This document shows positions 1 through 64,000 of a stretch of DNA of 64,000 nucleotides, piece after piece. The stretch is taken from the NCBI GenBank assembly GCA_964596685.1, contig CAZQVA010000002.1, forward strand, positions 12,947 through 76,946. The letters are read 5' to 3'. The stretch is from an uncultured bacterium (GTDB lineage Bacteria; Chlamydiota; Chlamydiia; Chlamydiales; VFKH01). The notes beneath the pieces were generated by a model. That model saw nothing but the letters and a program-made list of their open reading frames with translations. It ran no database searches and was not told where the DNA came from. The translations under genes were made by a program, and so were the position numbers. Numbering within the stretch: position 1 is the stretch's first letter; each line of letters opens with the position of its first letter.

Positions 1-150
1 AGTTCGACTTTAAATCGACTTTTGATCGTTGTTTCAGAGGTATCTGCTTATAAACTCCTCTTGGACATGGCACATTGGCCATGACCTTCAAGGCGTTTAT
101 CACCAGCTATCCTTTGAAACAAGGATCAAAAGTCGATTTAAAGTCGAACT
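1..150. repeat. Inverted-repeat element at the recB 3' end, with perfect 27-bp arms and a 96-bp core
   Basis: Bases 1-27 (agttcgactttaaatcgacttttgatc) are the exact reverse complement of 124-150. Each arm contains aaagtcga twice. The right arm continues into tttaaagtcgaactcacgtt (137-156), a motif that recurs elsewhere in the window. The left arm touches the window edge, so the full extent is unknown. Confidence 0.85.
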
Positions 151-3122
151 CACGTTAATAAACTGCTTTTAAGGAGTGGTGCATGAACTTTCCATGTGCC
201 ACTTGTATTTTTGGCAGCAAAATCTTCATAAAGCTGTTTCCAGTGTTTTGTCCAGTATTCTCCTAAGAAAATGACATGCAACGTCTTTTCAGCATCTTCG
301 ACAGTAAGATCGATAGGCCCTTGTAAAATTTCTTCATCCCTTAGATAGATATGTGGCCAGTCACAGGTAATTATAGTGGATGGTAGGCCGCTTAAAAGAT
401 GGCCATCGATAGTATATTCAAAAAATAGTGTCCATAATAGTTGACAATCTGTCTTAAGTAGCTCTTTTAGTTGTTCGGGGGTGGAAACTTTTTGAATTTT
501 ATTTAAGGAAAGGATCTTCATCCAACGTAAAAGAGTTAATTGTTGAAGAGAGCGTTTCAAAGTATAAGATGCTATGGGAACGAGTGAGAGGGGAGAAGGG
601 ATTGTCACTGGAAGCGTGTTGTCTTCAAGTGGGCGCGGTACTATTTCTATAGATTGGGGGACCAAGCGTTCAATTGTACATCCTTCAGGAAGTGTTTTCC
701 AAAAATCTGCTCTCGTCTGTTGGTGTTTAGCAAGAAACAGTTCACTTGGACTTTCATGACCTGCAGCTACTTCTGCATATGAAGTATCTTCTGCATAAGC
801 AATGTATAATTTTTCTTTTGCGCGCGTGCATGCAACATATAGTTGCCGCATTTTTTCGGCGTTTTTTTCTGCAATAAAGGCTTGACCTTCTTCGCTGTCT
901 GCCTTCCATTGAACAAGTGCTGAATGGTTATTGCAAGGAATCAGGAGTTCTTCTTGTGGAGTACGACTTGCGAGTGCAAGTGCAAAAACTATGGGGAATT
1001 CTAGTCCTTTGCTGCTGTGTAAAGTAAGAATTTTGACAGCATCACGCTGTTCTTCTTGGGGAAGTAGTAGCTCAGAATGTTGATGAGTAGATTTCCGACG
1101 TAAATTTTGTAGATGTTTCCAGAGGAGAAATGGGCTTGAGAACTTCTCATTAGATACTGTTTGTATAAGCAAGCGAATGCATTGCCAGAACTGGTCCAAG
1201 AGGGCTGGATCCTTTGAAAATCCGGCAAGCTTGACAACAGTAGAGCCAAACGCGGCCAATCCCTCATTGTTTTCAATACATGCATAAGCTTCATAAAGAG
1301 GCGCCTTAATAGTGGGCGCTAATGCATAAATGTCATGAATAGGCAGGTGAAGGAGGGGGGCGCTAAGTGCCAAGCGGTCAAAACGTTCCTCCTTATGGAA
1401 GGCCGCAAGAAGAAAGGCTTCAAGCGTTGCAAATGCGCCTGTATCAGTGATGGAATTTTCTCTCGTAGTTTGATAGGGAATGCCGTGTGTTTCAAAAAAA
1501 CTTGCCAGGCGTTCTTTTTGGAAACGATCCCGTACAAGACAGGCGAAATCAAGCCATAAGGCACCTTGAGTTTTTAAACGCAAGATCTCTTGAGTTATAT
1601 AGGGAAAAAATAATTGTTCTTCCATCTCTACAGTGGGCCAGCGTTCGGATCTACCAAGCATTGCTTCTGCTACCATCCAGACACATGGAGTTTCTTGAGG
1701 CCAACGAGCAATTCGTTCGGGAGGCGTTTTTACAGGATGTACAGGTAAAAAACGACGCCATTTCGGCAAATCCATCCAATCGGTGGCAAAGAGTGCATTT
1801 AAGGCAGAAATGAGCGCAGGTTGAGAGCGAAAATTTGTATCAAGTACAGCAAAGGAATCGTCAGAAAAGTGTGTCTTTGCACGTAAATATGTATAAAGAT
1901 CTGCTTGTCGGAATGCATAAATCGATTGTTTTGGATCTCCAACAAGGAAGAGGCGCTTTTTCTCAAAACATTTCCAGAAGATCTGCCATTGAATGGGATC
2001 GGTATCTTGAAACTCATCGACAATAATGACAGAAAATCTCTCTTGAATAGCTTGAACAAATTCCGGGATTGCAAGAGCTTGCTCCATTCTCCATAGCAAA
2101 ACGTCGGGATCTTTATCGAGTTCTGCTTCGCGGCGCTTTTTAGCACAGTAGGAAGCAAGTTGGATGAGGAGCAAAGTGCGGTCACCAGCCTGCCAAACAC
2201 TATCTAGTGCATTTGTTAGTTGTAAAATAGGAGAGGGCAGGAGGGGAGCTTTTTTCTTAAGAGGCGCTTTTAGAAATTCAAGAAAACAAGGTTCCTGATA
2301 AAGGAGTTGTTCGAAATTATCGCGGTTGAGTGAGTCCAGAGATAATAGGCTTTCTAAATGGGCGATCTGTTTTTGCCAGTGAGACTTTAATTCCCCATTA
2401 CGAGATGTCGTGCTTTGGAAATAGGGTGCGTGCTTTAGAAGGGAATCGACAAGGATCTCTTTAGGTAGCTTTTGAAATTGTTGCGAAAATGCTAAAAAAT
2501 GTTCTTCACAATTTTGGGGCCCGATAATGGGAAGGCGAGATGAGATGAGAGGCAGCAGGTCATCGACAAGGGATTCAAGAGGACGGGAGCCCAAAAGTCG
2601 AGCCATTTGTGCGGGAGTGAGTACCGTTTCATCAAGATGTAAAAGGAGATTTTTTATGTACTCACGTTGCGAAAGGAGAGTGTCATTGCGTAGGTTTTTC
2701 AAAGGGATTTTAGCAAGGAAGGCATGTTCGTTTAGCATTCTTGCACAAAAACCATGAATGGTGCAGATAAAGCTTTCAGAAAAATGAATCAGAGCACGGC
2801 GTAGTTGCAAAATGGCATGTGTACGTTCTAAATCGGAGCTTTCAATAAGGGGCTGTAAATAAGAAAAAGGTCCGGCGACACTTGTTTCTAGGCATTCAAT
2901 CAGTTTTATCAACTGTTTGCGAATGCGATCCCTTAAATCGGCAGTGGCCGCTTGTGTAAAGGTGACAACGAGGATTTCTTCAAGAGAGAGTTCTTTTTCA
3001 AATAGTAAAAGACGGGCAACGATATTCTCGATGGCAAATGTTTTCCCCGTGCCGGCTGATGCTTCGAGAAAGTAAGAATGAGACAAATTGAGATCAAGGC
3101 TTAAGACATCAAATGCCATCAT
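150..3122 (-). CDS. recB: RecB-like SF1 helicase (exodeoxyribonuclease V beta subunit family)
   Basis: 990-aa ORF. It has Walker A EASAGTGKTF, motif II VIIVDEFQDTD, TNFRS, LHSSKGLEF and YVACTRAKEKL. Its start overlaps the upstream recC-like ORF by 14 nt. Confidence 0.85.
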   Translation of the reverse strand: MMAFDVLSLDLNLSHSYFLEASAGTGKTFAIENIVARLLLFEKELSLEEILVVTFTQAATADLRDRIRKQLIKLIECLETSVAGPFSYLQPLIESSDLERTHAILQLRRALIHFSESFICTIHGFCARMLNEHAFLAKIPLKNLRNDTLLSQREYIKNLLLHLDETVLTPAQMARLLGSRPLESLVDDLLPLISSRLPIIGPQNCEEHFLAFSQQFQKLPKEILVDSLLKHAPYFQSTTSRNGELKSHWQKQIAHLESLLSLDSLNRDNFEQLLYQEPCFLEFLKAPLKKKAPLLPSPILQLTNALDSVWQAGDRTLLLIQLASYCAKKRREAELDKDPDVLLWRMEQALAIPEFVQAIQERFSVIIVDEFQDTDPIQWQIFWKCFEKKRLFLVGDPKQSIYAFRQADLYTYLRAKTHFSDDSFAVLDTNFRSQPALISALNALFATDWMDLPKWRRFLPVHPVKTPPERIARWPQETPCVWMVAEAMLGRSERWPTVEMEEQLFFPYITQEILRLKTQGALWLDFACLVRDRFQKERLASFFETHGIPYQTTRENSITDTGAFATLEAFLLAAFHKEERFDRLALSAPLLHLPIHDIYALAPTIKAPLYEAYACIENNEGLAAFGSTVVKLAGFSKDPALLDQFWQCIRLLIQTVSNEKFSSPFLLWKHLQNLRRKSTHQHSELLLPQEEQRDAVKILTLHSSKGLEFPIVFALALASRTPQEELLIPCNNHSALVQWKADSEEGQAFIAEKNAEKMRQLYVACTRAKEKLYIAYAEDTSYAEVAAGHESPSELFLAKHQQTRADFWKTLPEGCTIERLVPQSIEIVPRPLEDNTLPVTIPSPLSLVPIASYTLKRSLQQLTLLRWMKILSLNKIQKVSTPEQLKELLKTDCQLLWTLFFEYTIDGHLLSGLPSTIITCDWPHIYLRDEEILQGPIDLTVEDAEKTLHVIFLGEYWTKHWKQLYEDFAAKNTSGTWKVHAPLLKSSLLT

Positions 3123-5880
3123 TGACTCCTTCTATCCATAATTTTGCAACAGGGTGCCACTCCTCAATAATTTGATCCGCCTTCATAGGTAATTGTGACC
3201 AAAGATAGGCGCCATCTGGAGCTCTTTCAAATGGTGCGATTTTTTCTTTAATTTTTCTGGTTAAAAGTTCTTCATTTTTTTCAGCAACAGCATGCACCCA
3301 ATCAGGGTGTAATGGACAGGGTTTTTTTCGTATTGCAAAGAATACTTGAAGTAGTTTGTTCCAGGCTCCTTGTTCCCAATTCAGAAGAAGTTTTTCTTGG
3401 GAGGGTAAAAAGATCCATTCCTTGGGTGATTTTGTTTGTTGTTGCATTTGATAAAATAGCATGGATGGCCATTGTTGTAGGATTTGCTCCTTACTTTTTT
3501 CAGTGAGGGATAATACTCCTTGAGGCCCTAAAAAAGGTAATTGTCCATAAATGGTGAGTGTCTGATTTTGAAATGGAATCTGAAGAGATTCCTTTGGAGT
3601 GATATGGAGGTCTTCAAGGCGAATGCCGAAATGTTGTAATTGCTCTTTTAATTTTATGCATTCGCGTTCGATGCGCAATTGCCCGCATTTTTTTAGGAGA
3701 GAAGAAGATCCCTTGTCAACGTTATGTACAGTATTTTCTAGCAGGGCTATTTTGGCTAGATAGCAGTCGAGTGAGTCAATAGAATCTGCTTCCTGGAGGG
3801 AGCGGGGCATCTCAATTTGCAGGACTTGTTCTAAATAGTATTTTAGAGGGTGTTTAAAGGCTTGGCGCAATTCAAAAAGAGAGAGGTCTTTGATAGGACA
3901 ACTTATCTCGATAGGGGATGCAAATGTTGTATGGGATAGTAAAGTGGGATGTGGTAATGAGTGAATTAAAGGAATTATACCTAGCGTTTCATAAAGTTCT
4001 TTTACGAGATAGCTTGCTTCTTGTTGAGGGCCACTCACACAGTAGCTAATCCACAATTGGTCTTGTGCAAGAAGTAATGCGTGGAGGAAAAGGCTCATTT
4101 CAATATGCAAAGGAGAAGCGCTTGTACGTTCAACAAAATGTGGTTGACTATTGCTGCGCGGGAATGCATCGGCATTCATATTCAGGAGAAAAAGAGCGCG
4201 CGCAGGGCGTAACCTACCTGGGAGGAGTGAGGCGATACGTATGCCACCTATCGATTGAGTGGCTAAAGTTGCTTCTTCTTGGTTTAATAATGTCTCTAAA
4301 AAATGGCCAGCGACTTGTTTAGAAAGCGGCACGCGCTGCCAACGCAGAGCACTTTCCTGGAAATGCGTTAATTGTTCTAAGAGGTATTCAGCTGCAGGAT
4401 CCCCATCAAAAGATAGCCATTTTAAAAAGAGCTCCGTAAAGAATTTCACCCAATCTTCCGCTGTTTGATAATGAGGTGTTATAAGGCTTGAGCGTACCTC
4501 CTGAAAAATAGTGTTCTGTTCTTGTGAGAGTTGGTGCAATTCTTTAACAGCAAGAAATTGTGCGCGTTGATTAAAAACTTTATGGTGAAGAAAAAATAGC
4601 CAGTCTGCTCTTTTTCCTTTTTCGCAAAGAGGTTCGGTAATTCGGTGTACCAGCCATAGAACCGCTTCAAGTAAGGGGCTTTGTTCTTTAAGCTTGAGAT
4701 CTTCGATGCATAAGGGCAGCCCTTTGAGTTCTTCATAAAGGAATGGCGCATCACTTGAAATGAGAGGTGTTAGGATGAGAATTTCATGTGGAGCAAGGCC
4801 ATTTTCAAGAAGCCTGAAAATTTCTACTTTTAACGTGCTATACTGCTGATGAAGTGTAGTGAACTGATGGATTTGTATGGATTGATCGACTGTTTTTTTC
4901 TGTACAGGTTGTAGGAGAGCGATTTCGCTTTGCAGCTCGAGCAACGCTGTCATAGGACCACTTTTATGGAAATAAAGATCTGGCATGAGTGTTTCGCGAA
5001 GAGGGTGCTCGTTGATACTCTCAGGTAATGTGTAGTGAGAGACACTTGGCCAATTTGTCGCTTCAAAAGCTTCTAAAAGTAGTCGATCTTGCTTGCCCCA
5101 ATTCGCTAAAAACCAATTGCTTGTCTCAAAAAAATTCTCAAGAGCTAATCTTTCCCCTAATCTAACACCGCGTGATTCCCAAAAGAGCTGTAGGTGCTGT
5201 CTTTCGCGTTCGGTGCGCAGATCTGAGAAAAACAACGCTGATGGACAGTGAAGATAGAAAAAAATTGGCAGAGCTTCATCCATTTTTCGCAATAAATGCC
5301 ATAAAGCACGTGTAAAAGAAGAGGGGGCAAAAAAGTGAAGAGTCTCAGTGGAATGTTCTGCTGGTAGTGTCTCAAGCGAATTGATTGTTTCCAAACAAGG
5401 TTTGATGCCATGCTCACGACACAAATGATGCCAGATTTCTAAAGGCCATCCTTCTGTAATACCTTCCGATGACCATTCTTGAAATAAGGAGGCTAAATGC
5501 AAACCCAAGTTGAGAGAAGCATCCCCTTGGCTCATTGCTTGTAGGTAATTTTTTGCTGGACCTGGCAGGTGAGGTAATAAATTCTCAAGGAGTAGAGCTA
5601 ATTCCATCTGCGATGGAAATAAAGGGAATGAGCGCTTAAAAAAGCGAGGTACCCACTGACCAAAAACTTCATGTGGTAATAAAATGCGAATGCCAAGAGT
5701 TTTTAGACCTTTCTGTTGTAGAGAATACAGTAGCCATTTTCCCATCGCTTCGCACGAAACGACAATCCAAGTGGGCACAACACTTGAGTAGGGGTGCTGC
5801 AAGAGTTGCTCCACTAAAGCTTGAAGCAGGCATTCTAATCGATTGCTGTAGTGAATTAATGGATGACTCATAAGCGCCAT
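3109..5880 (-). CDS. recC: RecC-like protein (exodeoxyribonuclease V gamma subunit family)
   Basis: 923-aa ORF immediately upstream of and overlapping recB. The N-terminus HYSNRLECLLQAL resembles RecC N-termini. It has no ATPase motifs, as expected for RecC. The call rests mainly on context. Confidence 0.7.
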   Translation of the reverse strand: MALMSHPLIHYSNRLECLLQALVEQLLQHPYSSVVPTWIVVSCEAMGKWLLYSLQQKGLKTLGIRILLPHEVFGQWVPRFFKRSFPLFPSQMELALLLENLLPHLPGPAKNYLQAMSQGDASLNLGLHLASLFQEWSSEGITEGWPLEIWHHLCREHGIKPCLETINSLETLPAEHSTETLHFFAPSSFTRALWHLLRKMDEALPIFFYLHCPSALFFSDLRTERERQHLQLFWESRGVRLGERLALENFFETSNWFLANWGKQDRLLLEAFEATNWPSVSHYTLPESINEHPLRETLMPDLYFHKSGPMTALLELQSEIALLQPVQKKTVDQSIQIHQFTTLHQQYSTLKVEIFRLLENGLAPHEILILTPLISSDAPFLYEELKGLPLCIEDLKLKEQSPLLEAVLWLVHRITEPLCEKGKRADWLFFLHHKVFNQRAQFLAVKELHQLSQEQNTIFQEVRSSLITPHYQTAEDWVKFFTELFLKWLSFDGDPAAEYLLEQLTHFQESALRWQRVPLSKQVAGHFLETLLNQEEATLATQSIGGIRIASLLPGRLRPARALFLLNMNADAFPRSNSQPHFVERTSASPLHIEMSLFLHALLLAQDQLWISYCVSGPQQEASYLVKELYETLGIIPLIHSLPHPTLLSHTTFASPIEISCPIKDLSLFELRQAFKHPLKYYLEQVLQIEMPRSLQEADSIDSLDCYLAKIALLENTVHNVDKGSSSLLKKCGQLRIERECIKLKEQLQHFGIRLEDLHITPKESLQIPFQNQTLTIYGQLPFLGPQGVLSLTEKSKEQILQQWPSMLFYQMQQQTKSPKEWIFLPSQEKLLLNWEQGAWNKLLQVFFAIRKKPCPLHPDWVHAVAEKNEELLTRKIKEKIAPFERAPDGAYLWSQLPMKADQIIEEWHPVAKLWIEGVNDGI

Positions 5881-6028
5881 GATGCAGGTTTATAGACTAA
5901 CGAGCCTTTTGAAAAATCTCTAGTCAACGTAAGTCCAGTTTTTAGAGAAAAAAGCATCTTTTCTCAATACGATCGCTTTTAAATAATCTCAAGCCTAAGA
6001 CTTTGACTCAAGGTCAAATGAATAGGAA

Positions 6029-6073
6029 TTTTAAAGTCGAACTTACGTTTCATAATGTGTAACCGTTACACAT
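6029..6073. repeat. Copy of a modular dispersed repeat (ttaaagtcgaac-ttacgtt module plus palindrome atgtgtaaccgttacacat)
   Basis: Bases 6031-6049 (ttaaagtcgaacttacgtt) differ by one base from the corresponding part of the 137-156 copy. The palindrome at 6055-6073 is identical to 23369-23387. Confidence 0.8.
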
Positions 6074-6101
6074 TGGTCAAAATCCTCTATCTGGTATGCT
6101 A

Positions 6102-6264
6102 ATACCCATCCCACCTGAAGAATTGGTTTTAGGCCGAAGAAAAAGCTTCCGCGATCGCGCCAGAAAAAAAGTCCCCATATTACTAATATGAGGACTTTTT
6201 TTCTGACTCGAGCCCGGGGCTTTCTCTTCTGTCTCAAATCCAATTCTTCAGGTGGGATGGGTAT
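6102..6264. mobile_element. MITE-like non-autonomous element, 163 bp, with perfect 25-bp terminal inverted repeats
   Basis: The left TIR at 6102-6126 (atacccatcccacctgaagaattgg) is the exact reverse complement of 6240-6264. There is an internal 13-bp hairpin (6162-6174 pairing with 6192-6204). The element has no coding capacity. A partial copy lies at 33976-34047 and a minimal copy at 27005-27047. Confidence 0.8.
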
Positions 6265-6296
6265 ATATAGTTACAATTCAAAAAGTAGGGCAGCGC

Positions 6297-7544
6297 ATGG
6301 ATCAGACAAAAACGGATAAAGTGGTAGATAAGGGGTGGTGGGGTTTTCACTGGCTCAATATCACCCAGTTTTTGGGAGTGGTGAATGATAATCTATTCAA
6401 GTTGTTACTGATTTTTTTCCTTGTTCGTTTAGAGGGACAGGATGCTTCCCCCTTGATTTTATCGCTAGCGGGCGCGATTTTTGTTATTCCATTCCTTCTT
6501 TTTTCCATGCCTTCTGGTGTATTAGCAGATCGCATGAGTAAGCGGACCATTATTATCTTAACGAAATGTGTAGAATTGGCAACTGCTATATTAGGTCTGA
6601 TAGGATTTATTTTCGTTTCGCCTATGGCTCTTTATGCGGCTCTTTTTCTACTAGCCACCGAAAGTGCAATTTTGGGGCCATCTAAATATGGAATCGTGCC
6701 AGAGCTGGTTTCTCGATCGCTAATTTCACGCGCTAATGGCTACTTGAGTTCAGGGACGTTCTTGGCTATCATCGTTGGAACGTCTATGGCAGGTCCTTTA
6801 GTGCAATTGGTGGATTTTGACTTTGTGATTGCAGGAAGTGCCTGTGTCTTAATTGCGTTTATCGGGTTTATCTGTAGCTGGCGTATTCCACATACCCGTC
6901 CTGTGGGCACCGAAAAAATGATGCAAGTATTTTTCCTAGGTACAATTTGGAGCGGCATTAAAAGGGCACAAAGAGTGCCATGTCTTTTTTCTTCAATGAT
7001 GGGATCTGCATTTTTTCTCTTTGTTGGAGGATTTGCCCAATTGAATGTCTTACCATTTGCTGTGCATTGCATGGGGTTGAGTGATGTACAGGGAAGTTAT
7101 CTCTTTCTTATTACCGCTTTGGGTATTGGATGTGGATCTTTAATAGCAGGACGTCTTTCAAAAGGCAGTGTACATCTGGGTCTTGTCCCTATAGGTGCGT
7201 TAGGAATGAGTATCAGTTTATTGGTTATTGGCATGTGTCCTTCATTTACCATCCTAGTGATTGCACTTTTTTCAGTGGGTGGCTTCGGAGGAATTTATCT
7301 CGTGCCACAAGATTCATATATCCAGGTTGCAAGCCCCGCAGAAGATCGTGGAGAGAATGTGGCCATTAATAATTTTACAGCCTTTGTTGGAGTCTTAATT
7401 GCATCGGGAATGATCTATTTATTTGGTGAGATATGGAATTTATCCCCAGCTCGAGGCTTTACCATGATTGGAATAGTTACACTTTTGTTTGGCGCAATAA
7501 TTACCATTCCAATTTTAAAACATTTAAATTTTAATCGAAATTGA
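6297..7544 (+). CDS. MFS transporter, LplT-like (lysophospholipid transporter family) by N-terminal pattern
   Basis: The protein is multi-TM. The N-terminal segment ITQFLGVVNDNLFKLLLIFFL resembles the LplT/MFS_1 signature. The start was moved to ATG 6297 because the track start at 6252 is a GTG inside the MITE TIR. Confidence 0.7.
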   Translation: MDQTKTDKVVDKGWWGFHWLNITQFLGVVNDNLFKLLLIFFLVRLEGQDASPLILSLAGAIFVIPFLLFSMPSGVLADRMSKRTIIILTKCVELATAILGLIGFIFVSPMALYAALFLLATESAILGPSKYGIVPELVSRSLISRANGYLSSGTFLAIIVGTSMAGPLVQLVDFDFVIAGSACVLIAFIGFICSWRIPHTRPVGTEKMMQVFFLGTIWSGIKRAQRVPCLFSSMMGSAFFLFVGGFAQLNVLPFAVHCMGLSDVQGSYLFLITALGIGCGSLIAGRLSKGSVHLGLVPIGALGMSISLLVIGMCPSFTILVIALFSVGGFGGIYLVPQDSYIQVASPAEDRGENVAINNFTAFVGVLIASGMIYLFGEIWNLSPARGFTMIGIVTLLFGAIITIPILKHLNFNRN

Positions 7545-7578
7545 ATGATAATGGAAGCGACGAAAGAATGAGGATCAC

Positions 7579-7881
7579 ATGACGAAAATTCCACCACTTT
7601 CTACTATTACACCATCGACTGTTGAAGCCCGTGTAAATAGTGCCTATAAAGAAGCGCGCATCTCACGCGTTGCTTTTGCAGCACTGGCTGGGCTTTCTAT
7701 GGCCACATGTTTAACAATTGCAGGCTTGGCACTTGGAACAACGCTCGTATTTCCTCCTGCAGCGCTAATTATCACGGCAGTGGCATTTGCTGTCTTTGGA
7801 GTTTTAGCGTTTATGGAGCGCAAGCATGAGCAGCGAGCGCTAGATCAAAATATAGCTTTCTTGGGTAATCAGAGGCTATAA
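7579..7881 (+). CDS. Small membrane protein with a bilobed hydrophobic domain (Inc-like candidate)
   Basis: 100 aa. About 35 polar N-terminal residues are followed by VAFAALAGLSMATCLTIAGLALGTTLVFPPAALIITAVAFAVFGVLAFM, two adjacent TM segments joined by a short turn. Confidence 0.55.
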   Translation: MTKIPPLSTITPSTVEARVNSAYKEARISRVAFAALAGLSMATCLTIAGLALGTTLVFPPAALIITAVAFAVFGVLAFMERKHEQRALDQNIAFLGNQRL

Positions 7882-9041
7882 AGTACGCTAAGTACTTCTT
7901 CTTTGGTATGCAGGTTTTTTTCTATGCTAATTTGCTGCGCTAGCATCAACCACTTGCCCAGTTGATTCTGAGGGAAGCGATCAATAATATCCGCTGCGAC
8001 GACTAAATGTGCTTTTTGCGCATATCTTTGGATGTGCGCTGTAAGTTCTTTCTTTATCTTTAAGAGGCCCTCTTGAGGGTTCATGACAAGGAGTAGGGGT
8101 TCGATCAACGGAGCTTCTTCTGCTGCAAAAAATTGAACCCACTCAAAGCGGCTTTTAGTACGAGGCTCCAACATTTTTGCTGTGAGTTCTATGAGTTTTT
8201 TTTCTTTATTAGGGCGTTTCCATTTTTCAGCAAAATGGCGCCATGCAGTTGCATCATATCCAGGGAAAAAAGGCACAAGTAGCGCAGCGCATGGCACAAT
8301 TTGACATAGTGTTTCAAGCCGTGGGCCGAGAGTAGCGAGATTTTCGTGTAGAATTCCAGGAAAAATCACTTCAAGAATACCTAGAGTGTGCATAAGAGAA
8401 AATGCTTTGAATAAGCTTCCATCTTCAGCCATTTTTTCTATTTCATGCCACACACGTTCGATAGCAACTGCAGGGAATAAACTATGGGCATGTCGTTGGA
8501 TTGCACAAAAAGTCGTTTCCTCAATAGCAAAATCAAAACGGCAGGCAAATCGTACAGCGCGAATCATGCGTAGACGATCTTCAAAAAACCGTTGATTAGG
8601 GTCGCCAATTGCCTTGACAACGCGTGCAAATAAGTCTTTTTGTCCATCAACATAATCGATGATGCGCTCTTCTATAGGATCGTAATAGAGTCCATTGATT
8701 GTGAAATCGCGGCGTTGTGCATCTTCATAAGCATCGGCTTTATCGATGCCTATCGGACGCCTTCCATCGACATATTCCCGATCTTTGCGAAAAGTAGCGA
8801 CTTCGAAAGTATGACCATGCAATTTAACCATGATGATTCCAAAAGCGATACCGATGGGTAATGTATGGGGAAAAATTGCCTGAAGTTGTTCTGGGTTCGC
8901 ATCTGTAACGATATCGATATCCGAAGAGGCGCGTTCCATGATGAAATCACGCACCCAACCACCCGCGAATAGTCCAATAAACCCTTTGTTGCGTAAGGTA
9001 CGTATGAGGGCGCACGCCGCTTCAAAGGCATTCATTTTCAT
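7869..9041 (-). CDS. cca: tRNA nucleotidyltransferase / poly(A) polymerase family (CCA-adding enzyme)
   Basis: The polymerase-beta nucleotidyltransferase signature GGWVRDFIM...SDIDIVT is present, followed by RRDFTINGLYYD. Both tRNA genes in the window lack an encoded CCA end. Confidence 0.8.
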   Translation of the reverse strand: MKMNAFEAACALIRTLRNKGFIGLFAGGWVRDFIMERASSDIDIVTDANPEQLQAIFPHTLPIGIAFGIIMVKLHGHTFEVATFRKDREYVDGRRPIGIDKADAYEDAQRRDFTINGLYYDPIEERIIDYVDGQKDLFARVVKAIGDPNQRFFEDRLRMIRAVRFACRFDFAIEETTFCAIQRHAHSLFPAVAIERVWHEIEKMAEDGSLFKAFSLMHTLGILEVIFPGILHENLATLGPRLETLCQIVPCAALLVPFFPGYDATAWRHFAEKWKRPNKEKKLIELTAKMLEPRTKSRFEWVQFFAAEEAPLIEPLLLVMNPQEGLLKIKKELTAHIQRYAQKAHLVVAADIIDRFPQNQLGKWLMLAQQISIEKNLHTKEEVLSVLYSL

Positions 9042-9775
9042 CGGTATCCTTGGGCCTCGAGTTCCTTGGCGAGACTTGCCTCTCCTGAGCGCACAATTTT
9101 ACCATCTACCATCACATGGACAGAGTGTGGAGCCACATAATCCAAAAGGCGTTGGTAATGCGTGATCAGTAAAAGTGTTTTATCAGGGCGCATCCAGCGG
9201 TGAATCCCATGAGAAACGACGCGCATAGCATCAATATCGAGGCCTGAGTCTGTTTCATCGAGTACAGCAGCAATCGGATCAAAAAGTGCCATTTGGAGGA
9301 TCTCGTTGCGTTTTTTTTCTCCGCCTGAAAAACCTTCGTTGACGCCGCGTGCCGCGAATTCTTCGGGAATTTCAACCCATTGCCGTTTTTCTTGCAAGAG
9401 CGTCTCAAATTCTTCATCGCTTAATGCTTCTTTGGCTTGTGCCTTGCGTTGTGCATTAAGTGCTTGTTGTAAGAAGAGGCGGTTATTTACACCAGGCACC
9501 TCGGGAGGGTATTGAAAGCCAACAAAAAGTCCGCTCGCAGCGCGCTCTTCGATCTCCATCTCAAGTAGGTTCTTATCTCCTAATAAGATGCTCCCTTCGG
9601 TGATAGTATATGCTGGATGGCCAGCCAAGACTTTTGCTAGAGTAGATTTTCCTGCTCCATTTGGACCCATAATTGCATGGACATGTCCCGCATAAAGAGT
9701 TAATGAAAGGCCTTTAAGGATCGGTTTGTCTTCAATAGAGGCATGGAGGTTATCGATAGTCAAAAGAGGTTGCAT
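9038..9775 (-). CDS. sufC: Fe-S cluster assembly ATPase SufC
   Basis: It has Walker A GPNGAGKST, signature FSGGEKKR and Walker B AVLDETDSGLD. It lies directly downstream of sufB. Confidence 0.9.
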   Translation of the reverse strand: MQPLLTIDNLHASIEDKPILKGLSLTLYAGHVHAIMGPNGAGKSTLAKVLAGHPAYTITEGSILLGDKNLLEMEIEERAASGLFVGFQYPPEVPGVNNRLFLQQALNAQRKAQAKEALSDEEFETLLQEKRQWVEIPEEFAARGVNEGFSGGEKKRNEILQMALFDPIAAVLDETDSGLDIDAMRVVSHGIHRWMRPDKTLLLITHYQRLLDYVAPHSVHVMVDGKIVRSGEASLAKELEAQGYR

Positions 9776-9777
9776 GG

Positions 9778-11208
9778 TTATCCCACCGAGTTTTCTAATT
9801 TAAGAGCTAAAAGTTTTTGTGCTTCAGCAGCAAATTCTAAGGGGAGTTCCTTAATCACCGATTCGCAAAAGCCACGTACAAGCATGTTGATCGCTTCTTC
9901 TTTGCTGAGTCCTCTCGATTGCAAATAAAAGAGCTGCTCCTCGCTGATTTTAGAGGTCGATGCTTCATGTTCCAATTGGGAGAATCCATTTGCGACTTCA
10001 ATGACAGGAAAAGTATTGGCAGAGCAGCGATTTCCCACCAGCATCGAATCGCATTGCGTATAATTACGCGCCCCAGTAGCACCTGGTGCAATTTTCACAA
10101 GCCCTCTATACGTGTTATGTGAGGTGTCTGCTGAGATCCCTTTCGATATGATTGTCGAGCGAGTATTCTTGCCTACGTGGATCATTTTCGTTCCCGTATC
10201 TGCCTGCATCCATCCATTTGTCAGTGCCACCGAGTAGAATTCACCCATCGAATTGTCGCCAAGGAGAAGACAGCTGGGGTATTTCCATGTAATAGCAGCA
10301 CCCGCTTCGACCTGTGTCCAGGAGATTTTAGAGTTTTTTCCCTGACATTTGCCGCGTTTTGTTACAAAGTTATAAATACCCCCCTTTCCTGTTTTTGGGT
10401 CACCAGCATACCAGTTTTGGACAGTTGAGTATTTAATAGTTGCATCATCAAGGGCAATTAATTCGACAACGGCTGCGTGTAGTTGATTTGTATCAAATGC
10501 CGGGGCTGTGCATCCCTCAAGATAGCTGACGCTAGCGCCTTCTTCTGCAATAATGAGCGTGCGTTCGAATTGTCCCGATTCCTTGTCATTAATACGAAAA
10601 TACGTAGAAAGTTCCATAGGGCACTGCACCCCTTTGGGCACAAAAACAAAAGATCCATCGGAAAAAACTGCAGAATTCAGGGTCGCGAAAAAATTATCTC
10701 CAGGAGGCACTACGGTGCCCAAATATTTTTCTATGAGTTCTGGATAGTCTCTAACAGCTTCACTCATCGAGCATAGCACGACACCAGCTTCTTTGAGTTT
10801 CTCTCTAAAAGTAGTGCCTAAAGATACAGAATCAAACACCACGTCGACGGCAACATTTGCAAGCATCTTCTGCTCGTCGATTGGAATGCCCAATTTGGCA
10901 AAAGTTTCTAATAAAATGGGGTCAGCATCTTGTAAACTGTTGAGTTGCGGTTTTGTCTTAGGAGCTGAGTAGTAACAGATTTGCTGATAATCGATAGGAG
11001 CGATTTTAAGATTCGCCCAACTAGGCTCGATGGATGTCAAAAGTCTATGATACGCCTTTAAGCGAAATTCGAGCATAAAGGCAGGTTCATTCTTTTTTTG
11101 GGAAATAGCGCGAATGATCCCTTCATTGAGACCTTTAGGGAGTTGTTCCGATTCAATGGGGGTGACAAACCCCCACTTATATTCGCCAGCTTCAAAAGAG
11201 GCTGTCAT
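9778..11208 (-). CDS. sufB: Fe-S cluster assembly scaffold SufB
   Basis: 476 aa. The C-terminal region ([26 protein letters not shown]) is typical of SufB/SufD. It is paired with sufC. Confidence 0.9.
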
Positions 11209-12392
11209 ATGACTCCTAACTCGCGACCCACTTTTTCAAAGGCTGCCACCGCAGTTTCAACATCTTGTGTTGAATGCGCTGCGGACATTTGCGTGCGAAT
11301 ACGTGCTTTACCTTGTGGAACCACTGGATAAAAGAAGCCGACTACATAGACACCTTCTTGAAGCATGCGCGTTGCAAAGCGTTGCGCAAGATCTGCATCA
11401 AAAAGCATCACAGGAATAATAGGATGTTCACCTGGAACTAAAGTAAAGCCTAATGCTGTCATACGTTTTCTAAAGAGCAAGGCATTTTTTTGCAACTGCT
11501 CGCGCAATGCATCACCTTTATCTACAAGTTCAAGGGCTTTTAATCCTGCCGCTGCAAGGCTTGGACACAGTGTGTTGGAAAAGAGATAAGGGCGCGATTT
11601 TTGCCGCAACCATGCTACGACCTCTTTTTTGCCACTGATATACCCCCCTGATGCACCTCCAAGTGTTTTTCCTAACGTGCCTGTTAAGATATCCACGCGA
11701 CCTAAGACATCACAGTACTCAATGGAGCCACGCCCTTTTTTACCTAAAAAGCCTGTCGCATGGCAATCGTCAACCATCACACTGGCATCATAGCGTTCAG
11801 CTAGATCACAGACACTTTTGAGATTTGCAATAATGCCATCCATTGAAAAGACGCCGTCAGTCGCAATAAGACGAAAACGCGCGTCATGAGCTTCTTTTAA
11901 ACGAGCTTCCAGATCAGCCATATCATTGTTAGCATAGCGTAAACGCTTAGCTTTACAGAGGCGAATGCCATCAATGATGCTAGCATGGTTCAGGCTGTCA
12001 CTAATAATGGCGTCTGATTCTCCTAAAATTGCTTCAAAAAGGCCTCCATTTGCGTCAAAACAGGAGGAGTATAGGATGGTATCTTCAGTACCCAGAAATT
12101 CAGATAATTTCTTTTCTAAATCGCGATGGATATCCTGAGTGCCGCAAATAAAGCGCACAGAAGCCATGCCAAAACCCCAGTGATCGAGCGCAGCCTTCGC
12201 TGTAGCTACAATTTCAGGATGATTAGCTAGTCCAAGGTAGTTATTGGCGCAAAAGTTAAGTACTTCACGTCCGTCCTCGAGTGTGATTCTAGCGGATTGA
12301 GGCGAAGTGATGATGCGCTCTTCTTTGAAAAGCCCCTCACTTTTTAACTTCGTCAACTCTTGGTTTAAAAAATCTAAAACAGGCTTTCTCAT
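11205..12392 (-). CDS. kbl: 2-amino-3-ketobutyrate CoA ligase (glycine C-acetyltransferase), alpha-oxoamine synthase family
   Basis: The sequence is collinear with Kbl. Readable motifs are [47 protein letters not shown] and the PLP-lysine region [10 protein letters not shown]. The start was set at ATG 12392, which forms an ATGA overlap with the sodA stop. The stop overlaps the sufB start by 4 nt. Confidence 0.85.
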
Positions 12393-13024
12393 CGGCAGTG
12401 ACAGCTCGTGCAGCATTGAGAAGCCACGCTTACGAAACGCTCTTCCACATTTTTCCAGTTAATCACTTGCCAGATCGCTTTCACATAATCAGCACGTGCG
12501 TTTTTGTATTGAGGATAGTAGGCGTGTTCCCATACATCGATGCCAAGGAGAGGATGGATGCCTTGTGTGATTAATGCATCTTGGTTAGGACATGTGATGA
12601 GATTCAATTGACGTTGTGCTTTATTCCATCCTAGCCACACCCATCCAGATCCCTGAACAGAAATTGCTAATGCGCTCATTTTTTCAATCAAGCTATCCAT
12701 GCTGCCAAAATCCATTTCAATGGCATCCATAAGGTAACCAGATGGAGGTGTACCACCGCCTTGGTCTTTTGGGGCTAAGTTAGTCCAAAAAATAGAGTGG
12801 TTGATATGTCCACCACCGTTGAAGCGAATGGCTCCTTCTAGAGCAAGCATTGTCGGGAGGTCTTGATTTTTTTCAGCTAATGCAAACTTTTCAAGTGCCG
12901 CATTCAAATTATTGACATAGGCTTGATGGTGTTTTGTGTGGTGCAAACGCATGATTTCTGCGCTGATAACAGGTTCAAGTGCCTCATATGCATAAGGCAA
13001 AGCTGGTAATTCAAAAGCAGCCAT
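12389..13024 (-). CDS. sodA: Mn-type superoxide dismutase with a short Cys-rich C-terminal tail
   Basis: Motifs are [25 protein letters not shown] (Mn-type pattern) and DVWEHAYY. The tail is QCCTSCHCR. Confidence 0.9.
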
Positions 13025-13097
13025 ATCTTCTCCTCGATTGTTTTTTCGTGAATACTATTATTGTGCCTTAAAAAAGCAATCTTTTCAAATCCCATGT

Positions 13098-13255
13098 GGA
13101 CTTTAGACAAAATCTAACATTTTTACTAAGATAGCTCTAGAGCGCCTTTAAGGTGGCGCATCATCTCGAATAGCTGGGGCTATGTTTGATGACACCCTAC
13201 CTCAAATCCACCCTGGAGCGGTCGCTCTAAAAATGTTAGATGTTGTCTAGAGTCT
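13098..13255. repeat. 158-bp element bounded by an imperfect 28-bp inverted repeat
   Basis: Bases 13098-13125 (ggactttagacaaaatctaacattttta) match the reverse complement of 13228-13255 at 25 of 28 positions. The interior contains ctagagcgcc...ggcgcatcat, which is also found at 40539-40572. Confidence 0.7.
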
Positions 13256-13278
13256 AATAAAAAAACCTCTTTTCGCCG

Positions 13279-13307
13279 TTGACAATCAATTTAAAGTATT
13301 CTATTGT
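13279..13307 (+). promoter_or_regulatory. Possible sigma-70-like promoter for the antiporter gene
   Basis: TTGACA at 13279-13284, a 17-nt spacer, then TATTGT at 13302-13307. This lies just outside the inverted-repeat element and only about 9 nt before ATG 13316, so the leader would be very short. Confidence 0.3.
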
Positions 13308-13315
13308 CCCCACCT

Positions 13316-14569
13316 ATGGAAGTCCACGATCTCTTTCTCTATCTAGCACTACTGTTCATCTCTGCACGTATTTGTTCAGAAATCGCTAACCGCTTTAATA
13401 TACCTTCGGTTATCGGGGAGTTGGCAGCAGGGTTTATTTTGGGTCCGTCATTATTAAATCTTGTTTCCCCAGATCAAACGCTGCAACTTTTGGCACAGAT
13501 TGGGATTATTCTACTTCTCTTTGAAGTAGGGATGGACACTGATATTTATCGCCTTGCAAAAGCTGGCTCCAAGCCGGTTGTCGTGGCACTTGTGGGCTTT
13601 TTTGTCCCCTTGATTTTGGGGTTTGGAGTCGCTTATTGGGGTTTTGATGCTCCCTTGTTGACGAGTTTATTCATTGGAGGCACCTTAACTGCAACAAGCA
13701 TTGGGATTACTGTACGCGTATTGACTGATTTAAGACGACGCAGCTCGGATGAAGCACAGATTGTCATTGGGGCGGCTGTTCTAGATGATATTTTAGGGGT
13801 TTTAGCGCTTGCTTTTCTCTATCAATTTTCAGTACAGGGGAATATCTCAGTTATTTCTCTTTTAAGTGTCACGCTATATATCGTTCTTTTTATGGCACTT
13901 GCACCTCTTGTGGGCAAATGCGTAGCCACGATTATCGATCGATTTGATCAAAAAAGCACCTCTCCAGGTCTTTTGTTAACGATGATTTTAAGTTTGATTT
14001 TTCTCTTTAGCTATCTTGCGCACATCGTAGGGGCCCCTGAAATTATGGGGGGATTCGCAGCAGGTATTGCTCTTGGTCATCGTTTTCGTGTTAGGATATC
14101 TAAAGACCTGCGATTGCCCTTTACGGGTATGTTGAATAGCCTGATGAGAGAAGCGCCTGATTTGGCTCATCGGACGGAAGAACAGATGCGTCCGTTGATT
14201 CGCACTTTTACACCACTTTTTTTCGTGATGGTAGGAGTTTCACTCAATCTGCGAGAAGTGGAATGGGGGCATGCGACCATTTGGTTAGCCTTTACCATGC
14301 TTTTTATTATCGCTATGGCGGGCAAAGCAGTATCAGGCTTTTGTATCAAAGAACCTTCAGCTAAACAGATGGCGATTGGTCTATCGATGATTCCGCGCGG
14401 GGAAGTAGGGTTGATCTTTGCAAAACTCGGCTTTAGCAATGCACTGCTTAATAAAACGTGGTATGCCGCTCTACTTTTGGTGGTCGCCTTAACGACGGTA
14501 TTACCACCTTTTCTTCTCAGGTGGTATTACCGACGATATTTCCCCGCTGTAGCAGAAGAAAAGAATTAA
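13316..14569 (+). CDS. Cation:proton antiporter (CPA1/CPA2, Na+/H+ exchanger or Kef-like family)
   Basis: The protein is a polytopic membrane protein of about 417 aa with the general architecture of the sodium/hydrogen exchanger family. The start was moved from the track's TTG at 13304 to ATG 13316. Confidence 0.7.
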   Translation: MEVHDLFLYLALLFISARICSEIANRFNIPSVIGELAAGFILGPSLLNLVSPDQTLQLLAQIGIILLLFEVGMDTDIYRLAKAGSKPVVVALVGFFVPLILGFGVAYWGFDAPLLTSLFIGGTLTATSIGITVRVLTDLRRRSSDEAQIVIGAAVLDDILGVLALAFLYQFSVQGNISVISLLSVTLYIVLFMALAPLVGKCVATIIDRFDQKSTSPGLLLTMILSLIFLFSYLAHIVGAPEIMGGFAAGIALGHRFRVRISKDLRLPFTGMLNSLMREAPDLAHRTEEQMRPLIRTFTPLFFVMVGVSLNLREVEWGHATIWLAFTMLFIIAMAGKAVSGFCIKEPSAKQMAIGLSMIPRGEVGLIFAKLGFSNALLNKTWYAALLLVVALTTVLPPFLLRWYYRRYFPAVAEEKN

Positions 14570-15543
14570 AATGCCTCGTTTGCTACATCTTGAGTTTTTT
14601 CTACCGTGTCTTTAAAGCGCTCAATGGTCACTTTCATTTGAACCGTGGGGTCAATTGTGCCAATATTATCATTTGATTCAGGCATAACTCCGCTCTCTAA
14701 TGGTTCACCATTCGAAAAAAGAATGGTTTTTTTCGCCTTGTCATATTTGAATGTTAGTTCACCGGTAATACATATTGGGATTGGAGTTACCTCTGCATCG
14801 ATATCCTGGCTATTGCATGCAAAATACCGCTTATGTATGACAGAGAGGGAGTCAGAAGAAAATTTAATCTCAATTGGTGATTTTATAGGCATGTCGGCAA
14901 GCCTAAGATTTTTGTTTAGCAATGCGTCCTGCTGGATAGGTACTGTGAAGTCAGCTATTCCAGCTTGAGAGAGCCAGCCACGTAGAAAATACCTAGAGTC
15001 TTCACCAAGATAGAAAGCTAAATTTCCATCAACTTCTCTAGCATGATTTTTTTTATCCAGTTCGGAGATTGGTTGGGGCAAGGAACGGGAAAAACCTAGT
15101 TTATTTGTAATCTTAAATGCTGTGCGCGGAATATCCACATCTGTTTCTGCAGTAGGATAGGCCCATCCGTACACATCGTCACATCCAGGATACTGCAAGA
15201 AAGAATCTCGAAAGTATTCTGGTGTTTTACTGCAAATAGTGGGCTGCTTTAGTTGAGGTTCTTTCCAAGCTTCTTGAGCTGTTGCAATTAACTCTTCAAC
15301 GGTTTTCTCGAACTCTTTTTGAGCAGCATTCTCTGTGGGCGTAGCGTCCATTATAGGGTGGATAACTGCGGCTTTAAAAAAACAGCTTCTTATGCCTGAA
15401 ACAAGGAAAGAAAAGAGATGATTAAAAGCTTTTGCCAATGAGATAAAGGCCTGTTTAATGCTATTAGCCATTTGTGCAACGACGCTTTTAACATGCTCAG
15501 GTGGCTTATTGCTTGATCGATTTACAGGAGGAATATTTGACAT
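14566..15543 (-). CDS. Hypothetical protein with no recognisable domain
   Basis: 325-aa ORF packed tightly between the antiporter and the M48 protease gene. A short hydrophobic patch lies near the N-terminus. I could not read any motif in it. Confidence 0.6.
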   Translation of the reverse strand: MSNIPPVNRSSNKPPEHVKSVVAQMANSIKQAFISLAKAFNHLFSFLVSGIRSCFFKAAVIHPIMDATPTENAAQKEFEKTVEELIATAQEAWKEPQLKQPTICSKTPEYFRDSFLQYPGCDDVYGWAYPTAETDVDIPRTAFKITNKLGFSRSLPQPISELDKKNHAREVDGNLAFYLGEDSRYFLRGWLSQAGIADFTVPIQQDALLNKNLRLADMPIKSPIEIKFSSDSLSVIHKRYFACNSQDIDAEVTPIPICITGELTFKYDKAKKTILFSNGEPLESGVMPESNDNIGTIDPTVQMKVTIERFKDTVEKTQDVANEAF

Positions 15544-15545
15544 AA

Positions 15546-16529
15546 TTACCTTTTAATTGAGCCCTCAAGAACGGCGATGCGTTTTTCAAGAGGGGGGTGA
15601 GTGCCGAAAAGGGAGTCGATGAAGGTGCGATCATCGAAATAGAGGTGAGCATAGGCAAAGCTAGAGCGGGGGAGATCTTTGTCGGTAGCGGCAGCAATTT
15701 TGTGTAGTGCACCGATAAGGCCTGCAGGGTTGCGTGTAAATTGTACGGCGCTAGCATCGGCAAGATATTCACGTTCCTTGCTGATCATGCTTTTGAGGAT
15801 AGAACCCGCGATCCAGGTGATACTACCGGCAACGATAAAGATGAGCCCCATAAGAGCTATTAGTTGGCCGCTGTTTTGGCCGCCACCGCTGTTGCTATTG
15901 CCGCTTGAGCGAGATCCTGCGCCTGCCCAAAAAGAACCTTCCAAAAGGCGTAGGCCGATATAAAGAATAATAAAAAAACCCATGACCATGGCAGCCAAAC
16001 TTGTGCCAACGCGCATATCATTATTAGAGATATGGCCCAGTTCATGGGCGAGAACTCCTTGAATTTCATCGCGATTGAGACGTTCAAGGGCTCCTTGTGT
16101 TATGGCAACGGCCGCCTTATCGCGAGTAAGGCCCGCTGCAAAGGCATTGATCTGTTTGCAGGGGATGATAAAAATGGCAGGTTGAGGGATTTGAGAGGCA
16201 ATACAGAGTTCCTCGACAATGTTTAGTAGTTGTTTTTCCTGAAAATTGGTGGTGTTGGCGCGTACAGGACGCCCACCCACCGCTTGTGCAACAGCACTGC
16301 CTCCATAGAGAGAATAGGAGAAGTACTGATAACCTGTCGTCAGAAATGTGATACCAAGGAAAGCAAGCCCAAAGTAAGGATAGGGTGGGTTGTAGTTGGC
16401 GCCAGCGAAGTAGCGCAGCGCCCATTCCGCCCCAGCAGCAATGCATAGAGTCATCGCAACAAAGAGGACTAGAAAAAACGCCGTGCGTTGCCGCGCTGTG
16501 CGCTGTGCTTCCCAGTGATTGACTGCCAT
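15546..16529 (-). CDS. M48-family zinc metalloprotease (HtpX-like)
   Basis: The HELGH zinc motif is present, with two N-terminal and two internal TM segments and a Gly/Ser-rich loop. It lies immediately downstream of lemA, a common gene pair. Confidence 0.8.
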   Translation of the reverse strand: MAVNHWEAQRTARQRTAFFLVLFVAMTLCIAAGAEWALRYFAGANYNPPYPYFGLAFLGITFLTTGYQYFSYSLYGGSAVAQAVGGRPVRANTTNFQEKQLLNIVEELCIASQIPQPAIFIIPCKQINAFAAGLTRDKAAVAITQGALERLNRDEIQGVLAHELGHISNNDMRVGTSLAAMVMGFFIILYIGLRLLEGSFWAGAGSRSSGNSNSGGGQNSGQLIALMGLIFIVAGSITWIAGSILKSMISKEREYLADASAVQFTRNPAGLIGALHKIAAATDKDLPRSSFAYAHLYFDDRTFIDSLFGTHPPLEKRIAVLEGSIKR

Positions 16530-16532
16530 AGA

Positions 16533-17123
16533 TTAGAATTTCACCTTGACAGCATCTTTTGCCGCTGCTTCTTTGACTTCAAAGAGTTCTGAAGCTTTGT
16601 GTCCGAATGTTGTAGCGACTAAGTTAGTGGGAAATTGCTGTTGACTTGTGTTGTAGAGCAAAACACTGTCATTATAGGCCTGTCTTGCAAATGAAACTTT
16701 GTTTTCTGTAGATGTTAATTCTTCCTGCAATTGCTGCATGTTTTGGCTGGCTTTTAGGTCAGGATAATTTTCGGCTAATGCAAAAATCTGCCCTAGGCCA
16801 CCTTTTAGCGCGCCTTCTGCAGCGACAAGTTCTTTAATAGAGCTTTCTGTAGGGCCACCTTGTGACTTTAGTGCACTTAAGGCTGCACTCGCTTGATTGC
16901 GCGCCTGAATAACGGCTTCCAATGTGCCGCGCTCATATTGCATATAGCCTTTTACCGATTCGACTAAATTAGGGATCAGATCATAGCGACGTTGCAATTG
17001 TACGTCGATTTGGCTCCAACTATTTTGCACTTGATTGCGCAGCGTAATTAAGCGGTTATAAGTTCCCCATAGCCATAGGAGAATTAGGACGATGATGACA
17101 CCGACAATAAGTAATACGCTCAT
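16533..17123 (-). CDS. lemA: LemA family protein
   Basis: It has an N-terminal TM segment followed by WGTYNRLITLRNQVQNSWSQIDVQLQRRYDLIPNLV, which is typical of LemA. Confidence 0.85.
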   Translation of the reverse strand: MSVLLIVGVIIVLILLWLWGTYNRLITLRNQVQNSWSQIDVQLQRRYDLIPNLVESVKGYMQYERGTLEAVIQARNQASAALSALKSQGGPTESSIKELVAAEGALKGGLGQIFALAENYPDLKASQNMQQLQEELTSTENKVSFARQAYNDSVLLYNTSQQQFPTNLVATTFGHKASELFEVKEAAAKDAVKVKF

Positions 17124-17186
17124 GATACCTCCCGTTTTTTAACGTTATAGTTTTCATTATACGATGTTAACTTATTTTATGCACAT

Positions 17187-18869
17187 TTAAGAGGATGGAG
17201 GCTCTAGGCGCGATGGCGTTGCCTTATAGGCGGTATTTAGATGGGTGTTGAGGTGAGAGTTGAATTTTGTAAAATCAAGGTATTTAAGAGTGTTATAGAG
17301 AATGCTGCGTGCGCGGGACTTCATAACTAGGCGTTTGGAAAGCATGAGGGCGCGACCGATAAATAAACCAGTCAAGCGGTTTTGTGGTACATTATCGAGA
17401 AGGGCATCTTTGATGGTGGTACAAGCAGCACGATCGATCGCTTCTTTGCAGATGTTGGCAGTAAGGATGTCACCACTTTTGGCGAAGTGGGCTTCAAGTG
17501 ATTTTTGTATGAATGAGTAGACGCCTTCAATGAAGGCCTGTTTGTAATGCAAACACCCCAAAGAGGTTGTGGGGGCTTCTTTCATGCTCGCACTGACGGC
17601 ATCCGTTGCTTTGTCAATAAGTGTTTCCCAAAATGTACGTGATAGAGTCTCTGTAATAGGATAGTAGAGGCCAATTGGTTGAGGTTTTTTTTTCAGATCG
17701 TCGAACGATTGTATGCCATTTTTAAATTGAGCTTTGATACGTCCGCCAATCATCCCTGTAAATAGATCAGGGGAAAGGATGTTCCAGCCTTCATTTTGTT
17801 GATAGAAAGAACTATCTTTTGAGTGAGTGATTCCAAGGAAGACATCGGAATATTTTTGGGATAGTTCCATGATGGCAAGACTGCGTGTGCTTTCTTCTGA
17901 GGCGCTTTTAGCTATGTTCTGATAGTTGGTGTACAAGAAGTGTTGAGGCCATTTTTTAGGATTTCCTTCCTCATTATTGCGGCGTAAGGCCTCCAAAAAG
18001 CCAACGAATTCAGGAGAGATTTCTTGTCCAATTGTAGGTGTGCCACAGAAAAGAGATGTAACAGTATGTGTTCCTTCATTAGGGTAAGAGAGCTGTTTTT
18101 GTGTATTGACACAGGGGATATTTGCTACGAGAAGATGTGAGTCGTATGAGGTTTTTTTCCCAAGAAATAAGGACGCTACATTTTGGCGCATTTTCCCAAG
18201 GGAACTTAAGCTTTGAAGTTCACGTTTGGGGTGGAGAATAAATAGGGCCCATTTTTTAGCATGGTAATAGAAGGCGGTCTCTTTATAGCAAGCCTTAAAT
18301 AGACGACGTGTGTCTTTCTGAGGGTCGTTAGTTTGGGTTTTTAAATGGTCCGGTAATACAGTATTTAATGTTTCTCCCAGTGCATCATACCCCTTTGTCG
18401 TGCCATTCAAGTAGATTGCCGCACATAGATCTTGAGTAAAGCGTTGATCATTTCCTGTAAGGCGAGTGCTTAGAATTTGTCTCAGCAATGTAATGATGGC
18501 AGAATATTGCTGGTGGAGTTCTTTGTAAGTTTCTTTGAGGGGAGCATTTAAGAGGGTTTTAAGGCTAGTAGCTTGTTCCGAAAGATCATTATAATCGTCA
18601 GAAACTGCTTTAAGAGCTGCAAATTTTTCCTGATAAAGAGTTATTTTTGCTTCTTTTAGCTTGGGAGAGAAAGGGTTAGTTGTGGTATGGCAGCTCAGTA
18701 AACAGATGATTTTTGTGGATAAGTTGATCAAAAGACGTATTGGTGCAGTAAGTGTCTTTAAAGCGCGCAAAGCCACTGAAGATGTCATTATGGAGGTGCT
18801 TGTGGGCTCGTTTGGCAATGAAGATGCCTTTTTAAGCTCTGGTGGGGCTGTGTGGTGAAGAGGGTTCAT
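17187..18869 (-). CDS. Hypothetical 560-aa protein (candidate secreted or effector protein)
   Basis: This is a long ORF with coding-like composition. It has a polar Ser/Thr/Pro-rich N-terminus and no motif I can assign. Confidence 0.6.
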   Translation of the reverse strand: MNPLHHTAPPELKKASSLPNEPTSTSIMTSSVALRALKTLTAPIRLLINLSTKIICLLSCHTTTNPFSPKLKEAKITLYQEKFAALKAVSDDYNDLSEQATSLKTLLNAPLKETYKELHQQYSAIITLLRQILSTRLTGNDQRFTQDLCAAIYLNGTTKGYDALGETLNTVLPDHLKTQTNDPQKDTRRLFKACYKETAFYYHAKKWALFILHPKRELQSLSSLGKMRQNVASLFLGKKTSYDSHLLVANIPCVNTQKQLSYPNEGTHTVTSLFCGTPTIGQEISPEFVGFLEALRRNNEEGNPKKWPQHFLYTNYQNIAKSASEESTRSLAIMELSQKYSDVFLGITHSKDSSFYQQNEGWNILSPDLFTGMIGGRIKAQFKNGIQSFDDLKKKPQPIGLYYPITETLSRTFWETLIDKATDAVSASMKEAPTTSLGCLHYKQAFIEGVYSFIQKSLEAHFAKSGDILTANICKEAIDRAACTTIKDALLDNVPQNRLTGLFIGRALMLSKRLVMKSRARSILYNTLKYLDFTKFNSHLNTHLNTAYKATPSRLEPPSS

Positions 18870-18875
18870 GGATGT

Positions 18876-20096
18876 TTATAACCGTTTTAAGGTGTTTTCA
18901 AGGGCGTCGCTAAAAGCGTCAACCTCTTGAAGGGTGTTATAAAGACCGAGAGAAACCCTGAGAAGAGAGTGTTGTGTTACACGCTTCATAGCGTGTTGCG
19001 AGCACAGATGACCGCTGCGAACAGCAATGCCTTTGAGATCTAACAAACAGGCAACATCCATCGGATGAGCACCCTCAAACCAGAGGCTAACAAGTCCTGT
19101 ATGAGAGTGTGGGAGAGCAGCAAAATGTACGCGCGGAATTTTGGTGAGATGATCCACTAAGCGCCTTAAAAGAGTGTCTTCATAATCAGAGATAGCAGAT
19201 AAACCCCATTGCTGGAGATAATCGATCGCTGCGTGAAGTCCAACGGCACCTGCACTATTAGGAGTACCTGCTTCAAACTTATAGGGAAGTTTGTTATAGG
19301 TGCTACTTTCTTTACCTACCAGATCAATCATATCACCACCGCCTTGGTAAGGCGGCATCACTTCGAGGAGATCTTTCTTGCCATAAAGTACTCCGATACC
19401 GGAAGGTCCATAGAGTTTGTGGCCTGAAAATGCAAAAAAATCCACATCAAGCGCTTGCACATCTACAGGAATGTGAGGTGCGCTTTGTGCGCCGTCTACA
19501 AGAAGTTTTCCCCCTTGAGCATGGACTAAATCTGCGATTTCTCTAATCGGTTGGATTCCACCAAAGGTATTAGAGATATGGGCGAGAGAGACGAGTTTAA
19601 CGGAATCATTTAAAAGCTCTTTTAAGTGATCTAAATCAATAATGCCGCCGTGAGTGCGGATCCATTGGATGGTAGCGCCCTTGCGCGCAGAGAGCCATTG
19701 CCATGGCACAATGTTAGAGTGATGTTCAATGTCGGAGAGGAGGATGCAATCGCCTTTATTGATAAAATAGTCACCAAAAGAAGCAGCAACAAGATTGATA
19801 CTTTCGGTTGTTCCTTTTGTGAATATAATTTCCTCTGCATGAGCCGCATGGATGAATTCTTTAACGGCATCCCTTGCAGCATGATAACGGGCGGTGGCAC
19901 GCGCTGATAATGAATGTAGAGCTCGATGTACTGCGCCGTATTCGTGACGGTAAAAATGGTCCATTGCTGAAAGTACAGACAGAGGCTTTAAGGTAGTAGC
20001 GGCTGAATCGAGATAGATAAGAGGGTGGTCGTTGATGATTTCGGCAAGGGCGGGAAAATCTTTGCGAGCGATATGTGGGTTAAAAGGCTGCATCAA
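18876..20096 (-). CDS. sufS: Cysteine desulfurase SufS (class V aminotransferase)
   Basis: The PLP-lysine region FSGHKLYGPSGIG and the active-site region VRSGHLCSQ are present. Its start overlaps the sufD stop by 4 nt. Confidence 0.9.
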   Translation of the reverse strand: MMQPFNPHIARKDFPALAEIINDHPLIYLDSAATTLKPLSVLSAMDHFYRHEYGAVHRALHSLSARATARYHAARDAVKEFIHAAHAEEIIFTKGTTESINLVAASFGDYFINKGDCILLSDIEHHSNIVPWQWLSARKGATIQWIRTHGGIIDLDHLKELLNDSVKLVSLAHISNTFGGIQPIREIADLVHAQGGKLLVDGAQSAPHIPVDVQALDVDFFAFSGHKLYGPSGIGVLYGKKDLLEVMPPYQGGGDMIDLVGKESSTYNKLPYKFEAGTPNSAGAVGLHAAIDYLQQWGLSAISDYEDTLLRRLVDHLTKIPRVHFAALPHSHTGLVSLWFEGAHPMDVACLLDLKGIAVRSGHLCSQHAMKRVTQHSLLRVSLGLYNTLQEVDAFSDALENTLKRL

Positions 20097-21328
20097 AGTT
20101 GCTCAAGAATGTCTTGGTAAAATGCATCGGCTAGTAATTGAGCTGCCGTTTCTGCACTTAAACCGCGACTTTTAAGATAAAAGAGTTGTTCTTCGTCAAG
20201 TTGTCCAACAGTACAACCATGCGAGGCTTTTACGTCGTCTGCAAAAATTTGTAGTTCAGGTTGGCTGTAAGCAATTGCATAGGGAGATAAGAGGAGATTT
20301 TGGTTGAGTTGGTAGGCATTGGTCTTTTGAGCAATAGGGTCAACAAAGATTTTCCCAGAGAAACTACTGCGCGTAGTGTCATAAAGGGCACATTTAAAAA
20401 GTTGACGTGAAGTGCATCCAGGGTGGAGATGGTCGACTTTAACACTAAAGTGGGTTTGTTCTTTGTTTTTGAGTCGTGCAAGACCAAAAAGTTGTGTATC
20501 AGCACCTTCTTGCATTAGCTGAGAAGTGATTTCTTGGCGATGGAGTAATGAACCAGTCGATAAAGATACATATTTCCAGCTGCTATTTCTCTTCTGTTGT
20601 GCACAAATATGTTCCCATGAAAAAAGACGGTCGACATGTTCATGCCACCAATGGCATTCAGCGCGACTTTCTTCTTCTAAGTGAATGTCGAAAATAGGTA
20701 GGAAGAGACAGGATGCATCGGAAAGGTCGATGGTGCGCCATTTAAACGATACGACAGACCGTTTTGCCAATGAGGTGATTAAGAGAGGGCAGACGAGTGC
20801 TGGTGTTCGACTGGTGATTAGGTTGAGGATGGCGATGGGGTGTTTTAATTCTAACTCTGGAGGGATATATAGGAATAAACCTCCTTGCCAAGCGCTAAGC
20901 GCAAGTAGGCGAAAAAAAGACCGCTCAGTCGTTAAGGATTTTTTTAAAAGTGTCTCGACAAAAAGTTGGAAGGGATGGGCGTGTTGTAAATCGCACACTT
21001 CTATTTCTTCGAGGGCTCCTTGAGCACTTAACTCGGGCTGGAAATGGCCATCAATAAAAACGAGAGTGCTCTCTTCACAACCCTTTTCAAAGAAGGCTTG
21101 GACTTGTTCTTTGGAGAGATGTTTAGAGGATGGAGTATATGAAAAAGCCTGCTGGTAAATGCGACCTAAAGGAACATTTGGTGAAGTGTTTTTTTGGGGA
21201 AGATCGCATTGGAGTAGTTGTTGCCATGCTTGTTCCCTCAAAGCAATCAGAGGATCACGGGCATTCCTTAATGGTTGCTCAAGAGATTTTCCAAAGGGGG
21301 TAGAAGAAAGAGTATTATTAAGGACCAT
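20093..21328 (-). CDS. sufD: Fe-S cluster assembly protein SufD
   Basis: The C-terminal SufB/D-type region ASHGCTVGQLDEEQLFYLKSRGLSAETA is present. It lies directly upstream of sufS. Confidence 0.85.
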   Translation of the reverse strand: MVLNNTLSSTPFGKSLEQPLRNARDPLIALREQAWQQLLQCDLPQKNTSPNVPLGRIYQQAFSYTPSSKHLSKEQVQAFFEKGCEESTLVFIDGHFQPELSAQGALEEIEVCDLQHAHPFQLFVETLLKKSLTTERSFFRLLALSAWQGGLFLYIPPELELKHPIAILNLITSRTPALVCPLLITSLAKRSVVSFKWRTIDLSDASCLFLPIFDIHLEEESRAECHWWHEHVDRLFSWEHICAQQKRNSSWKYVSLSTGSLLHRQEITSQLMQEGADTQLFGLARLKNKEQTHFSVKVDHLHPGCTSRQLFKCALYDTTRSSFSGKIFVDPIAQKTNAYQLNQNLLLSPYAIAYSQPELQIFADDVKASHGCTVGQLDEEQLFYLKSRGLSAETAAQLLADAFYQDILEQL

Positions 21329-21393
21329 AGATAGTAGAGATCTTATTCAAAGACGAGTATAGTTGGACAACCTCTAAAACTACAAGCTTCGTC

Positions 21394-22572
21394 GTGCAAC
21401 TATATTCTTATAAAGCCAAAGACCGTCTTGGAAAAAACTTGCGTGGGGTCTGTTGCGCTTTAAATTTAACACAATTGCGGCAGCAGCTACACGGGCAAAA
21501 GATCTTATTGCTTGTAGCAACACCGTACCAATTGCAGACATTGAAAGCACCTACAGGAGCAAAAATTTCCTGGTGGATGCAAATGGGGCAATTATTGCAT
21601 TCCGGCCTTGCATTATGGGACTGTCTCAATGTACTGCAAAAAGAAGCAACTCACCAGGTGATGAAAGGGGTGAGTATGTGGCTAGGTAATTACTTAAGAA
21701 CTGGAGGGAGTTTAGCAGCAGGGATGCAGCGGTTTTCTTCTCTTTTCGACCCCCAGGTGATTGCTATGATTGCAGCAGCACAAGCGACCGGTTCTTTAAC
21801 AACCACTGTAGAACAGATTACAGTGATGCTTGATAAACGTTGGAAGTTTATTAAACACCTACAAGGAGTCATGACATACCCGCTCCTACTAATGGGGGTA
21901 GCATGCGTGGTGGTAGCCGTCTTGTTGCTTTTTGTCATCCCTGCACTTGAACCTCTTTTTTCTTCTGCCCCTACAGGAATGACAGCCGTTATTATGGAGA
22001 TTAGTCATATTGCCCAAAGTTGGGGATTATGGGCGGTGGTGGGGTTGCTTGGTGTTTGTGTTGGCGGTTTTGTCCTTTTTAGAAATACAGCGCGCCTATG
22101 GATCTCATTGCTATTGATGAAAGCTCCCATTGCGGGATCTTTGTGGCAGCGTCTTGCTTTGGTGCGATTTTTTGACACAATGAGCCATTTGCAAAAAGCA
22201 CAAGTGCCTTTTATGGAGGCATTTTCCATTGCTCGCAAAATCCTGGGACATCCTCATCTGGAACGCGCATTTCGTATGATGGAAACACAGCTTTTACAGG
22301 GAAAATCTTTGAGTGTATTGCTCGAAAAAGAGCCAGAGGTGCCTCGTGGAATGGTACAATTATTACGCATTGGCGAACAAAGTGGAGACCTGGCAGCATG
22401 TATGGGTCAGCTAGCAAGTTTTTATGAAGAACAAACAAGAACAGAGTTAACAAAGTGGACTCAATTAGCACAGCCACTTATGTTGCTTTTCCTAGCAATG
22501 ATTGTGGCCGCCGTATTACTTGCTGTATTAATTCCTTTAACGCAGAGTTCTGCATTGGTAGTGGGAACATGA
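21394..22572 (+). CDS. gspF: Type II secretion / type IV pilus platform protein GspF family
   Basis: 392 aa. The N-terminus YSYKAKDRLGKNLRGV is typical of GspF/PilC, and there are three TM segments. It is followed by pseudopilin genes. The start codon is GTG. Confidence 0.8.
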   Translation: MQLYSYKAKDRLGKNLRGVCCALNLTQLRQQLHGQKILLLVATPYQLQTLKAPTGAKISWWMQMGQLLHSGLALWDCLNVLQKEATHQVMKGVSMWLGNYLRTGGSLAAGMQRFSSLFDPQVIAMIAAAQATGSLTTTVEQITVMLDKRWKFIKHLQGVMTYPLLLMGVACVVVAVLLLFVIPALEPLFSSAPTGMTAVIMEISHIAQSWGLWAVVGLLGVCVGGFVLFRNTARLWISLLLMKAPIAGSLWQRLALVRFFDTMSHLQKAQVPFMEAFSIARKILGHPHLERAFRMMETQLLQGKSLSVLLEKEPEVPRGMVQLLRIGEQSGDLAACMGQLASFYEEQTRTELTKWTQLAQPLMLLFLAMIVAAVLLAVLIPLTQSSALVVGT

Positions 22573-22937
22573 AAAAGAAGAAAAATGCTGTCACCCTTAT
22601 CGAAATGATGGTGGTGATTTTATTGATTGGCTTGATTGCAGGAGTTTTAGCCTATAATTTCCGCGGCAGTCTTGATCAAGGCAAGGTCTTTAAGACAAAG
22701 GAAGGAATTCAGCGTCTTGAAAATCTCTTGACGTGGGAAATTGCTAATGGAAAGTCACTTGACGATATACGTGAGAATTGGGAAAGCATTGTTCCTTTGT
22801 CCCCCTTAGGTGGCCAGGCAAAAGATCTATTACAAGATGGCTGGAATCAACCCTATACAGTAGATGTTCTCGATGATGGACAGGTCATTGTGCATTCATC
22901 AGCTCTCGATGCTTGGTATGTCGCGCATCCACAGTAA
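22569..22937 (+). CDS. gspG: GspG-like major pseudopilin
   Basis: The sequence MKKKKNAVTLIEMMVVILLIGLIAGVLAYNF is a prepilin-type N-terminal methylation domain. The start forms an ATGA overlap with the gspF stop. The cleavage motif is A/V rather than the usual G/F. Confidence 0.75.
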   Translation: MKKKKNAVTLIEMMVVILLIGLIAGVLAYNFRGSLDQGKVFKTKEGIQRLENLLTWEIANGKSLDDIRENWESIVPLSPLGGQAKDLLQDGWNQPYTVDVLDDGQVIVHSSALDAWYVAHPQ

Positions 22938-23376
22938 GCGATCCTTTTTCACCCTACTTGAAATGATGCTTGTTGTGATTTTAGTAGGTCTTTTATTTAG
23001 TATAACCTTGCCGCGTGCATGGAAATTGTGGCGGCAGTGGCAAGAGGAACGTCTTATTACACACTTACATCATCGCATCGAATTGGTAGAGCAGCTGGGA
23101 CATTTGCTAGATCTGGATGTCGTCATGCATTTCGACCAGCAAGAAGATGGTCTGCATTTTTCTATTGAACGCCCAGCTGCGCTTGCTATGCGACATTTTC
23201 TCTGGCTGCAAAAACCTCTGCATCTTCCCTCTATATATCAATTTTCTGTAGATGAGAAGGTACAGGATCATTACCAATGGCATATGTGGCCCAATGATGT
23301 GGAGTATCCTGGGATAACATTACGTGGATCTGCTTGCTATCACTTATCTCAAAAAAACCAAAAAGATCATGTGTAA
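22918..23376 (+). CDS. Minor pseudopilin-like protein (GspH-like)
   Basis: The sequence MSRIHSKRSFFTLLEMMLVVILVGLLF is a prepilin-type N-terminal domain. The start could be ATG 22909 or 22918. The stop codon lies inside the palindrome at 23369-23387. Confidence 0.6.
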   Translation: MSRIHSKRSFFTLLEMMLVVILVGLLFSITLPRAWKLWRQWQEERLITHLHHRIELVEQLGHLLDLDVVMHFDQQEDGLHFSIERPAALAMRHFLWLQKPLHLPSIYQFSVDEKVQDHYQWHMWPNDVEYPGITLRGSACYHLSQKNQKDHV

Positions 23377-23400
23377 CCGTTACACATTCGACTTTTAAAG
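23369..23400. repeat. Copy of the modular dispersed repeat (palindrome plus ttcgacttttaa) between convergent genes
   Basis: Bases 23369-23387 (atgtgtaaccgttacacat) are identical to 6055-6073. The following ttcgacttttaaag is the reverse complement of the ttaaaagtcgaa module. Confidence 0.8.
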
Positions 23401-23404
23401 AAGT

Positions 23405-24127
23405 CTAAAGAATACGGCGACTGGAAAGACGCGTGGGTAGTGGTAGCTGAGGGGTGTTTTCAATGGTGAATTGCGTGGCCATGTGATTCTTGAAGGCGGT
23501 AAAGAAAGCTTCTTTGGAAGGAAAATGAGGTTGAAGCGTGCAGAGGAACTCTTCGTGAGAGCGATTCGAACGATAGTTGGGTTCTTTTGGAGGATGCTTT
23601 AAACGATTCATGTGGAGGGGGTTATAGTCCCATAGCCAACTTGTATGGTGAACGAAACGATGTTTCGTAATATATTGAGCGTTGCCGCCACATTTTTTGC
23701 CTCCAATGACGTAGTCATTCTCCCTTAAAGCAAAATCTGGATGATCAATGACAGGTGTATACCACTGCGCACTCCATCGCATAATCTCTTCGGGAAATGC
23801 AGGTGTTGAAAGGTGAGTTTTGTCAAAAATTAGGGAGATGAAGAGCGTGTTTTCGTCGACAGCAACGGTGCCTCCTCCGCTATAGCGTTGAATTAGGGGA
23901 GTATCTTGCAGTGTGTTCAGATGAACCCATTGTTCTGATTTCCCTGAAATTCCCATGACGATTGCAGGAGGGGATCCACTGTTGATAATGCACCAATTGC
24001 CAAAGCCATGACGCACAAGAGCTTCTTCAATCCACAGTTGATCCAAAATAAATAGTGACGAGAGATCAAGCCAATAAAGTGTGTTATAAGAGGACGGCTT
24101 GGTTGCGTCCATGATGTTTTGCGTCAT
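23405..24127 (-). CDS. lplA: Lipoate-protein ligase A family (BPL/LplA/LipB domain)
   Basis: The motifs RYSGGGTVAVDENT and GGKKCGGNAQY match the LplA catalytic-domain pattern. The start is uncertain, at 24127 or 24112. Confidence 0.65.
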   Translation of the reverse strand: MTQNIMDATKPSSYNTLYWLDLSSLFILDQLWIEEALVRHGFGNWCIINSGSPPAIVMGISGKSEQWVHLNTLQDTPLIQRYSGGGTVAVDENTLFISLIFDKTHLSTPAFPEEIMRWSAQWYTPVIDHPDFALRENDYVIGGKKCGGNAQYITKHRFVHHTSWLWDYNPLHMNRLKHPPKEPNYRSNRSHEEFLCTLQPHFPSKEAFFTAFKNHMATQFTIENTPQLPLPTRLSSRRIL

Positions 24128-25016
24128 AAAGTGCTTTGTCAGCCTTTTGAAAGAGCTGTTCTAGAGAATCAATACGGCTATTGAGTGTCGCAACTCCAAT
24201 AGATATTGTAATAGATGTCGTATGTGAATTGATAGGAAAAGTGTAAGCTTCTGTAAGGCGTACAAGTTTTTTAGCAACACTTAGCGCTTGGATCCCTGTC
24301 GTATGGGGCAAAATAACCATAAACTCCTCACCGCCGAATCGTCCAATAAAATCACTTGTGCGTAAATGATTGTATAAGAGCGCGGCGAAGTCCTTGAGCA
24401 CCCTGTCTCCCGCTAGATGGCCCCAAATATCATTGATTTCTTTAAAGTGATCGATGTCTGCGATCATGAGTGAAAAGGGCAGGCGCATTTTTTTTGCATT
24501 ATGGAACTCTCTTTCTGCATGTTCAAAGAGCAAACTCCTGCTGCACACTTTTGTTAATGCATCTTTTTCAACCATTTTTTTAAGGTGGCGATAGCGTTGA
24601 GTCTGCAATTTACGTGTTTCATTCTGCTGTAAAGCGACTTGTAGAGAAAATTGTAAGCGCTTAGTGTTGAGTGGCCAGAGAAAAATATGTTGAATGCCTC
24701 TGTCAATCGCTTCAGGAATCTGTAGTGAAGAGGGAGAGTGAACGAAGAAAAGATAGAGAGTGTTTGGTTGTCGAAAGGCATACCAAGTTAGTCCTGCGAT
24801 AGATTCATCCACAATGACTGCTTTGGCAGGTGTGGTGAGTAAATCGCTTGGATGGGTGGTAGTAGAAATACTCTTCTTTTTAAATGCATATTTGCAGCGA
24901 TGAATGAGATCTTCATTGTCGGATAGTATCAAAAGCTTGTCTTTTTCTATCATTTCAGGGTATAACTTTCTATTACGTTTCGAGTAGGCAGTAGCTCTAT
25001 AACGAGAGGGCCGCAT
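24084..25016 (-). CDS. Diguanylate cyclase (GGDEF domain) with an N-terminal receiver-like domain
   Basis: The active-site GGEEF is present in IGRFGGEEFMVIL. An RxxD I-site (RTSD) lies 5 residues upstream. ADIDHFKEINDIWGH is also present. The N-terminal segment LLILSDNED...AVIVDES is REC-like. ATG 24953 (MIEKDKLLIL) is a more likely start than 25016. Confidence 0.85.
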   Translation of the reverse strand: MRPSRYRATAYSKRNRKLYPEMIEKDKLLILSDNEDLIHRCKYAFKKKSISTTTHPSDLLTTPAKAVIVDESIAGLTWYAFRQPNTLYLFFVHSPSSLQIPEAIDRGIQHIFLWPLNTKRLQFSLQVALQQNETRKLQTQRYRHLKKMVEKDALTKVCSRSLLFEHAEREFHNAKKMRLPFSLMIADIDHFKEINDIWGHLAGDRVLKDFAALLYNHLRTSDFIGRFGGEEFMVILPHTTGIQALSVAKKLVRLTEAYTFPINSHTTSITISIGVATLNSRIDSLEQLFQKADKALYDAKHHGRNQAVLL

Positions 25017-25074
25017 TTATGTGTAGCTAAACTCATCGTTTTATATCATACTGCAATCTTTTGGAGAAGATAAC

Positions 25075-25164
25075 ATGGCGTCTGTAAAGAAAAAACGCAA
25101 ATACAAGATTGCGAAGCATAAACGCAAAAAACGCAGCAGAAGAGATAGACATAAGACACGTTAA
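25075..25164 (+). CDS. 29-aa highly basic micro-protein, bS22-like (AURKAIP1/COX24-type) candidate ribosomal protein
   Basis: The translation is [34 protein letters not shown] lies 8-11 nt upstream of the ATG. The ORF ends 2 nt before the mnmG ATG. It is below the size cut-off of the ORF track. Confidence 0.55.
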
Positions 25165-25166
25165 CT

Positions 25167-27020
25167 ATGTGGCGTTTTCCTGTCATCTATGATGTCATTG
25201 TAGTAGGGGCGGGGCATGCGGGGTGTGAAGCGGCGTATGTCGCTGCACGACGCGGTGCCCGAACCCTCATGCTTACAATGAACCTCGATACCATTGCCAA
25301 GATGAGTTGTAATCCGGCAATTGGAGGAGTAGGGAAAGGGCATATCGTTCGTGAGATCGATGCGCTTGGTGGCATTATGGGCAAGATAACGGATCGCACA
25401 GCGATTCAGTTCCGTATGCTAAACGCTTCTCGCGGTCCAGCTGTTTGGGCACCACGTGCTCAAGCGGATAAGGCTGCGTATCAATTAGAAATGAAGCGTG
25501 TTCTTGAATTACTTCCTAATTTAGAAATCAAGCAGGGAACCACCGAAGGTCTGTGGATTGAAGATGATCGCATTTGCGGCGTTCACACTCTAGAGGGGAT
25601 TACCTATCAAGGAAAAACGGTTGTTCTTTCCGCAGGTACCTTTATGCGAGGGTTATTGCATTTAGGACAGACACAATATAGTGGTGGACGTGCGGGTGAT
25701 AAGCCATCGGTAGGTCTATCTGCAGATTTAGAAGCCCTTGGATTCCGTTTAGGACGTTTAAAGACGGGGACCCCCCCGCGCATACATAGTTCATCCATTG
25801 ATTATAGCTCTTGTGAACTGCAGCCCGGAGAAGATGGGGTTTGTTTTTCATTTGATGCACCTGAACCACGTTTACCGCAGGTTCCTTGTCATATCACTTA
25901 CACTACTGCTCAGACAAAAGAGATTGTAAATAAGAATCTCCATCGCTCAGCTATGTATTCTGGTGCAATTCGGGGCGTGGGGCCTCGTTATTGTCCCTCT
26001 ATCGAAGATAAATTTGTACGCTTCGCTGATAAAGAGCGTCACCAAGTCTTTTTAGAGCCTGAAGGTCTCAATACGCAAGAAGTTTACGTCAATGGGATCT
26101 CTACATCACTGCCTGTTGATGTCCAACATGACTTGATCCGCTCTATTGTTGGGCTTGAGAATGCACAAATTATGCGTCTGGCCTATGCTATCGAATATGA
26201 TTATCTCATCAGCGGACAAGTCGACTATACTTTAGAGAGTCGCACGGTTAAGGGGCTCTTTTTTGCTGGGCAAATTAATGGAACAACGGGTTATGAAGAA
26301 GCAGCAGGTCAAGGGCTTATTGCAGGAATTAATGCTGTCAACCGCGCTTTTAATCAGTCTGCATTCATTTTAAGTCGCAATGAGTCCTATATTGGAGTCA
26401 TGATTGATGATCTCATTAATAAAGGGTTGGGAGAGGAGTTTGGTTGCCAAGAGCCTTACCGCATGTTTACTAGCCGTGCTGAAAATCGCTTAATGCTGCT
26501 ACAAGGGAATGCGGATTTAAGACTACGCAAATATGGGTATGAACTTGGGCTAATTGATCAGCAGCCCTATGAAGCATTGGTAAAAAAACAAGCATGTATT
26601 GAGCATGAATGCCAACGTCTGCAAAAAGTTTTTGTTCAGATCAATGGAAAGGGATATTCTTTGGCTCAGTTGCTGGCGCGTCCTGAAAGCTCCTATGCTG
26701 AATTGCAAGCGCAATACCCAGAAAAACTTGATCCTCTGCCTCAAGATGTAACTCAACATATTGAGTGGAATTTACGCTACGCAGGGTATATCAAACGGCA
26801 GGAAATTGAGATTCAGAAACTCGAACAAATTGATACAATCGAAATCCCTGAAGACTTTAGTTATGCGAGCATTAAGGCGCTGTGTCGAGAGGCACGTGAA
26901 AAACTCTCCCGCATTCGCCCTAGGACTTTAGGTCAAGCTTCGCGCATCAGTGGGATTTCTCCTGCAGATCTCTCTATTTTGATGGTGACGCTGCGGAGAA
27001 CATGTACCCATTCTACCTAA
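25167..27020 (+). CDS. mnmG: tRNA uridine-5-carboxymethylaminomethyl modification enzyme MnmG (GidA)
   Basis: The FAD motif [14 protein letters not shown] is present and the 617-aa protein is collinear with GidA. The last five codons and the stop lie in the left arm of the 27005-27047 hairpin. Confidence 0.95.
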
Positions 27021-27047
27021 AATCCAATTCTTCAGGTGGAATGGGTA
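27005..27047. repeat. Minimal copy of the MITE arms, forming a 14-bp hairpin between convergent mnmG and fmt
   Basis: Bases 27005-27018 (tacccattctacct) pair with 27034-27047 (aggtggaatgggta), with one mismatch and a 15-nt loop. Bases 27019-27047 match the right TIR region of the 6102-6264 element. Confidence 0.8.
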
Positions 27048-27982
27048 TTAACGGCTTGCACAGGGTACCCGCAAGCGAATGCTTTAGCTGTTACAATACT
27101 TTTACCTGGTATCTGGACTTCTAAAAGTTCAAGAGAGCCCTTCTTGCATGCAATAATGATACCCGATTTTCCCCATTGTAAGATTTGTCCCGGTGTATGA
27201 TTGGATTCATCATACAGGCGCGTTTTGAGAATACGTAGTTTTTCTTCTTTTCCTCTCAGGCGGATTTTACACCATGCACCCGGCTCAGGATTGGTCCCGC
27301 GCACGAGGTTGTGTATTTCAGCTGCAGATCGATTCCAGTCAATATAGGTGTCATCGAGTGTAATTTTATGAGCAAAAGTTACCATACGTGGATCTTGCTC
27401 CTGGGGAATAATTTTACCCGCAAGCCATCCACGCACCGTATCGCGTAGCAGAGGCTGGCTTAAATGACATAGCTGATCGCGCAATTCGCCATAAGTCATA
27501 TCAGGAGGGATTTCAATGGAAGCGGTTGCTAAAATTGGTCCCGCGTCCATTTCCAGAGCCATTTTCATGATCGTCACGCCAGTCGATGTTTCACCATTGA
27601 TAAGTGCATACTGGATGGGTGCCGCCCCTCTTAAAGTCGGTAAAATGCTGCCATGAACGTTGATGACACCATGTTTTGGGACATCTAACAAATTTTGCTT
27701 AAGGAGTTGTCCATAGGCAACGACAATAAACAGCTCAGGATTTAATGCGGCAAGTTGAGAGACACTTTCAGCGCTAGAGGCTTTAAGTGGTTGAAAACAG
27801 GGTACGTGAGGTAAAAGTTTGGCAGCAACCTCTTTGACAGGAGGAGCAAGAAGTTGTTTGGAGCGCCCTTGTGCTTTATCGGGTTGCGTTACGATGCCAA
27901 CCACTTCGAAAAAGGGATCACCAATTAAGTCCTCGAGGATTTTGGCGGCAAAATCCGGTGTGCCAAAGAAGACAACCTTCAT
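27032..27982 (-). CDS. fmt: Methionyl-tRNA formyltransferase
   Basis: MKVVFFGTPDFA and HGSILPTLRGAAPIQ are present. It sits in the conserved lpxC-fabZ-lpxA-fmt arrangement. Confidence 0.9.
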   Translation of the reverse strand: MKVVFFGTPDFAAKILEDLIGDPFFEVVGIVTQPDKAQGRSKQLLAPPVKEVAAKLLPHVPCFQPLKASSAESVSQLAALNPELFIVVAYGQLLKQNLLDVPKHGVINVHGSILPTLRGAAPIQYALINGETSTGVTIMKMALEMDAGPILATASIEIPPDMTYGELRDQLCHLSQPLLRDTVRGWLAGKIIPQEQDPRMVTFAHKITLDDTYIDWNRSAAEIHNLVRGTNPEPGAWCKIRLRGKEEKLRILKTRLYDESNHTPGQILQWGKSGIIIACKKGSLELLEVQIPGKSIVTAKAFACGYPVQAVNTHST

Positions 27983-28806
27983 TATCCCTCCAACTCGTCG
28001 TTACCTTCTCCCTTAATAGGGATCTCAAAGCCAATCAGGCCGCGTTTTGAGTTTTTACAGAACTCTAACCATGTCTTGACTTCAGGAACATGAGAAAGTT
28101 CTTTTTCTACTTTATCGAGTGCTTTTTCTAAAGGCAAACCAGAGCGATATACGATTTTAAAGGCGCGACTCAGATATTGACGTGTTTCTAAAGTGATACC
28201 GCGACGTTTAAGTCCGATTAAATTTAAACCGCCGAGGCGGTAAGGGATACCCCCACCAATTGTAAAAGGAGGAACGTCATGAGTAACACGGCTCATGCCG
28301 CCTACCATCGAATGACTTCCAATCCGAGAGAATTGATGCACAGGTGTTAAACCACCAATAATAGCATAATCACCTACTTCCACATGCCCTGCAAGCGTCG
28401 CACTATTACTCATAATTACATGATGTCCAAGGTGGCAGTTGTGGGCGACGTGGCAATAGGCCATAATGAGACAGTGGTCCCCGACAATAACGGAAGTGCC
28501 TTCTTGTGTAGAAGAATTAATCGTGACACATTCCCTGATTTGGCAGTGCTTGCCAATCGAAACATATGTTGTTTCGCCTTTAAATTTCAAATCTTGGCAT
28601 TGTGTGCCGATGCTGGCAAAAGGCCAAATGGTGGTGCCTTCGCCGATTGTTGTATGACCGTCGATATAGGCATGCGATTTAATGGTAACATTATCGCCAA
28701 TAGAAACAGTGGACTTAATGACAGCAAAGGGCTCAATCGTCACCCCACTGCCAATTTTTGCCCCTTCTTCGATAATTGCTAAAGGGTGGATAGTGGTTTT
28801 TGTCAT
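27982..28806 (-). CDS. lpxA: Acyl-ACP--UDP-N-acetylglucosamine O-acyltransferase
   Basis: It has left-handed beta-helix hexapeptide repeats throughout and a LpxA-type C-terminal helical domain. Its position after fabZ also fits. Confidence 0.9.
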   Translation of the reverse strand: MTKTTIHPLAIIEEGAKIGSGVTIEPFAVIKSTVSIGDNVTIKSHAYIDGHTTIGEGTTIWPFASIGTQCQDLKFKGETTYVSIGKHCQIRECVTINSSTQEGTSVIVGDHCLIMAYCHVAHNCHLGHHVIMSNSATLAGHVEVGDYAIIGGLTPVHQFSRIGSHSMVGGMSRVTHDVPPFTIGGGIPYRLGGLNLIGLKRRGITLETRQYLSRAFKIVYRSGLPLEKALDKVEKELSHVPEVKTWLEFCKNSKRGLIGFEIPIKGEGNDELEG

Positions 28807-28818
28807 AGTGGCGATCCC

Positions 28819-29292
28819 TTAGATCTGTTCCTTATTCACAAGGGCAAAAGAAATTTCCCCTTCAAGCGCAATTTTCTTATTTACAAATGCCGTTCCTTTA
28901 ATCCGGCCACCCTTGTTGCTAAAGTGTAGGCCTTCCACTTTTAGGTAAAGAGTGTCACCTGGCTTGACAGGGTTGCGGAACTTCGCATGGCTGACATTTA
29001 ATAGCACGGCAATTTTTCCTACAAATCCTTTTTGGTGGATCAGAATTCCTCCTGCCTGAGCTAATGCCTCGACAAGTAACACACCGGGCATAATAGGAGC
29101 TGATGGAAAGTGTCCTTGGAAGAAGGGTTCATTGATCGTCACATTCTTTTGGGCAACGATCATGTTTTCTTCAAGATCAATGTGTAAGACTTTATCGACC
29201 AAAAGGAAGGGATAGCGATGGGGAAGAATATCTTGAATTTCACGATTCTCCATAATGGGAGAATAATGAGAAAAATCGGGATGTGCCGTCAT
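28819..29292 (-). CDS. fabZ: 3-hydroxyacyl-ACP dehydratase FabZ
   Basis: [11 protein letters not shown] and [20 protein letters not shown] are present. Confidence 0.9.
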
Positions 29293-30158
29293 AAAGGCCT
29301 CTCATTTAATGCATGAAGAAGTTTGCGACAGAATGCTGTATTTGCCGCATGTCCTGAACGAATAGCTATAATGTGAGCGTGGAAGGGGGCACCTACAAGT
29401 GCTAAATCGCCAACAAGGTCCAGGATCTTATGGCGTACCATCTCATCAGGAAATTTTAATCCATCTTTACTGAAGATCACGTCGTCTTTAATGACGACCG
29501 CATTTTCTAAGCTACCACCTTTGATAAGACCAAGCTCGATAAGCATCGAAACCTCATCATAAAGGGAAAAAGTGCGGCAATTGGCAAGTTGCGTTCTAAA
29601 ATTTTCTAAAGTGATCGGTAGGGAAAGATATTGCGAACGAATGGCGCTGATATTGGGATAATGAAGTGTGTAGCTGATTCTGTATTCATTAGAGGGGAGT
29701 GCGACAAGGTGAATGTCGCCATGAGAATAATAAACGGGCTCTTTGAGTTGAAGAATCGGCCGTGTTTTTTCCTGTTGTACGACGCCCGCTGCTTCAATCA
29801 TTTCCATGAATGGCAAACTACTTCCATCACCAATCGGTGGTTCTGGCGCGGAGATCTCAATGCGCACATTGTCGATCTGGTAAGCGTGTAAGGCAGCAAG
29901 AACATGTTCAACTGTGTGTAAGCGAACTTGTCCAATGCCTAGTGTAGTACTGCGAGAGGTGTCTTGCACATGCTCGATGAAGGCGGGTACAGTGGGACGT
30001 CCTGGCAGGTCGCACCGTTCAAAAATAATCCCCGTATCCTCTTCGGCAGGAAAAAAGGTCATAGTAACCTCGTGGCCTGTATGTAGGCCGACTCCTGAAA
30101 AAGAAGCAGATGCGCGTAAAGTTTTTTGACGGCGATAAAGAGAGGAGGTTTCAAACAT
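29289..30158 (-). CDS. lpxC: UDP-3-O-acyl-N-acetylglucosamine deacetylase
   Basis: GVGLHTGHEV and HTVEHVLAAL are present, in a 289-aa protein. Confidence 0.9.
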   Translation of the reverse strand: MFETSSLYRRQKTLRASASFSGVGLHTGHEVTMTFFPAEEDTGIIFERCDLPGRPTVPAFIEHVQDTSRSTTLGIGQVRLHTVEHVLAALHAYQIDNVRIEISAPEPPIGDGSSLPFMEMIEAAGVVQQEKTRPILQLKEPVYYSHGDIHLVALPSNEYRISYTLHYPNISAIRSQYLSLPITLENFRTQLANCRTFSLYDEVSMLIELGLIKGGSLENAVVIKDDVIFSKDGLKFPDEMVRHKILDLVGDLALVGAPFHAHIIAIRSGHAANTAFCRKLLHALNERPL

Positions 30159-30235
30159 AATAAGAGGATTTTACCGGGTCATCTGCTTTTGGGGCAAAAC
30201 AAAACTATGAGGGAAGATGAAAGAAGTCTAGCGTT

Positions 30236-31483
30236 TCACAATAAATTTGCTACTTGGCTTAAACCACTAAGAACATCTTCAGCATGAAGTGGCATCACTG
30301 CAAGCGGATAAGGACTCCATACAGCTAAATAATCCGTTGTAGTAGAGCATAGAGGTGTTGAAGTCGTGTTCGGGGCAATATTGGTTTGATATGGTGGGAG
30401 GTAGACTGAAAAATGCGTCTTAAATTTGTGTTGGGGGATATTTAGTCTATTAGAAAGTGCATTAAAAAAGAGTTCTTCGAATTGTTTTGGAGGGCAGTTT
30501 AGATCACCAAAAAATAAATACGGGAAATCAGGTATGCCATATTGATTAATAAGATGCGCAACGAGTTCGGAAATCGCACTCATGGATGCGTCGACTGGAA
30601 GATGAAGGTTAAACACGCGCCAGAATTCTTGCGTGCCCATATCTTTCAATATAAAGCTTTGATAGGGACGTGCGCAATCTTTGCCAAATCGAAATGACTG
30701 ATCATACTCTTCTATAGTAAAGGTTGCATCATCCCAAATGATCGCATGATGGTTTTCTTTATTGAGCCCTTCATCCTCCGTGGTGGTCATAGAATAGCCC
30801 TCAGGTAATATTTGCGCTAGCTCTCGAATAAAATCCGGGTGACATTCCTGGAGGGTCATAAATTTTTTAGGATGTGTGGGGTGTTTAAACATATCGACCA
30901 CGTGTTTGGCTAGATATCTTTCCCGCTGCGTTACGCCAGCGCTATCCGAGTGTTTAGCGGCAACGGATGATCTGCTGATACCTTGTGAATTGTTGTGTAC
31001 CCAAGAAAAAAAGCATTTGTTGAGGCTATTAAAAGAGGCGAAACGATGATTGTTGATTTGATATCCAACGGGAAGATGATCGGAATACCACATCCAGCGC
31101 TCTTGTAGTTCACCTACATAGCGTGGATTAGATCGACTGCTAAGAGTGAGTTGTTGCAGATGTGCGAAATGGCAAAGAGAACTCCAGCTTTCTGCGTCGT
31201 GACATTTGTAGGCAGCGATAAGAGGACTAGCATAAGAGCGATATTTTTCTAATATTCCAATAATGTGCTGATTTTTTTGTTCAATGGCTAGACGAGAAAG
31301 AGTAGTCCATGGGTCACTTTTGACGGGTTCACAAAAAAGTGCTGCAGGAAATAAGGGAACGAGTGGAGGGCAGGGCGACAGGGAAGAGGAAGAAGAGCCT
31401 GAAGTAAGATGTGGGGGGCCAAAAGGTGCAGCAAGAGAGGGGGACGGTGGATGTGGAGAAGAGCTGTGGATGGGTGACGTCAT
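30236..31483 (-). CDS. Candidate secreted endonuclease/exonuclease/phosphatase (EEP)-fold protein with a Pro/Ser-rich N-terminus
   Basis: The first ~50 residues are Pro/Ser-rich low complexity (SSSPHPPSPS...SGSSSSSLSPCPP). EEP-like motifs follow in the canonical order: FASFNSL, TLQECHPDF, VFNLHLP, FFGDLNCP and TTDYLAV. An SDHLPV motif lies just N-terminal of the first of these. Confidence 0.5.
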   Translation of the reverse strand: MTSPIHSSSPHPPSPSLAAPFGPPHLTSGSSSSSLSPCPPLVPLFPAALFCEPVKSDPWTTLSRLAIEQKNQHIIGILEKYRSYASPLIAAYKCHDAESWSSLCHFAHLQQLTLSSRSNPRYVGELQERWMWYSDHLPVGYQINNHRFASFNSLNKCFFSWVHNNSQGISRSSVAAKHSDSAGVTQRERYLAKHVVDMFKHPTHPKKFMTLQECHPDFIRELAQILPEGYSMTTTEDEGLNKENHHAIIWDDATFTIEEYDQSFRFGKDCARPYQSFILKDMGTQEFWRVFNLHLPVDASMSAISELVAHLINQYGIPDFPYLFFGDLNCPPKQFEELFFNALSNRLNIPQHKFKTHFSVYLPPYQTNIAPNTTSTPLCSTTTDYLAVWSPYPLAVMPLHAEDVLSGLSQVANLL

Positions 31484-31489
31484 AAGAGT

Positions 31490-32473
31490 TTAGAAAATTT
31501 TGGAATAGTAAATGGTTGGTGAAAAATAGGCGTTGACATTCCGTCCCCATACAGAGAAGCTAGCACCGATAAGTATCCCTGAGGTGTCATCAATGATATA
31601 TTCAAACATGGGTGTCAAGTTAAAGGTTACAGTTGATGGGAGCGTGATTTTACTAAAATCAGAATCCGGTGAACCTGGGTTGCCCATAAAGTGTGCTTCG
31701 CTCGTATAGGCATAGGTCATATCCATAGCAAAAGCCATCTTAGGGGTAAAACTATACTCGCCTGAAAAATTAAGAAGAAAAATATTCCCAGGTTTCAGTT
31801 GCCCTAAAGCACCTTCACCAAAGCCATAGGCGCTATAGCCATGAATATAAGTCGCAGGAGAATAAGTATATCCGAGATTCAAATTCAATTCAAAGGGATG
31901 GTAAGGAATGAGGTAGAAAATTTTTTGAATCGCGAGGAAAGCCCCCGTTTGCCACGAACCTGAACCTGTAGTAGCTGGAATGTTTGTAGAGGGGGCCAGA
32001 TGATCAAATTGTCCAAGAGGTACGTTTTGTTGTATGTATAAACGCAAATCTGGGATGGCTGTACCTTTCTGGTCGCTGAGCAGTTGGACTCCAAGGCCGA
32101 CGAGAGCATCTCCCATGCGCCATTTGTGATGGTTGCCCTGTATAATATAAGAACCATCCAATAAGAGAACAATATCAAGCCAATCGGTGATGCCTGTTTC
32201 TAAATATACGGTAGGTCCAATGAAGTAGGTGCATGGCTGACGTTGAAGGTTAAAATCATTGTCGTATGTGCCATAGACAGTATAAGGGCTCAAATAGCCT
32301 TCAAACAACAGAGAGCCTGGTGGTTGATTGTGGGCTGGGATTTGCAGCAATGTTCCAATATAATTAGGTGTATAATCAGGAGGAAGGCATTGGTCGGTTG
32401 GCGTCGCTGCATGAAGGCTGATAGAAGTCGAACTTAATAGGAAGATAGAGTTGAGAATGCGGCGACAACACAT
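31490..32473 (-). CDS. Outer-membrane beta-barrel protein
   Basis: The signal peptide is MCCRRILNSIFLLSSTSISLHA. Alternating aromatic/Gly-rich strands follow. The C-terminus YYSKIF ends in Phe, matching the OMP beta-signal. Confidence 0.6.
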   Translation of the reverse strand: MCCRRILNSIFLLSSTSISLHAATPTDQCLPPDYTPNYIGTLLQIPAHNQPPGSLLFEGYLSPYTVYGTYDNDFNLQRQPCTYFIGPTVYLETGITDWLDIVLLLDGSYIIQGNHHKWRMGDALVGLGVQLLSDQKGTAIPDLRLYIQQNVPLGQFDHLAPSTNIPATTGSGSWQTGAFLAIQKIFYLIPYHPFELNLNLGYTYSPATYIHGYSAYGFGEGALGQLKPGNIFLLNFSGEYSFTPKMAFAMDMTYAYTSEAHFMGNPGSPDSDFSKITLPSTVTFNLTPMFEYIIDDTSGILIGASFSVWGRNVNAYFSPTIYYSKIF

Positions 32474-32477
32474 AGTT

Positions 32478-34052
32478 CTATTTATATGTTTTTCTTTTGA
32501 AAATTGCTACTAATAAACACAAAGTCGAACAGCAGATAATTCCCCAGTCTCCAAGATGAGGATATAGGGTTGGATGATTGATGAGATGAACTGTTTCTCG
32601 ATGTGCGATTGTTTGATCGATCGATGTGAGGTATAAAATACGGCCTTGATGGTCGATGACACCAGAAATTCCTGTGGTACAGCTTCTAAGAAGGGGGATT
32701 CCATTTTCTGCCGCGCGCACGCGAGCATGCAAAAAGTGTTGGTAGGGTAGAGTTGAATGGGGATACCATCCATCATTAGTTAGATTTAGAAAACACTGCG
32801 CCCCCAATTGCCGAAAAAGACACATTGTGCGTCCAAATGTTTCTTCATAACAGATTGAAGGAGCAAAAGCGTGGCTACTATAAAACAGCACAGGGCTTTG
32901 ACCTGGAGCAAAAGAATCGTAGATATCAAAACGCTCTGCTAAGCTACGGCACCAGGCATAGGGGATATATTCACCAATGGGGACAAGAATTTGTTTTGCA
33001 TAACTATAATGTTCTTTTCTGTCATGGGGGATGAAGAGGGCGGACTGGTAAGTTTGTGGGAGGTTGTCTCGCTCTTCTAATCCGACCACCACATCTGCAT
33101 GCCAGCGACGCGCTAGGTTTTGTAGGCCCTCAAAAGTGGATTGCCAAATGATCTGATCCTGCCACTTGATGGGGAAGCGTTCATGTGCTTCAAAAGCAAT
33201 AGCATTTTCTGGCATGAGAATAAGATCAATGGAGTCTTTTGCATAAGGGAGCATGAGTTTTTCAAGATTTTCTAAGCGAAAAAATGGATGCTCATTAAAA
33301 GAGGCCATTTGCCCTGGTTGCACTAAAAGGATATTAAAGTTACCTAAGGGCGTCTTATTGTACTCATTTGAAAGCATCAGCACACTGCCTAGGCTAAAGA
33401 GGCCGATCAGTGTGGCACAGTAGACTTTAGGGCGTGTTAGGAAGGCGCAGCCATTGAGAAAAAAGAGCGCAAAGGAAAGGCCAAAAATCCCAAGAATACT
33501 GCTGAGTTGTAAAAGTGGAAGATTATGGCTCCATAACATCCCCCATGGATTCCACGAAAAACCCGACATAAATTCGAGGCGTAAAAGCTCCATGATTGTT
33601 CCAAACGCTGCAAGCGCACAGACTAAATAGATGTTGGAGCGCTCTTGTCTTTTGAGTTGAAAGGCGATAGCCGTGAGTAGAGTCATTTGTATGCTACATG
33701 CAGAAGCGACAAAGAGCCAAAGAAGCAGAAAAAGGGGGCCTGTCAATGTGATCGCACTCATCCATGAGATCCAAATACCCCATATGCTCATGAAAAGAAA
33801 AAATGCAGCAGGTAATTGCTTGCGCGGCGGCAAGAGCCAGAGGCCTTTCCAGAGTAACGCTAGTCCAAAAGCACCTGAAAAAAATGCTAGGAGGTCAAAA
33901 TAGGGAAATAAGAGGCCCGACTGCCCCAGTGCAAGCAATACAAATCCGCAAACAGTCCATAAAATGGCAAGATAAGGGCTTTTTTCTTGACTCGAGCCCG
34001 GGACTTTCTCTCGGTTTAAAATCCAATTCTTCAGGTGGAATGGGTGTCGCAT
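32478..34052 (-). CDS. lnt: Apolipoprotein N-acyltransferase
   Basis: An N-terminal polytopic region is followed by a CN-hydrolase domain (LILMPENA, PSICYEETF). The first ~25 codons run through a partial MITE copy, so the true start is uncertain. Confidence 0.85.
   Translation of the reverse strand: MRHPFHLKNWILNREKVPGSSQEKSPYLAILWTVCGFVLLALGQSGLLFPYFDLLAFFSGAFGLALLWKGLWLLPPRKQLPAAFFLFMSIWGIWISWMSAITLTGPLFLLLWLFVASACSIQMTLLTAIAFQLKRQERSNIYLVCALAAFGTIMELLRLEFMSGFSWNPWGMLWSHNLPLLQLSSILGIFGLSFALFFLNGCAFLTRPKVYCATLIGLFSLGSVLMLSNEYNKTPLGNFNILLVQPGQMASFNEHPFFRLENLEKLMLPYAKDSIDLILMPENAIAFEAHERFPIKWQDQIIWQSTFEGLQNLARRWHADVVVGLEERDNLPQTYQSALFIPHDRKEHYSYAKQILVPIGEYIPYAWCRSLAERFDIYDSFAPGQSPVLFYSSHAFAPSICYEETFGRTMCLFRQLGAQCFLNLTNDGWYPHSTLPYQHFLHARVRAAENGIPLLRSCTTGISGVIDHQGRILYLTSIDQTIAHRETVHLINHPTLYPHLGDWGIICCSTLCLLVAIFKRKTYK
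33976..34047. repeat. Partial (right-half) copy of the 6102-6264 MITE-like element
   Basis: gggcttttttcttgactcgagcccgggactttctctcggtttaaaatccaattcttcaggtggaatgggtgt aligns with 6191-6264 with a few substitutions or indels. Confidence 0.8.
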
Positions 34053-34678
34053 GGAAAATACTCGGGTAGAGGGGCTGTGAATTCTATTTCTTCTCTCTGT
34101 ATTGGATGGTGTAGCCGCATTTTATGGTGATGTAGAGCGATGGCATGTTTTTGAGGCCAAGGCATGCCACCATATTTTATATCGCCTAAAATAGGTGAAC
34201 CTAAAGCAGCTAGTTGGATGCGAATTTGATGATAGCGTCCAGAGATAAGTTCTACTTGCAGCAAGGAACCAGTTCCTTTTTTCAATAGAGTAGTATAGTT
34301 TAATTGAGCAAGTTTGGCACCAGGTGTGCCAGGTGGTACGATGTGTGCTTTATGATCACCATGTGTTAGCCAATGTTCGCAGGTGCCAGTGGGGCAAGAG
34401 GGGGAGGGATGAACGAAAGCCAGATAGGTCTTTGAACAAGTGCGCTCTTTGAGTGCGGCATGCAGACGCGCAAGGGCTTTGCTCGTTTTGGCACAAAGAA
34501 GAATCCCGCTGACAGGTTTGTCGATTTGATGAGCCGCTTCTAAAAAGACATTGCCAGGTTTATTTAGCAAGATCTTGAGAGTGTCGCGTGCGTTATAAGT
34601 GGCCTCTTCAGTCGTCTGACCAGCGAGTTTATTAATGACAACAAGATGGTTGTCGAGGAATAAAATGGGATGTTTCAC
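34031..34678 (-). CDS. RluA-family pseudouridine synthase
   Basis: FLDNHLVVINKLAGQ and the catalytic-Asp motif HQIDKPVSGILL are present. The last codons (THST-stop) lie in the repeat. Confidence 0.8.
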   Translation of the reverse strand: MKHPILFLDNHLVVINKLAGQTTEEATYNARDTLKILLNKPGNVFLEAAHQIDKPVSGILLCAKTSKALARLHAALKERTCSKTYLAFVHPSPSCPTGTCEHWLTHGDHKAHIVPPGTPGAKLAQLNYTTLLKKGTGSLLQVELISGRYHQIRIQLAALGSPILGDIKYGGMPWPQKHAIALHHHKMRLHHPIQREEIEFTAPLPEYFPCDTHST

Positions 34679-34789
34679 AGATGCAAGTATTCCATATTTT
34701 TTTAAGGGATGGCAATTAAATTAAGCACATGGTTGGAGTGAAAGAGCGAATGGCATATACTTTTTCTTATCGGATTCTGTTTTAAGAGG

Positions 34790-35632
34790 ATGAAAATGAG
34801 ATTTTTTGGACGCGAAAAGCCTAAGATCAAGGTGCAATCGACGAAAAAAGATGGTTTTAGTGGCTGGTTGAAGTGCACTGACTGTCATGAATTGATTCAC
34901 ACCAATGAGCTTGAAAAAAATCTACACTGCTGCCCAAAGTGTGATCACCACTACCGCATGAGTGCTAAAGAACGTATTGCGATGTTGGCGGATGAAGGAA
35001 CCTTTGAAGAGCATTTTGGTAATTATCATCCCGTTGATGCGCTTGAGTTTGTCGATGTTGAACCCTACACAAAACGTCTGGAAGAAGCGAAGAAAAAATC
35101 ACAATCTTCAGAAGCTGTATCGGTCGGGGTGTGTCGCGTGCACAATAAACGCATAGCATTGGCTGTGATGGATTTTGCTTTTATGGGTGGGTCTATGGGC
35201 TCTGTCGTTGGCGAAAGGCTTGCTTTAATTATTGAATTGGCCTTGCGCGAAAAGCTACCACTTGTCATTGTCTCTTCATCGGGCGGTGCGCGCATGCAAG
35301 AATCTGTGCTCTCGTTGATGCAGATGGCAAAGACCTCTGCTGCATTGGCAAAATTAAGTGAAGCAAAATTGCCTTATGTTTCCGTGTTAACAAATCCGAC
35401 AACAGGGGGTGTGACAGCCTCTTTTGCGACATTAGGGGATATTATTCTAGCAGAACCCAAAGCGTTGATTTGTTTTGCTGGTCCGCGTGTCATTGAACAG
35501 ACAATCGGTCATACACTTCCTCCTGAAGCGCAGAAGTCGGAGTTTTTATTAGAACATGGCATGATTGATGCGATCGTACAGCGCAAGGAATTAAAATCTC
35601 GATTGGCTCAAATATTTGAAATTTTAACATAA
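34790..35632 (+). CDS. accD: Acetyl-CoA carboxylase carboxyltransferase beta subunit
   Basis: It has an N-terminal Zn-ribbon ([26 protein letters not shown]) followed by a carboxyltransferase domain ([12 protein letters not shown]). Confidence 0.9.
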
Positions 35633-35639
35633 AAGGAAG

Positions 35640-36101
35640 ATGGGCGTGGAAGAGGAAGTAGAGCACGTTACTGTGGAAGTTACAGCAGCTGATGATGTGA
35701 CAATGCCACATTATGCCACTGAACTTGCTGCAGGTGCTGATGTTAGAGCTTGGTTGACACATGCAATCACTATTCCTGCAGGTAGCAGCGCATTGGTCCC
35801 TACAGGGATTCACATGGCGATTCCCGATGGATATGAGTTGCAAGTACGTCCACGTAGTGGATTAGCACTGAAAAATCAAGTCACTGTCCTCAATACTCCT
35901 GGCACTATCGATGCAGATTACCGCGGCCATGTTCAAGTTCTTTTAATCAACCATGGACAGCAACCATTTACCGTTGAACCTGGAATGAGAATAGCTCAAT
36001 TAATCTTGGCACCCGTTGTCCGCGCGCGCTTTGTACGCGTCGACAAACTTTCGGAAACACAACGTGCTGGAGGTGGCTTTGGACACTCGGGACTTCATTG
36101 A
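35640..36101 (+). CDS. dut: dUTP diphosphatase
   Basis: [24 protein letters not shown] and the C-terminal GGFGHSG are present. Confidence 0.9.
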
Positions 36102-36576
36102 TCCCATTCAGCCTGGCTTTGCCCTTGCTGATATCTTAGAACCTGCATTAGTTTGTCGCCCTACAGAAGATGATAAAGGTGGCGTATTGCATGAGATGTT
36201 TCAATGTTTGCAGAAAGTTGCACAATTAGATGAAAATCTCTTTCTTTCTCTTGTAGCGGCTGTGAATGCACGCGAGCAAATTGTCTCTACCGGTATTGGA
36301 GTCGGGGTCGCTTTACCTCATGCTAAATTGAGGGGATTACCTCGTTTTTTTGTTGTGATAGGTGTTTTGCCACAGGGTGTAGATTGGGATGCTCTCGATG
36401 GCGCCCCTGTGCGAATTGTATGTTTGATTGTTGGACCTGATGACCGCCCTGCACTTTATTTGCAGTTGTTATCGAAGCTGACTTGGATTTTAAAGGATGA
36501 AGAGAGACGAAAAAAAATCTTGAACCTTTCTCAGGCAGAGGAGATAGTAAAACTGTTTATCTCAAACCAAGTATGA
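36016..36576 (+). CDS. ptsN: PTS EIIA(Ntr)-type protein (PtsN-like)
   Basis: The EIIA type-2 domain has its phospho-His region at [11 protein letters not shown]. The annotated ATG overlaps dut by 86 nt. An internal GTG (about 36064 or 36073) may be the real start. Confidence 0.75.
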
Positions 36577-36585
36577 TTAGCGCAT

Positions 36586-45086: not shown

Positions 45087-46355
45087 TTGAACAATCACTT
45101 TTTTCAAAAATATCATTTGTTGCCAATTTGCTTACTGCTCTTTGCCTTTGTTCTCCCTTTATCTAAAGGCCTTTCGAATATCCTTTTTGCAGGGAGCTAC
45201 TTATTGGTGATTTTAGGGGTGATTCAATCCTCGTCCTGGCGCCAGACGCTTTGGGCGCATTTTCGACAGCCGCTTTTGCTCGCTTTCTTTCTTTACTTTA
45301 TCATCGCGGCTATAGGTGTTATTTATCCAAAAAATTTAGGGGCGGGATGGGCGACTACCAATAAGTTTTTTGAAATGCTATTGATCTATTTTTTTGTAGC
45401 GACTCTGATTGACTCGATTCAGGATGAAAAGCGCCGCTTTCAATATGCTGTTGCTGTTCTCTTATGTTTTTTATCCGGCGTGTTATTGCTTAATATAACG
45501 GGCCTTTTTGCCTTATTCGGCAGCATAGGGCACCGCAAATTCGTGCTCCCTTTGCGACCTTTAGGCATGCATCATATTTGGTATGCTAATCTCAATGCAG
45601 CGGCACTCTATAGTGCTTTTTTTCTGCTCTTTCTATGTGAGCGCACTAAAACACGCCTTGCGCGCACCTTTCTTACCTTGTCCTGTCTTTTGTCTTTAGG
45701 TGCAATTTTTCTGTCACTCTCTCGTGGAGCGTGGGTAGGTATTTTGCTAACAGGGATTTTTATTACGTACTTTTTTGTCAAAAGCAAGCGCGTCTATTTG
45801 TGTATCATCCTAGGATCCATAGTTGCATGTGTTGCGCTCTACTATACGGTACCGATTTTTCATCAGCGCATCGCTCGTATTCCTTATGAATTAACTCAGT
45901 ATTCCACAGGATTTACTCAAACCTCTTTGGGTGCTAGGTTAATCATGTGGAAGGCAGCGCTTATGATGTTTCAAGCGAATCCCTTCTTAGGTGTCGGCAC
46001 GGGGAATTATTTGCCAACGGTCATGCTTTATATTCAGGAAGGTCTTTTGCCCACTTTCTTGCGAGTATATAACCAACCGCACAACATGTATCTCTTTACA
46101 TTGGCTACAAATGGTATTTTGGGGCTTCTAACGCTGCTTTATCTTTTTTATCGAAGTGTGCGCACTGCCTTTTTGCTGCTTAAAGTAAACCCTGCTGCCC
46201 GTCTTTTTGCGTTTCTAGCGCTTGCTGTCGCGATACATTTTATGATTGCAGGCTTTATAGATGCGTTTTTCAATATTCAAATTCTCCGCTATACATTCGC
46301 CCTTATGATGGGTGTCACACTTAGAAAATCGCTATTGCAACCCCGCCTCAAATAA
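45087..46355 (+). CDS. O-antigen ligase family protein (Wzy_C/WaaL-like)
   Basis: It has about 10-12 TM segments and the characteristic loop region LSLSRGAWVGILLTGIF...ARLIMWKAALMMFQANPFLGVGTGNY...QPHNMYL. The start is a TTG at 45087. Confidence 0.7.
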   Translation: MNNHFFQKYHLLPICLLLFAFVLPLSKGLSNILFAGSYLLVILGVIQSSSWRQTLWAHFRQPLLLAFFLYFIIAAIGVIYPKNLGAGWATTNKFFEMLLIYFFVATLIDSIQDEKRRFQYAVAVLLCFLSGVLLLNITGLFALFGSIGHRKFVLPLRPLGMHHIWYANLNAAALYSAFFLLFLCERTKTRLARTFLTLSCLLSLGAIFLSLSRGAWVGILLTGIFITYFFVKSKRVYLCIILGSIVACVALYYTVPIFHQRIARIPYELTQYSTGFTQTSLGARLIMWKAALMMFQANPFLGVGTGNYLPTVMLYIQEGLLPTFLRVYNQPHNMYLFTLATNGILGLLTLLYLFYRSVRTAFLLLKVNPAARLFAFLALAVAIHFMIAGFIDAFFNIQILRYTFALMMGVTLRKSLLQPRLK

Positions 46356-46400
46356 CTTGAATGGTTCATTTTTTTGAACCATCCAGGTATAACGTTTGAA

Positions 46401-46961
46401 ATGAACGAACTACCAGATAAAAAGAGACTTCCAAAAAGAATCACGGAAAAGTATCTATATAACTGCAGTATAGCCTATTTACAGCGCTATGTAGCAAGTC
46501 AAGCGCAGCTGTATCGAGTGATGGAGCGCCGAATAGAGCGCGCTTGCAGAGCGCACCCTGATTTAGTAAAAGAAGAGTGCTTGGTGTTTTTGAGCAACGT
46601 TGTGAGGCGTCTGAAAGAAGAGGGTTGGTTAAATGAAACGGTAGCCTTGAATGGACTGGTGCAAGCGTTGCGTCGTCGAGGAGCCTCTCGGCAAGCGATA
46701 CACTACAAATTAGTGCAAAAAGGATTTGGGCGAGAGCAAATTACGGAAACCTTGCAGCAATATGATGGTGCAAAAGAAGGTGACCTTTTGGCTGCAATTT
46801 TTTTGATGCGCCGAAGAAAATTAGGATGTTTTGGAAAGACTTCAGATTGGAAAGAGAGACAAAAGGCCTTTGGGATTATGATGCGCGGCGGATTTTCATT
46901 TGATACAGCGCAAACAGTCTTGCGCATGACTCAACAAGAGGTGGATGATTTGTTGGCATAA
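46401..46961 (+). CDS. recX: RecX-family regulatory protein
   Basis: It shows the repeated three-helix RecX pattern (AYLQRYVASQAQLYRVMERR..., VVRRLKEEGWLNE, IHYKLVQKGFGREQITETL). The start was set at ATG 46401. Confidence 0.6.
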   Translation: MNELPDKKRLPKRITEKYLYNCSIAYLQRYVASQAQLYRVMERRIERACRAHPDLVKEECLVFLSNVVRRLKEEGWLNETVALNGLVQALRRRGASRQAIHYKLVQKGFGREQITETLQQYDGAKEGDLLAAIFLMRRRKLGCFGKTSDWKERQKAFGIMMRGGFSFDTAQTVLRMTQQEVDDLLA

Positions 46962-47716
46962 CCTGAAAAGATTCGATGCATGAGAGTTGTGGGAAAAAGA
47001 TGTTGCGGGAATATGCTAGACGTATTGTCTTCATGCATGACGTGGAGTACGATGCCTTGTGAATCTGTTAAAAAGCCAGCCTTGTAGCCTTGATCAATCA
47101 AAAACTTACAAAAATGATAGTCTTCACCATGGTTTACAGCAGGAAAGTGAATTTCCTTAATGATATGCTTTTGAAACATGAATGAAAAACCATACCCGTA
47201 GAGATTTTTTTCGATAAAATCACTGGGGAATTCATCTAGAGTATGTTTTGTGAAGTGATTTTTATAAATGCAATACTGTGAAGGTGCCAAGCGGTCTGTT
47301 TCCCAATAAGCAAATTTATCTTGTAGAATAGAATAGGCGAACCAACTTTTGAGAGAAATAAAATCATACCCACCTGTTTGTAGGTGAGCATGTAGTGTTT
47401 CTAGATAGTTTGGAGCGTAATAGTCATCATCATCAAAGTGCGCAATAACATCTCCAGATGCCTGTTGAATAAGGAAATTGCGTTTTTCCCCAATAGTTAG
47501 CCGCGTGGATGAGAAGAAATAATGAATAGAAGGGTGATGATCTGCCAGTTGTTTTAACCATTCGCAAGGTTGCTCGCTATCATCATAAATGAGCAATTCG
47601 CGCTGGGAATAAGTTTGAGCTTGGAAATTCCGAATCAAATTCTTTAGATGTACCGCGCGATTATAGGTAGGCGTGATAACGCTGATGAGGGGCTTGGGCG
47701 TGGTCCAATCGTGCAT
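46931..47716 (-). CDS. Family 2 glycosyltransferase
   Basis: ISVITPTYNRAVHL is present. The acidic motifs are LIYDDSE and HFDDDDYYAPNY (DxD). Confidence 0.8.
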   Translation of the reverse strand: MHDWTTPKPLISVITPTYNRAVHLKNLIRNFQAQTYSQRELLIYDDSEQPCEWLKQLADHHPSIHYFFSSTRLTIGEKRNFLIQQASGDVIAHFDDDDYYAPNYLETLHAHLQTGGYDFISLKSWFAYSILQDKFAYWETDRLAPSQYCIYKNHFTKHTLDEFPSDFIEKNLYGYGFSFMFQKHIIKEIHFPAVNHGEDYHFCKFLIDQGYKAGFLTDSQGIVLHVMHEDNTSSIFPQHLFPTTLMHRIFSGYANKSSTSC

Positions 47717-47740
47717 TGTATTAGGCTTTTTTCACAGTTC

Positions 47741-48460
47741 TTAAGAAAGGCATTCAGGCAAGAAGTTTGCGATGAGATCCCATGAGCGTTTTGCAGCCAG
47801 AGGATTGTAGACGCGCCCTACTTTTATCCCTCCAATTTTTGCTGCATTGGGATCGCAAAAGGCGTGTTGCGTGTGTCCGAAAAAATGCACTTGCCAATCG
47901 GCCTCGGAGGCATTCATTTCATCTGCAAATTGAGGTAAGTCACTAGAAGGCATTTGCGGGTCATCGTAACCCCAGGCTGCAAGGATTTTGGCTTGGATGG
48001 GTTGAGGTGTGTGGTTTTTTGGTGCATAAAGTGAGCCATGTAGGGAAACGACGCCTCTTAAGGAGGGCTCATAACGCGCTAAGTCCAAGGCGCACATCCC
48101 CCCGAAGCAATAGCCCATTGCGGCGATATAAGCTGGGTCTGTAAGTTTATATCCGCGGATTGCCTGATAAGCGGCACTAATACGCGTTTTGAGTAAGGCT
48201 CTATCTGCATACATGGGTCCACACCATGTTTTATACTCTTCAAGGCTATGAGCCTCTTGAGCGTCACCATACATGTCTACAGCACAAGCGACATACCCCA
48301 TAGCTGCAATACGCTCTGCTTGTTCACAGATCCACTGATTACGACCATCTGCGGCAGGAAAAACAAGAACGGTAGGTTGCTTGCCTTCTTTTTTGGGAGC
48401 AATGATATAGCTCTTAAAAGTCGTTGCATCAATGGTGTATGAAAGCTCTTCAGTATACAT
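47741..48460 (-). CDS. Dienelactone hydrolase family protein
   Basis: It has an alpha/beta hydrolase layout with the nucleophile-elbow region AAMGYCFGG and C-terminal HAF typical of the DLH family. Confidence 0.7.
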   Translation of the reverse strand: MYTEELSYTIDATTFKSYIIAPKKEGKQPTVLVFPAADGRNQWICEQAERIAAMGYVACAVDMYGDAQEAHSLEEYKTWCGPMYADRALLKTRISAAYQAIRGYKLTDPAYIAAMGYCFGGMCALDLARYEPSLRGVVSLHGSLYAPKNHTPQPIQAKILAAWGYDDPQMPSSDLPQFADEMNASEADWQVHFFGHTQHAFCDPNAAKIGGIKVGRVYNPLAAKRSWDLIANFLPECLS

Positions 48461-48469
48461 AGTATGCCT

Positions 48470-49696
48470 TTATTGGGTGTCTACCGGTGTGGGCAGAAGG
48501 TTGCGTTTATGACAGGTAAATGCATAGCCCGCAGCACATAAACAAAGCGCTCCTGCCACAAAAAGACAAGCGATGGGACTATGATAAAAACAGATGAAAG
48601 AACCCAGCGCCGGACCAATGCAGCCTCTTAATGCGACGAGTGCTAAATTGACATTGGTAAAACGACAACTATTTTCTTTTCCGGCAAAGAGGGGGCCCGA
48701 TAGATTCCAGCTCAATTCACTACCAGCTTGCATGATGCCATAGAGAAGATAGCCTCCATAAATCCAAAAGACATTGATCTGTGCTAGAACAATACAAGCT
48801 GTAAAGACCGCTGCCAAGAGGACGACAACAAAGGAAAAATAATATAGGTTAACTTTTGCCATCCAACGCGCCCAGAAGGGAGAAGTCATGGCAAAGCCAA
48901 TCCCTTTACAGAAGGATAGGGCAAGCGCCATATGGGTATAAGAGAGGTGAAGAGTGTCTGTGAAAAAGCGCGGGAGAGCGGGCTGTAGGACCATTAATCC
49001 GAGGCCACCGAAGATAAAGACCATTTGAAAATGAGCGAAATCAGGACGTTGTTTTAGAAGCTGCCAAAAATCTTTCCATGGACCTTTAATCATTTCTGGT
49101 AGGCATATGGGGGGAGGTTGTGCCAGCGCAGCTTTAAGTACAGGTAGTCGAATTTGAAAAAATATGCTTAAAAGGCTAAGGGCCGCAGCAATAGAAAAGA
49201 ACCAAGGCCATAATTGTGGCATCGTATCGAGAAAAGGAGCTAGAGATAGAGGGAGAAATAGACCGATGAGATAGGTAATGGAGGAGCTTTGAGAAAATAG
49301 GCGCGTGCGGTAAGGACAGGGTAAATGGGCTTTCAACATCTCCATCCATGCTGGAATCATCGCCCTAAAAGAACACATATAAACAGCGAAAGCAAAGATG
49401 AAGAAGAAGGGGTTGTTGACAAAAGGAAAGAGGAAACAGGGAATTACGCCAATAAGGCTGGTAATGATAAGATGTTTTCGAATAGCTTCGGGGCGCCTTG
49501 AAATCCAGCAACTCCAGTATAATGAAAAGAAAGAAACACCGGGGCGCACGCTGATTAACAATGTCAGAGCTAAGGCTCCCGCATGTAAATCTTTGTAAAA
49601 GATAAAGGGAAGCAGAGTATACAGTGCCCACAGCGGTGCATGCAAGATGCTATTGCTGAGATAGGCAATACGTACAGCTTTTTGCTCACAGAGCAT
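48470..49696 (-). CDS. MFS-type transporter
   Basis: The 408-aa protein has about 12 TM segments. The substrate is unknown. Confidence 0.6.
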   Translation of the reverse strand: MLCEQKAVRIAYLSNSILHAPLWALYTLLPFIFYKDLHAGALALTLLISVRPGVSFFSLYWSCWISRRPEAIRKHLIITSLIGVIPCFLFPFVNNPFFFIFAFAVYMCSFRAMIPAWMEMLKAHLPCPYRTRLFSQSSSITYLIGLFLPLSLAPFLDTMPQLWPWFFSIAAALSLLSIFFQIRLPVLKAALAQPPPICLPEMIKGPWKDFWQLLKQRPDFAHFQMVFIFGGLGLMVLQPALPRFFTDTLHLSYTHMALALSFCKGIGFAMTSPFWARWMAKVNLYYFSFVVVLLAAVFTACIVLAQINVFWIYGGYLLYGIMQAGSELSWNLSGPLFAGKENSCRFTNVNLALVALRGCIGPALGSFICFYHSPIACLFVAGALCLCAAGYAFTCHKRNLLPTPVDTQ

Positions 49697-49779
49697 TTTG
49701 CCTCTTTGGAACTTTTATAACTGATGGCTATAATTATAAAAGGTTTGTATTAGTGAGTCAAATTTAAGGAGGAGGAAAT

Positions 49780-50361
49780 ATGTCAACTAACCCACAAAAA
49801 GTGTATCTGCTGCGTCATGGAGAAACTGCGTGGTCGCTTTCAGGACAACATACAGGCAGGACGGATCTTCCCTTGCTTCCAGAAGGGGAAGCTCAGGCAA
49901 AGAAATTGGCCCCTTTTTTAGCGAATGTATCTTTTGCGCATGTATGGTCAAGTCCTTTAAAACGCGCGTTAGACACATGTCGTTTGAGCGGTTTAGGGGA
50001 TCAAGTTTCTGTGATGGAAGCATTGACAGAATGGAATTATGGGCGGTATGAGGGGGTCAAAACTGTTGATATCCATCAAGAAAATCCACATTGGAATTTA
50101 TTTTTAGAGGGTGCACCAGAAGGAGAAACACCAGTTGATGTGGCGCGTCGTTTAGATCAACTCATTCTTAAAATACGAGAAATCAAGGGGAATATTGCTT
50201 TATATGCACATGGCCACATCTTACGCGCACTTGCTGCACGTTGGATTGGTCAATCTATCGCCGTTGGTAGTTGTTTAGGGCTAAATGCGGGTAGTTTATC
50301 GATCTTGGGCTGGGAGCATGAAGCAGATCCTATTATTAAACTTTGGAACTTTATTCCGTGA
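49780..50361 (+). CDS. Histidine phosphatase family protein (phosphoglycerate mutase-like)
   Basis: The RHG motif LLRHGETAWS is present with the downstream catalytic His region AHGHILRAL. A GGAGG ribosome-binding site lies upstream. Confidence 0.8.
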   Translation: MSTNPQKVYLLRHGETAWSLSGQHTGRTDLPLLPEGEAQAKKLAPFLANVSFAHVWSSPLKRALDTCRLSGLGDQVSVMEALTEWNYGRYEGVKTVDIHQENPHWNLFLEGAPEGETPVDVARRLDQLILKIREIKGNIALYAHGHILRALAARWIGQSIAVGSCLGLNAGSLSILGWEHEADPIIKLWNFIP

Positions 50362-51413
50362 AAACAGTTGTTGTTGCGATGTCAGGGGGAGTTGATTCCT
50401 CTGTAACTGCGTATTTATTGAAAAGAGAAGGCTGGAATGTCATCGGCCTTTTTATGAAAAATTGGGAAGAAGAGGAGGAGGATGCCCTTTGTCCTGCGGC
50501 GCTTGATTATCAAGATGTCGTCAAAGTATGTGAGCGTTTGCAAATCCCTCATTATGCGGTGAATTTTGCTAAAGAATACAGGGAGGAGGTCTTCGCTCAT
50601 TTTTTGGAAGAATATAAAGCGGGATGGACCCCTAACCCAGATATTTTGTGCAATCGAGAGATCAAATTCAAAGTACTACTCAACACAGCGCGATCACTCG
50701 GCGCTGATTTTTTAGCGACAGGTCACTATTGTCGGACGGATCATATCCATCTACTTAAAGGAAAAGACCCCAATAAGGATCAGAGCTACTTTTTATATAC
50801 GATTCATTCTGAACATCTTAAGCAGGTTCTTTTTCCTATTGGTCATCTTTTAAAACCTGCTGTTAGAGAACTAGCGGCAGAAGCCGGTCTTATAACGCAT
50901 GACAAAAAAGATAGTACAGGCATATGTTTTATCGGAAAGAGGCCATTCAAAGAATTTCTAAGCCATTATTTGGGCACACAACCCGGGTTTTTTGAGACAC
51001 CCGACGGCAAATGTGTGGGTGAACATGATGGAATTGCCTATTATACCATCGGCCAGCGCAAGGGGCTAAAGATTGGTGGAGCTGGAGATGCCTGGTTTGT
51101 GGTGGCGAAAGACGTGGCGCGCAATGTCGTGGTTGTCGTGCAAGGCGATGACCATCCTCTGCTTTATCACCGTGCACTAACGGCAACAGAAGCCTCTTGG
51201 GTGTGTGATACCCCCCAATTTCCTCTGCACTGCACAGCAAAAATACGTTACCGCCAACAAGAGCATTCTTGCGTGGTAGAGAGGCGTGATGAAAAGTTGT
51301 GGGTCGTATTTGATAAGCCACAGAAGGCAATCACGCCACGTCAATCCGTTGTCTTTTATCAAGGAGACATCTGTTTGGGCGGAGCAATGATTGAAAAAGC
51401 ATATGATATCTAA
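50358..51413 (+). CDS. mnmA: tRNA-specific 2-thiouridylase MnmA
   Basis: The PP-loop VAMSGGVDSS is present with a catalytic Cys region. The start was set at GTG 50358, which forms a GTGA overlap with the upstream stop. Confidence 0.9.
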   Translation: MKTVVVAMSGGVDSSVTAYLLKREGWNVIGLFMKNWEEEEEDALCPAALDYQDVVKVCERLQIPHYAVNFAKEYREEVFAHFLEEYKAGWTPNPDILCNREIKFKVLLNTARSLGADFLATGHYCRTDHIHLLKGKDPNKDQSYFLYTIHSEHLKQVLFPIGHLLKPAVRELAAEAGLITHDKKDSTGICFIGKRPFKEFLSHYLGTQPGFFETPDGKCVGEHDGIAYYTIGQRKGLKIGGAGDAWFVVAKDVARNVVVVVQGDDHPLLYHRALTATEASWVCDTPQFPLHCTAKIRYRQQEHSCVVERRDEKLWVVFDKPQKAITPRQSVVFYQGDICLGGAMIEKAYDI

Positions 51414-52983
51414 AAAAAGTCTATTGTCTATTTTGCTTGCAAGTACACTACTCTGTGCGGCAGCGGAGGTAGAAAAAACTGCTATCCATTACAACATACA
51501 AAAAGGGGCGTGGCATAAAGTTGTCGAGTTGTATGATCTTTATTGCGATGCACATCCCGAAGAAGCAGGAATCCTTTCCGCGCACATGGTAGAGCAGTAC
51601 TTTAAACAAACAGTACGCTCCAGTAACGATAAACAACGTCTTTTAGCTTTACATGCTAGTGGGATTGTTGCGTGTGAACCTTTATTGGGGGTTTTTGAGA
51701 AATCCTTACGCAGCAATGACCCTAAAGCTCAATGTCTAGCTGTCGAAGGACTAAAGCGTTTGAAAAGTGATCTAGCTGATCGTTTGCTCCTTGAAGCGAT
51801 GCATTCAGAGTATGCTCCTGTATGTGTGGGTGCAGCGATTGCATTGATGGAAAGAAATAATGCTGAAGTGCCCATGTTTATGGAATCCTTGATGTATAAG
51901 GTCCCTCCTGCTGCGCGCGTCTTGTTCCCAGCCATTTTTGGCAAATCAGAACACCCTGAATGTAAAAGATTGATAGGAGTGCTACTAAAAGACCGCGATC
52001 CACTTGTGCGCATTTCTTCCCTGTTAGCCATTGTCGAATATCACTTTGACACCTTTATACCTCAGTTGCGTACGATTGCGGCTCAAGGCAATAGCGCGGA
52101 AAAGGAGCTTGCCATTTATGGTTTGGCACTTTTTGAAGACAGCAGCTCTCTTGAATTATTGCAACATTTGGCAGAGGACAAGGATCCGATTGTGCGTATG
52201 GTGGCTGCACTTGGTCTGAACCGCTTTGGAGTCGACATATCTGCATCGATTGAAAAGATGGCCAAAGAGCGCAATTTATGGGCGATTAGTGCGCTTGGAC
52301 GTGTGGAGGGTGGAGGTGTTGAAACATTAAAGCAATTTGTCAAGGACCCCGACTTATCAGTGCGCGCTACGGCCTTATGGGCGCTTTTGGAGAGAAAAGA
52401 TAGCTCGGCGGTGGAGCCATTGATTGAACTAGTCTGCTTGTCGTCTGGCATCGTCTCTCAAGAGTCAACAGGAACAGTATTAAAGATTTTTAAGCCAGGT
52501 ATAGCAGGGCAGTGGCGTGCCCCTTGGGTAGCTGCAGCTGCGAAATTACCAATGAAAGAATTTATTATCTTCGCTAAACGCGCTATTGCAAAGGATAAAT
52601 CACTCGCGAATTCTATCATTACATTACTTGAGAATAGCGATAAGGAAGAAGCAAAAGCCTTTATTCGGCAATTAGCGCATTACCCTGGAGAAAGGGCGAT
52701 TCGTTATAGGGCACAAATTGCCTTGCTGCGTTTAGATTATGGTAGCGAATCTACTACAGAGGTGATGGAATGGTTGACAGAGAAGGAACGTGTTGATTTG
52801 TGGACATTAACTTCAGGAGAAGGGGAGCAAAGTCCTTTGGAAGGAATTTTTGTAGAGGGACTATTAACGATCGCTGAAAAAGAGCGAGCTGGTGCATTGC
52901 CTTTACTATGGAAAATTTTTGCGAAGACAGATGCCAATAATCGCCCCCTTGTAGCGGCAGTTATTCTTCTGGTGACAGGATAA
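51403..52983 (+). CDS. Exported HEAT-repeat protein
   Basis: The signal peptide is MISKKSLLSILLASTLLCAAA. HEAT/PBS-lyase-like units repeat along the protein (NDPKAQCLAVEGLKRL, DRDPLVRISSLLAIV, DKDPIVRMVAALGL, DPDLSVRATALWALL). Confidence 0.65.
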   Translation: MISKKSLLSILLASTLLCAAAEVEKTAIHYNIQKGAWHKVVELYDLYCDAHPEEAGILSAHMVEQYFKQTVRSSNDKQRLLALHASGIVACEPLLGVFEKSLRSNDPKAQCLAVEGLKRLKSDLADRLLLEAMHSEYAPVCVGAAIALMERNNAEVPMFMESLMYKVPPAARVLFPAIFGKSEHPECKRLIGVLLKDRDPLVRISSLLAIVEYHFDTFIPQLRTIAAQGNSAEKELAIYGLALFEDSSSLELLQHLAEDKDPIVRMVAALGLNRFGVDISASIEKMAKERNLWAISALGRVEGGGVETLKQFVKDPDLSVRATALWALLERKDSSAVEPLIELVCLSSGIVSQESTGTVLKIFKPGIAGQWRAPWVAAAAKLPMKEFIIFAKRAIAKDKSLANSIITLLENSDKEEAKAFIRQLAHYPGERAIRYRAQIALLRLDYGSESTTEVMEWLTEKERVDLWTLTSGEGEQSPLEGIFVEGLLTIAEKERAGALPLLWKIFAKTDANNRPLVAAVILLVTG

Positions 52984-52989
52984 GAGAGT

Positions 52990-55134
52990 ATGGCTGAAGA
53001 GCAGGAAATTTCTGGATATGTCGAGAGAATTACTTTTAGTCATCCCGAAACTGGATTTACCGTTGCTAAACTAAAAGAGCCGCGCAAATCGGATTTGACT
53101 ACCCTTGTAGGGTGTTTACCGGGGATTCATGCGGGTTTATATTTGCATTGCAAAGGGAAATGGTTGATGCATCCCGATCATGGCTGGCAATTTGATGTGT
53201 GTCATTTTGTAGGACATACACCTCATAATGAAGAGGGCATCCAACGCTATCTTGGTTCTGGTCTCATCAAAGGGATAGGCGCGTATCTTGCTACCAAAAT
53301 TGTAGAAAAGTATGGCAAGGAAACGCTTGAAGTCATTGAAAAATCTCCGGATGTTCTTTTAGAAGTGCATGGGATTGGTGCTAAGCGCCTTGCCATGATT
53401 CGTCGTTCATGGGATGAACAGAAAGCTATTCGTGAAGTGATGCTCTTTTTGCAACCCTTTGAAGTAAGCCCCAGTTTTGCACAGAAAATCTACCGTAAAT
53501 ACAAAGAAGATAGCATTGCCAAAGTTAAGGAAAATCCTTACCGATTAGCTCACGAGGTGCATGGGATCGGTTTTAAGAGTGCAGATCGCATGGCGCAGAA
53601 AATGGGTTTTACCTTGGAGCATCCACAACGCATTGCGGCAGGTATTGAATTCGTTTTGCACGAATTGGCAGGGGATGGACACACGTGTTATCCAACGGAC
53701 GAATTACAGAAGCACGTACATGAAATTCTACAAGTTCCTTTAGAACTTATTGATGCACAAGTACGGGGGTTAATTGGCGAAGGAAGGCTGATTCAAGAGG
53801 GTCTTAGGGTGTGGCTAAAAGTCAGTCACATCTGTGAAAAGGGCATCGCTACCCAATTTCAAAGATTGCTAGAATCTGTAAGCTTTTTGCGCTCAATTGA
53901 GGTCGAGCGCGCTATCAGCTGGGCTGAAGAAAAATTAAAAATTGAACTTGCCGATAACCAGCGCCTTGCTGTAGAAGCAGCGCTGACGAATAAATTGCAA
54001 GTGATTACAGGTGGTCCAGGTACAGGTAAGAGTACAATTACAAAGGTGATCCTCGCCATTAGCCGTCGTTTAACGCAGAGAATTATTTTGGCTGCTCCCA
54101 CAGGTAAAGCGGCAAAACGTATGGCAGAAGTGACGCATATGGAGGCTAAAACGATCCACAGTCTGCTCGAATTTTCGTTTGAGGGCGGAGGATTTAAGCG
54201 TAATCGCGAGAATCCTTTAGAGGCGGATCTCATCATCATTGATGAAGCAAGCATGATCGATCAATACCTCATGTATAGTTTGCTGCGCGCTATTCCGAAT
54301 CATGCACGCGTTATTCTTATTGGAGACGTCAATCAACTGCCCAGCGTAGGGCCAGGAACGGTACTTAAAGATATTATTGAGAGCAAAATCCTACCTGTTG
54401 TTTGTCTTGTGGAGATCTTTCGCCAAGCGCAAGGATCAATGATTATTACTAATGCCCACCGTATCCATCAGGGGCTTTTTCCAGAGATTGAGATTAAGAA
54501 GGGTAGTGATTTCTTCTTTATTAAAGCTAATGAGCCCGAAGATCTTGTTAAAGAGGTGCTATCCCTTGTAAAAGAGCGTTTGCCAAAGCGCTATCGTTTG
54601 AATCCATTTGATGACATCCAAGTTCTTGTGCCTATGAAAAGAGGGCCAGTGGGTACAGAGCGCTTTAACGTTTTGCTACAAGAAACTTTAAACCCCAATC
54701 AGCCGTCCGTGGAGTGGGGACATAAGAAGTTTTGCCTACATGATAAAGTCATGCAAATCAGAAACAACTACACAAAAGAAGTCTACAATGGAGACGTAGG
54801 GCGTATCATCGCTATCGATCCTGAAGAACAAGAGCTGCTCGTGTCTTTTGATGGTAAAGATGTGCCTTATGAGTTTCTAGAACTTGATGAACTGGTGCTT
54901 GCCTATGCTGTATCCGTTCATAAATACCAAGGGAGTGAATGCCCTTGTGTTGTTATCCCGGTGCATACCAGCCATTATATGCTTTTGCATAAAAATCTCC
55001 TCTACACCGCTGTCACTCGCGGCAAACGTCTCGTCATTCTCGTCGGCATGGCACGTGCCATTCATATCGCCATCCATAACGACCACGCCCAAGAGCGTCA
55101 CACCGGGCTTTTAGAGTCTCTACAGAGTAAATAG
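52990..55134 (+). CDS. recD2: RecD2-type SF1B ATP-dependent DNA helicase
   Basis: Walker A GGPGTGKST, Walker B LIIIDEASMID, LIGDVNQLPSVGPG and SVHKYQGSE are present. HhH-like regions lie in the N-terminal part. Confidence 0.85.
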   Translation: MAEEQEISGYVERITFSHPETGFTVAKLKEPRKSDLTTLVGCLPGIHAGLYLHCKGKWLMHPDHGWQFDVCHFVGHTPHNEEGIQRYLGSGLIKGIGAYLATKIVEKYGKETLEVIEKSPDVLLEVHGIGAKRLAMIRRSWDEQKAIREVMLFLQPFEVSPSFAQKIYRKYKEDSIAKVKENPYRLAHEVHGIGFKSADRMAQKMGFTLEHPQRIAAGIEFVLHELAGDGHTCYPTDELQKHVHEILQVPLELIDAQVRGLIGEGRLIQEGLRVWLKVSHICEKGIATQFQRLLESVSFLRSIEVERAISWAEEKLKIELADNQRLAVEAALTNKLQVITGGPGTGKSTITKVILAISRRLTQRIILAAPTGKAAKRMAEVTHMEAKTIHSLLEFSFEGGGFKRNRENPLEADLIIIDEASMIDQYLMYSLLRAIPNHARVILIGDVNQLPSVGPGTVLKDIIESKILPVVCLVEIFRQAQGSMIITNAHRIHQGLFPEIEIKKGSDFFFIKANEPEDLVKEVLSLVKERLPKRYRLNPFDDIQVLVPMKRGPVGTERFNVLLQETLNPNQPSVEWGHKKFCLHDKVMQIRNNYTKEVYNGDVGRIIAIDPEEQELLVSFDGKDVPYEFLELDELVLAYAVSVHKYQGSECPCVVIPVHTSHYMLLHKNLLYTAVTRGKRLVILVGMARAIHIAIHNDHAQERHTGLLESLQSK

Positions 55135-55275
55135 ACTCCTTGCAAAAGAGTCTAATACTCGATGAGCAAGTTTTTTCTTGTTGACAGAAGAGACTTCGTG
55201 TGGATTTATCACACACTTGTCTACCATAACCATCATCTTATGTACCCGTGATTCATCATCACATAGCAGAATAAT

Positions 55276-64000: not shown

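Follow-up and report, generated by a model that had tools for sequence, protein, structure and literature searches.

Among the palindromic repeats described in bacteria, the RPEs of Rickettsia offer the closest parallel to the sequence considered here. The series RPE-1 to RPE-10 goes back to Ogata et al. (2000), which we follow as far as it is summarised in PMC10969869 and PMC1458961. RPEs number in the hundreds per genome, with 526 in R. bellii, about a tenth of which (53) lie in protein genes (PMC1458961), and the frequency of their in-frame fusions has been stressed in a review of MITEs (PMC10969869). In-frame palindromic insertions in housekeeping enzymes are known mainly from Rickettsia and have so far been treated as peculiar to it. 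Other described repeats include the Correia elements, for which promoters formed at the junction of terminal inverted repeat (TIR) and flank have been documented (PMC10969869), and the much shorter REPs, which measure 20-40 bp and in most cases have one end tagged with GTAG or CGTC (PMC3733652). Our literature search found no MITE or palindromic element in Chlamydiae, and a 2024 MITE review omits the phylum; the suspicion of a preliminary description of this locus, that such elements are undescribed for the phylum, thus holds for the literature searched.

Here, we report on a 163-bp sequence at positions 6102-6264 of a 64-kb stretch of chlamydial DNA (the whole of which we call the window). 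We consider it quite probable that this sequence belongs, as an intact copy, to a multi-copy family of non-coding miniature inverted-repeat elements of the foldback type that resemble RPEs in behaviour.

Genomic Context

The 163-bp sequence lies between two divergent genes, recC (3109-5880, minus strand; Pfam Exonuc_V_gamma and RecC_C) and a gene for an MFS transporter (plus strand, from an ATG at 6297 to 7544; identical to the 415-aa NCBI protein P0001). Gene positions, Pfam matches and NCBI protein identity agree on this placement, which is the one originally proposed. The named homologues of the MFS protein are Chlamydiales, Parachlamydiaceae and Candidatus Protochlamydia proteins with 50-56% identity, and the host is therefore a chlamydia without a close relative in the databases. 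While the window protein has 415 aa, most chlamydial homologues are fusions of about 598 aa with an acyltransferase domain (PF01553). A 100-aa ORF (7579-7881) comes after the MFS gene, and the region 6297-7881 may thus hold a split or truncated lysophospholipid transporter/acyltransferase gene.

A consensus scan placed a promoter-like site for recC at 6080-6052, to the left of the element, and found no promoter in the element's right arm. The apex of the element, which is terminator-like, would stop read-through reaching the MFS gene from this left-side site. Because read-through would be blocked in this way, we speculate that the MFS gene would most likely be transcribed from the right arm or from the junction of TIR and flank, GGGTATATATAGT; a junction promoter of the Correia type is conceivable there by analogy.

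The sole promoter-like site for recC is itself overlapped, at 6052-6080, by a short repeat that occurs in two spacers of the window (6030-6075 and 23368-23402) and consists of TTTAAAGTCGAA followed by a 19-nt palindrome, ATGTGTAACCGTTACACAT. Its 13-mer TGTAACCGTTACA occurs twice against 0.1 expected occurrences, and its TTTAAAGTCGAACT part is also the end of a further palindrome at window positions 1-150. The short repeat could be either a REP-like mini-repeat or an operator.

Two other long foldbacks are present in the window. The first, at 1-150, is unrelated to the 163-bp element and has 40-nt arms (95% complementary) around a 70-nt centre; it runs from the first base of the window to the recB stop codon (150-152) and may extend leftward. 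The second, at 13099-13254, has 76-nt arms that are 71% complementary, rising to 93% in the 27-nt ends. It was assembled intact in the Logan contigs L007 and L008, and is therefore probably single or low copy.

Structure of the Element

The perfect 25-bp TIRs of the preliminary description, at 6102-6126 and 6240-6264, were confirmed base by base. The left TIR, ATACCCATCCCACCTGAAGAATTGG (plus strand), holds a TGA in frame c, and the right TIR (minus strand), its exact reverse complement, holds the GTG at 6252 from which an over-extended MFS ORF starts. This ORF and two others that had been traced to the TIRs (6043-6243, minus; 6188-6319, plus) are as described. Matches to ATACCCATCCCACCTGAAGAATTGG numbered four in the window, compared with 0.00 in 100 dinucleotide shuffles.

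The inverted repeat is, however, not limited to these ends, as had been assumed. The entire 163 bp form a single imperfect palindrome, with 81-nt arms (6102-6182 and 6184-6264) that are 78% complementary, and symmetry, fold and a family profile that covers all of 6102-6264 (nhmmer E = 6e-45) together delimit a full-length copy to which we assign no strand. Folded as RNA, the element reaches -99.5 kcal/mol on the plus strand (z = -14) and -107.3 kcal/mol on the minus strand (z = -16), and with DNA parameters -58 kcal/mol. The A/T stem noted earlier exists, but as a part of this continuous stem, and its loop measures 3 nt rather than 17.

At the apex (6163-6203, likewise without strand), a hairpin in an 11-bp register with the 3-nt loop is flanked by A7 and T7, so that it appears terminator-like on both strands; the two apex hairpins, one per strand, have predicted energies of -9.4 and -13.3 kcal/mol, with U7 directly after each. 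A simple consensus terminator scanner made no call here because of an internal mismatch.

The element contains no start-to-stop ORF, as first reported, but "no ORF" was too broad a statement: frame 0 of the minus strand is open over all 54 codons. A phmmer search with this 54-aa open frame against 1.84 billion representatives returned no matches. In size (163 bp, within the range of about 50-500 bp, and without a transposase gene) and in its perfect 25-nt TIRs, which have matched variants in every other full copy (one possible degenerate end pattern for the family being TACCCANNCNACYTGAANADTYGG), the element resembles a MITE.

Decayed Copies in the Window

Two of the TIR matches lie outside the full-length element, one at 27024-27048 with a single mismatch and one at 34023-34047 with two, where none would be expected by chance. 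BLAST and the family profile extended the first to an internally deleted remnant of 45 bp (27004-27048, without strand), which retains both TIRs and has lost the interior, and the second to a 96-nt half copy on the minus strand (33951-34047), consisting of an apex remnant, one arm and a TIR. With the full-length element, this gives three copies in the 64-kb window. The 45-bp remnant still folds into a hairpin (-22.1/-20.7 kcal/mol), and the half copy no longer does (z = +0.7).

These decayed copies sit at gene ends. The 45-bp remnant constitutes the entire spacer of the convergent genes mnmG (25167-27020) and fmt (27032-27982) and supplies both of their stop codons (27018-27020 and 27032-27034), which leaves 11 nt between the genes. 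The half copy lies between a gene for an rluA-like pseudouridine synthase (34031-34678) and lnt, and the rluA-like gene takes its stop from the TGA of the TIR at 34031-34033. All three genes, mnmG, fmt and the rluA-like gene, enter a TIR in one and the same frame and end in THST* followed by the TGA or TAA of the TIR. In this frame the TIR stop is reached after 4 codons, versus 9 and 29 in the other two. The THST* tails fit selection for a short tail after insertion; we propose that all three genes end in this way because only the shortest-tail frame survives at 3' ends, where a copy would persist if the host frame meets the TGA of the TIR after four codons. Insertion into the TA of stop codons was considered as another origin of the tails and rejected, since the codon before ACC is TGT, AAT or GAC and not the expected TAT.

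The half copy also bears on the annotation of its other neighbour. The longest lnt ORF (32478-34052, minus strand) starts just beyond the TIR and continues across the half copy. No database protein has the N-terminus that the half copy encodes, and the Pfam LNT_N match begins at residue 60; for both reasons, the true start of lnt is probably downstream, at a predicted non-ATG codon near residue 28.

Copies in Other Genomes

A six-frame translation of the element, searched against a protein database, found the protein P0121, and a second search that also included the translated copy in this protein yielded P0124, P0125 and P0126. Three of the corresponding copies measure 162 bp and lie in genes for a RecD-like protein (P0121; L019 7969-8130), a protoporphyrinogen oxidase (P0124; L022 2776-2937) and a metallophosphatase (P0125; L024 192-353); the fourth, in a gene for a TPR/transglutaminase-like protein (P0126; L025 4511-4627), measures 117 bp and has its apex deleted. 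Homologous copies are thus present in at least three metagenomic genomes besides the source. The genome represented by L022 and L024 has at least four copies in 9 kb, including partial ones at contig ends (L024 1-99 and L022 6610-6697). These two partial copies comprise only the inner part (GCGAAAGCTCCCGCGATTGATCGATCG...) and no outer 25-bp TIR, and one of them has a different apex, which points to a modular or nested build of the 162-bp element, with an inner palindrome within an outer one.

These four copies in P0121, P0124, P0125 and P0126 all lie in ORFs and in the same element frame (YPNxLK...QSRELSRQPKS...LGI), which in the 162-bp copies is the only one of six without a stop. The inserts in the RecD-like protein and in protoporphyrinogen oxidase are mid-protein, and the alignment of P0124 to its PDB homologues is broken at the insert. 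Those in P0125 and P0126 are near the N-terminus behind TTG starts; they could be 5'-UTR copies absorbed by the gene caller, and may not be translated. Residence in frame in protein genes is a hallmark of RPEs, and the likeness to Correia/RPE-type elements drawn in the preliminary description is in this respect apt. The three features of an RPE, namely a palindrome, in-frame location in genes and a conserved peptide, occur together in the relatives' copies and not in those of the window.

The elements of the window and of L019 agree at 72% of positions overall and at 92% in the TIRs, and share the apex loop motif CCCCATATTnCTAATAT, while the RecB proteins of the two loci are only 31% identical. 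The U/A tracts at the apex of the window copy are not kept in the L019-type copies. Among the copies in L019, L022, L024 and L025, the interior is 92-94% identical and the TIRs 80-92%, with TIR changes mirrored in both arms. An interior more conserved than the TIRs is unusual, being the reverse of the usual MITE pattern.

Assembly Breaks

Contigs of three further read sets provide another indication of repetition. Logan contigs of ERR7015365 and SRR14271331/32, which are independent assemblies of the same strain as the window, carry the exact recC/MFS locus and break off 60 or 28 nt into the right arm. Such ends are how a de Bruijn assembler handles a sequence found at several places in a genome, and we therefore take the sequence to be multi-copy. 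The possibility that it has no further copies, which the preliminary description had raised against itself, is contradicted by these breaks, by the two decayed window copies and by those in at least three further metagenomic genomes. In two other assemblies of the L019 locus, contigs end exactly 13 nt into the left TIR (L020 5957 and L021 4403; ...TTATACCCAAACCAC), which could reflect a repeat, a population variant or a drop in coverage at the hairpin.

Since libraries or assemblies can generate palindromes and contigs do break at the element, we also weighed whether the inverted repeat might have arisen by chance or as an artefact of assembly in the form of a foldback chimera. We give this explanation almost no credence: no TIR matches were expected by chance, the same junction sequence occurs in independent read sets, and homologous copies occur in unrelated assemblies from different pipelines.

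The Orthologous Site

The L019 scaffold matches the window in gene order, with an MFS gene divergent from recC-recB-recD; the source organism's own recD lies just beyond the left edge of the window. Its MFS protein is an orthologue, 54-63% identical to named Protochlamydia proteins, and from this orthologue and the synteny its host is identified as a chlamydia, an assignment based on sequence comparison. In L019 the start codons of the MFS gene and recC abut at about 1609, which leaves no room for an element, and the L019 copy is in recD instead. The empty spacer therefore indicates that the element is not an old conserved feature regulating the MFS/recC spacer, although the comparison is with one very distant relative (RecB 31%). 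This runs counter to the other possibility left standing by the preliminary description, an ancient conserved regulatory region. The nearest MFS homologues, P0002 and P0004 (L026 and L027), were also considered as a test of the site and proved uninformative, having another gene order and no element.

The L019 scaffold carries other palindromes. One of 142 bp (7421-7562; 50-nt arms, 96%) is accompanied by a partial second copy at 9180-9213, another measures 93 bp (9231-9323), and the recB-recD spacer also has a palindrome, different in sequence from the 1-150 element of the window. The recC, recD and MFS genes of L019 are each called as two ORFs, and a stretch of N occurs at about 1237-1246; the split ORFs represent frameshifts, pseudogenes or assembly errors.

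Conservation of the Foldback

An alignment of five copies has 72 consensus pairs with 97% of cells paired, and 19 of the 72 pairs have changes on both sides; the copies come from about four genomes, two of them from one, and so represent few independent events. None of 500 shuffles reached these values, and slid partners gave one to four double-change pairs. TIR variants differ from genome to genome, and in each of them the two arms have changed in step. The foldback is thus being maintained, possibly through the needs of the element or its transposase, through selection on a hairpin of DNA or RNA, or through template-switch correction. The last of these, in which quasipalindromes are "corrected" by template switching during replication, is an established mechanism and could yield covariation of the arms without selection.

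Compensatory changes that keep pairing would also be expected of a cis structure selected by the host, such as a bidirectional terminator or insulator, an mRNA 3'-end stabiliser or an RNase III site, recruited repeatedly and kept for its function. The A7-hairpin-T7 apex, terminator-like on both strands, agrees with such a role, as does the 27004-27048 remnant, which fills a convergent-gene spacer and still folds at -22 kcal/mol, and effects of this kind on transcripts are known for Correia and ERIC elements (PMC10969869). We nevertheless judge this explanation unlikely. The U/A tracts are not conserved in L019-type copies, the full copy stands between divergent genes, where there is nothing for a terminator to end, and other copies are within the coding sequences of unrelated enzymes. 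Moreover, the half copy is unfolded (z = +0.7), Rfam offers no match and the orthologous L019 site is empty. Exaptation of single copies is possible.

The boundaries of the element can be read in two ways. Both ends are intact in five copies; four of these read TA|TACCC...GGGTA|TA, and the fifth, that of the window, has AA at its left flank. A TA target-site duplication is possible, although TA is self-complementary and the flanking bases could equally be two more bases of the inverted repeat. An element of 160 bp with a 2-bp duplication would give a net gain of 162 bp, which is in frame, as in the relatives' copies.

Origin and Mobility

Given this evidence, we return to the reading of the 163-bp sequence as a miniature inverted-repeat element. 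Such an element would spread as selfish DNA, either by cut-and-paste or by being copied. A transposase supplied in trans would recognise the ends of ~25 bp, and insertion would probably be at a TA dinucleotide. Selection would then act on the insertions, with intergenic copies being tolerated and intragenic ones surviving only in an open frame.

Neither the window nor the 243 kb of loci examined contained a transposase or a full-length IS with such ends. For the window this had been anticipated, and all of its TIR matches within 3 mismatches are accounted for. An IS5-like remnant at 55277-56216 was considered as a parent and rejected; its 20-bp inverted ends (AGACCTCTTGAGTAATTAAA / TTTAATTACGCAAGAGGTCT) are unrelated to the TIRs of the element, as the preliminary description had already recognised. 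The transposase of this remnant is frameshifted and lies in at least two pieces (55383-55751 and 55847-56110).

Searches of wider collections added little. Paired-TIR and degenerate TIR patterns had no matches in viral contigs, and a search of PLSDB plasmids in distant mode found no match. No Rfam family matches the element: only two tRNAs in the window reach the gathering threshold, and the best match on the element in E-value mode, to a miRNA-precursor hairpin, scored 32 bits against a gathering threshold of 150. Scans of genome and metagenome contigs with the 20-mer CATYCCACCTGAAGAATTGG gave 6 and 7 singletons, respectively, all of which were dismissed by BLAST and alignment as chance matches, those in L012, L014 and L015 sharing a 23-mer inside a GC-rich coding region. 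The 20-mer is too strict, missing the TIR variants of L019, L022 and L025, and its scans say little on the distribution of the family.

A different route of mobility would be that of REP/REPIN-type sequences, in which a hairpin is spread as single-stranded DNA by a RAYT, an IS200/IS605-like HUH tyrosine transposase, rather than by a DDE enzyme acting on TIRs. Here the whole element, and not just its ends, is a hairpin, covariation of its arms is what would be seen if the folded strand served as substrate, the flanks show no target duplication that is free of ambiguity, and inner-module copies exist without the outer TIR (L024 1-99 and L022 6610-6697). However, at 163 bp the element is far from REP size, its ends read ATACCC and lack both the GTAG and the CGTC tag, the ORFs scanned in the window and loci included no RAYT-like gene, and its copies are also found in frame within genes, whereas REP/REPIN sequences are typically extragenic. 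On balance, we regard this route as improbable and retain the miniature element, with its inferred dependence on a transposase in trans, as the preferred explanation.

Implications

A broader reading, which we put forward tentatively and rate below an even chance, is that this sequence is the first recognised member of a Chlamydiota-wide, RPE-like foldback family with near-identical 25-bp ends and a conserved apex, common to lineages whose RecB proteins are just 31% identical, that has repeatedly entered proteins (RecD and protoporphyrinogen oxidase, and more ambiguously the N-termini of a secreted phosphatase and a TPR protein) and gene termini; the chlamydial placement of the relatives' hosts rests on L019. 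If true, the distribution would point to horizontal traffic among intracellular bacteria with amoebal or other eukaryotic hosts in common, or to a conserved mobilising enzyme. It would also constitute a parallel, convergent with Rickettsia, of selfish palindromes remodelling the proteins of obligate intracellular bacteria. The same behaviour in a second obligate intracellular phylum suggests a link with lifestyle, through small populations, weak selection and shared eukaryotic hosts, and would provide a second, independent system in which to study the mobility of such elements and the tolerance of proteins for them.

Recognition of the family has practical value as well, since it improves the annotation of chlamydial genomes and MAGs. 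The element accounts for assembly breaks (in three read sets), for false or over-extended ORFs (the GTG at 6252 and the lnt N-terminus) and for rewritten gene ends (the three THST* tails). The family could also serve in strain typing.

Comparison with Known Systems

Among described systems, the RPEs show the greatest likeness to this element. They too are palindromic repeats, of about 100-150 bp, in an obligate intracellular bacterium, with many copies that are intergenic or at gene ends and a fraction in frame in unrelated housekeeping genes, where one frame is conserved; no associated transposase is known in either case. They differ in belonging to Alphaproteobacteria rather than Chlamydiota, with no relationship in sequence to be expected, and here the in-frame copies were seen in relatives and not in the window, where the density is three copies per 64 kb. 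We suggest by analogy that the element works like an RPE, a likeness of behaviour and not of sequence homology, and do not claim membership.

Several other families share single aspects of the element. Correia elements (NEMIS) of Neisseria are MITEs of 100-160 bp with TIRs of ~26 bp, a TA-flanked site, positions close to promoters (PMC10969869) and just upstream of genes, and stem-loop RNAs. Only their ends are inverted repeats, however, while here the whole element is a foldback, and the Correia TIR sequence is one that we take to be unrelated to the TIR of the element. The hosts differ as well, and we compare the two by features rather than by sequence homology, with no claim of membership. 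The ERIC/IRU elements of enterobacteria are likewise imperfect palindromes (about 127 bp for ERIC) that are transcribed as long hairpins (PMC10969869), and the SPRITE of the pneumococcus is a terminator-like repeat (PMC10969869), as is the apex of the window copy on both strands. ERIC, in contrast, is largely vertically conserved within enterobacteria, and no sequence similarity to our element is expected; nor is the terminator-like apex, which invites comparison with ERIC and SPRITE, kept across the family described here.

Follow-up and report, generated by a model that had tools for sequence, protein, structure and literature searches.

In the 64-kb stretch of DNA analysed here (the window), the genes mnmG and fmt converge on each other, and a hairpin lies exactly where they meet. 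The product of mnmG ends with the residues T-H-S-T followed by TAA, and that of fmt with the same residues followed by TGA. The question raised by this locus is how unrelated proteins came to carry the same tail, and what the hairpin has to do with it. The initial annotation had observed a T-H-S-T-stop ending, within a copy of one repeat, in mnmG, fmt and an RluA-family gene, and this was confirmed. Our main reading, which we hold with a probability of about 0.85, is that a TA-duplicating palindromic MITE of 161 bp left the hairpin as its remnant, and that insertion of this element into the TA of a stop codon yields the THST tails. Coordinates of the features are collected in Table 1.

Table 1. 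Genes, element copies and hairpin parts, with positions in the window.
Feature	Position	Strand	Description
Full-length palindromic MITE	6103-6263		161 bp, TACCC...GGGTA; 81-nt arms, 78% complementary
mnmG	25167-27020	+	Last codons TGT ACC CAT TCT ACC + TAA, in/at left arm of hairpin
Mini-copy of MITE, internally deleted	27005-27047		14 nt of one end (27005-27018) + 29 nt of other TIR (27019-27047)
Hairpin, left arm	27005-27018		TACCCATTCTACCT
Hairpin, loop	27019-27033		15 nt, AAAATCCAATTCTTC
Intergenic gap mnmG/fmt	27021-27031		11 nt, stop to stop
Hairpin, right arm	27034-27047		AGGTGGAATGGGTA
fmt	27032-27982	-	Last codons AAT ACC CAT TCC ACC + TGA, in/at right arm of hairpin; ends ..AVNTHST-TGA
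lnt, apolipoprotein N-acyltransferase	32478-34052	-	ATG 34052-34050; residues 2-27 read through half copy in second frame
Half copy of MITE	33971-34046	-	76 nt: one TIR + arm up to central loop
RluA-family pseudouridine synthase gene (rluA)	34031-34678	-	Ends ..FPCDTHST-TGA; tail D-T-H-S-T + TGA encoded by TIR

The hairpin and its repeat family

The two arms of the hairpin form 14 pairs, one of which is G.T, and differ from each other at one position. As RNA of the plus strand the hairpin was predicted to fold with -22.9 kcal/mol against a mean of -11.4 for shuffled sequences (z = -4.0; 0 of 200 shuffles as good), and as RNA of the minus strand with -20.7 kcal/mol (z = -3.6). The initial annotation had described a 14-bp stem and a 15-nt loop built from the arms of the element at 6102-6264 (here 6103-6263), with the whole 11-nt intergenic gap inside the hairpin. 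The pairing bears this out, together with a complementarity of 94% between positions 27020-27050 and 6100-6130, and the gap does fall within the hairpin. It had also stated that the hairpin is not a canonical intrinsic terminator, and we agree: no terminator-like site was found on either strand in 26500-27500, and no T-run lies 3' of either arm, so the hairpin lacks the U-tract of an intrinsic (Rho-independent) terminator. Both stop codons straddle the boundary between stem and loop, and terminating ribosomes must therefore open the stem. Two Logan contigs, L002 (SRR14271332) and L003 (SRR14271331), both stop inside the right TIR of the hairpin, as is expected where assembly graphs branch at a multi-copy repeat.

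The window holds three copies of the element, one full, one half and one mini. The full copy is a near-perfect palindrome with TIRs of 28-30 nt. It lies between two divergently transcribed gene starts, is the only full-length copy in the window, and encodes T-H-P-T-stop with no gene attached. The 26-nt core of the TIR occurs four times in the window (0 expected) and the 13-nt core of the arm five times (0.19 expected). No additional copy was found in the 9 kb beyond the right edge, which makes three copies in 73 kb of this genome. The dinucleotides that flank the copies in the window are degenerate (TG/TT, GA/TT and AA/TA); those of the half copy, its former target duplications, are GA at 34047-34048 and TT at 33969-33970.

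Reading frames of the 161-bp element give short peptides only and no transposase. The combination of TIRs on a short element that lacks a transposase, dispersed copies, a TA duplication and a pair of filled and empty sites (described below) identifies it as a MITE. No autonomous element with this TIR was seen, whether in the window, the adjoining 9 kb or the related loci that were fetched, and no transposase was found beside a lone TIR in one of those loci (L023). BLAST searches of both element types against plasmids gave no matches, a scan of JGI metagenomes with the chlamydial variant gave one chance match in a coding region rich in Gly and Pro, and the literal sequence of the element was not found in the literature. 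In an Rfam scan of the window only two tRNAs reached the gathering threshold. The full copy (6100-6265) matched the plant miRNA family MIR1435 over its full length, scoring 44.6 bits where the gathering score is 94; we rejected this candidate, and the resemblance most likely reflects the generic likeness of long AT-rich hairpins.

Other repeats were noticed as well. A second family is represented by a 150-bp element at positions 1-150, bounded by 40-nt inverted repeats that are 95% complementary; its end motif, TTTAAAGTCGAACT(C/T)ACGTT, recurs at 6030-6049, about 55 bp from the element at 6103, and at 44748-44767, just downstream of two tRNA genes. A third repeat is a palindrome of about 156 bp at 13099-13254, with 76-nt arms that are 71% complementary and 4 nt between them, and its sequence is unrelated to that of the THST element. 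Downstream of the full THST copy, the ORF of a transporter-like gene can be extended to a GTG inside the TIR (6252), its first ATG being at 6297, and gene callers may add element-derived N-terminal residues to this gene.

Insertion into stop codons and the origin of the tail

The tail is best understood from rluA, for which an empty site was available. The RluA protein of a relative (P0122) is 87% identical, is 5 residues shorter (210 aa) and ends ..PEYFPC-TAG. On the contig of this relative (L035) the site reads tat ttt ccg tgc TAG cac ttt tat gga ct, and comparison with the window gives a clean insertion of 78 nt at the TA of the rluA stop codon, i.e. 76 nt of element and one target copy. 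The empty site is C-TA-G. The only start of lnt in the relative that lies upstream of the first membrane helix is a GTG overlapping the last codons of rluA (GTG CTA GCA..., translated M L A L L W T), which leads directly into that helix. In lnt of the window the homologous position is an ATG, after which come 26 codons encoded by the element and then LAILWT. Residues 3-11 of distant Lnt homologues begin the alignment at residues 27-36 of the window protein. These alignment starts and the RluA homologues without a tail together establish the insertion as the derived state. Comparison of the two sequences thus shows that one insertion removed the stop codon of rluA, added the tail (now D-T-H-S-T) and gave Lnt 26 residues after Met1. 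It entered C-TA-G at the point where the TAG of rluA overlapped the second codon of lnt; the other half of the palindrome was lost later with lnt kept in frame, 78 nt being 26 codons. Since 161 + 2 = 163 nt, the frame is kept only by this 78-nt remnant and by a 160-nt copy in another genome (L010).

The proposed mechanism is as follows. A codon that begins with TA and enters the end of the element reads TA-T ACC CAT TCC ACC TGA, and insertion into the TA of TAA or TAG would turn the stop into Tyr, followed by Thr-His-Ser-Thr before the TGA encoded by the TIR, with the second TA copy rebuilding the old stop beyond the element. Insertion into TAA or TAG gives the tail automatically, because codons with initial TA can only stand for Tyr or for a stop (TAA/TAG) and the sequence of the TIR is fixed. 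In the three genes of the window the Tyr codons have presumably drifted since to TGT, AAT and GAC, respectively, in mnmG, fmt and rluA.

Two further observations fit this origin. Firstly, a comparison with the C-termini of homologues, along the lines that the initial annotation had called for, found THST in 0 of 119 Fmt, 0 of 119 RluA and 0 of 119 MnmG-fragment homologues; with the rluA empty site, whose gene ends ..FPC-TAG, this upholds the earlier view that the tail is encoded by the repeat and that the present stops are the element's own. Secondly, related elements occur at stop codons of other genomes. A scan of GTDB representatives for the TIR, which did not include the window's own genome, found elements of equal length that share the terminal 22 nt (TATACCCATTCCACCTGAAGAA) and have unrelated interiors. 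There are about 13 related copies in other genomes, and the carriers are labelled Alphaproteobacteria (VGDN01), 'Rickettsia typhi' (CAMDJN01) and 'Rhizobium' (CAYVKI01); the 'Rickettsia typhi' label is doubtful in view of a G+C content of 37-40%. Elements were present in the alphaproteobacterial-labelled loci L006, L009, L010, L012, L013, L015, L019, L023, L025, L028 and L030, and a Legionellaceae-labelled assembly (L022) has a 26-bp mini-copy at 3931-3957, made of 17 + 9 nt. About 16 single GTDB matches were set aside as due to chance or to coding sequence; such matches are to be expected when 596 Gb are searched with a 19-mer. In the alphaproteobacterial and Legionellaceae assemblies 20 of the 22 termini are preceded by TA and the remaining two by CA, and several of the alphaproteobacterial copies have one frame open throughout the element in both orientations.

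Three of these copies lie at the ends of genes. An ORF for an NAD-dependent epimerase (L028) ends ..SKIYTHST-stop, and its joined flanks give ..SKI-TAA. An ORF for a GNAT acetyltransferase (L030) ends ..RALYTHST-stop within a mini-hairpin of 46 bp, and its joined flanks give ..RAL-TAG. In L010 the 160-nt copy sits at a TA directly before TAG, and a glutamine amidotransferase ORF gains a C-terminal extension of about 54 residues. The ends of 22 nt are common to three bacterial groups, named by their labels as deposited: Chlamydiota, Rickettsiales-like Alphaproteobacteria and a Legionellaceae assembly. They suggest an exchange of mobile DNA among intracellular bacteria, with a transposase that is shared or exchanged, a suggestion which is not yet secured.

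The tails of MnmG and RluA lie past the end of the region that aligns to solved structures, homology stopping at residue 611 of MnmG (..ILMVTLRR) and at residue 206 of RluA, and in 119 Fmt homologues the C-terminal lengths vary around that of the window protein. The tail would be a tolerated, passive by-product beyond the conserved domains. That it is instead a functional tag for stability, sorting or recognition, selected on three proteins, is highly improbable in spite of its presence on three unrelated proteins in one 64-kb window, given that the 87%-identical RluA orthologue and every other homologue examined do without it, the same tail stands on unrelated alphaproteobacterial enzymes wherever the TIR abuts a stop codon, its codons are fixed by a sequence needed as transposon end, and the copy at 6103 encodes THPT without an attached gene.

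The initial annotation had gone further and proposed that the element inserts at or near the 3' ends of genes and replaces their native stops. The replacement of a stop is borne out by the rluA empty site, whereas a general preference for 3' ends is not. Among intergenic or stop-codon TA sites in the window and the related loci, 96 of 1352 (7.1%) belong to stop codons. Four of 16 elements lie in such a TA (binomial p = 0.023), a count which includes the window cases that prompted the hypothesis; in the independent set there were two of 13 (p = 0.23). Because the full copy lies between divergent genes, and the rluA copy also adds an in-frame insert at the 5' end of lnt, the case for a bias towards the 3' ends of genes in general is suggestive only.

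A bolder extension is that the end sequence is shaped so that the element itself terminates translation, that TAA and TAG are safe landing sites in packed intracellular genomes, and that one transposase lineage moves among bacteria sharing protist hosts. We consider this combination speculative and quite improbable; if it were true, insertion into TAA or TAG would be nearly harmless, with a stop four codons into the TIR in the frame that a TA at codon positions 1-2 sets.

History of the mnmG/fmt junction

For the hairpin itself, most of the palindrome would have been deleted after insertion, so that each of the converging genes now reads into one end. When the flanks on the mnmG side are joined they give ..RRT-TAA if an ancestral TA is assumed, and TGA in place of TAA if the TG found there now is used, and homologues of MnmG have similar ends, e.g., ..ILRT and ..LKQRR. 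The same joining restores no nearby stop for fmt. This asymmetry is an argument for a different course of events, in which mnmG and fmt each received an element in the stop codon and a later deletion or rearrangement joined the two, leaving 14 + 29 nt, as opposed to a single insertion into overlapping stops (T-TA-A) followed by internal deletion. Two elements would put both genes into the THST frame without any need for overlapping stops, and the difference between the arms at one position fits as well. The junction also seems to be specific to this lineage. The gene order of the window is lnt-lpxC-fabZ-lpxA-fmt, and in three Fmt relatives that were checked the order differs and mnmG does not follow fmt. 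The window comes from a chlamydia-like bacterium, whose nearest Fmt proteins are about 50% identical and carry the labels Parachlamydiaceae, Parachlamydiales or Chlamydiales. The databases searched contained no relative in which the mnmG/fmt site is empty, and when the C-termini of MnmG and Fmt were combined into one chimeric query, no match exceeded 55% identity. Against two elements stands that one substitution, ACT to ACA, synonymous in mnmG, would rescue the single insertion, that no trace of a spacer or of a second element is left, and that single elements collapsed to mini-hairpins of the same build in L030 (30 + 15 nt) and L022. We regard the origin from two elements as a serious contender at somewhat under even odds.

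A further alternative concerns the present role of the hairpin rather than its origin. It might have been domesticated as a selected, bidirectional signal for the 3' ends of mnmG and fmt transcripts, either as a terminator without U-tract or as a barrier to 3'-exonucleases. The stem is strong on both strands and is placed exactly where the two genes converge, the long palindrome was not lost but reduced to a compact stem, and similar mini-hairpins persist in L030 and L022. However, there is neither a T-run nor a terminator-like site on either strand; with the stops at the stem-loop boundary, the stem would be opened by each ribosome that terminates there; a promoter-side spacer contains the same arms; TIR ancestry fully accounts for the complementarity of the arms; and the hairpin is carried by one genome only. 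We find domestication unlikely and infer that the hairpin is a consequence of TIR complementarity and not a purpose-built signal.

With the MITE origin, the locus offers a base-by-base example of how one small insertion rewrites two genes, replacing the stop of rluA and adding a tail while also giving the start of lnt 26 further residues, and of how a collapsed copy leaves two converging housekeeping genes with a common hairpin and a common tail. In the annotation of these lineages, a protein end that reads [Y/C/N/D]-T-H-[S/P]-T, or an N-terminal segment with ..PFHLKNW.., should be taken as derived from the element and not as native.

Comparison with known systems

A target duplication of 2 bp, TA, is a signature of IS630/Tc1-mariner transposition (PMC2170065). 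IS630 itself favours CTAG, according to Tenzen and Ohtsubo (1991) as cited in PMC2170065. The present element shares with MITEs linked to IS630/Tc1-mariner the insertion into TA and the duplication of 2 bp, and its empty site C-TA-G is the preferred target of IS630. Mobilisation by an IS630-type transposase would be consistent with the TA duplication and the one CTAG site.

RUP of Streptococcus pneumoniae and the Correia/NEMIS elements of Neisseria are shorter than 200 bp, have TIRs that end in TA, fold into long hairpins and are mostly intergenic, being sometimes fused to ORFs (PMC2229807). Size, TA-ended TIRs, hairpin fold and ORF fusion are common to these families and the element described here. 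To our knowledge its sequence is unrelated to either of them. RUP reportedly carries stops in all six frames, whereas the present TIR has its stop four codons in and in one frame.

Rickettsia palindromic elements (RPE) are palindromic repeats of about 150 bp that join reading frames in obligate intracellular bacteria (PMC10969869), and the terminal TA is not found in all of them (PMC2229807). Incorporation in frame was seen here too, in the 26-residue insert of Lnt and the extension of about 54 residues in L010; unlike in RPE, the main outcome in the window is a tail of five residues and not an internal insert. Membership by peptide models was rejected: six translations of the element gave 0 matches in the whole of NCBIfam and Pfam with E up to 10, so that any RPE domain models in these libraries, such as those that NCBIfam includes, were not matched.

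Another likeness is to the REP sequences of E. coli, in that a stable extragenic hairpin adjoins a stop codon. Liang, Rudd and Deutscher reportedly found in 2015 that REP sequences no more than about 15 nt away from a stop codon stall ribosomes at termination and, via trans-translation, reduce expression. REPs are mobilised by RAYT, a different class of transposase, and here the stop codons sit at the stem-loop boundary itself. By analogy, a similar consequence is possible for mnmG and fmt, where the hairpin may protect mRNA 3' ends or impede terminating ribosomes.

A parallel in effect comes from Coxiella burnetii, in which QMITE1 and QMITE2 reach 1-50 bp into functional genes at the 3' end and the C-terminal 33 residues of EnhC come from one of these elements (PMC5896051). 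The THST tails belong to this class of effect, in a different family and organism; a target duplication inside a stop codon is not described in the passages of PMC5896051 that were consulted. The element reported here is a new MITE family, while the overlap or fusion of MITEs with the 3' ends of genes has already been documented (PMC5896051, PMC10969869, PMC2229807). What distinguishes it is a mechanism for a recurrent tail, the editing of overlapping genes by one insertion, and ends that are common to distant intracellular lineages.

Follow-up and report, generated by a model that had tools for sequence, protein, structure and literature searches.

A small, MITE-like, non-autonomous element of about 163 nt is likely to have landed at the boundary between an RluA-family pseudouridine synthase gene (rluA) and lnt, the gene for apolipoprotein N-acyltransferase (Lnt), in an uncultured chlamydia-like bacterium; having later lost its distal arm, it would now provide the stop codon of the first gene and the start region of the second. 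We give even chances to a wider reading, in which the element belongs to an undescribed, widespread family of coding palindromes in chlamydia-like (PVC) bacteria, an independent counterpart of the Rickettsia palindromic elements (RPEs). Such elements would have been able to settle within essential genes and at their ends because one frame is closed by TGA, another stays open over exactly 55 codons and the insertion adds a net 165 nt; at lnt a half element would have become the start region, a cytoplasmic tail and possibly half of the first transmembrane helix (TM1). The evidence comes from a 64-kb stretch of DNA, the whole of which we call the window, and from searches of sequence collections. 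An earlier, sequence-only reading had described the rluA/lnt junction; the greater length of the copy found there, a third copy between mnmG and fmt and the wide in-frame family were not part of it.

A partial element copy at the rluA/lnt junction

The window contains the chlamydial lnt...lpxC-fabZ-lpxA-fmt cluster, and the best matches to its Lnt are in Chlamydiales and Protochlamydia. The features at the junction, together with the full-length element copy used as a query, are the following:

32478..34052, minus strand, lnt (apolipoprotein N-acyltransferase), 524 aa, assigned from TIGR00546 and invariant alignment columns
34031..34678, minus strand, RluA-family pseudouridine synthase gene, 215 aa, assigned from TIGR00005 and PF00849
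34031..34033, minus strand, TGA that ends the rluA-family gene, within the terminal repeat (ACC CAT TCC ACC TGA, read as THST and stop)
34050..34052, minus strand, ATG of lnt, just outside the element, the sole canonical in-frame start
33950..34047, minus strand, partial element copy that comprises the outer terminal repeat, the right arm, the central loop and a further stretch of about 17 nt, aligned by nhmmer
6102..6264, no strand assigned, full-length element copy, 163 nt (ACCCAT...ATGGGT being 6104-6262), recognised by its inverted repeat and folding

The ORFs of rluA and lnt overlap by 22 nt, and their coordinates bear out the same figure in the sequence-only reading. The RluA-family protein matches the TIGR00005 subfamily (E 4.5e-41), contains the PF00849 domain and ends in ...EYFPCDTHST, followed by TGA at 34033-34031. 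This stop lies inside the terminal repeat, in agreement with the earlier statement that the gene ends in the repeat with THST-TGA, and the last four codons together with the stop are element-derived.

Several alignments place an element copy at the junction. The terminal 16-mer, CCACCTGAAGAATTGG, occurs four times in the window when 0.61 occurrences are expected, a count reached in none of 100 shuffles. With the 6102-6264 element as the query, nhmmer aligned positions 65-161 to 33950-34045 (E 2.8e-14), and a family profile built from two organisms aligned positions 68-164 to 33951-34046 (E 2e-16). The secure core found by blastn is shorter (33979-34045, 68 nt, 88% identity). In the extension past it, from 33950 to 33978, 18 of 29 positions match in register (62% identity), a level attained by 10 of 127,942 window positions (empirical p of about 8e-5). 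The nhmmer and profile alignments, together with the in-register match past the blastn core, indicate a junction copy of about 96 nt. It had been described before as a 72-nt copy of the right half of 6102-6264; its identity as an element copy stands, and the length is what changes. The outer boundary also needed correction. The terminal repeat proper opens with ACCCAT at 34045, and the ATG at 34052, which had been placed 3 nt outside the repeat end, is indeed just outside, 2-5 nt beyond that end.

The start codon and N-terminus of Lnt

Only two canonical start codons (ATG, GTG or TTG) are found in the lnt frame from the start of the gene to the TM1 core, the ATG of codon 1 and a TTG at codon 39, which is already within the conserved core of the first Lnt transmembrane helix (CGFVLLALGQ, comparable to the orthologue consensus SFxIVAFGQPAW). 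It had been claimed that ATG 34052-34050 is the only available lnt start and that no other in-frame ATG, GTG or TTG separates the repeat from TM1; both points hold, this ATG being the sole canonical start before the TM1 core and the next one TTG39. Upstream, an in-frame TAA lies 23 codons before ATG 34052 with no start codon intervening. The ATG itself is not element sequence; it arises where the Pro-Cys codons of rluA (cc ATG c) are read in another frame. Since Lnt is intact, a start is needed upstream of TM1, and we infer that lnt is translated from ATG 34052.

No recognisable Shine-Dalgarno motif precedes this ATG. Such motifs are weak in this genome (a loose one is found at 20 of the 46 long ORFs of the window), and two neighbouring genes 2 kb away overlap by 23 nt (L109 477-974 and 952-1413), so neither the missing motif nor the gene overlap is unusual here. 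Given the 22-nt overlap, lnt is likely to be translationally coupled to rluA.

Read from this ATG, residues 3-26 of Lnt are element-encoded as judged from the DNA alignment, which covers these codons securely and agrees with what had been proposed for them. Residues 27-34 are probably element-encoded as well. The protein-level profile of the family peptide aligns to Lnt residues 4-26 only, and for codons 27-34 it is the nucleotide similarity alone (18/29) that makes an element origin probable. Comparison of these codons (YLAILWTV) with the family sequence HISNxGxF shows that nearly every residue has changed, all the changes being toward hydrophobic residues, consistent with remodelling of this stretch into the first half of TM1. 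The conserved Lnt core begins at about C35, and from there Lnt aligns with the orthologue core SFxIVAFGQPAW, which rules out the insertion of a full element whose second half became TM1. The roughly 25 residues of the new tail are hydrophilic and carry a net basic charge. In E. coli, the N-terminus of Lnt is cytoplasmic, and a tail of this composition would be compatible with that location.

In the lnt copy, the element frame continues for 32 codons without a stop, and the intergenic 6102-6264 copy has stops within 10 codons in both arms, which is weak evidence that the open frame at lnt is under selection. We considered whether a TGA to TTA change and a 1-nt indel were adaptive repairs in the lnt copy, but the protein P0136, described below, and the family consensus rule this out; they indicate that the open frame is ancestral and that the intergenic copy has decayed.

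These observations suggest the following course of events. The insertion would have cost RluA only its last few native residues, the protein now ending in ...THST. Lnt would start at an ATG that already existed in the rluA coding sequence, run through about 32 element codons and enter TM1. Loss of the distal arm would have removed a hairpin covering the lnt initiation region. The copy appears to stop about 17 nt past the centre of the palindrome, as would fit a deletion at the hairpin tip, and the loop-derived codons 27-34 may have become the first half of TM1. Folding predictions show no structure over the lnt initiation region (z +1.4), the half copy being without the long hairpin; a hairpin of about -100 kcal/mol is thus lacking over the initiation region, which should help initiation. 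The order of these events, the use of ATG 34052, the coupling to rluA and the contribution of element codons to TM1 are all inferred.

The main competing account is that Lnt initiates at a near-cognate codon, ATT30, ATT11 or CTG7, so that the protein contains hardly any element sequence, or none. All three codons are present in the lnt frame, and ATT30 would give an N-terminus about as short as those of two orthologues, P0007 and P0014, which are annotated with only 4-5 residues preceding the TM1 core; the missing Shine-Dalgarno motif at ATG 34052 can also be counted in its favour. However, CTG7, ATT11 and ATT30 lack such a motif too, and ATT and CTG starts are rare in bacteria. Moreover, ATG 34052 lies inside the upstream ORF, in a position that suits coupling, the lnt-copy frame has stayed open whereas the intergenic copy has decayed, and other members of the family also form N-terminal fusions. 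We consider a near-cognate start unlikely, and initiation at ATG 34052 the better account.

Element structure and the other copies in the window

From either end inward, one reading frame meets a TGA at nt 13-15 (ACC CAT YCC ACC TGA, giving T-H-S/P-T-stop) and a second stays open, for 55 codons in the family members that lie inside genes. A gene that enters the element in the closed frame would lose its tail only, as RluA, MnmG and Fmt appear to have done, and a gene that enters it in the open frame would either gain 55 residues from the whole element or use the element as a leader, which is how Lnt would employ its half element.

The 6102-6264 copy is intergenic, between the divergently transcribed recC and a membrane-transporter gene. 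Its arms (6102-6182 and 6184-6264, 81 nt each) are 78% complementary, the outer 25 nt perfectly so, and it folds into a near-perfect hairpin (-99.5 kcal/mol, z -16). A copy in another contig, L110, described below, is predicted to be more stable still (-125 kcal/mol, z -21). The third copy in the window is reduced to its ends:

27006..27046, no strand assigned, mini-copy of 41 nt with both terminal repeats only, recognised by the family profile (E 1e-7) and a 15-bp hairpin (z -5.0)

This mini-copy separates the convergent genes mnmG (plus strand) and fmt (minus strand), and both genes end inside it: MnmG with ...RRTCTHST and TAA at 27018-27020 (plus strand), Fmt with ...AVNTHST and TGA at 27034-27032 (minus strand). 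A THST-stop read from ACC CAT YCC ACC TGA/TAA thus ends three genes in 64 kb (RluA, MnmG and Fmt). In mnmG the TAA occupies the position of the consensus TGA, so the stop has been kept. The equivalog or subfamily profiles end at residue 611 of 617 in MnmG, 313 of 316 in Fmt and 208 of 215 in RluA (position 290 of 298 of TIGR00005 in the last case). As they end 3-7 residues before the ends of the proteins, the element begins near the native C-termini and replaces few residues.

The copies from this genome that we studied are these three, all of them at gene boundaries; a profile search of about 9 kb to the right of the window (L111) found no further copy. Two palindromes in the window, at 13099-13254 and 1-150, are not members of the element family by sequence comparison. 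The weak nhmmer and peptide-profile matches at 29690-29800, inside lpxC in another reading frame (E of about 3-4), were treated as chance.

An in-frame family in unrelated proteins

Searching with the element-frame translation returned a single protein, P0127, the N-terminal part of a RecD from an ENA contig. Its gene carries a complete copy of 162-165 nt, inserted in frame shortly before the Walker A motif (L110 5356-5520). The RecC of the L110 host is 22% identical to the RecC of the window over the aligned C-terminal part.

When 1.84 billion representative proteins were searched with a profile, there were 284 matches at E <= 1e-3. Many of these are plain RecD homologues, since the profile also included RecD columns. 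We therefore took a census of the module in the best 150 of the 284 matches, plus P0127 and two cluster mates. Within this set the module is present in 61 proteins, in 42 of them at its full length of 54-55 aa, with the consensus (L/I/V)YPNNLKNWxFGxAKAPGxxDRKxPHISNIxxFxIVxSRELSRxPKSNSSGxLGI. It is internal in 18 of the 61, in hosts longer than 130 aa, N-terminal in 10 and C-terminal in four; the other 29 are short ORFs with little beyond the element.

A MAG labelled Verrucomicrobia bacterium accounts for all the hosts that are named at source, which are MutL, RecC (exodeoxyribonuclease V gamma subunit) and a family 3 glycoside hydrolase. Further hosts resemble, in our assessment, PdxT, RsmD, mannose-1-phosphate guanylyltransferase, TamB-like proteins, an M16 peptidase and AroB. 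In P0136, P0195, P0235 and P0236 the module is fused N-terminally, directly before a hydrophobic segment, and in P0236 it is followed by what we take to be a lipobox-like motif, LGGC. The module of P0136 is nearly identical to the 6102-6264 copy, which suggests that this protein comes from the same or a very close genome. Intergenic element copies are also present in two more contigs, L115 and L116.

Pfam (E up to 1) and NCBIfam (E up to 10) contained no match to the element peptides. In Rfam there were sub-threshold matches only, to generic long-hairpin miRNA precursors, and at that level we rejected a miRNA-precursor identity. The 23-mers of the terminal repeat had no exact match in JGI metagenomes, and CCACCTGAAGAATTGG, a pattern too short for this purpose, gave only chance matches in unrelated phyla in a genome collection of 596 Gb.

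The distribution of the family bears on the proposal that the repeat is a conserved cis-acting structure placed at gene boundaries, such as a terminator or a hairpin that binds RNA or protein, with incidental coding overlap. The full copies are extremely stable hairpins, all three window copies do lie at gene boundaries, and the central stem-loop of 6102-6264, flanked by A7 and T7, resembles a bidirectional intrinsic terminator. However, this feature is confined to that copy, the L110 copy lacking it and the lnt copy having lost it, so that a stem-loop with a T-run, as in a Rho-independent terminator, is not shared across copies. In addition, the full copy sits between divergent gene starts, where a terminator has no role, and no Rfam family scored above threshold. 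The element also lies within many proteins that are unrelated to one another, and the RecC proteins of the organisms concerned share only 22-27% identity. A conserved cis-acting structure is thus very improbable, and a dispersed element with coding capacity remains the reading we favour.

Lnt orthologues and their loci

We aligned 17 chlamydial Lnt proteins, 29-35% identical to the Lnt of the window. They align from the TM1 core onward, with E282, K353 and C401 of the window Lnt in invariant columns, and their N-termini before that core are mutually unrelated and vary from 0 to about 25 residues. The N-terminal 25-34 residues of the window Lnt have no counterpart in any of the 17. The sequence-only reading would have been contradicted by an orthologue with a homologous N-terminal peptide, and this comparison of lnt 5' ends in relatives goes its way. 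In the searched collections no close relative of this Lnt was found, the best match being 34% identical.

The gene order lnt-lpxC-fabZ-lpxA-fmt is conserved in two relatives. There, the gene upstream of lnt is a DoxX-family gene in one and a gene with a D-Ala-D-Ala ligase domain in the other, and a spacer of 63-73 nt precedes lnt. The different upstream genes and the spacer of these relatives indicate that the spacerless juxtaposition of rluA and lnt is lineage-specific.

That lnt is instead decaying or untranslated, its 5' end destroyed by an insertion that removed the native start and the spacer seen in relatives, and its long ORF fortuitous, is scarcely credible: the ORF is full length and contains both the LNT_N and CN_hydrolase domains, the protein matches the TIGR00546 equivalog (E 2e-68, 231 bits against a cut-off of 133) with E282, K353 and C401 all retained, and the identical 524-aa product is present on four contigs, from Logan assemblies and an NCBI record, by independent gene calls. 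Two 57-aa 'cluster mates' of Lnt, P0122 and P0123, are unrelated to it and represent a clustering artefact.

Comparison with known repeat systems

In our literature searches, no chlamydial element of this kind came up. The pairing of 'miniature inverted-repeat' with 'Chlamydiales' retrieved a survey of REP repeats only, and a MITE review (PMC10969869) does not mention Chlamydia. In its behaviour the element is like the RPEs and the ERIC/RU repeats; in sequence it is unrelated to either. Nor is it unprecedented for one copy to give a stop to one gene and a start region to the next.

RPEs are found in frame in many genes (Ogata et al. 2000, 2002; summarised in PMC10969869 and PMC1458961), and R. 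bellii is reported there to have 526 RPE copies, 53 of them in protein-coding genes. The likeness is close: both families are palindromes of about 150 nt in obligate intracellular hosts, with an open frame, inserted both in intergenic DNA and in housekeeping genes that are unrelated to each other, and in both the encoded peptide is conserved across insertions, as we found here for RecD, MutL, RecC and the glycoside hydrolase. The hosts, however, are chlamydia-like/PVC bacteria rather than Rickettsia, and there is no sequence homology, neither an NCBIfam RPE model nor a Pfam family matching the element. The NCBIfam library presumably contains the TIGR RPE domain models. Furthermore, here the terminal repeat gives a stop in a second frame, which forms the 3' end of three genes, and the half element at lnt would be a start region and not an internal loop.

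So far, in-frame 'selfish' palindromes have been regarded as peculiar to Rickettsia. The same behaviour in chlamydia-like bacteria, shown by a family unrelated in sequence, suggests that this is a recurrent route by which small mobile DNA persists, and in compact intracellular genomes such persistence would create new protein termini and loops. The family would explain odd ...THST C-termini and N-terminal extensions in the annotation of these genomes, it marks out annotated start codons that call for experimental confirmation, and its 55-aa signature can serve as a profile with which insertions are annotated or masked. The lnt gene offers a clean test case: can a mobile element supply the start codon and N-terminus of an essential membrane enzyme?

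In ERIC and the repeat units RU-1, RU-2 and RU-3, fusions of whole or partial units to the 3' ends of genes replace the stop; fusions at 5' ends also occur, residues 4-35 of Y. pestis WbbJ being derived from RU-2, and hydrophobic RU-derived stretches have been proposed as transmembrane segments (Delihas 2007, PMC2759123). The present element likewise replaces stops, forms N-termini and may contribute to transmembrane segments. It differs in sequence family and in phylum, in that a single copy serves two overlapping genes, with a stop for one and a start region for the other, and in that the host of the N-terminal fusion at lnt is a conserved membrane enzyme and not a hypothetical ORF.

Correia elements (CREE/NEMIS) and other MITEs resemble the element in size (100-160 nt), in their terminal inverted repeats with AT/TA ends, in their many dispersed copies and in their effects on the expression and ends of neighbouring genes. 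We observed no sequence similarity to Correia elements, which in Neisseria are mainly intergenic and carry promoters, IHF sites and sites of RNase III processing; we know of no conserved 55-codon in-frame module in them. REP sequences and REPINs, described in PMC3733652 as extragenic imperfect palindromes of 20-40 nt with a GTAG or CGTC head, are unlike the present unit, which is about 160 nt long, has the head ACCCAT and is often intragenic.

The element has several characters of a MITE. Terminal inverted repeats are present in 6102-6264 and likewise in the L110 copy. The size is small (159-165 nt, where MITEs stay below about 300 bp), the sole coding content is the 55-codon frame and there is no transposase; no insertion sequence with the same terminal repeats was found in the 64-kb window. 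Copies are dispersed, three in the window and others in L110, L115, L116 and the genes of 61 proteins among the matches covered by the census, a distribution that points to mobility. The intact copies are flanked by AT...AT (6102-6103 and 6263-6264 in the window, and likewise in L110), although AT is itself palindromic, so these flanks look no different from a continuation of the inverted repeat. An element of 163 nt with a 2-nt target-site duplication would account for a net in-frame insertion of 165 nt.

Element copies and gene ends

The full copy of the palindromic MITE-like element (window 6102-6264) is built around a hairpin:

Window 6161-6205: stem-loop AAAAAAAGTCCCCATATTACTAATATGAGGACTTTTTTT, at the centre of the full copy, with A7 and T7 on its flanks.

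Flanked in this way, the stem-loop resembles in shape an intrinsic terminator that acts in both directions. In the window ORF listing, the transporter gene downstream of this copy begins at GTG 6252, within the right terminal repeat of the element. We consider ATG 6297 (MDQTKTDK...) the more plausible start, and any annotation that took GTG 6252 would thus have an over-extended start.

Gene ends are supplied by a much reduced form of the element:

Window 27006-27046: 41-nt mini-palindrome comprising the two terminal repeats only, located where mnmG and fmt converge.

Both genes finish in identical THST-stop ends provided by this mini-palindrome, the stop codon of mnmG being TAA where the consensus has TGA.

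The element within coding sequences

A complete copy was found on a contig of a distant organism (L110; ENA ERZ28655799, scaffold_3446):

L110 5356-5520: complete element copy, inserted into recD in the reading frame of the gene and a short distance 5' of the Walker A motif.

The A7/T7-flanked central stem-loop is not present in this copy. About 170 nt downstream of it a frameshift divides recD into ORFs of 234 and 282 aa; either the contig is misassembled here or recD is a pseudogene.

The 54-55 aa peptide module read from the open frame of the element occurs once in full in P0140, a family 3 glycoside hydrolase, which also carries a second, 13-aa remnant (IYPNNVKNWDLGI). In P0149, which by its sequence looks like PdxT, the module is broken into by ~23 additional residues, which suggests that one insertion is nested in another or that an internal stretch was duplicated.

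The lnt neighbourhood

Two ORFs lie between lnt and lpxC in the window:

Window 30236-32473, minus strand: two ORFs of 415 aa and 327 aa, without Pfam matches.

Judged from its sequence, with a C-terminus ending in ...YYSKIF, the 327-aa product looks like an outer-membrane beta-barrel. In two relatives (loci L113 and L114), lpxC directly follows lnt.

The protein search with the Lnt of the window returned no self-match because, in the 90%-identity protein clustering, this Lnt had been placed under P0122, an unrelated 57-aa representative; the grouping is a database artefact and not biology.

Other palindromic families

Two further palindromes were present in the window:

Window 13099-13254: intergenic palindromic element of ~150 nt, an inverted repeat with 76-nt arms of 71% complementarity.
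Window 1-150: intergenic palindromic element of ~150 nt, an inverted repeat with 40-nt arms of 95% complementarity.

They belong to unrelated sequence families; MITE-like elements of several families seem to be present in the source genome.
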